Positions 1 to 32,560 of a stretch of 32,560 nt of DNA are shown here, one piece after another (within the stretch, counting starts at the first letter, position 1; each line of letters starts with the position of its first letter). The notes below the pieces were generated by a model. That model was not told where the DNA came from. It was given only the letters and a program-made list of their open reading frames with translations, and made no database searches. Source of the stretch: Octopus bimaculoides (lineage: Eukaryota); NCBI RefSeq assembly GCF_001194135.2, contig NC_068988.1, positions 1,077,857-1,110,416 on the forward strand. The letters are read 5' to 3'. Position numbers and translations under genes: made by a program.

Positions 1-249
1 TTATATGTCGCATTCACACTCTCACACAGACATACATCTTTAACGCTACAATAAATATATCTGTTATTCATCTAATACGGTTGTGGTCTTTCATTACTGG
101 TCATATATGTTATCGTCGTATAACATCATCTATATCATCATTTGATATATATTTGTATGTTCGACCGTGTGACGCGTTTAAATAAAAGGAGTCCTCTGTT
201 TTTCCATTCGTCACCATTTCTCCTTTTATGAGTTCGCACGGTCGTCCCT

Positions 250-253
<4 letters not shown>
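1..253 (+). mobile_element. 3' end of an LTR, same family as 28458-29659
   Basis: Reverse complement aligns closely with 28458-28715. Ends in ...ACA at 253, followed by (TA)n. Truncated by the window edge. Confidence 0.8.
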
Positions 254-317
<64 letters not shown>

Positions 318-320
318 TGA

Positions 321-432
321 GTGTGTGTTTGCGTTTGTTCCTCAACCGCCTGTTGACGACTGGTGTTGGTTTGTTTACGTTCCCGAAACTTAGTGGTTCG
401 GCAAAAGTGAACGATAGAATAAGTACCAAACT
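321..432 (+). mobile_element. SINE family A body fragment
   Basis: Matches the gtttacgtccccgtaactta...ggttcggcaaaa...gatagaataagtac segment of the copy at 4511-4888. Confidence 0.75.
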
Positions 433-862
433 CCGCGGTCCAAAGACTGAAAGAAAGGAAAAGGTTGATGAAGATTCCGTATGGAACCTTACACTCTTTT
501 TGAACTGATCTTTGTAATCTACGTCTTTGGTCGTCCCGCAGGTAATCGAGAAACCACCACCACCTCTGCTACTGCCACCGCTACTACTACTACTATCAGA
601 GTGCTTGATGAACCCCCACCCCCTCCACAGATTTACCATCTTTGATAACCGTTTCAGCAGCTAGTACTCGTTCTGCAAAACAGTTTCAAACCAGGATGAG
701 ATGCGAGAAAATTAAATGACTGAAACGATCAAACGTTAGCTACAGAAAGGCATCGTCTTCACCCGGCAAACTTCGCGAGGACCCTACCAATGGCTGTGTA
801 AAATATGACACGTTTTTCGTTCACACCTTCTATCATGTTACAAGCATTGTTAAAGACTATAT

Positions 863-1010
863 CAGTGCTTCCCAACCTCTGCACTATCAAGGATACTTTC
901 TATTTAAATGAGTTTTCCCACGGACTCCAAGATATTGGAGAGGTCTGTCAGTTTAACATGTTCACGGACCCTGAGTACTACCTTTGCGGACCACTGGTTG
1001 GGAACCACTG
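863..1010. mobile_element. hAT-type MITE (148 bp)
   Basis: TIRs CAGTGCTTCCCAACC / GGTTGGGAACCACTG with a perfect 8-bp TSD GACTATAT (855-862, 1011-1018). Confidence 0.9.
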
Positions 1011-1065
1011 GACTATATCTTTCATTCTCTTTGAATGTATCAAGACTGATGCCATCACCATAGTC

Positions 1066-1112
1066 ATCATCATCATCATCATCGTCGTCGTCGTCGTCGT
1101 TTAACGTCCGCT
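1066..1112 (-). mobile_element. Short 3' tail fragment of the RTE family
   Basis: Reverse complement gcggacgttaaacgacgac...gatgatg matches the tail at 13678-13710. Confidence 0.6.
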
Positions 1113-1585
1113 CGCAAATTTGAGAGGTTAATCGCTAACATTGACCCACCCGCACCACTACATGACTATAACGTAGTCAGAAGCATAAGTGGCGGGGTTG
1201 TGTGTGTGTGTNNNNNNNNNNNNNNNNNNNNNNGGGGGGGGGGGTTACAGCAGAAGGTTTTCTGAGAACTCCCCACCGCTTCATGCAAATGTTTCGGCTC
1301 ATAACTCCTTATACTTCAGGCCAAAACCAGATCATGACTCCTGGATACCTCTCTGTTGTCACATTTTGTGCTACTGTCTTTGCAACTCTCCTGAGTAGTT
1401 ACGGTGCCCCAGAGCCAAGTTGCCCTGAGTGATGTAGAATTCAGTCAAAGACGTCAGTTAATTGGCGTCTTTATTTCATGAAATCAGCAAGGATGAAAAG
1501 CAAAGCTGACCTCGGCACGATTTTGCCAGCTCATCATCAAGAAATTTTGTGAAACAGAAAATAGTAAAAAAAATCGGTTTTATAC

Positions 1586-1628
1586 CTCACAGCAAGAAGG
1601 CACCATCCCTAAAGCCAGCCCGGACGTC
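1586..1628 (-). CDS. Peptide gene A, exon 3 (43-nt micro-exon)
   Basis: Acceptor ttttttttctttccacag and donor GAG|GTATAA. In phase 2 it reads (L)TSGLALGMVPSCCE. Length, phase, acceptor and PxCC motif match 24879-24921. Confidence 0.82.
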
Positions 1629-2446
1629 CTGTGGAAAGAAAAAAAAAGGAAGAAATACATATATATACTTATATAGATAGGTTTGGTGATGCAAATACGA
1701 AAATAGAACTAAGAGCATTCGTATATATATAAAATCGTTTATCAAATAAACCATTAAGTGTGGAATAGTAACATGGACTAGTTTTTTGGAAGCAGATTCT
1801 TCTCTTGACCAGTAGGGCCAAAAAGTCAATTTTGAACTATGTTTAGAACAACGTCCACTACACAGTTAAACGAAAGAACTAAAAACTTAACATTTAGTTG
1901 GAATCCATTCTCCTGTCGAGGTTCTGCTCGTGGTTAAGAGTAGTTTTAACTCTTATTTCTAGCAATGATGGTGCTTACTTGCACCCATACTCACTTTACA
2001 GTGACGTTTGTACTTGTGCCTTTTGGCTTTGAACTGCGATCAACCACTTTAATAGTTTATCAGAATGTGTGTTCAAAGTAATTTACAGGAAATTAAAATT
2101 TGATATATATGCACATACATATACACACATATATACATTTGATATATATATACATATATATACACACACAAATTTGATTAATAAAATCATACTCAGTGTT
2201 AGAATTTTATCATTTTGCGCCAGAGTCTGTTAAATAAAATCGTGTTCTAGATTTTGCTTCGTTTAATTCTTCTTCTTATAAACATTATACTGCATACATG
2301 ATACAGTTGTTATGTTTTAAGAGTAAATGCTATTTGCCAACATAATGTGGTTGTCCTGAAAGGGACGATGTTACTGTTGTTTTAGCCCCAAGAAACATCG
2401 TTACTAGCTGGCTATATATTCCACACAATGTTTCATACTAACTATT

Positions 2447-2481
<35 letters not shown>

Positions 2482-2578
2482 GAAACATATACATACAAAT
2501 ATCCTATCCTTTGCTCAACAACTTCAAGAATTTCATATGAGTTATTTTGTAAATTTTTGTATAAATGTGCATACTTAC

Positions 2579-2778
2579 AAACAAAACACATCGAAATCGA
2601 TTATTGTGTAGGGTGAACATTGACAGTTATACCATGCAATAGAACATGTTTTATCTATAGCGCATGCGTCGGCTTTCAGAGTGCACTTTGTAGATGGTAC
2701 TGTCGTCAGGTCGACGGGATTTATCAAGAACAACAACACCGACAACACAATAAACAACATGGATTCTCTTTTGTACAT
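2579..2778 (-). CDS. Peptide gene A, coding part of exon 2 (exon 2792-2579): signal-peptide-like segment plus six Cys
   Basis: Acceptor ttcttctttag at 2793, 14-nt UTR, then ATG 2778. Reads MYKRESMLFIVLSVLLFLINPVDLTTVPSTKCTLKADACAIDKTCSIAWYNCQCSPYTIIDFDVFC, then TT|GTAAGT (phase 2). Clear paralogue at 30086-30296. Confidence 0.88.
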
Positions 2779-2894
2779 TTTCAGTTTCTGTTCTAAAGAA
2801 GAAATGAAACAATATCAATGAATTAAACAAACAAATGAAACATTATAAATACGTCTACATTTAACAGAAATTTGGCTTAAAATTTTGGCACAAG

Positions 2895-3030
2895 AAAGTT
2901 CATGTGAAGGGGTAAGTCGATTACATCGACCCCAGTGCTCAACGACTACTTGTTTTACCGACTCGGAAAGGATGAGAGGTAAAGTCGACTTCGGCGGAAT
3001 TTGAACTCAGAACATAAAGACGGACAAACT
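2895..3030 (-). mobile_element. SINE family B fragment
   Basis: Contains gttctgagttcaaattccgccgaagtcgacttt...catcctttc on the minus strand, as at 16935-17145. A smaller piece lies at 1478-1525. Confidence 0.8.
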
Positions 3031-3082
3031 GTCACGAAGACACACATACATAAACAAACAGACACGCACGCGTATACACACA

Positions 3083-3113
<31 letters not shown>

Positions 3114-4050
3114 GCACACATATATATACATACATATATATGTACACACATACACACATATACGTATATATGTATGTATATGTATATATATATATANNNN
3201 NNNNNNNNNNNNNNNNNNNNNNNNNNNNNNNNNNNNNNNNNNNNNNNNNNNNNNNNNNNNNNNNNNNNNNNNNNNNNNNNNNNNNNNNNNNNNNNNNNNN
3301 NNNNNNNNNNNNNNNNNNNNNNNNNNNNNNNNNNNNNNNNNNNNNNNNNNNNNNNNNNNNNNNNNNNNNNNNNNNNNNNNNNNNNNNNNNNNNNNNNNNN
3401 NNNNNNNNNNNNNNNNNNNNNNNNNNNNNNNNNNNNNNNNNNNNNNNNNNNNNNNNNNNNNNNNNNNNNNNNNNNNNNNNNNNNNNNNNNNNNNNNNNNN
3501 NNNNNNNNNNNNNNNNNNNNNNNNNNNNNNNNNNNNNNNNNNNNNNNNNNNNNNNNNNNNNNNNNNNNNNNNNNNNNNNNNNNNNNNNNNNNNNNNNNNN
3601 NNNNNNNNNNNNNNNNNNNNNNNNNNNNNNNNNNNNNNNNNNNNNNNNNNNNNNNNNNNNNNNNNNNNNNNNNNNNNNNNNNNNNNNNNNNNNNNNNNNN
3701 NNNNNNNNNNNNNNNNNNNNNNNNNNNNNNNNNNNNNNNNNNNNNNNNNNNNNNNNNNNNNNNNNNNNNNNNNNNNNNNNNNNNNNNNNNNNNNNNNNNN
3801 NNNNNNNNNNNNNNNNNNNNNNNNNNNNNNNNNNNNNNNNNNNNNNNNNNNNNNNNNNNNNNNNNNNNNNNNNNNNNNNNNNNNNNNNNNNNNNNNNNNN
3901 NNNNNNNNNNNNNNNNNNNNNNNNNNNNNNNNNNNNNNNNNNNNNNNNNNNNNNNNNNNNNNNNNNNNNNNNNNNNNNNNNNNNNNNNNNNNNNNNNNNN
4001 NNNNNNNNNNNNNNNNNNNNNNNNNNNNNNNNNNNNNNNNNNNNNNNNNN

Positions 4051-4189
4051 GAAGGAAGGAAGGAAGGAAGGAAGGAAGGAAGGAAGGTAGGAAGGAAGGA
4101 AAGTAAAAACAAAAACGAGAAAGAAAACAAAGGAAAGTAAAGAAAGAAAGAAAGAAAAAAGAAAGAGTAAAAGGAAAAAAGAAAGAAAA

Positions 4190-4221
<32 letters not shown>

Positions 4222-4275
4222 TAAAGAGAGGAAAGAGAGGAAGGAAGGAAGGAAGGAAGGAAGGAAGGAGGGAAG
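4051..4275. repeat. (GAAG)n / GA-rich simple repeat
   Basis: Visible directly next to an N gap. A similar tract lies at 12120-12350. Confidence 0.9.
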
Positions 4276-4510
4276 ATAATAGAACCGCTCACACCCGAAC
4301 ACACACCTGCATAGGTACGCACACTTACACATAAGCAGACGTCGTGCAATTCGCAGACTCGCAGACTCGCAAACCCCAAGAACTGTCTTGACCCTTAAAC
4401 AGAAGAGCCTTGCCACTTTGTTGGCGCCAGGCTTTAGTTCTACAAAGAAGAGGAAATTAACCTGAATACACTTTATAGAAATAATACAAAATACTACAAA
4501 GATATAGATA

Positions 4511-4888
4511 GGCGCAGGAGTGGCTGTGTGGTAAGAAGCTTGCTTCCCAACCACATAGTTCCGGGTTCAGTCCCACTGCGTGGCACCTTGGGCAAGTGTC
4601 TTCTGCTTTAGCCTCGGGCCGACCAGACGGAAACTGAAAAAAACCCGTCGTATATACATACATACATGTGTGTGTGTTTGTCCCCCACCACCACCATCGC
4701 TTGACAACCGATGTTGGTGTGTTTACGTCCCCGTAACTTAACGGTTCGGCAAAAGATAACGGTAGAATAAGTACTAGGGTAACAAAGAATAAGTCCTGAG
4801 GTCGATTTGTTCGACTAAAGGCAGTGCTCCAGCATGGCCGCAGTTAAATCACTGGAACAAATAAAAGATTAAAAGAATAAAAAGAATA
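4511..4888 (+). mobile_element. tRNA-derived SINE family A, near full length
   Basis: A-box TGGCTGTGTGGT, B-box GGTTCAGTCCC, internal microsatellite, and 3' end ccagcatggccgcagt with a (TAAAAGAA)-type tail. Extra tail pieces at about 4970-5025, 5481-5522, 22590-22690 and 29925-30000. Confidence 0.85.
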
Positions 4889-5289
4889 GAACCAAGTTAA
4901 GATCCATGGATGCCCTGAGCACTTAAAAGATTCCGCTACCCCCATAAATATGTAATTCAAAAAATAAACAAGGCGGTGCTCCAGCATGGCCGCAGTCAAG
5001 TGACTGAAACAAGTAAAAGAATAAATGATAGAATTATCAACCATAAAATAATTATTTCTTATTTTACAACAGACATGGAAAATAATGTTCATTTTTGTAG
5101 ACTTCCACTTTATTTATATTTGGAGTTTTCTCCTAATTCTTTAATTACAAAGTCTTTTAATTGCAAAGATGCTCAAAATCAATCTTACCCAACAAATCTA
5201 CTTCTATGCTTAGCAGAGATAAAGGCATCCCGAATTTTATTTTAGCAAGTCTGAAGTGATTTCTTTTGTGCCGTAAACCATTTGCTATT

Positions 5290-5361
5290 TTTGTGGTGCC
5301 CCGGCTTCCCTTGATGCCTTAAAGCACGTGCTCATTTTGCTTAATGGTTAATCCGGCGCTG
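5290..5361. mobile_element. Isolated hAT-like terminal fragment
   Basis: Ends in ggttaatccggcgctg, which resembles the reverse complement of CAGGGCCGGATTAACC-type hAT termini. Partner end not found. Confidence 0.4.
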
Positions 5362-5783
5362 GATGTACAGTTGTTGAATCTGTATACCTCTGTAACAGTG
5401 TGTATATGTATATACGTGATTGTATTTATGTGTGTAAGTGTATGTTTATACTTTGTGGGGTTTTTTTTCTTGTGTGTATAGGCAGTGTTCCAGCATGGCC
5501 GCAGTCAAATGACCGAAGCAAGCCATAGAACATGTGGGTATAAACACGTATATCTGCATTTCTCTATTTCCTTTACGTTCCCAAAACAAACAAAATTACC
5601 ACATTCATTTCTTGATACCTATTAATAACATCTCATGTGGCATTACTTAACGTGTTTGTGTTTTTACCACCGTCCGTTTACATGAGTGGAGCTCTCAAAG
5701 CGAACACCATTTAAATAATATTTTAGAATAATGTATTCAAAAGATATGTGTTTCAGTTTTATAAAAATAGGAAGTGTACTTAC

Positions 5784-5885
5784 GACGAACAGCACAATTC
5801 TCAGAGGTTGACTGCAATATTGGCTGCAGCTGGGAAAAATCGGAAAATCTCACAGCGGACTTTGAAAAGGTTTTTCGCTGTGACT
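5784..5885 (-). other. Non-coding exon 1 (5' UTR) of peptide gene A
   Basis: Starts at the Inr, has no ATG, and ends at CGTC|GTAAGT (donor 5783-5778). It would splice to the acceptor at 2793, giving an intron of about 3.0 kb. Confidence 0.55.
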
Positions 5886-5916
5886 AACATTTCTTGAACT
5901 TTTTAACACATTTATA
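5883..5916 (-). promoter_or_regulatory. Core promoter of peptide gene A: TATA box plus initiator
   Basis: Minus strand has TATAAAT at 5916-5910. Its first T is 31 nt upstream of the A of an Inr-like TTAGTC (A at 5885), which is canonical TATA-Inr spacing. An ATG-free 102-nt stretch ending in a GTAAGT donor follows. Confidence 0.6.
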
Positions 5917-6019
5917 ACTGGATAATCTTGGAGTTTAATTACACATGAACCAATGAAAATATGACACGTATCAAGTTAGTTCATACAGATTAATGCTATA
6001 TGAAGATGTCATTGATAAT

Positions 6020-6056
<37 letters not shown>

Positions 6057-6585
6057 NNNNNNNNNNNNNNNNNNNNNNNNNNNNNNNNNNNNNNNNNNNN
6101 NNNNNNNNNNNNNNNNNNNNNNNNNNNNNNNNNNNNNNNNNNNNNNNNNNNNNNNNNNNNNNNNNNNNNNNNNNNNNNNNNNNNNNNNNNNNNNNNNNNN
6201 NNNNNNNNNNNNNNNNNNNNNNNNNNNNNNNNNNNNNNNNNNNNNNNNNNNNNNNNNNNNNNNNNNNNNNNNNNNNNNNNNNNNNNNNNNNNNNNNNNNN
6301 NNNNNNNNNNNNNNNNNNNNNNNNNNNNNNNNNNNNNNNNNNNNNNNNNNNNNNNNNNNNNNNNNNNNNNNNNNNNNNNNNNNNNNNNNNNNNNNNNNNN
6401 NNNNNNNNNNNNNNNNNNNNNNNNNNNNNNNNNNNNNNNNNNNNNNNNNNNNNNNNNNNNNNNNNNNNNNNNNNNNNNNNNNNNNNNNNNNNNNNNNNNN
6501 NNNNNNNNNNNNNNNNNNNNNNNNNNNNNNNNNNNNNNNNNNNNNNNNNNNNNNNNNNNNNNNNNNNNNNNNNNNNNNNNNNNNN

Positions 6586-6616
<31 letters not shown>

Positions 6617-6619
<3 letters not shown>

Positions 6620-6784
6620 ACATTGTTTACATTATTTACATTTGACGGATATTTGTCTTCATCTTGTTTGTTAACACATCGTTTCGGCTGATATACCTTC
6701 CAGCTTTCATTGGGTGTCTTGGGGGAAATTTCGAACCTGGATTCTCATTCCTAGGGTATTTTTCGATGCTGTTATGATTATTAT

Positions 6785-6843
<59 letters not shown>

Positions 6844-6918
6844 TCACTGCCGGGAATCGAACTCGGAATCTTGGGGGTTAGTAGTCCGCGTTCTTAACCA
6901 CTACGCCTTACACCCGTG
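6617..6918 (-). mobile_element. tRNA-headed SINE family C with (AAT)n linker and hammerhead-like 3' region
   Basis: A-box GGCGTAGTGGTT and B-box GAGTTCGATTCCC (6863-6851), then an (AAT)n run and a degenerate hammerhead motif at 6718-6673. Confidence 0.7.
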
Positions 6919-7717
6919 AGCTGTAATATATATTTTAGTTTTTATGGGGTTCAGCTGAAGTCGATCAGGCTACGGCAGCACTTTCATTGCAGGCCGTACC
7001 ACTTATTCCATTTTTGACAATATCTTTTTATTTATTTACTTATTTTTCTAATCCATCTTTGTTTATTGAATGACTCACTTACAATTTTGGCATCTCAACA
7101 GAGCTATACATCAGCACACACACACACACACACACATGCGCGCGCGCACACACATACATACGTACATACAATGCAAGGTGGGCACCGTTAACCAAAAACT
7201 TAACTTCGATGACCGTTAATCAGTTAATTCTTTAAAAATGTAACGGAAGTTATCGATAACCTGTTAACGTTAATTTTTACTATAGAAGAAAACAAAGAAC
7301 CCAGTTTTTGCTCTAAAACCACCCTATAACATCTTTAAAATGTGCTAAAACTATAAAATCAGCCTTTATTGGCCCTTTTGAGGGTTTTAGAACACAAAAA
7401 CTATAGATTTTGTTTTTTGCTTTAGAGTTAAAAAATGCTCATTTAAAATGTTAACATTTAAATGGTCTAACAAAGGCTGATTGCAGAGTTTTGGACTTTT
7501 TCTTTTTAGGCTTTTAAAGNNNNNNNNNNNNNNNNNNNNNNNNNNNNNNNNNNNNNNNNNNNNNNNNNNNNNNNNNNNNNNNNNNNNNNNNNNNNNNNNN
7601 NNNNNNNNNNNNNNNNNNNNNNNNNNNNNNNNNNNNNNNNNNNNNNNNNNNNNNNNNNNNNNNNNNNNNNNNNNNNNNNNNNNNNNNNNNNNNNNNNNNN
7701 NATATATATATATATAT

Positions 7718-7912
7718 ATTTGTCCCCACCTATCACCGCTTGACAACCGGTGTTAGTGTGTTTACGTCCCCGTAACTTACCAGTTCAGCAAAAAAGACCG
7801 ATAGAATAAGTGCCAGGCTTTAAAAATAAGTACTGGGGTTGATTCATTTGACTAAAAATTCAAAGTGGTGCCCCACCATGGCCGCAGTTTAATGACTGAA
7901 ACAAGTAAAATA
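7718..7912 (+). mobile_element. SINE family A 3' half nested in the hAT element
   Basis: Same body and tail as 4680-4880. Confidence 0.8.
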
Positions 7913-8569
7913 TATACAGAATTAAATTTTCCCTCTTCTTCTCGTTCTCCATTTTGTTCATAAGATGCATGTTGCCGTTCATGAAAATTAGCATCAGACA
8001 CGGACGATCTCTTCGCCCTCAAAATGTCCTTGCCTATAGAGAACAAATGCTCCACGGCAGCAGTGGAGAGGATGGCAGTGTGGAACTTGATGAAGAAATC
8101 CAACTACTCTTGCTCATCTGTCAGTAGATCTTTGGAGTTGATCTTCAACCAGGTCTTGACTAAATTCTGGACCTTGTCCTTCAGTGACTCGTGTCTCCTG
8201 ATGCTTTCTTTTGGCTGGGTGGCACCACTGAAGAAGTCCTCTTCCTCTTCATTGCTGCTTCTCATTTCGTCAGACTGCTGCTGCCCCATGGCCTCCTCAA
8301 CCTTAACTTTCATGCTTTTCCTCACCTTGGCGACCTTGGTGTTGTTATACTTATCCAACCAGATGAGGTGAAACCTGGGGTGGAAGGCAGCAGCCAGCTG
8401 CCATTCCTCAGCCTCCAGCGGGGCCCTAAACCTTTTGTCGATGTCTGCTAAAAGTGTGTCGACCAAGCGGCTGCAGTAGACGAGGCCCTTGGACTTCAAG
8501 TCCTTGAGCCTAAAGATCGTCGCAGCAACTTCAGTTAACGGAAGTTAACTCAAGCAGACTTGAGTTAAC

Positions 8570-8642
8570 GGAAGTTAAATGTAACGGAAGTTAAATGTAA
8601 CGGAAGTTAAATGTAACGGAAGTTAAATGTAACGGAAGTTAA
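8570..8642. repeat. 16-bp tandem repeat (TAACGGAAGTTAAATG) in the hAT subterminal region
   Basis: About 4.5 consecutive copies visible. Confidence 0.85.
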
Positions 8643-8764
8643 TTAGTCCGATAAGGATTTTCAAAGTTAACTTAAAAGTTAAATCGTTAACGAAAATGTT
8701 AACTTTGTTAATTAACGAGTAACGGATTAACGGTTTGGTGCCCAGTTTTGCATTCAATACATAT

Positions 8765-9021
8765 CGCCTGGAACAATGTCTGTATTTTGGGACTGTAGGA
8801 GAGAATCCAAATCCTTAATTCACACACCACAAATGATTACGATATCTCGGACAATAAAAATCTACGAGAGCTTAAGATTAAAAGAATTATTGGTAAAATA
8901 CGATGCTGTCCTTCACAACCATGTTACCAAGCAGGTGGCCGGACAGAAATACCTCCAAATTAAAAAGAGAAAATGAATACGCATACATACATACATACAT
9001 ACATACATACATACATACATA
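8765..9021 (+). mobile_element. 3' end of an R4/Dong-like non-LTR element plus (CATA)n
   Basis: Aligns with 11400-11600 (atccttaattca...aaaatctac...ttcacaacc...gtggcc...aaattaaaaagag), followed by (CATA)n. Confidence 0.65.
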
Positions 9022-10066
9022 CTTACCTTTTGGAGTGTTTGCAAGCGAGATGCGCTTCAAGTCCTCGATTTCATGTGTATCTTTGCCAATAACGATTGGA
9101 AATCTCATAGCAGGAAATCTCATAGTAGACTTTCAAAGGTTTTCACAGTGATTAAAATTTCATCGAGTGTATTTGAATGGTAATTGTTCCCAATAAGAGC
9201 ACGGACGGTTCCAAAATATACCATCCGATATAACCTGGTGTTCAGCGCGACAGCATTGACTAGCAAAGCCCAGCTTGCGCTAACCAACCATTGTAGAAAT
9301 ATGTGGAATGTACCTGTGCATGTCGTTCGTCTTGTGTCCTCGGCATGAGATTTTTCCAAAGTCATGCGCAATATTTCACAAACATCTTTGAAGAAAGAAA
9401 GAGATAAGAAAAGATCCAATCATTTATCAACCATTTTATCAATATATATGTGTGTGTGTGTGGGGTGGGGTGGGNNNNNNNNNNNNNNNNNNNNNNNNNN
9501 NNNNNNNNNNNNNNNNNNNNNNNNNNNNNNNNNNNNNNNNNNNNNNNNNNNNNNNNNNNNNNNNNNNNNNNNNNNNNNNNNNNNNNNNNNNNNNNNNNNN
9601 NNNNNNNNNNNNNNNNNNNNNNNNNNNNNNNNNNNNNNNNNNNNNNNNNNNNNNNNNNNNNNNNNNNNNNNNNNNNNNNNNNNNNNNNNNNNNNNNNNNN
9701 NNNNNNNNNNNNNNNNNNNNNNNNNNNNNNNNNNNNNNNNNNNNNNNNNNNNNNNNNNNNNNNNNNNNNNNNNNNNNNNNNNNNNNNNNNNNNNNNNNNN
9801 NNNNNNNNNNNNNNNNNNNNNNNNNNNNNATATATATATATATATACATAAAGATAAATATGCTAAGATAAATATGCTCCCACATTTAGAGAGAAAGTGA
9901 GAGAGAGAGAGAAAGAAAATGGAAACAAGGAGAGAACGAGAGAGAGAGAGACATTAAAGCGTCCGACATCGAACAAATCACCAACACCAAAACAGTTGTG
10001 TGAGAACGCTTCATACCAAACTAATCACACGATTTGCCATTTGATATGATAGATGAGCTTCTAAGT

Positions 10067-10245
10067 TGGCGAGCTGGCAGAAACGTTAGCACGCCGAACA
10101 GAATGCTTAACGGTATTTCGTCTGTCTTTATGTTCTGAGTTCAAATTCTATCGAGGTCAGCTTTACTTTACTAAATAATTACCAGTTAATCATTAAGGTC
10201 GATTTAATTAACTTAACCCGTTCCTAAGTTGATAGCCTTGTACCA
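10067..10245 (+). mobile_element. SINE family B
   Basis: ggcgagctggcagaaacgttagcacgccg...gttctgagttcaaattc head and degenerate body. Confidence 0.8.
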
Positions 10246-10389
10246 AAATCTCAAATCAATATCATAGATGAGGTTCCTTGCGGTAGAGATGGACCGGTAT
10301 GTGATGTGAAAGGAGGATTTTTTAGGGGTTTGTTGGGCCTTTTTAGTAGGGCTGCAAGGGAAATAAACAAAATCCTTTGCATTGCCTGT

Positions 10390-11590
10390 CCTCACGCCTA
10401 TGTGAGGCGTTCTGAATTGGTCGCTACAAGAACTCAATGAGATTGATCTTCAAACTCGGAAGCGGTTTAGTGTTACAGGAAACTTCAACATCATTGGAGA
10501 TGTAGACAGGCTATACTTCCCACGTAAGGAAGGTGGCCGTGGACTCAAATCTGTATTGATGGCATATAAAGCATGGATTGTGACACTGAAACAACATCTA
10601 CAGCAGAGGAAAGAGACCAGTAACTATGTTGCCTAAGTTTACGACCACGAAACCAATAACGTAATTCGGATAGCTAATTAATAAGAGAAGTGTGAAATAA
10701 GAACTGATACAGATCTCTCCCCAAGGAACATTGATCAAATCTATTTATCAGAACAATAGAAAAAAATGAAGCAGTTCATTGAGGGACGTAAAATACAAGT
10801 CATAGACGGGACTGGTTATGTCAACAGCTTGTCATGGAGTATCAACAAATTGATGACATCCCACTAAGAGATCCCACCAAATACCTGGAACATAAAAGGT
10901 AGAAAACGTTGACAAACGACAAATGTAGGCTTTGCAAGACCAAGACCGAAGGCGTTAGCCAATTTTATTGCCAACTTTGAGAGAATGTTTTTCAGATATT
11001 ATCATCCCATGAGGTATAATATGGTGGCCAGAACGGTCTGGAACAGAATAACAAAAAAAGAGAATACTTACAAACGACGTCGACCATATTAAGACCAATG
11101 GGTCAAAAGAATATTGGTGGAACTTCAAAATTAAAATAGCCACTGAGTTAAAATACAACAGACCAGATATCGTTGTGTGCGACCACAAAGAAAAGATATG
11201 TTCTGTTGTGGAAATCAGTTGCCTTCTGGACACGTATGTGATTAGAAAAATACCAGAGAAAGAAGACATCTACGAACTATTGATAAGGAGTTTGCAAATC
11301 CGGTATCCAAGATGCACTTTCAGTTTCATACCTATTATTATTGGAGCAACAGGACACAAACCAACCCGTCTGGGGCAAAGTTTGGCTGAACTTGGGTTCT
11401 TGAGGGAGAGAATGCGAATCCTTAATTCATAAGCTACAAACGATCATGATATGTGGGACTCTAAAAATCTACAAGACTTTCTTAAGATTTAACGGATGAT
11501 GGTTCAATCAAGATACTTTCATTCACAACCTTACCACGAAGTCAGTGGCCAATCAGAGTTTACTCTAAATTAAAAAGAGGAAGAGACATA
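10390..11590 (+). mobile_element. Decayed non-LTR retrotransposon with restriction-like endonuclease (R4/Dong-like), 3' part
   Basis: Frame-broken translation gives ELNEIDLQTRK...DVDRLYFPRKEGGRGL, a CRLCK knuckle start, and RPDIVVCDHKEKICSVVEISC (PD-(D/E)xK). The 3' UTR runs into (CATA)n. Confidence 0.85.
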
Positions 11591-11856
11591 CATACATACA
11601 TACATGCATACATACATACATACATACACACACACATACATACATACATACATACATACATACATACATACATACGTACATACATACATACATACATACA
11701 CACATACATACATAACACACACATACATACACANNNNNNNNNNCACACATACATACATAACACACACATACATACACAAATACATACATAAACACATACA
11801 TAAGTACATACATACACATATGCATACACACACACATACATACATACATACATACA

Positions 11857-11887
<31 letters not shown>

Positions 11888-11890
11888 GTA
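11586..11890. repeat. (CATA)n/(CA)n microsatellite array
   Basis: Visible directly. Similar arrays at 12417-12527, 13712-13835 and 16165-16235. Confidence 0.95.
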
Positions 11891-12527
11891 TTTAATTATA
11901 TATTTAGTTACATGTGTGTGTATTTATATCTAAGAAGGGATCGGGGGGAAATCTAATGCCAATAGAAATCTGGTTGTCATATTTACAGTAAACAGGAATA
12001 GGTACATAGTCTACGAGTGATTCTGTTTAACTTTGATTTGTCAAACATGCTTCGTGGCTCTACGAACTTTCTCACGCGATTGGACTTGGAGAATGCAACG
12101 CCAAGGACAGAAGAATAATATAGATGAGAGAGGGGAGGACGGGAGTGAGGCAGTGAGAGAGAGAGAGAGAGAGAGAGAGTGAAAGGAGAGAAGGAGGAAA
12201 GAAAGAAAAAGAAAGAAAGATAGGGAGAAAGAAAGAAAGAAAGAATGAAAAGGAAAGTAAGAAGGGAAAGAAGAAAAAATGAGAAATAAGAAAGAAGGGA
12301 AGAAAGAAAGAAAGAAAGAAAGAAAGGAAGGTAGGGAGGAAAGAAAAGAAAGCGATTATTTTGTCACCTGTTAGTGAATTCTAGATGATTGGTTTTCTAA
12401 TTCAGGAATATCTTAGACATACACACATACACACATACATACATACATACATACATACTTACATACATACATGCATGCATACATGCATACATTCATACAT
12501 ATACACATACACATGCATGCATACATA

Positions 12528-13710
12528 CAAGACAGGTTGCCCCTGGGAGCTCCTCTATGCTGATGACCTTGCCCTAATTGCGGAGTCACTATCAGAACTA
12601 GAGGAGAAGTTTCAGGTGTGGAAGCAAGGTCTAGAATTGAAGGGCCTTAGAGTCAACCTAGCTAAAACCAAAATCCTAATAAGTAGGAAGGTAGATAAAA
12701 CACAAACCCCTTCAGGTAGATGGCCCTGCTCAGTATGTAGAAAAGGAGTAGGTAGTAACTCTATAAGATGTACNNNNNNNNNNNNNNNNNNNNNNNNNNN
12801 NNNNNNNNNNNNNNNNNNNNNNNNNNNNNNNNNNNNNNNNNNNNNNNNNNNNNNNNNNNNNNNNNNNNNNNNNNNNNNNNNNNNNNNNNNNNNNNNNNNN
12901 NNNNNNNNNNNNNNNNNNNNNNNNNNNNNNNNNNNNNNNNNNNNNNNNNNNNNNNNNNNNNNNNNNNNNNNNNNNNNNNNNNNNNNNNNNNNNNNNNNNN
13001 NNNNNNNNNNNNNNNNNNNNNNNNNNNNNNNNNNNNNNNNNNNNNNNNNNNNNNNNNNNNNNNNNNNNNNNNNNNNNNNNNNNNNNNNNNNNNNNNNNNN
13101 NNNNNNNNNNNNNNNNNNNNNNNNNNNNNNNNNNNNNNNNNNNNNNNNNNNNNNNNNNNNNNNNNNNNNNNNNNNNNNNNNNNNNNNNNNNNNNNNNNNN
13201 NNNNNNNNNNNNNNNNNNNNNNNNNNNNNNNNNNNNNNNNNNNNNNNNNNNNNNNNNNNNNNNNNNNNNNNNNNNNNNNNNNNNNNNNNNNNNNNNNNNN
13301 NNNNNNNNNNNNNNNNNNNNNNNNNNNNNNNNNNNNNNNNNNNNNNNNNNNNNNNNNNNNNNNNNNNNNNNNNNNNNNNNNNNNNNNNNNNNNNNNNNNN
13401 NNNNNNNNNNNNNNNNNNNNNNNNNNNNNNNNNNNNNNNNNNNNNNNNNNNNNNNNNNNNNNNNNNNNNNNNNNNNNNNNNNNNNNNNNNNNNNNNNNNN
13501 NNNNNNNNNNGTTTTCGTGCGGGTGACACGTAAAAGCACCCACTACACTCTCTGAGTGGTTGGCGTTAGGAAGGGCATCCAGCTGTAGAAACTCTGCCAA
13601 ATCAGACTGGAGCCTGGTGTTGCCATCCGGTTTCACCAGTCCTCAGTCAAATCGTCCAACCCATGCTAGCATGGAAAGCGGACGTTAAACGATGATGATG
13701 ATGATGATGA
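12528..13710 (+). mobile_element. 5'-truncated RTE-clade LINE, with a gap in the middle
   Basis: PWELLYADDLALIAES...GLRVNLAKTKIL...GRWPCSVCRKGVGSNSIRC is an RT domain with YADD. The 3' UTR after the gap ends in a (GAT)n tail. Confidence 0.9.
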
Positions 13711-13849
13711 TACATACATACATACAAACATGCATACATGCATGCATGCATACATACATGCATACATACACACATACACATGCATGCATATATATATACA
13801 TACATACATACATACATACATACACATATACATATATAGATTAGTCGAT

Positions 13850-14843
13850 TAGGCCTCAAAATCCTTGTTACTACTAATCTGTTAAAAGTTGATTTTTTTT
13901 ACATGTTTCCCTAGATTTAAACTCCCGCTCTTACAAACCGTATCATAAGCCAAACGAGAAACTCTTGTACATAAACAGTCTTGTTACCCCACTATAGTCT
14001 TTAAAAACCTGATAGCTAACATTAGTAATAGGATATCAAATCTATCTTCTAAACAAATATTTGATAAGGCAGCCCCACTACTATAACAATGTCCTAGCTA
14101 ACAGCGGCTTCAAAGATAAAATATATTACAACTCTTAAAATAAAAATATGAATCGTAAAAATAGACCCCCCACCCACAAAAAAAAACCTTGGAAAATAAT
14201 TTGGCTTGCCTCTCCTGACTCCCTTAACGTTAAGACTAACGTAAGGAAGAAATTCCTGTTTCTTTTTGATAAACATTTTCCAGTAAATCATGAATACAGG
14301 AAATCTTTTACAGACGTTCAATTGAAATATCATACAGCTGAAAAACACTATAACTCGTAAAAATCACCAAGAGACAACTCCTAGTTGTAACTGTCGAGAT
14401 CCTGATGCTTACCCGCTTGACCAGGCGTGTATGATAAACTCAGTCATACACGAGGCTGAAGTTACAACTACGCTTCAAGATGAATCAATTGATAAGAATT
14501 ACATCGGGTTATGTGAGGGCGAATTCAAGAGACGTTATGCAAACTTCCCTCTTCTTTCTGGCACATAGATAAAAGTAATGCAACTAAATTGGCTAGCCAC
14601 GTATGAAATTTGAAAAGCAGCTACACACCTCATACAATTAAGTGGAGAATAGTGGGGAAATCCAAGCCATATGTTAATGAATCTAAGAAATGCAATTTAT
14701 GCCTAGCAGAAAGACCTCATATTCTTCTTAGATCCAGCAATTCTAACACACCGTTGAATTCCAGAGCTGAATTTTTTAGCAGGTGTAAACACATGGACAG
14801 GTTTCTTTTAACGAATTCGAGGATACCCACCGCTCTGGATTGA
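13850..14843 (+). mobile_element. Decayed Penelope-like element (Naiad-type): RT thumb plus GIY-YIG endonuclease
   Basis: Remnants YKPYHKPNEKLLYIN, NRISNLSS, IIW...VKTNVRKKFL..DKHFP, CNCRDPD, NYIGLCEGEFKRRY and KCNLCLAE...LNSRAEFFSRCKH. Several frameshifts and stops. Confidence 0.8.
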
Positions 14844-15426
14844 GTTGGTATCACGCATACTTTGACATATTTTCTGCTATTTTTTCTATTCCAGTTGTAT
14901 TTAATGAACTTTCTGCTATCGGGAGGAACGAGGATCGTAATTCTTGATTTCGTTTCTTTTTTTCTTGTTCCATTTTTTGCACAAACTTTCTTTGCGTTTT
15001 TTCCAACGTTTCCTTTTTTTATTTCTTACTGACCAGCAGCCTTGTTTTTAAAAATTATACATAATGCATAAACAGAGCCAGAAAGATTGCTTTAAGATAC
15101 ATGCCGTATTTTGTAAACATACCTGTTCAAGTATCATAATAGCATGAAACTATCTGTAGATATTTCGGCTGTGTATTAAATTGATACACACACACACACA
15201 CACATATACATGCATATATGCGCATATACGCATACATACACATGTTCACCCGTATATACATATGTATANNNNNNNNNNNNNNNNNNNNNNNNNNNNNNNN
15301 NNNNNNNNNNNNNNNNNNNNNNNNNNNNNNNNNNNNNNNNNNNNNNNNNNNNNNNNNNNNNNNNNNNNNNNNNNNNNNNNNNNNNNNNNNNNNNNNNNNN
15401 NNNNNNNNNNNNNNNNNNNATATATA

Positions 15427-15760
15427 TATATATAATGACTCTCCGTCGGTTACGACGTCGATGGTTCCAGTTGATCCGATCAACGGAACAGCCTGCTACT
15501 CCTGAAATTAACGTCCAAGTGGCTGAGCACTCCGCAGACACGTGTACCCATAACGTAGTTCTCAAGGAGATTCAGTGTGACACAGAGTGGGATAAGGCCG
15601 GCTCTTTGAAATACAGGTACTATTCATTTTTGCCAGCTCAGTGGACTGGAGCAATGTGAAATAAAGTGTCTTGCTCAAGGACATAATGCACTGCTGACAA
15701 TCGAACTCATGACCTTACCATCGTAAGCAGAATACTCTGCCCACTAAGCCACGTGCCTTC
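15427..15760 (-). mobile_element. tRNA-derived SINE family D
   Basis: Head TGGCTTAGTGG...GAGTTCGATT and central tccttgagcaagacactttatttcac...ctccagtccact block shared with 15853-16160. Confidence 0.75.
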
Positions 15761-15852
15761 GAAACACAAACACACATACACACATACACCCACACACACA
15801 CACTCACACATACACACACATACACGCACGCACTCACACGCACACATATACA

Positions 15853-16160
15853 GGGTAAAGGGTAAAGCCCCCTTCGGTCATGACTGACCCTGGGATTGCA
15901 CCTAGAAAGTTACCCTCCCAGGCACAAGTCCAGGCGAGGTTGTTTATGGAAGACCAGCAGTCGCCCATGCATACCAGCCTCCCCCTCTCCACACCTCGGA
16001 TGTTATCCAAGGGAAAGGCATTTCTACAGCTGAGTGAACTGGAGCAACGTGAAATAAAGTGTCTTGCTCAAGAACACAACACACAACCCGGTCCGGGAAT
16101 CGAACTCACCACCTCATGACTGTAAGCCCGACGCTTTAACCACTCAGTCATGCACCTTCA
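15853..16160 (-). mobile_element. tRNA-derived SINE, family D-related with a different 3' half
   Basis: Head gactgagtggttaaagcg...gagttcgattccc, shared central block, and a (CTTTAC)-type tail. Confidence 0.75.
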
Positions 16161-16510
16161 CATATATACGTATGTATGTATGTATGTATGTATGCATGTG
16201 AGTGTATGTATGTATGTATGTATGTATGTATGTGTGGATATGGATACATAGCTCCATTGACAGTCTTCGACAGTTGTCTAGGTTTGACAATGCTATGACG
16301 TCATCATGCAGAGACGAACGCTCTTCCGTTTAAGGTTGAAATCATTTTCTTCTCGAATGCCTTTCAGTTCATTCACTTTTTGTGAAGGAGAGTCGGGTGG
16401 GTGAAGTTCTTTTTTTCCTTTCCTTCACAAATTATTTCCGATATTGTCAAATAAGGATAAGCAAATACAATTAAAGACAATGTTATTGTATGAATTTAAT
16501 AACACTGCTT

Positions 16511-16700
16511 AGGCGGTTTCCCTTGCAGAATCGTTAACACGTCGGACGAAATGCTTAACGATATTTCTTCCAGGTTTCTACGTTCTGAGTTCAAATTTCA
16601 ACGAGGTCAGGCTTGCTTTTCGTCCGTTCGGGATCGATGAAATAAAGTACTGTGGTTGAATTAATCGACTTACCTCATAGTCTCGAAATTACTCGACTTG
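16511..16700 (+). mobile_element. SINE family B, degenerate
   Basis: gcagaatcgttaacacgtcggacgaaatgcttaac...gttctgagttcaaatt...gatgaaataaagtac. Confidence 0.75.
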
Positions 16701-16934
16701 AACCCTGCAACTAATCGTCGTCCCGTTCAGCGGGAACGTTGTGTTCTCAGTCACTTGTGTACAATGGAAATCGGATAACCGGCCTTATGAGTCCGATGGC
16801 TTGAGAAAAATAAGACAATATCACTAAATCCTCAAACGGGACTCTCGTTTCTCTGAGAGTCTTGTCAATGAAATCATACACATTTAAAAGAAAATTACAT
16901 CGTTGATGTACAGTTTAGAAAGGATTAATTTTTT

Positions 16935-17145
16935 TTCTACTCAAGGCACAAGGCCCGAAATTTGTGGGTAGGGAACCAGTCGATTAGATCGGCTCCAGTA
17001 CATAACTGGTACTTATTTAATCGACCCCGAAAGGATGAAAGGCAAAGTCGACCTCGGCGGAATTTGAACTCATAACGTAGCGGCAGACGAAATACCGCTA
17101 AGCATTTCGCCCGGCGTGTTAACCCTTCTGCCAACTCGCCGCCGA
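16935..17145 (-). mobile_element. SINE family B, near full length
   Basis: ggcggcgagttggcag...gagttcaaattccgccgaggtcgactttgcctttcatcctttcggggtcgat...ccttgtgcc. A head fragment also lies at about 31603-31650. Confidence 0.85.
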
Positions 17146-17454
17146 AAGAATCAATGAATCTAAAATGTTTTTAGTTCATATTGTCAGAGACATTTTAGTT
17201 TTTAGTTTATAATGTAGTGTTTGGGAGTAGAAGATACTTATTTCTGTACCAAGACGAGGAACTGTTGGGGTAAAAGAGGGAAAACTCGTTATATGTGTCA
17301 AACGACCGCTAGTTTTCACGATCTTTTAATTTATTGAATAAGACAGCAACCATTATATTGTAGGTAATAATTTCTAGGTATAAACAACCCTCTAGCACTA
17401 ACTAATTCCTTGCTGGTATATCTGGTATATATTTTACTTACTGTGTTTTAAGGC

Positions 17455-18130
17455 AGGGAACCTTGATCATATCCTAAGCAACTGCTCTAAAGCACTGGGT
17501 GAAGAATTCTACAGCTGGAGATATGATGAAATCTGCAAAACCGTGGCTGAGTCTGTCAGTGAGGGGAACAATGAGAGCACTACATCTAGAAAGTTAATCG
17601 TTGTTTACGATGAAGAGCAACCGAAGAAAAAACTTCAAGAACAGCCTCGATGGTTTACTTTTCATAACACAGGACTGATTGATGGAAGTTGACCTGCAGA
17701 AGAAGCTAAAATTTCCAGCACACACACCAAAACCTTGTTGGGACCAGATATTACCTTAGGTTCTGAGGCAACAAGGCAAACTAATCCTGATAGAATTAAC
17801 TGTGCCGTTGGGGGGGGGGGCAGCTCAAGAGAGGAAGAGAATCAAGTAACAGAAATTGGTGAAGGACTGTCACAAGGACGTGATGAGAATGGGGTGGTTG
17901 TTAACGAAGTTTGGTTGGTCGAGCGAATAAGATGTATGGAATTCAGGTCATTATACAAATGAGCAGAAGAGCCACCAAGAACAGCATAGAGGCTTTTGAA
18001 AAAATATCTAGATGACTCTGGCTGAAAAGAGATGACCTGTGAGGTCAATGGGATGTTGCTGGGACACAGACCTAAGCCTGAACAACCTAGGTCTGGTCAC
18101 ATCGATGAAGGTGAATACCGTAAGATCTCG
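17455..18130 (+). mobile_element. 3' fragment of a HERO-like non-LTR retrotransposon
   Basis: Frame-broken translation gives GTLDHILSNCSKALG, YSWRYDEICKTVAE, MEVDLQKKLKFP, PDI...SEATRQ, LILIELTVP and LWLKRDD, matching my recollection of the HERO zinc-knuckle/REL region. Confidence 0.75.
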
Positions 18131-21076
18131 TAACGTCCGGCAAGTCTAGGAAACAATACTAATGATGTGTCCAAGAATAGCATCTGCAGATGTATGTAGA
18201 AATGTCATGATAACCGAATGTCTGTACTTCAAAATTCTCGTAATTTTCACTGAAATCAAAAGGGATAAGGAATTCTTCTGCTCGTTGAAGAATCTGTCGC
18301 CCTAGTCCCTGGTAAATACTTTTACTGGTTCCCCCAGGCTTTATTTGCCTGAGAGGATTACTATCCGCCAAGTACCAAACATACCAATGCTTCATTCTGT
18401 GTCGTTATACCAATTTATAGCATTCTGTTGTTTTAATTTATCTGACATTCATTTTAGTGAACCTATTTTCCCCTCCATGGACAACGTTATCGCAACTTTG
18501 TTGCTCCTACCCAGAACTATTTTCTGTAGATTTGGATTGAAGGGTACCATGATAATGTATACATTTTTTAGTCAAATTCCTTGTGTTTTCATTCCAATCA
18601 GACTTCCGGTTGATAGATGCTACCTTTGTATCTATGTCCTACATTCATTGCAATTCTGAAAAAGCACGTATTCTTCATGAAGAACTTAAGCGTGCTGCTC
18701 GAAAGCGCACTGCTAGCATAGTGAATGAAGAAGGCTTTGAGAAGGGCTCTTTAGCCACGCATCGGAGTCCTAGAGCTCACAATATTCCTAAAAGTCAGCA
18801 ATGGTCGTCCTCGGTCACCAGTGGACGGCCATCATCATCTATGTCCTACATTCATTTCAGTTCTGTGACGCTTTTTCTGTAAATGTTTTCTGTATTCAAA
18901 GTTATTGTTTCCTTGATTGATGTGTTTTTTTTATCGTGAAACATGATATGTTAAACATAGCGTGCGTTTTTCTACGGTTATATCTGGGGAATTTTTCACC
19001 TTCTCCCCACCTGGTTGTATCAAGTGAAAATTGCTCAAATTCTTTGTCTTTGTTTACATTAATATATCACATAACATTTAAACACTACTTTTCCTATGTA
19101 ACTCTCACAAAATTACGTTTATCTTTATCAGCGCTTCCTCTAATTTTTTGCAGTGGGAGTACTCAGTTTAAATTTGCTTGTGTGCAAATTTTGCCTCTCT
19201 TTACAAAGTATGTACACATCCATGGAAGTAAGCATTGCTTAAATGCCATATTGACCGCCTAACCAAATTCAACTATATTTTAAGTGTGTATTATTTAAGA
19301 TTTTATTATGAAATTAAACAATTAACTTTTCCAATTAAGAAAGATTTATTTCAGCTTCAAAACCTTTTCTGCGCACGTAGTTTTCCTTCGTGTTGTAACT
19401 GTAAAACATGTGCGCACAGAAGCGCACAGCTTGGCGGAAGCATCGATCTGCTGTATCCCTTGTATAACGTCAAAGAATCTGCCCTTGAAGTGATCCCCTT
19501 TCTTTCTTCTGCTTAATACTTATTTAGATATGGAAACATTGACACATTCTACGTCGATTACAATTTCTGGCTTTTTTGCTAAGAATATTCAACAGGAGAA
19601 AAGTTAAGATTGTGTGACATTCGTACCCTCGTTAAAAAACATTTGTGTATGGCACCAATGGTTTTAAGAAGGGTATGAATGTCACAATCTCATTTTCTAC
19701 TGTTTAATATTCTTGACAAAAAAGCAAGAAACTGATTCGTTTCAACAGAGAAGCAAAACCAGATTGAGTACTTAGCCTTTACTCAACATAGCGCCACTTC
19801 CACTCTGGTGTGATTTGAAATCACTAAAGAAATAAAAGGGTACAAAACATTCATTTTCGGCATCCAACCATTTTTGTGTAGAAATGATGACGACAGATTC
19901 CTGAGAGCCAATGTCCGTGATTAAATTAACTTTCAACATTACACGCTGCCACAGAATCAAACATGCACCCAAACTGTCTTCACCCAACATTCCAACCTGT
20001 AACTACCAAAATCCTACCATTTGCGCACTGAGAGATTTCTGCCTCTCAAAGGCTGTGGTCTGTAGAGATTCCCACATACCACCGGATGGCATCGTGGGAT
20101 ACTACACGGGCATAACAGCCAATGATATTAATGAAAGATTTATACCACACACGCATTCCACCTTGCTGTCTCGCTTCATCTAGAAACTTCAGGCCAATCG
20201 AAACGATTTCCTTAACATTTCATAGCGCATGCTTGACAGCGCCCCTCCTCCTTACTCACCTGGAGGTCGTAATTACTAATTCTGCTTCCGTGAGAAACGG
20301 TACATATTCCACTAGCTTGCAGTATTCATCAATGATAAAACCGTCTTATGCAAGTGCTGTCACCAGAGATTTTCTCTATTAATGAATTTTAAACCATCAG
20401 CCACTAATAACTCAGAAATACTACCCTAGGCTTAACTGGTCAGCGCACAATTTCAGGGTATAGAATCCCTGCCGTTCGTCGTGAAATGTTTGCTAATTCC
20501 TTGTATTATAATTGTGAAATATCAGCCGGTTTTTTATGCAATTGACATCACCACAGTCACCCTTTCACGTGAAAATTGTTGAACCTGACATGTCATTCTC
20601 TACAGAATGCCAACTAATAAACTCCAACATCTTGTCTGCTTACCACTTGGAACTTGTAATGAAAGAACTGTCGTAGCTGGTTAGCTGAAGATAGCACGTG
20701 ACATGAACTGATCAATGAAGGCCTAGATATTCCCATCAACATTCCATTTTTCATTTTTTTATAAATAGTCACTTCACTCTGACTCTATACATCTGATGAC
20801 AGAGTTGTGTTCTGTACCCACGAAACTTTAAGCAATGTGGAATTAAATGTTTGTTGCTAAATACTTAAAACTCGAACTAGATGTGACGACTTACTTACTT
20901 TCGTTTGTTCTCCCAATTCTTTCTGTGTGCGTGTGTTAGAGTGTGTGGGGGGAGGGGAAGAGGTAAGCCAATCCTAATAATGAATAAAAATAGATTGTAG
21001 TATCACATTTTGCTTCTATTACGTTTCTTGATTTTGAGGCTGATCTCACTTTCCTTCCTCCGTACGGCCACAGACC

Positions 21077-21146
<70 letters not shown>
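21077..21146. repeat. (CA)n microsatellite
   Basis: Visible directly. Confidence 0.95.
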
Positions 21147-21147
<1 letters not shown>

Positions 21148-21562
21148 CGGATGGACTCCTGCACAGTTTCTGTCTCCCAAATCTCGCTCACAAAGCTGGT
21201 GGAATACAATCTTCGTCAGAAGACATTTGTCTAAAATGCCGCGAAGTGGGCTCCTTTCCAGAAATACTTGTCTTCGACGAATTGCACTTTTATCTCAAAC
21301 CTCTTTGTTCATCGCATCACCAATTTTACCATTCTCCGTGCGATAATTATTACAATAGCAACAATGAAAATCAATAACGATCGTCAATAATTCATTTTTA
21401 TTTTTTCTCGAATCAATCAACTGCAGCATCGATTTGTTCACACCGATCTAAAATAAATCAATTTAAAGTTGTTCGACTCTTCTGTAAGATATTCGAGCTT
21501 CTACTCGACGTTTTCAAGATTTTAGTAGGGAAAGCTAAAAAGAGACAGAAACTGGCTTTTTT

Positions 21563-21589
21563 TCAGTTTTTCTCCTGCCACAGCTGACC
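21563..21589 (-). CDS. Peptide gene B, probable terminal coding exon (GQLWQEKN-stop)
   Basis: Strong acceptor ttgttttattatttcag at 21590. Phase 0 gives GGT CAG CTG TGG CAG GAG AAA AAC TGA. AATAAA lies at 21402-21397, about 160 nt downstream. No convincing counterpart found in gene A. Confidence 0.5.
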   Translation of the reverse strand, partial: GQLWQEKN

Positions 21590-21899
21590 CTGAAATAATA
21601 AAACAATAAATTTAAATCTTTCGTTTGTTCTGGTTAGATACAATTATCATTATTATTATTATTGTTGTTGTTGTTGTTGTTGTTACTATTATTAAAAGCA
21701 GAAAGACCGTTCTCCGGGCGGTTTTCTGTCCGGCGCTGATAACATTTACATATTTCAATCTTGATTTGTGTAAGTTTTCTGATATTTTTTCTTTAATTTT
21801 CCTTCGTAACTTTTATTCGTTAAATTGTAATCACCGACTTATTAAATATTTCTTACATTATTTTATCGCACTCTTAATCTCTCTCTCCCTCTTTTAAAC

Positions 21900-22545
21900 A
21901 AACTCAGAGGTAATCCATACACTACGTGGTCGTTTAGTTTATTAGAAAAACAGGGATCACATGAGTTTATTCTAAAGTGTATACCATGCCAAGCAGCCAT
22001 CAAAGTGACACTGGTGTACAAATATACACAACTCCATCTGCCCATCATGACTACCTGTCTGATAAGGGTAGAACCAGGTACATGCATCACAACCATATAT
22101 GTGCAACATGATGATCTCACATCACGATTAACAGAGCATGACCTTGCAGGTGGGGCCCAGTTAGAATTTTCTTCAGGTCAAGTAGCCCACTCCTGCTCAA
22201 AAGGTCCTTGAATAAGGGTTGTTTAAGGATGTTGAACACCCATGTTTCCAAAGGTGAATTATTCAAACCCCAAAGAATTCCTTTCAACACTTGACTATGA
22301 TGATCCCCCACTACTTCTGCTCATGATCAGAGATGCACATATCGACAGCCACCAAGGGACATGCTCAACTGGTTATGGTCAAACAACTGACAAGCAAATC
22401 TATGGTATTGAGCAGAATATTTGTTGCGGCCCATCTTTTTATACCATAAAAAAACAATGTACATGATAACACTTCTAATCAGTTAAGATCAGAAGCCATG
22501 AGAGCCACTGCCTGGTACTGCATCAGGGCATTTATTATTATTATT
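21900..22545. mobile_element. Unclassified interspersed-repeat-like segment ending in (ATT)n
   Basis: Higher-complexity block with no long ORF, followed by a simple-repeat tail. Resembles a recalled octopus repeat, not verifiable here. Confidence 0.3.
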
Positions 22546-23164
22546 ATTGTTGTTGTTGTTGTTGAGAAGGTTCGCGAAAGATATCAATAAGAAATATACT
22601 GGGGCCCAAGATAACCGCTGTCCAATAACTGAAACAAATAAAAGAATAAAAGAATGAATGAATGAATAAATAAATAAATAAATAAACCAAGTTAATTGTA
22701 ACACTAAAATACAGATTCAATAATATATTTTATGTTAGTGATAAGCGGGACATTAACAGTTGTCAAAGAGAATTTACTAGGGTCATGGACTCTGCCCCCT
22801 TTCTTCAGACACAACAAGTAAATTAAAAATTGGGATCCTATCAGATTTTCTTGGTATTTTTTGTATAGTAAATTCTGTTGTACGAGTAAATTACTGCAGC
22901 TGAATTCAATCATTAAAACATGTAAAGAGTTAAGTCCTATTTTTTTTATTCAATAATTGGATAATAGTAATTAGGTAATTTACTAAATAAATGTATTTAA
23001 TATAATTTTGTAGATTAGGATTCTTGCTTGTGTGGGGTACTTATTCTCCACACCCTAAATAAATGTCACTGATTGTTTGCAGGGTAAATGTTTAAATTTT
23101 TTCCACTCAACAAAAGTTTGTAAATAAATATTGCGTTGCGTCAAAAGTTTTGCAATAAATTGGA

Positions 23165-23820
23165 AACTTACTTGCGTTATTCGTTCAATTACAACAAAAG
23201 CAGTCTGGCATTCAACATGGAGTCCGTCTGAAGCCACCTTTCTTATTTGCACCGTCTGAAGTGACCTTTTTGCCAGTTCCTTGATCGCACACTGATACCA
23301 ATTCTTGCCCTTCGAAATGAAGAACTCTTTCACTGAAGCTTCCACTTCCTCTTCACTGACGAAGCGTCGCGAGCGTAGGAAGTGAGCCATAGATCGGAAC
23401 ATGTAATAATCCGAAGAAGGTATATATTTTGCCGCAATGCCATCGTGCGTGAAGCAGTGGATAAGCAAGAGCCAGCTTCCGGAATCTGTCGCCAAACGCG
23501 GGCGTTTTGAACACAAGGAGATGCTCTGCGTTTGGTGGAATTATGAGAGGATAATCCACTACACGTTCGTTCTGGACAATCGAACTATCGATGCCAATCA
23601 GTATCCCGAATAGCTGGGGCGTATGTACGCCATTTTAAGGCAAAAATACTCTACGGAAAGCGAGCTCTTCTACAGCAAGAAAACGCAAGACCTCATACCG
23701 CTCCAACGACCCGGAATAAACCGCAGAAACTTGAGGCAATCTAACTAATGCCACACCCAGCATAGAGTCCGGACCTACCCCACTCGGATTATTACCTGTT
23801 CCGACCCATACTCAATTTGA
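23165..23820. mobile_element. Mariner transposase remnants in two opposite orientations
   Basis: Plus strand about 23440-23820: MLCVWW, QENARPH, SPDL..SDYYLFR. Minus strand about 23430-23200: SDYYMFRSMAHFL...EEEVEASVKEFF..K...WY. Confidence 0.8.
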
Positions 23821-24556
23821 TTTGTACCAAATGATTTTGGAAAATGAATGGGTTATTTCCCTTGGCTGTTAAAATAAAATATATTAGATATACATATATA
23901 TAAGGATCCCTTCCAGAGGCCCTATTATCGATTTTTTTAACAATCTGAGTATGCCATGAGGTTTCCAAACATGAGTTCTACTCACGTGTCAAGTTTCATC
24001 AAAATCGATAAAACGATGTTGGAGGAGTTGGCTAACAACTCCACAAACACACCCATAAACAGAATTTCCCACATATGTAGNNNNNNNNNNNNNNNNNNNN
24101 NNNNNNNNNNNNNNNNNNNNNNNNNNNNNNNNNNNNNNNNNNNNNNNNNNNNNNNNNNNNNNNNNNNNNNNNNNNNNNNNNNNNNNNNNNNNNNNNNNNN
24201 NNNNNNNNNNNNNNNNNNNNNNNNNNNNNNNNNNNNNNNNNNNNNNNNNNNNNNNNNNNNNNNNNNNNNNNNNNNNNNNNNNNNNNNNNNNNNNNNNNNN
24301 NNNNNNNNNNNNNNNNNNNNNNNNNNNNNNNNNNNNNNNNNNNNNNNNNNNNNNNNNNNNNNNNNNNNNNNNNNNNNNNNNNNNNNNNNNNNNNNNNNNN
24401 NNNNNNNNNNNNNNNNNNNNNNNNNNNNNNNNNNNNNNNNNNNNNNNNNNNNNNNNNNNNNNNNNNNNNNNNNNNNNNNNNNNNNNNNNNNNNNNNNNNN
24501 NNNNNNNNNNNNNNNNNNNNNNNNNNNNNNNNNNNNNNNNNNNNNNNNNNNNNNNN

Positions 24557-24658
<102 letters not shown>

Positions 24659-24878
24659 TATATGTATGTATATATTTGCATCCGCGTGTGTAATGTATGT
24701 ATGTGAAAGATGAAAGAAACAGAAGTGTCCATCATCAGCACTACTACGACAACGACGGCGGCGGCGACTACGTAACGAGCATCGATAAATGTTACACTCT
24801 TCCTTCTATTTTTAATTTATTCAGACAGATGTAAAACTCTAAAATAAAAGAGACGTCAAAAAAATATCGTTTTCTTAC

Positions 24879-24921
24879 CGCACAACAAAGAGGTGTACTC
24901 TTCAAAACTGCTGAAGCTATC
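24879..24921 (-). CDS. Peptide gene B, exon 3 (43-nt micro-exon)
   Basis: Acceptor atttttctttccacag and donor GCG|GTAAGA. In phase 2 it reads (V)IASAVLKSTPLCCA, homologous to 1586-1628. Confidence 0.85.
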
Positions 24922-24959
24922 CTGTGGAAAGAAAAATGGCAAAATGAAAATGTGTGTGT

Positions 24960-24992
<33 letters not shown>

Positions 24993-25003
24993 CTTACATG
25001 CAT

Positions 25004-25090
<87 letters not shown>

Positions 25091-25822
25091 GCCGCTGCAG
25101 ACACCATACCACACCACACCACATCACACCATCCCGCGCACACTAGCACTGACGACTTCCTAGCTCTCCTTTCTGACCACCTCTGTCCGGACTTCGCCAT
25201 GATTCATCGCTAGCCACTAAACCTTTTTCNNNNNNNNNNNNNNNNNNNNNNNNNNNNNNNNNNNNNNNNNNNNNNNNNNNNNNNNNNNNNNNNNNNNNNN
25301 NNNNNNNNNNNNNNNNNNNNNNNNNNNNNNNNNNNNNNNNNNNNNNNNNNNNNNNNNNNNNNNNNNNNNNNNNNNNNNNNNNNNNNNNNNNTATATATAT
25401 ATATATATATATATTAGATCCTACTAAGGTATAACAGTAGGGTATTTCCAGAGAAGCACTCGCCTCGAATTCTGGGCTATCAACACTGTCGGGTTTCAGA
25501 TCAAAATTCAAGTGTAGAAAATTCAGATTTCACGACGGTAACAACGTTGTGTGGATTTGGCGAAAAGTAAATTATAAACCAGATAACAAGACAAAGAAAT
25601 TCTTTAACACATCTTTAATGATTCGTTACAACTGTTTCTGCACTAACTCTGCTTTCGACGCCACTTTCGACGCAATAGTTCGAATTGAAAATTCATACGT
25701 TTGCGGTTTTACACGTTAGAGTGACACTTCATCAGATTTGCATGAAAATTGCGCTTTTACAATGCATGCACACGCGCGCGTGCATATAGGAAACATAACG
25801 AATGTTAGCGATTAATTATAGG

Positions 25823-26182
25823 CAAACGTGGGTACCAAACCGTTAATCCGTTAACCGTTAATTAACGAAGTTAACGTTTTCGTTAACGATTTAACTTTAA
25901 GTTAACTAACTCAACTCAACTTCAGTTAACTTCCGTTAACTTCAATTCAATTAAAGTTAACGGATTTTATACTTTTGGCACTTTTTAAAGGTGTTTTGGG
26001 GTGGTTTTTAGAGCAAAAACTGATGAGGTTTTTTTATAATAAAAATTAACGTTAACGGTTTATCGATAACTTCCGTTACAGTTTTAAAGAACTAACTGAT
26101 TAACGGTTATCGAAGTTAACTTTTTGGTTTACGGATTAGTGGTTAACGAAGTTAACCTTTCGATTAACGGTGCTCACCTTTG
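25823..26182 (+). mobile_element. Non-autonomous 360-bp derivative of the hAT family at 7173-8750, opposite orientation
   Basis: Termini CAAACGTGGGTACCAAACCG / CGGTGCTCACCTTTG, 8-bp TSD attatagg/attataag, same GTTAAC-rich subterminal sequence, no coding part. Confidence 0.85.
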
Positions 26183-26807
26183 ATTATAAGCTATTTAATT
26201 ACACAATCTTACGTACATTCCATTAACAAAATATGATCACTACTTAAGTAATGTAAATCACACAATTAGAATATATCGTCAAATCTTCAGCGTCATAACA
26301 TCACTGGATTATTGAATTATTGACAAAATTTAGCAACAAAGAAGAGCAACCAGGATGATAACTTCCATTAATAACCTAAAAGTCCAGCAGTGTTACGTAT
26401 TAAAGTTATACGACTCTGAAAGTTTGACAATACATCTTGATTTTGTAATTTACATCATAACACAAATAATCCTTCTTCATTATCGAAGCATATTTAAAAT
26501 AGTGTAACGAAATAGCTTATATAAATCTTTCATGTTTTGTTTCGTTTTCTATATGTACTCTGTGACATGTCAAAATTCGGATTCTTTCAAAATAATACGA
26601 GGACAATAAAACCACATTGGAGGACACATATTTTTTATTTGTCGATTAAATAATTCAACCAACGGTTTCATGTAGAAAGAATTACTTCCGAAATGGTGAT
26701 TACCAACATTTTGAAGTGAATTGTTTGAAAAACTGCAGCCCTCCTTTCCACATGAAACCATTGGTAGCAATGTTATTCCACAAATAAGAAAAAAAAGGTT
26801 ATATAAA

Positions 26808-26975
26808 AGCGTAGGCGTGGCCGTGTGGAAAAACGATTGCTTCTGAACCACATAATTCCCGGTTCAGTCCCACTGTGTGATACCTTGCATAAGTATCTTC
26901 TACCATTGTCTCAAGCTGACTAAAGTCTTGAGAGTGGATCTGGTAGACGGAGCTGAAAGAAGCCCGTCGCGCGCG
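26808..26975 (+). mobile_element. SINE family A 5' half
   Basis: ggcgtggccgtgtgg...cccggttcagtcccactg...ggtagacggagctgaaagaagcccgtcg. Ends just before the putative Gypsy LTR. Confidence 0.8.
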
Positions 26976-26991
26976 CACAGGCGTATATGTA

Positions 26992-27187
26992 TGTTGTAAT
27001 CATCTGTCGGACTGGTATAACGTCCGCTCCAGTATAGCAGTATAGTTAGTTAGACAAGTAAGACACGACTATCTATATGACCGACTGATCTTACCTGACT
27101 GTTCAACGTCACCGTATTTGTAGTGACTAGCAAATACCACTCCTCACGTGGGAGGGGTGTTCCGTTATTACTATTTTCCCCATAACA
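26992..27187 (-). mobile_element. Putative 3' LTR of the Gypsy remnant
   Basis: Minus strand starts TGTTAT after a purine-rich tract (aagaaaaaaaagaaagacttaaaggtcgaga) and ends ...ACAACA. No second copy in the window. Confidence 0.5.
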
Positions 27188-27399
27188 TCTCGACCTTTAA
27201 GTCTTTCTTTTTTTTTCTTAGGGAGTGTAATTTTATTTCTTTTTATTAGCAATAATTTTTAGTTCACTTCACGGCCCCTTTTTTTCCATACAGTTACACA
27301 TTTAATATTTCTTTTCGTTTGGCATCCGCTTCCAGGAGCTCCATACAGTTTCTTTATCTTTCGCTTGTGCGTCTGGGTTCAATTATTTGTAGTGGTGTT

Positions 27400-28217
27400 G
27401 GTACTTAAAAAGTATCATATAACCTTTCCATTGGTTCTTTCATTCTTTTGCGTTCGCTCTCAACGAATCTTTTTTTTTTTAGTTGGTTCATGTGTCTCTT
27501 GAATACCCTTTTTCTTCCTTTTACCAAGTATGGCATTTTTCCTATGCGTTTGGTAATCACGCCATCTTCCCAACTGTGTTTTACGTTCTTATATGCCCTA
27601 ACAAATACATTTTCACCAATTTTGAAATTTCGGATCAAAATGCGTTAACGATAAATTCCATGCTAAACTGTTTTATAATTTATCAAATGCCGTCTGGCAC
27701 ATATCAGTCCAGCACCATTTTGCATCTTTCTGTAACAGATCATTGAGTGAGGCTCTTACATTGTGTATACCAGACATATAAATTTGATAATAATTTACTA
27801 ATCTCAAAAAGGTATGTAGCATAGTCGCATTATTCGTGGTGGGCATATATTTTTTATCTCAGTTGTTCTGGATGGATCCGGTTTCCGTTCATTTTTATCT
27901 ATCATCTGGCCCAAGTACTTAGTTTTTTTTGCGGGGGGGGGGGGTTCAGAAAGAACTCGCATTTTCTTCATTATCTTGAAGCCGTATTCTCTTATCTTTT
28001 CGAATACCCTTTTTACGTGTTCTACATGTTGTTCGTGCAATTCGCTTTTTATTAGGATATCGTCTAAATAGGCGATAGCAAAATCACAATCACCCAGCAT
28101 TGTATACATTACTTGCTGAATTATGGAAGGAGCCACTTTTACATCGAAGGGAAACCGTTTGAATTTAAATAAGCCACGGTGTGTATGATTAACTAGCTGG
28201 GCCCGTGAAAACTTCAC
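27400..28217 (-). mobile_element. Gypsy LTR-retrotransposon pol remnant (RT plus integrase C-terminal piece)
   Basis: THRGLFKFKRFPF...APSIIQQVM...AYLDDILI (RT YLDD), then SWEDGVITKRIG...Y.VK...KRHMNQLK, typical of the post-integrase region. Internally deleted. Confidence 0.9.
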
Positions 28218-28457
28218 GGAAAATATTAAAAAATGTAAGCATCTGTAAATTGTGTGCTGGTGCCATGAGAAATGTTTCTATATTGTGACACAGAATATAG
28301 AAAGAAGTGTAAAACTGATAACTATATCATCCAACTGAAATATCTCAGTTACGCAAACGTAAACAGAATTACTATTTATCCTTAAAATACATCGTACATA
28401 TTCAAAGAACCTTCTTGGTTTAGTGGCACGGAACGTTTTTCTGGTATTCTTTTATTC

Positions 28458-29659
28458 TGTAAGGAACGACCGTGTGTACTCAAAAAAAAGGGAGAAATGG
28501 TGACGAATGGAAAAACAGAGGACTCCTTTTATTTAAACGTGTCACACGGTCGAACACAAAATATATATATCAAAGATGATATACATGATATGTTATACTA
28601 CGATAACATAGATGACCAGTAATGAAAGACCACAACCGTATAAGATGAATAACAAAAATATTTATTATGGCGTTAAAGATGTATGTCTGTGTGAGAGTGT
28701 GAATGCGACATATAAGAACATAATCAAAGACAGGCCGTCGTACAAAGAAAAGTGTGTATGTGAGTGATACATGTGTGTGAGTTATTACAGCAGATGGAAA
28801 GAGAGTCAATAACACGTGAGCAATTATACCAGTTATTTAGTACANNNNNNNNNNNNNNNNNNNNNNNNNNNNNNNNNNNNNNNNNNNNNNNNNNNNNNNN
28901 NNNNNNNNNNNNNNNNNNNNNNNNNNNNNNNNNNNNNNNNNNNNNNNNNNNNNNNNNNNNNNNNNNNNNNNNNNNNNNNNNNNNNNNNNNNNNNNNNNNN
29001 NNNNNNNNNNNNNNNNNNNNNNNNNNNNNNNNNNNNNNNNNNNNNNNNNNNNNNNNNNNNNNNNNNNNNNNNNNNNNNNNNNNNNNNNNNNNNNNNNNNN
29101 NNNNNNNNNNNNNNNNNNNNNNNNNNNNNNNNNNNNNNNNNNNNNNNNNNNNNNNNNNNNNNNNNNNNNNNNNNNNNNNNNNNNNNNNNNNNNNNNNNNN
29201 NNNNNNNNNNNNNNNNNNNNNNNNNNNNNNNNNNNNNNNNNNNNNNNNNNNNNNNNNNNNNNNNNNNNNNNNNNNNNNNNNNNNNNNNNNNNNNNNNNNN
29301 NNNNNNNNNNNNNNNNNNNNNNNNNNNNNTGTTGCTGCTGCTGTTGTGTGGTACACGGAACAGATCTCAAAGAGAAACTGGACCGAGACAAATTGTTGGG
29401 TATGAGTTGATCTATTTAAGGTGTTAAGGGGGCTCCAAGACGGTAGCAGAAAAACACTATCACGTGACCTTATTAAGGGCTGTGATTGGTCAGTTTGCGT
29501 TCTGGCGGGAACGGTTCGAAGAAGTTGCCGATTCGAATAATGATCAGTCACGTGATGACATGGTTAATGTTTTCCGCTACGTTCGCGTTTGTTTATATTT
29601 AAATGAGAAGAATGGCGATAGTAGTCTTGTATCTAGTGACGATAGGTAGTTTCACTACA
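28458..29659 (-). mobile_element. Solo LTR (1202 bp including gap) with 4-bp TSD
   Basis: TGTAGTG...CCTTACA termini and TSD ATTC at 28454-28457 and 29660-29663. Homologous to 1-253 and 32300-32560. Confidence 0.85.
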
Positions 29660-29662
29660 ATT

Positions 29663-29860
29663 CTTTTACTTGTTTCAGTCATTTGACTGTGGCCATGCTG
29701 GAGTACCACCCTTTAGTCGAAGAAATCGATCTCTGGACTTATACCCTGTAATCCTGGTTCTTCTTCTATCAGTGTTTTCTGCCGAACAGCTAAGCTACGG
29801 GGACGCAAACACACCAACATCGGTTGTCGAGAGATGGTGGTTGGGGGACAAACACAGACA

Positions 29861-29870
<10 letters not shown>
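29663..29870 (-). mobile_element. SINE family A 3' half whose tail is interrupted by the solo LTR
   Basis: ccagcatggccacagtcaaatgactgaaacaagtaaaagaat, then the LTR, then gaataaaagaata on the far side. Confidence 0.8.
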
Positions 29871-29906
<36 letters not shown>

Positions 29907-30085
29907 TACATACATACATACATACTGGGGTCGATTCGCTCGACTAAACCCCTTGAATGCGGTGCCCCAGCATGACCGCAGCGGAGTAACTGAAGTAATT
30001 AAGATATATAAAAAAGTACGAGAATAAATATATTTGAACAAACTGTTTGAATTCGTATCGCTTTCGATACAATATGTATACGTAC

Positions 30086-30282
30086 ACACAAAATTCGTTT
30101 AAGGACATTGTTTGAGTGGGATTACAGCTGCAGTGATACCATTTCCTGGCGCATTCAGTAACTTTCAAACATTTCGATATTGGTACTGGACATTGAGCGG
30201 ACGGCAACAGTGTGAGTTTCATGGGATTTACCAGGACCAGCGACACCAACAATACAAACAATATGGCTTCTCTCTTATACAT
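30086..30282 (-). CDS. Peptide gene B, coding part of exon 2 (exon 30296-30086): signal-peptide-like segment plus six Cys
   Basis: Acceptor ttcgtttttag at 30297, 14-nt UTR, then ATG 30282. Reads MYKREAILFVLLVSLVLVNPMKLTLLPSAQCPVPISKCLKVTECARKWYHCSCNPTQTMSLNEFC, then GT|GTACGT (phase 2, same position as gene A). Confidence 0.88.
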
Positions 30283-30559
30283 GTTCAGTTTCTGTTCTAA
30301 AAACGAAATGAAACAATATCAACGAATTAAACAGACAAATGAAACATAATCACGTCTACATTTAATTGAAACGTTAAGGTTCACTGTAAATAGCTTCTAA
30401 TTGGTTATTCGACTTGCTAGTTTAGTGGATGTTAGCCATCAATCCATCGCTGGTAGTACACCATCTTTCTTTTCTTCCCTGAGCTCTGCTAATACTTTAC
30501 ATGTACCACGTACTCGCGTTGTTGTTTTTCTTTTGTATTTGTTCTTTTTGGGATTTATT

Positions 30560-30634
<75 letters not shown>

Positions 30635-30684
30635 TATATATAACGTTTGTATAATACATGAAAAGGAGACAACAAAAAGAGACT

Positions 30685-31180
30685 CAGTTTAGCCTCTGCT
30701 ACCATGACGAAGATGAACACCAAACAGAAAAGCAATGCCATTAGTTTTCCAGCAATTTCAGTTCCTTTTTGAACGGGTGTGAGAGGTGGACTCTTACAGC
30801 TGACCTGGAGTGAAGGATCCAGGCACTTGAGCACAAATGCTTCAGAAGGCTGCTACACATCCTGTACACAGAATATAAACTGAACAGCTTTGTCAAGTAG
30901 CATGATACAGAAATAAGCTGGCAGACAGGAACCACTCCTTCCGCAGGTAAAAAGATGAAAGCTCGCCTGGTACTGTCATGCATCCCTCCACAGCTCACTG
31001 CCCAACACCTTTAGGGCACAGCTGAGGGAGAGCGAAAGAGTGTCAGACAGAAAAAAATCCTGGTTTGACAGCGTCAAGGACTGAACAAGTCACAACGCTC
31101 TGACACTGTTACGCACAACGGAGAACAGAGACCAGTAACAACGGCTGACTACAGAAGTGTCTAGAGTGGCACCGCGATGT
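30685..31180 (+). mobile_element. Decayed RTE-clade LINE 3' coding fragment (different family from 12528-13710)
   Basis: NAISFP, GCERWTLTADLE.RIQALEHKCFRRLLHILY, KLAWYCH and KSWFDSVKD are RTE post-RT motifs. Confidence 0.75.
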
Positions 31181-31392
31181 AAATATCGGTTGTTTGGTTG
31201 GTCGGTTGAGTTCTCCAGTCACTCTTTGCATCGTATAGAGAGAGGGGGAGAGAATAAAAGATAGAAACAAAAAGATTTAACGTAAGAGGTGCATATTACG
31301 CAAGGTGGGAGGTGCAGCAAATGACAAGCTTTCGCTTCACATGTACAGCTCTGTTGTGAGAAAGCTTCAAAGTGAGATCAACATAGATAATC

Positions 31393-31540
31393 AGAGTAGT
31401 CTCCCTTGAGCCAACAAACCGGATATTAACTCTCACTTTGAAGTGAATATTTTTGTCATACATGAACCGAGAGTAGTTTCCCTTGAGCCAACAAACCGGG
31501 TATTAACTCTCACTGTGAATATTTTTGTCATACAGGAACC
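31393..31540. repeat. Two-copy tandem duplication, 77-bp period
   Basis: agagtagt(c/t)tcccttgagccaacaaaccgg...gtgaatatttttgtcataca.gaaccg occurs twice, with a short deletion in copy 2. Confidence 0.85.
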
Positions 31541-32111
31541 GGAAATATCTACAAAGTCTATGATGCAAAAGAAGGGTGTAGGTACAACACTTAAATATGG
31601 CAACGTTAGTTGCCACACGGCTGGCTAACGTTTCTGCCAGCTCACCGCCTTATCAGGCCAGATATAATGAGAAAAGAAACTGTGCACAGTAGCAGACATT
31701 AGTTCCCTGGTGAAATTTGACATAAACATGAAAGGAAAAGAAAACCATGTCACATAAATGAGAGATCTAATAAGATATTCTACCCTAATTATAACATTAG
31801 ATGTAAAGTAGCAATTATTGGGGTACTCGGTGATATAACTAATTGCCTGGGTACCACTTTTGAGGGCTGAAAATCACAGAACTAGAAACGACACTACTAA
31901 TAACGAAATCATCATTAAAAGTCATTAATGGAATCGTGAAAATGAGACATTTTATTTAGCCTGTAAGGTGTGTGTGTGGCAGGGTGGGTGCAGATGTTTA
32001 GACACATAACCATACATGCATGTACAGAGACATATAACTTAAAATATTACATATTTACAAACAGACAGACATGCATGCATACATACATACATACATACAT
32101 AACATACATAT

Positions 32112-32299
32112 GTTAGTAAATGCTTAAAGGAGGATCTGGATAAACTGGGATTTTCAGAAAGAAAAATCGACCGGCTAATTCGTACGTTACAAGTGCAATC
32201 TGTGAGTGGAACAGTAAAAATATGCAAGACTTTTCTCAAGTTCCAAATGCGAATTTATTTGTCTATGTTAACTACATCCCAAAGATGGAGCCTTGTATC
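32112..32299 (+). mobile_element. Short 3' coding end of an R4/Dong-like element
   Basis: LKEDLDKLGFSERKIDRLIRTLQVQSVSGTVKICKTFLKF matches the C-terminus at about 11380-11490 (LAELGF...GTLKIYKTFLRF). Preceded by (CATA)n and cut by the LTR. Confidence 0.7.
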
Positions 32300-32560
32300 T
32301 GTAGTGAAACTAACCTCTATTACCATTATATACAAACACCACTTTCTCTCACTACTATAAATATTAACAAGCGCGAGCGTAGTAGAAAACATCTCATTCC
32401 CTGTCATCACCTGACTGACTATTATTTGAAGCGGCAACTGCCTCGTACCGTTCCCGCCAGAACGCAAATCGACCAACCACAGCCCCTAATAAGGTCATGT
32501 GATAGTGTTTTTCTAATGCTTCTCTGGAGCCTACCTTCAGTTATAAATAGCCTAAATTAT
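32300..32560 (+). mobile_element. 5' part of an LTR, same family as 28458-29659
   Basis: Starts TGTAGTGAAAC. Segment ccgttcccgccagaacgcaaa..gaccaa.cacagccc.taataaggtca.gtgatagtgttttt is the reverse complement of about 29450-29515. Confidence 0.8.

Follow-up and report, generated by a model that had tools for sequence, protein, structure and literature searches.

How can the non-coding DNA at the 5' end of two neighboring genes be far more alike than the parts of those genes that encode the mature peptide? The question was raised by a first-pass annotation of a 32,560-nucleotide stretch of Octopus bimaculoides genomic DNA (hereafter the window; eukaryotic sequence with microsatellites and SINE-like repeats). 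Here we present a comparison of the two genes with each other and with their counterparts in Octopus vulgaris. The account that probably fits best is an old tandem pair of eight-cysteine genes, with diversifying selection on the mature loops and constraint on the signal and splice regions. In this account, the duplication would precede the split between O. bimaculoides and O. vulgaris, and the introns and synonymous sites of the paralogues would have become saturated. Purifying selection would hold the terminal 50-70 nt of intron 1, the 14-nt leader and the splice flanks of a 43-nt exon, as well as the first codons and the hydrophobicity of the signal peptide and the eight cysteines with their spacing. 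In the loops that separate the cysteines, diversifying selection would replace amino acids again and again, so that these loops evolve more rapidly than neutral DNA.

Two tandem paralogues, designated gene A (ATG at 2778) and gene B (ATG at 30282), lie on the minus strand of the window. A 67-aa minus-strand ORF at 2575-2778 is identical to residues 1-67 of the 82-residue UniProt entry A0A0L8IEN1_OCTBM, an uncharacterised O. bimaculoides protein that is the product of gene A. In both genes, exon 2 opens with a 14-nt leader and the ATG, and goes on to encode an N-terminus that resembles a signal peptide, and Cys1-Cys6. It starts at a canonical acceptor, a T-rich tract followed by TTTAG/AACAG (the slash marks the splice site), and ends in phase 2 at the donor GTAAGT at 2578 in gene A and GTACGT at 30085 in gene B. 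Cys7 and Cys8 are encoded on a separate 43-nt exon in both genes, with a GT donor and the acceptor TTTTTCTTTCCACAG in each.

In gene A, with all features on the minus strand, the conserved 3' end of intron 1 occupies 2793-2864 (72 nt, T-rich and ending in TTTAG), followed by the leader upstream of the ATG (2779-2792; AACAGAAACTGAAA), by codons 1-31, the part of the ORF that encodes the predicted signal peptide up to Cys1 (2686-2778; MYKRESMLFIVLSVLLFLINPVDLTTVPSTK), and by the hypervariable Cys1-Cys6 segment (2579-2685). Exon 3 lies at 1586-1628 (TSGLALGMVPSCCE; acceptor TTTCTTTCCACAG, donor GTATAA) and matches the C-terminus of A0A0L8IEN1. The range 2579-2843 to which the first-pass annotation was attached thus comprises exon 2 and 51 nt of intron, and Cys7-Cys8 fall outside it. 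A candidate upstream non-coding exon of 46 nt (CAG...GTAAGT, at about 5785-5830) is homologous to an annotated exon of the O. vulgaris locus (L001 54402-54447), with its splice sites conserved. In gene B, likewise on the minus strand, the conserved end of intron 1 lies at 30297-30365, the leader at 30283-30296 (AACAGAAACTGAAC) and the coding part of exon 2, signal peptide and Cys1-Cys6, at 30086-30282. Its 43-nt exon 3 at 24879-24921 (IASAVLKSTPLCCA), which is followed by the donor GTAAGA, was located by a phase-aware acceptor scan and enters a four-way alignment.

The 3' ends of the genes are less uniform. For exon 4 of gene A, which in the UniProt model supplies the final D, no AG/GAY-stop candidate was found downstream inside the window; either this exon lies beyond the window or the UniProt model is wrong. 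The tail after the vicinal CC varies: in the O. vulgaris orthologue of gene A, a TAG follows directly after CC (L001 74406-74408), and in O. bimaculoides gene A (1580-1590, minus strand) the sequence reads CCE and then either V-stop, if unspliced, or D-stop, as in the UniProt model. Assembly gaps amount to 3,963 N in total (at approximately 3198-4070, 6050-6640, 12770-13510, 24080-24600, 28840-29390 and elsewhere). Two of them fall in intron 2 of gene B, so that intron lengths here are unreliable.

Both peptides share the cysteine frame C-x6-C-x5-C-x6-C-x-C-x11-C-x12-CC, within a precursor of about 80 aa and a mature peptide of about 50 aa. To our knowledge, the pattern C-C-C-C-C-C-CC is not among the frameworks listed in ConoServer. 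By inspection, the N-terminus has a basic n-region (MYKRE) and a hydrophobic core of 13-15 residues, and is predicted to be a signal peptide; the peptides would accordingly be secreted and their cysteines disulfide-bonded. The four full-length sequences from the two species have eight cysteines and no indels between Cys1 and Cys8. A fifth sequence, an exon-2-only model (P0003), spans Cys1-Cys6 and agrees in its cysteines and loop lengths. Over these five sequences, 11 of 31 positions of the N-terminus are invariant, as are three of the 29 non-Cys positions within Cys1-Cys6.

Comparison of gene A with gene B upheld the observation that had raised the question. The segments 2779-2843 and 30283-30347, described by eye as matching at 60 of 65 positions, match at exactly that number without gaps, and a gapless alignment from Cys1 to Cys8 keeps all eight cysteines and only six of 41 non-Cys residues (W49, Y50, P56, F65, L73 and P77). 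The N-terminus is intermediate, as had been noted, with 17 of 31 residues identical. The 39-nt core of the conserved tract occurs at these two places in the window and nowhere else in it (chance matches, 0 in 100 shuffles). A blastn self-comparison returned one homologous block, 2716-2870 against 30223-30371, at 83% over 155 nt, beyond which the paralogues are unalignable; neither this comparison nor a pattern scan found a third copy in the window. Two other identities for the tract were considered and set aside: a dispersed repeat (from the pattern scan and self-comparison of the window and from the O. vulgaris locus), and a structured RNA (folding z-scores of 0.3-0.6 for the gene strand, and of 0.4 and -0.9 for its complement). 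Also, Rfam gave no match for the conserved tract.

The paralogue pair is a poor instrument for the study of selection. Synonymous differences between A and B reach a pS of 0.57-0.68, and the third position differs in five of the eight Cys codons. For non-Cys mature codons, pS is 0.57 and pN 0.60, giving a pN/pS of 1.05 (bootstrap interval 0.76-1.5). Since synonymous and nonsynonymous sites alike are saturated, the A/B comparison says nothing on selection in the mature region, and paralogue dN/dS was rejected as uninformative. For the N-terminus, a pN/pS of 0.37 and 93% identity at second codon positions point to purifying selection for a hydrophobic signal peptide.

A more informative comparison was available in O. 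vulgaris. Both orthologues lie on chromosome OX597821.1 (L001) in the same order and orientation, and the O. vulgaris locus matches the window collinearly over its full length, at 86-90% identity. The presence of both genes in order establishes that the duplication is older than the split between the two species, and the orthologues therefore allow a comparison in which synonymous sites are not saturated. The non-coding background between the species, 1450 differences in 17461 aligned columns or 8.3%, was taken from 17.5 kb of BLAST-alignable DNA and may be an underestimate. Introns adjoining the exons differ by 7-12%.

In both comparisons, between orthologues and between paralogues, the flank and signal region are more conserved than the mature region. 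Over the last 72 nt of intron 1, identity is 100% for the A orthologues, 88% for the B orthologues and 89-90% for the paralogues. For the 14-nt leader, the corresponding values are 100%, 100% and 93% (14/14, 14/14 and 13/14 positions); for the N-terminal codons 90%, 86% and 68-69% (69% for gene A against its paralogue); and for Cys1-Cys6 67%, 79% and 47-51% (48% for gene A against its paralogue). The first 100 nt of intron 2 are 88% and 93% identical between A and B orthologues, respectively, and about 50% identical, that is, unalignable, between paralogues. The flank of the A orthologues has no changes in 86 positions (p = 6e-4). The intron tract of the B orthologues has eight changes in 80, near background and mostly in its distal part, so that constraint on the flank is demonstrated for gene A only.

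A similar arrangement surrounds the 43-nt exon. The exon itself is 72% identical between A orthologues and 47-58% between paralogues, and its flanks are 91-100% identical between orthologues and 68-94% between paralogues; in the paralogue comparison, the upstream intron is 94% identical over its final 20 nt and the downstream intron 68-70% identical over its initial 25 nt. Beyond these splice flanks, paralogue identity drops to 32-40%.

Could the similarity of the 5' tract be the work of gene conversion, with the divergence of the mature region simply the true age of the pair? On this account, conversion instead of constraint would have kept alike some 150 nt comprising the end of intron 1, the leader and the first 21 codons. 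The tract is indeed short and sharp-edged, with unalignable DNA on either side of the homologous block, and the near-neutral divergence of its B orthologues fits. Its paralogue divergence of about 10% is also close to the interspecies value, as would be expected of an event somewhat before the split. Conversion since the split is, however, contradicted by the tract together with the first 66 coding nucleotides, where ten informative sites group the sequences by orthology and none by species. This disposes of the more recent form of one alternative raised in the first-pass annotation. The unchanged flank of the A orthologues is what constraint would give, and the signal peptide is common to a third paralogue. 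Moreover, exon 3 has diverged between two conserved patches of 20-30 nt, a pattern that conversion cannot yield, as a converted tract cannot skip its middle. Finally, conversion leaves unexplained a mature divergence between orthologues that lies above background. We consider the conversion account improbable as a whole, and an older event, before the species split, a possible contributor to the flank similarity. The other alternative that had been raised, a splicing constraint on the flank, fared better: the main cause of flank conservation appears to be constraint on splice-proximal sequence, leader and signal, as judged from the unchanged flank of gene A and the flanks of exon 3. The idea that B had converted the mature region of A was also considered and rejected, as cross-species paralogue identities are 47-51% throughout, without asymmetry.

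The mature region behaves in the opposite manner. From Cys1 to Cys8, the coding DNA of the gene A orthologues differs at 46 of 147 positions (31.3%, p = 1e-15) and that of the gene B orthologues at 29 of 147 (19.7%, p = 1e-5), which is 2.4-3.8 times the non-coding background. In a scan of the interspecies alignment by sliding windows of 107 nt (16,357 in all), the gene A mature segment is the most divergent (37/107; mean 9.4, sd 4.5) and the gene B segment ranks fifth; the other top-ranking windows lie in microsatellite-rich or gap-adjacent sequence. At nonsynonymous sites, divergence reaches 42% in A and 25% in B against the 8.3% background, three to five times the non-coding rate. The mature region thus changes faster than neutral DNA.

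Codon-based estimates between orthologues agree, with omega above 1. For non-Cys mature codons, the NG86 method gives an omega of 2.25 in A (Fisher p = 0.036) and of 1.59 in B. Maximum-likelihood pairwise fits of the GY94 model with a shared omega gave 2.4-2.7 over Cys1-Cys8 (LRT p = 0.02-0.04) and 2.9-3.5 when Cys codons were left out (p = 0.0025-0.009), and were stable over three codon-frequency settings. These estimates come from pairwise models, and the selection data comprise two species and five sequences. The significance of an omega above 1 rests on 19 codons with two or three differences (13 of 49 mature codons in A and 6 of 49 in B). For single-difference codons alone, the ratio of nonsynonymous to synonymous changes is 26:5 against an expected 3.8:1, an omega of about 1.4 that is not significant. 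Multi-nucleotide mutation can inflate omega, and the many multi-change codons hint at either such mutation or repeated hits to the same codons. Furthermore, synonymous divergence in the mature region (2579-2685 and 30086-30192, minus strand) is 0.17-0.23 against a background of 0.083, or 2-2.7 times higher, so a local mutational contribution is possible.

These last figures speak for an account without adaptation, in which the mature segments are relaxed and decaying, or sit in a mutational hotspot that includes multi-nucleotide events, and the cysteines persist under weak residual constraint. To the raised synonymous divergence, the multi-change codons of gene A and the modest omega of single-difference codons may be added the paralogue pN/pS of about 1. 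Nevertheless, neutral decay cannot outrun the neutral rate, and the nonsynonymous sites do so by the margin given above when set against 17.5 kb of non-coding DNA. Reading frames, the eight cysteines, loop lengths and splice sites are intact in all four genes, and in the third paralogue as well. A hotspot, for its part, would have to match two coding segments 1-5 kb apart and spare signal codons and introns within 100 nt of them. We therefore regard an account without adaptation as quite unlikely, and favor diversifying selection on the loops, under which the acceleration would be adaptive, not mutational. The proposal in the first-pass annotation that the mature peptide is accelerated and probably positively selected is in this respect borne out, by the orthologues and not by the A/B pair on which it was founded.

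The reading of the conserved tract as 5' UTR plus the end of intron 1 found indirect support in the gene annotation of the O. vulgaris locus. The protein CAI9727362.1 could be rebuilt exactly only by joining L001 10001-10043, 28848-29058, 54402-54447 and 70252-70263, and this reconstruction uses the AG/AACAG acceptor of both genes; in addition, the TTTAG/AACAG end of the T-rich tract is kept in four of four gene copies. That the tract is instead a core promoter or transcription start region has in its favor a TATA-like TATTTATAA that lies some 65 nt before the ATG of gene A, but it is the least probable of the alternatives, for this motif is broken in O. bimaculoides gene B by a 3-nt deletion and substitutions, the pyrimidine tract with its acceptor is present in every copy, and in the O. 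vulgaris model exons located 15-19 kb upstream are joined to that acceptor in both genes, one of these exons being conserved in the window (5785-5830).

With the locus most plausibly read as an old pair with diversifying loops and constrained flanks, its likeness to known systems can be considered. In genes for snake-venom phospholipase A2 and three-finger toxins (Nakashima et al., 1993 and 1995) and for abalone sperm lysin (Metz, Robles-Sikisaka and Vacquier, 1998), introns and UTRs are reported to be better conserved than the coding parts, and nonsynonymous substitution to run above that of introns. The octopus genes share with these systems nonsynonymous divergence above intron divergence. 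They differ in that the proteins and folds are unrelated and come from vertebrates or gastropods, and that for the toxins and lysin both function and partners are known.

The closest parallel in genomic pattern is with the conotoxins. According to Wu et al. 2013 (PMC3862624), conotoxin superfamilies have conserved signals and introns, most substitutions and selected sites fall in the mature-peptide exon, and signal, pro-region and mature peptide are on separate exons. The octopus genes likewise encode predicted secreted precursors with conserved signal, intron sequence and cysteine frame around a hypervariable mature peptide, and both are tandem or multigene families in a mollusc. In contrast to the layout given there, the octopus signal and Cys1-Cys6 share one exon, so that the switch in rate falls inside an exon; Cys7-Cys8 are on the 43-nt exon, and there is no obvious pro-region. 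Membership in a conotoxin superfamily was rejected, as a search of 1.84 billion proteins recovered Octopus sequences only, with no homology to conotoxins, and as both the exon layout and the cysteine pattern differ. The comparison with conotoxins and snake toxins drawn in the first-pass annotation is therefore apt for the evolutionary pattern and does not extend to family membership.

Structural evidence was less decisive. AlphaFold2 models of the full precursor and of the mature part were helical and of low confidence (pLDDT 55 and 61, respectively), and Foldseek against the PDB with the low-confidence model returned no match. The only PDB sequence match was to the Aplysia attractin (1T50), a water-borne peptide pheromone, at a non-significant E of 0.28. 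Its score of 11.7 bits compares with 6.05 +/- 2.4 for shuffles with cysteines fixed, and 2.2% of the shuffles reach that score. Attractin is also a small secreted mollusc peptide, shares four consecutive cysteines with the spacing C-x6-C-x5-C-x6-C and is helical, as is the low-confidence octopus model throughout. It differs in having six cysteines and in carrying the motif IEECKTS, which the octopus peptides lack, and its remaining cysteines do not correspond. With the likeness limited to four spacings, the motif missing and E at 0.28, membership in the attractin family is not supported, and we treat the likeness as a lead only. EGF-like domains resemble the octopus peptides in their six cysteines, in the C-x-C formed by Cys4 and Cys5 and, broadly, in the lengths of their loops; the octopus peptides differ in their short Cys3-Cys4 loop of six residues, in two extra vicinal cysteines and in a low-confidence model that is helical instead of a beta-hairpin. 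An EGF-like identity (PF00008 and relatives) is likewise not supported: none of the five members matched an EGF profile, even at E<=10.

Searches for relatives led back to the genus. Word-indexed searches and an exhaustive HMMER profile search over 1.84 billion representative proteins recovered three family members, all from Octopus: the gene A product, the O. vulgaris model containing the B orthologue, and A0A0L8IDK4_OCTBM; no homologue outside Octopus was found in that set. A0A0L8IDK4_OCTBM is a third O. bimaculoides paralogue, located outside the window, with the same signal peptide and cysteine frame. It is annotated from exon 2 only, as 67 aa ending in ...FCL with a stop taken from the GTAA of the splice donor, and UniProt names it "EGF-like domain-containing", for which Pfam gives no backing. 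In Pfam, even at E<=10, none of the five members matched a relevant family. For gene B of O. bimaculoides, the databases searched contain no protein, and the gene appears to be unannotated. CAI9727362.1 (A0AA36B5J9; 103 aa, O. vulgaris OX597821.1, L001 10001-70263) is a chimera in which an upstream exon is followed by B exon 2 and the 46-nt exon; the model ends in the gene A 5' leader ("NRN*", encoded by AACAGAAACTGA), and skips the 43-nt exon of gene B with Cys7-Cys8. It stems from either read-through transcription or faulty annotation. Exact look-up of transcripts or contigs for A0A0L8IEN1 and A0A0L8IDK4 found neither on record, metagenome scans with patterns from the conserved flank and leader gave no matches, and literature searches on the accessions and on octopus Cys-rich peptide families found no description of this family. 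With one paralogue missing, one truncated and the O. vulgaris model chimeric, comparative studies based on annotated proteomes would miss this family. The family is poorly annotated and previously undescribed, and the evolutionary pattern itself is well known.

What might such a peptide do? When small disulfide-rich peptides outpace neutral DNA in their evolution, they nearly always act where an animal meets another organism or a mate: in venom, immunity, or gamete and pheromone recognition. If the acceleration is adaptive, the partner of the product would itself be expected to change fast, whether a prey or predator target, a microbe or a receptor in conspecifics. What is known of venoms and chemical communication in cephalopods concerns mainly large proteins, and an apparently octopus-restricted tandem family of eight-cysteine peptides under strong diversification is a concrete candidate for a role in either. 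More speculatively, and with little expectation that it will prove correct, the products could be species-specific signaling or recognition peptides of the octopus lineage (a pheromone, water-borne or acting on contact, or a gamete or mate ligand, with an attractin-like, disulfide-stapled helical fold), or a new small-peptide component of octopus venom, with loops co-evolving with a receptor. Were this true, the switch in rate within one exon would provide a compact model of how selection or targeted mutation hyper-diversifies a peptide and spares sequence 100 nt away. The change from conserved to hypervariable sequence inside one exon and around the 43-nt exon also separates selection on the peptide from mutational effects on whole exons or regions.

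The remainder of the window contains several other elements. Fragments of reverse transcriptase (Pfam RVT_1) lie at 27804-28217 on the minus strand (E = 9e-14), within intron 2 of gene B, and at 12385-12770 on the plus strand (E = 2e-6), and represent retroelement remnants. A SINE-like dispersed repeat at 78-81% identity occurs at 2915-3016, 16978-17079, 10068-10164 and 16525-16650; one copy sits about 40 nt upstream of the conserved tract of gene A and is common to O. vulgaris. An inverted repeat pair (1-253 against 28458-28715; 259 nt, 91%), presumably a transposable element, has its arms at the edge of the window and in intron 2 of gene B, respectively. Finally, antisense ORFs on the plus strand at 2620-2796 (58 aa) and 30112-30300 (62 aa) have similar C-termini (GIYQEQQHRQHNKQHGFSFVHFQFLF and GIYQDQRHQQYKQYGFSLIHVQFLF), and are most likely a mirror of the conserved tract on the sense strand.
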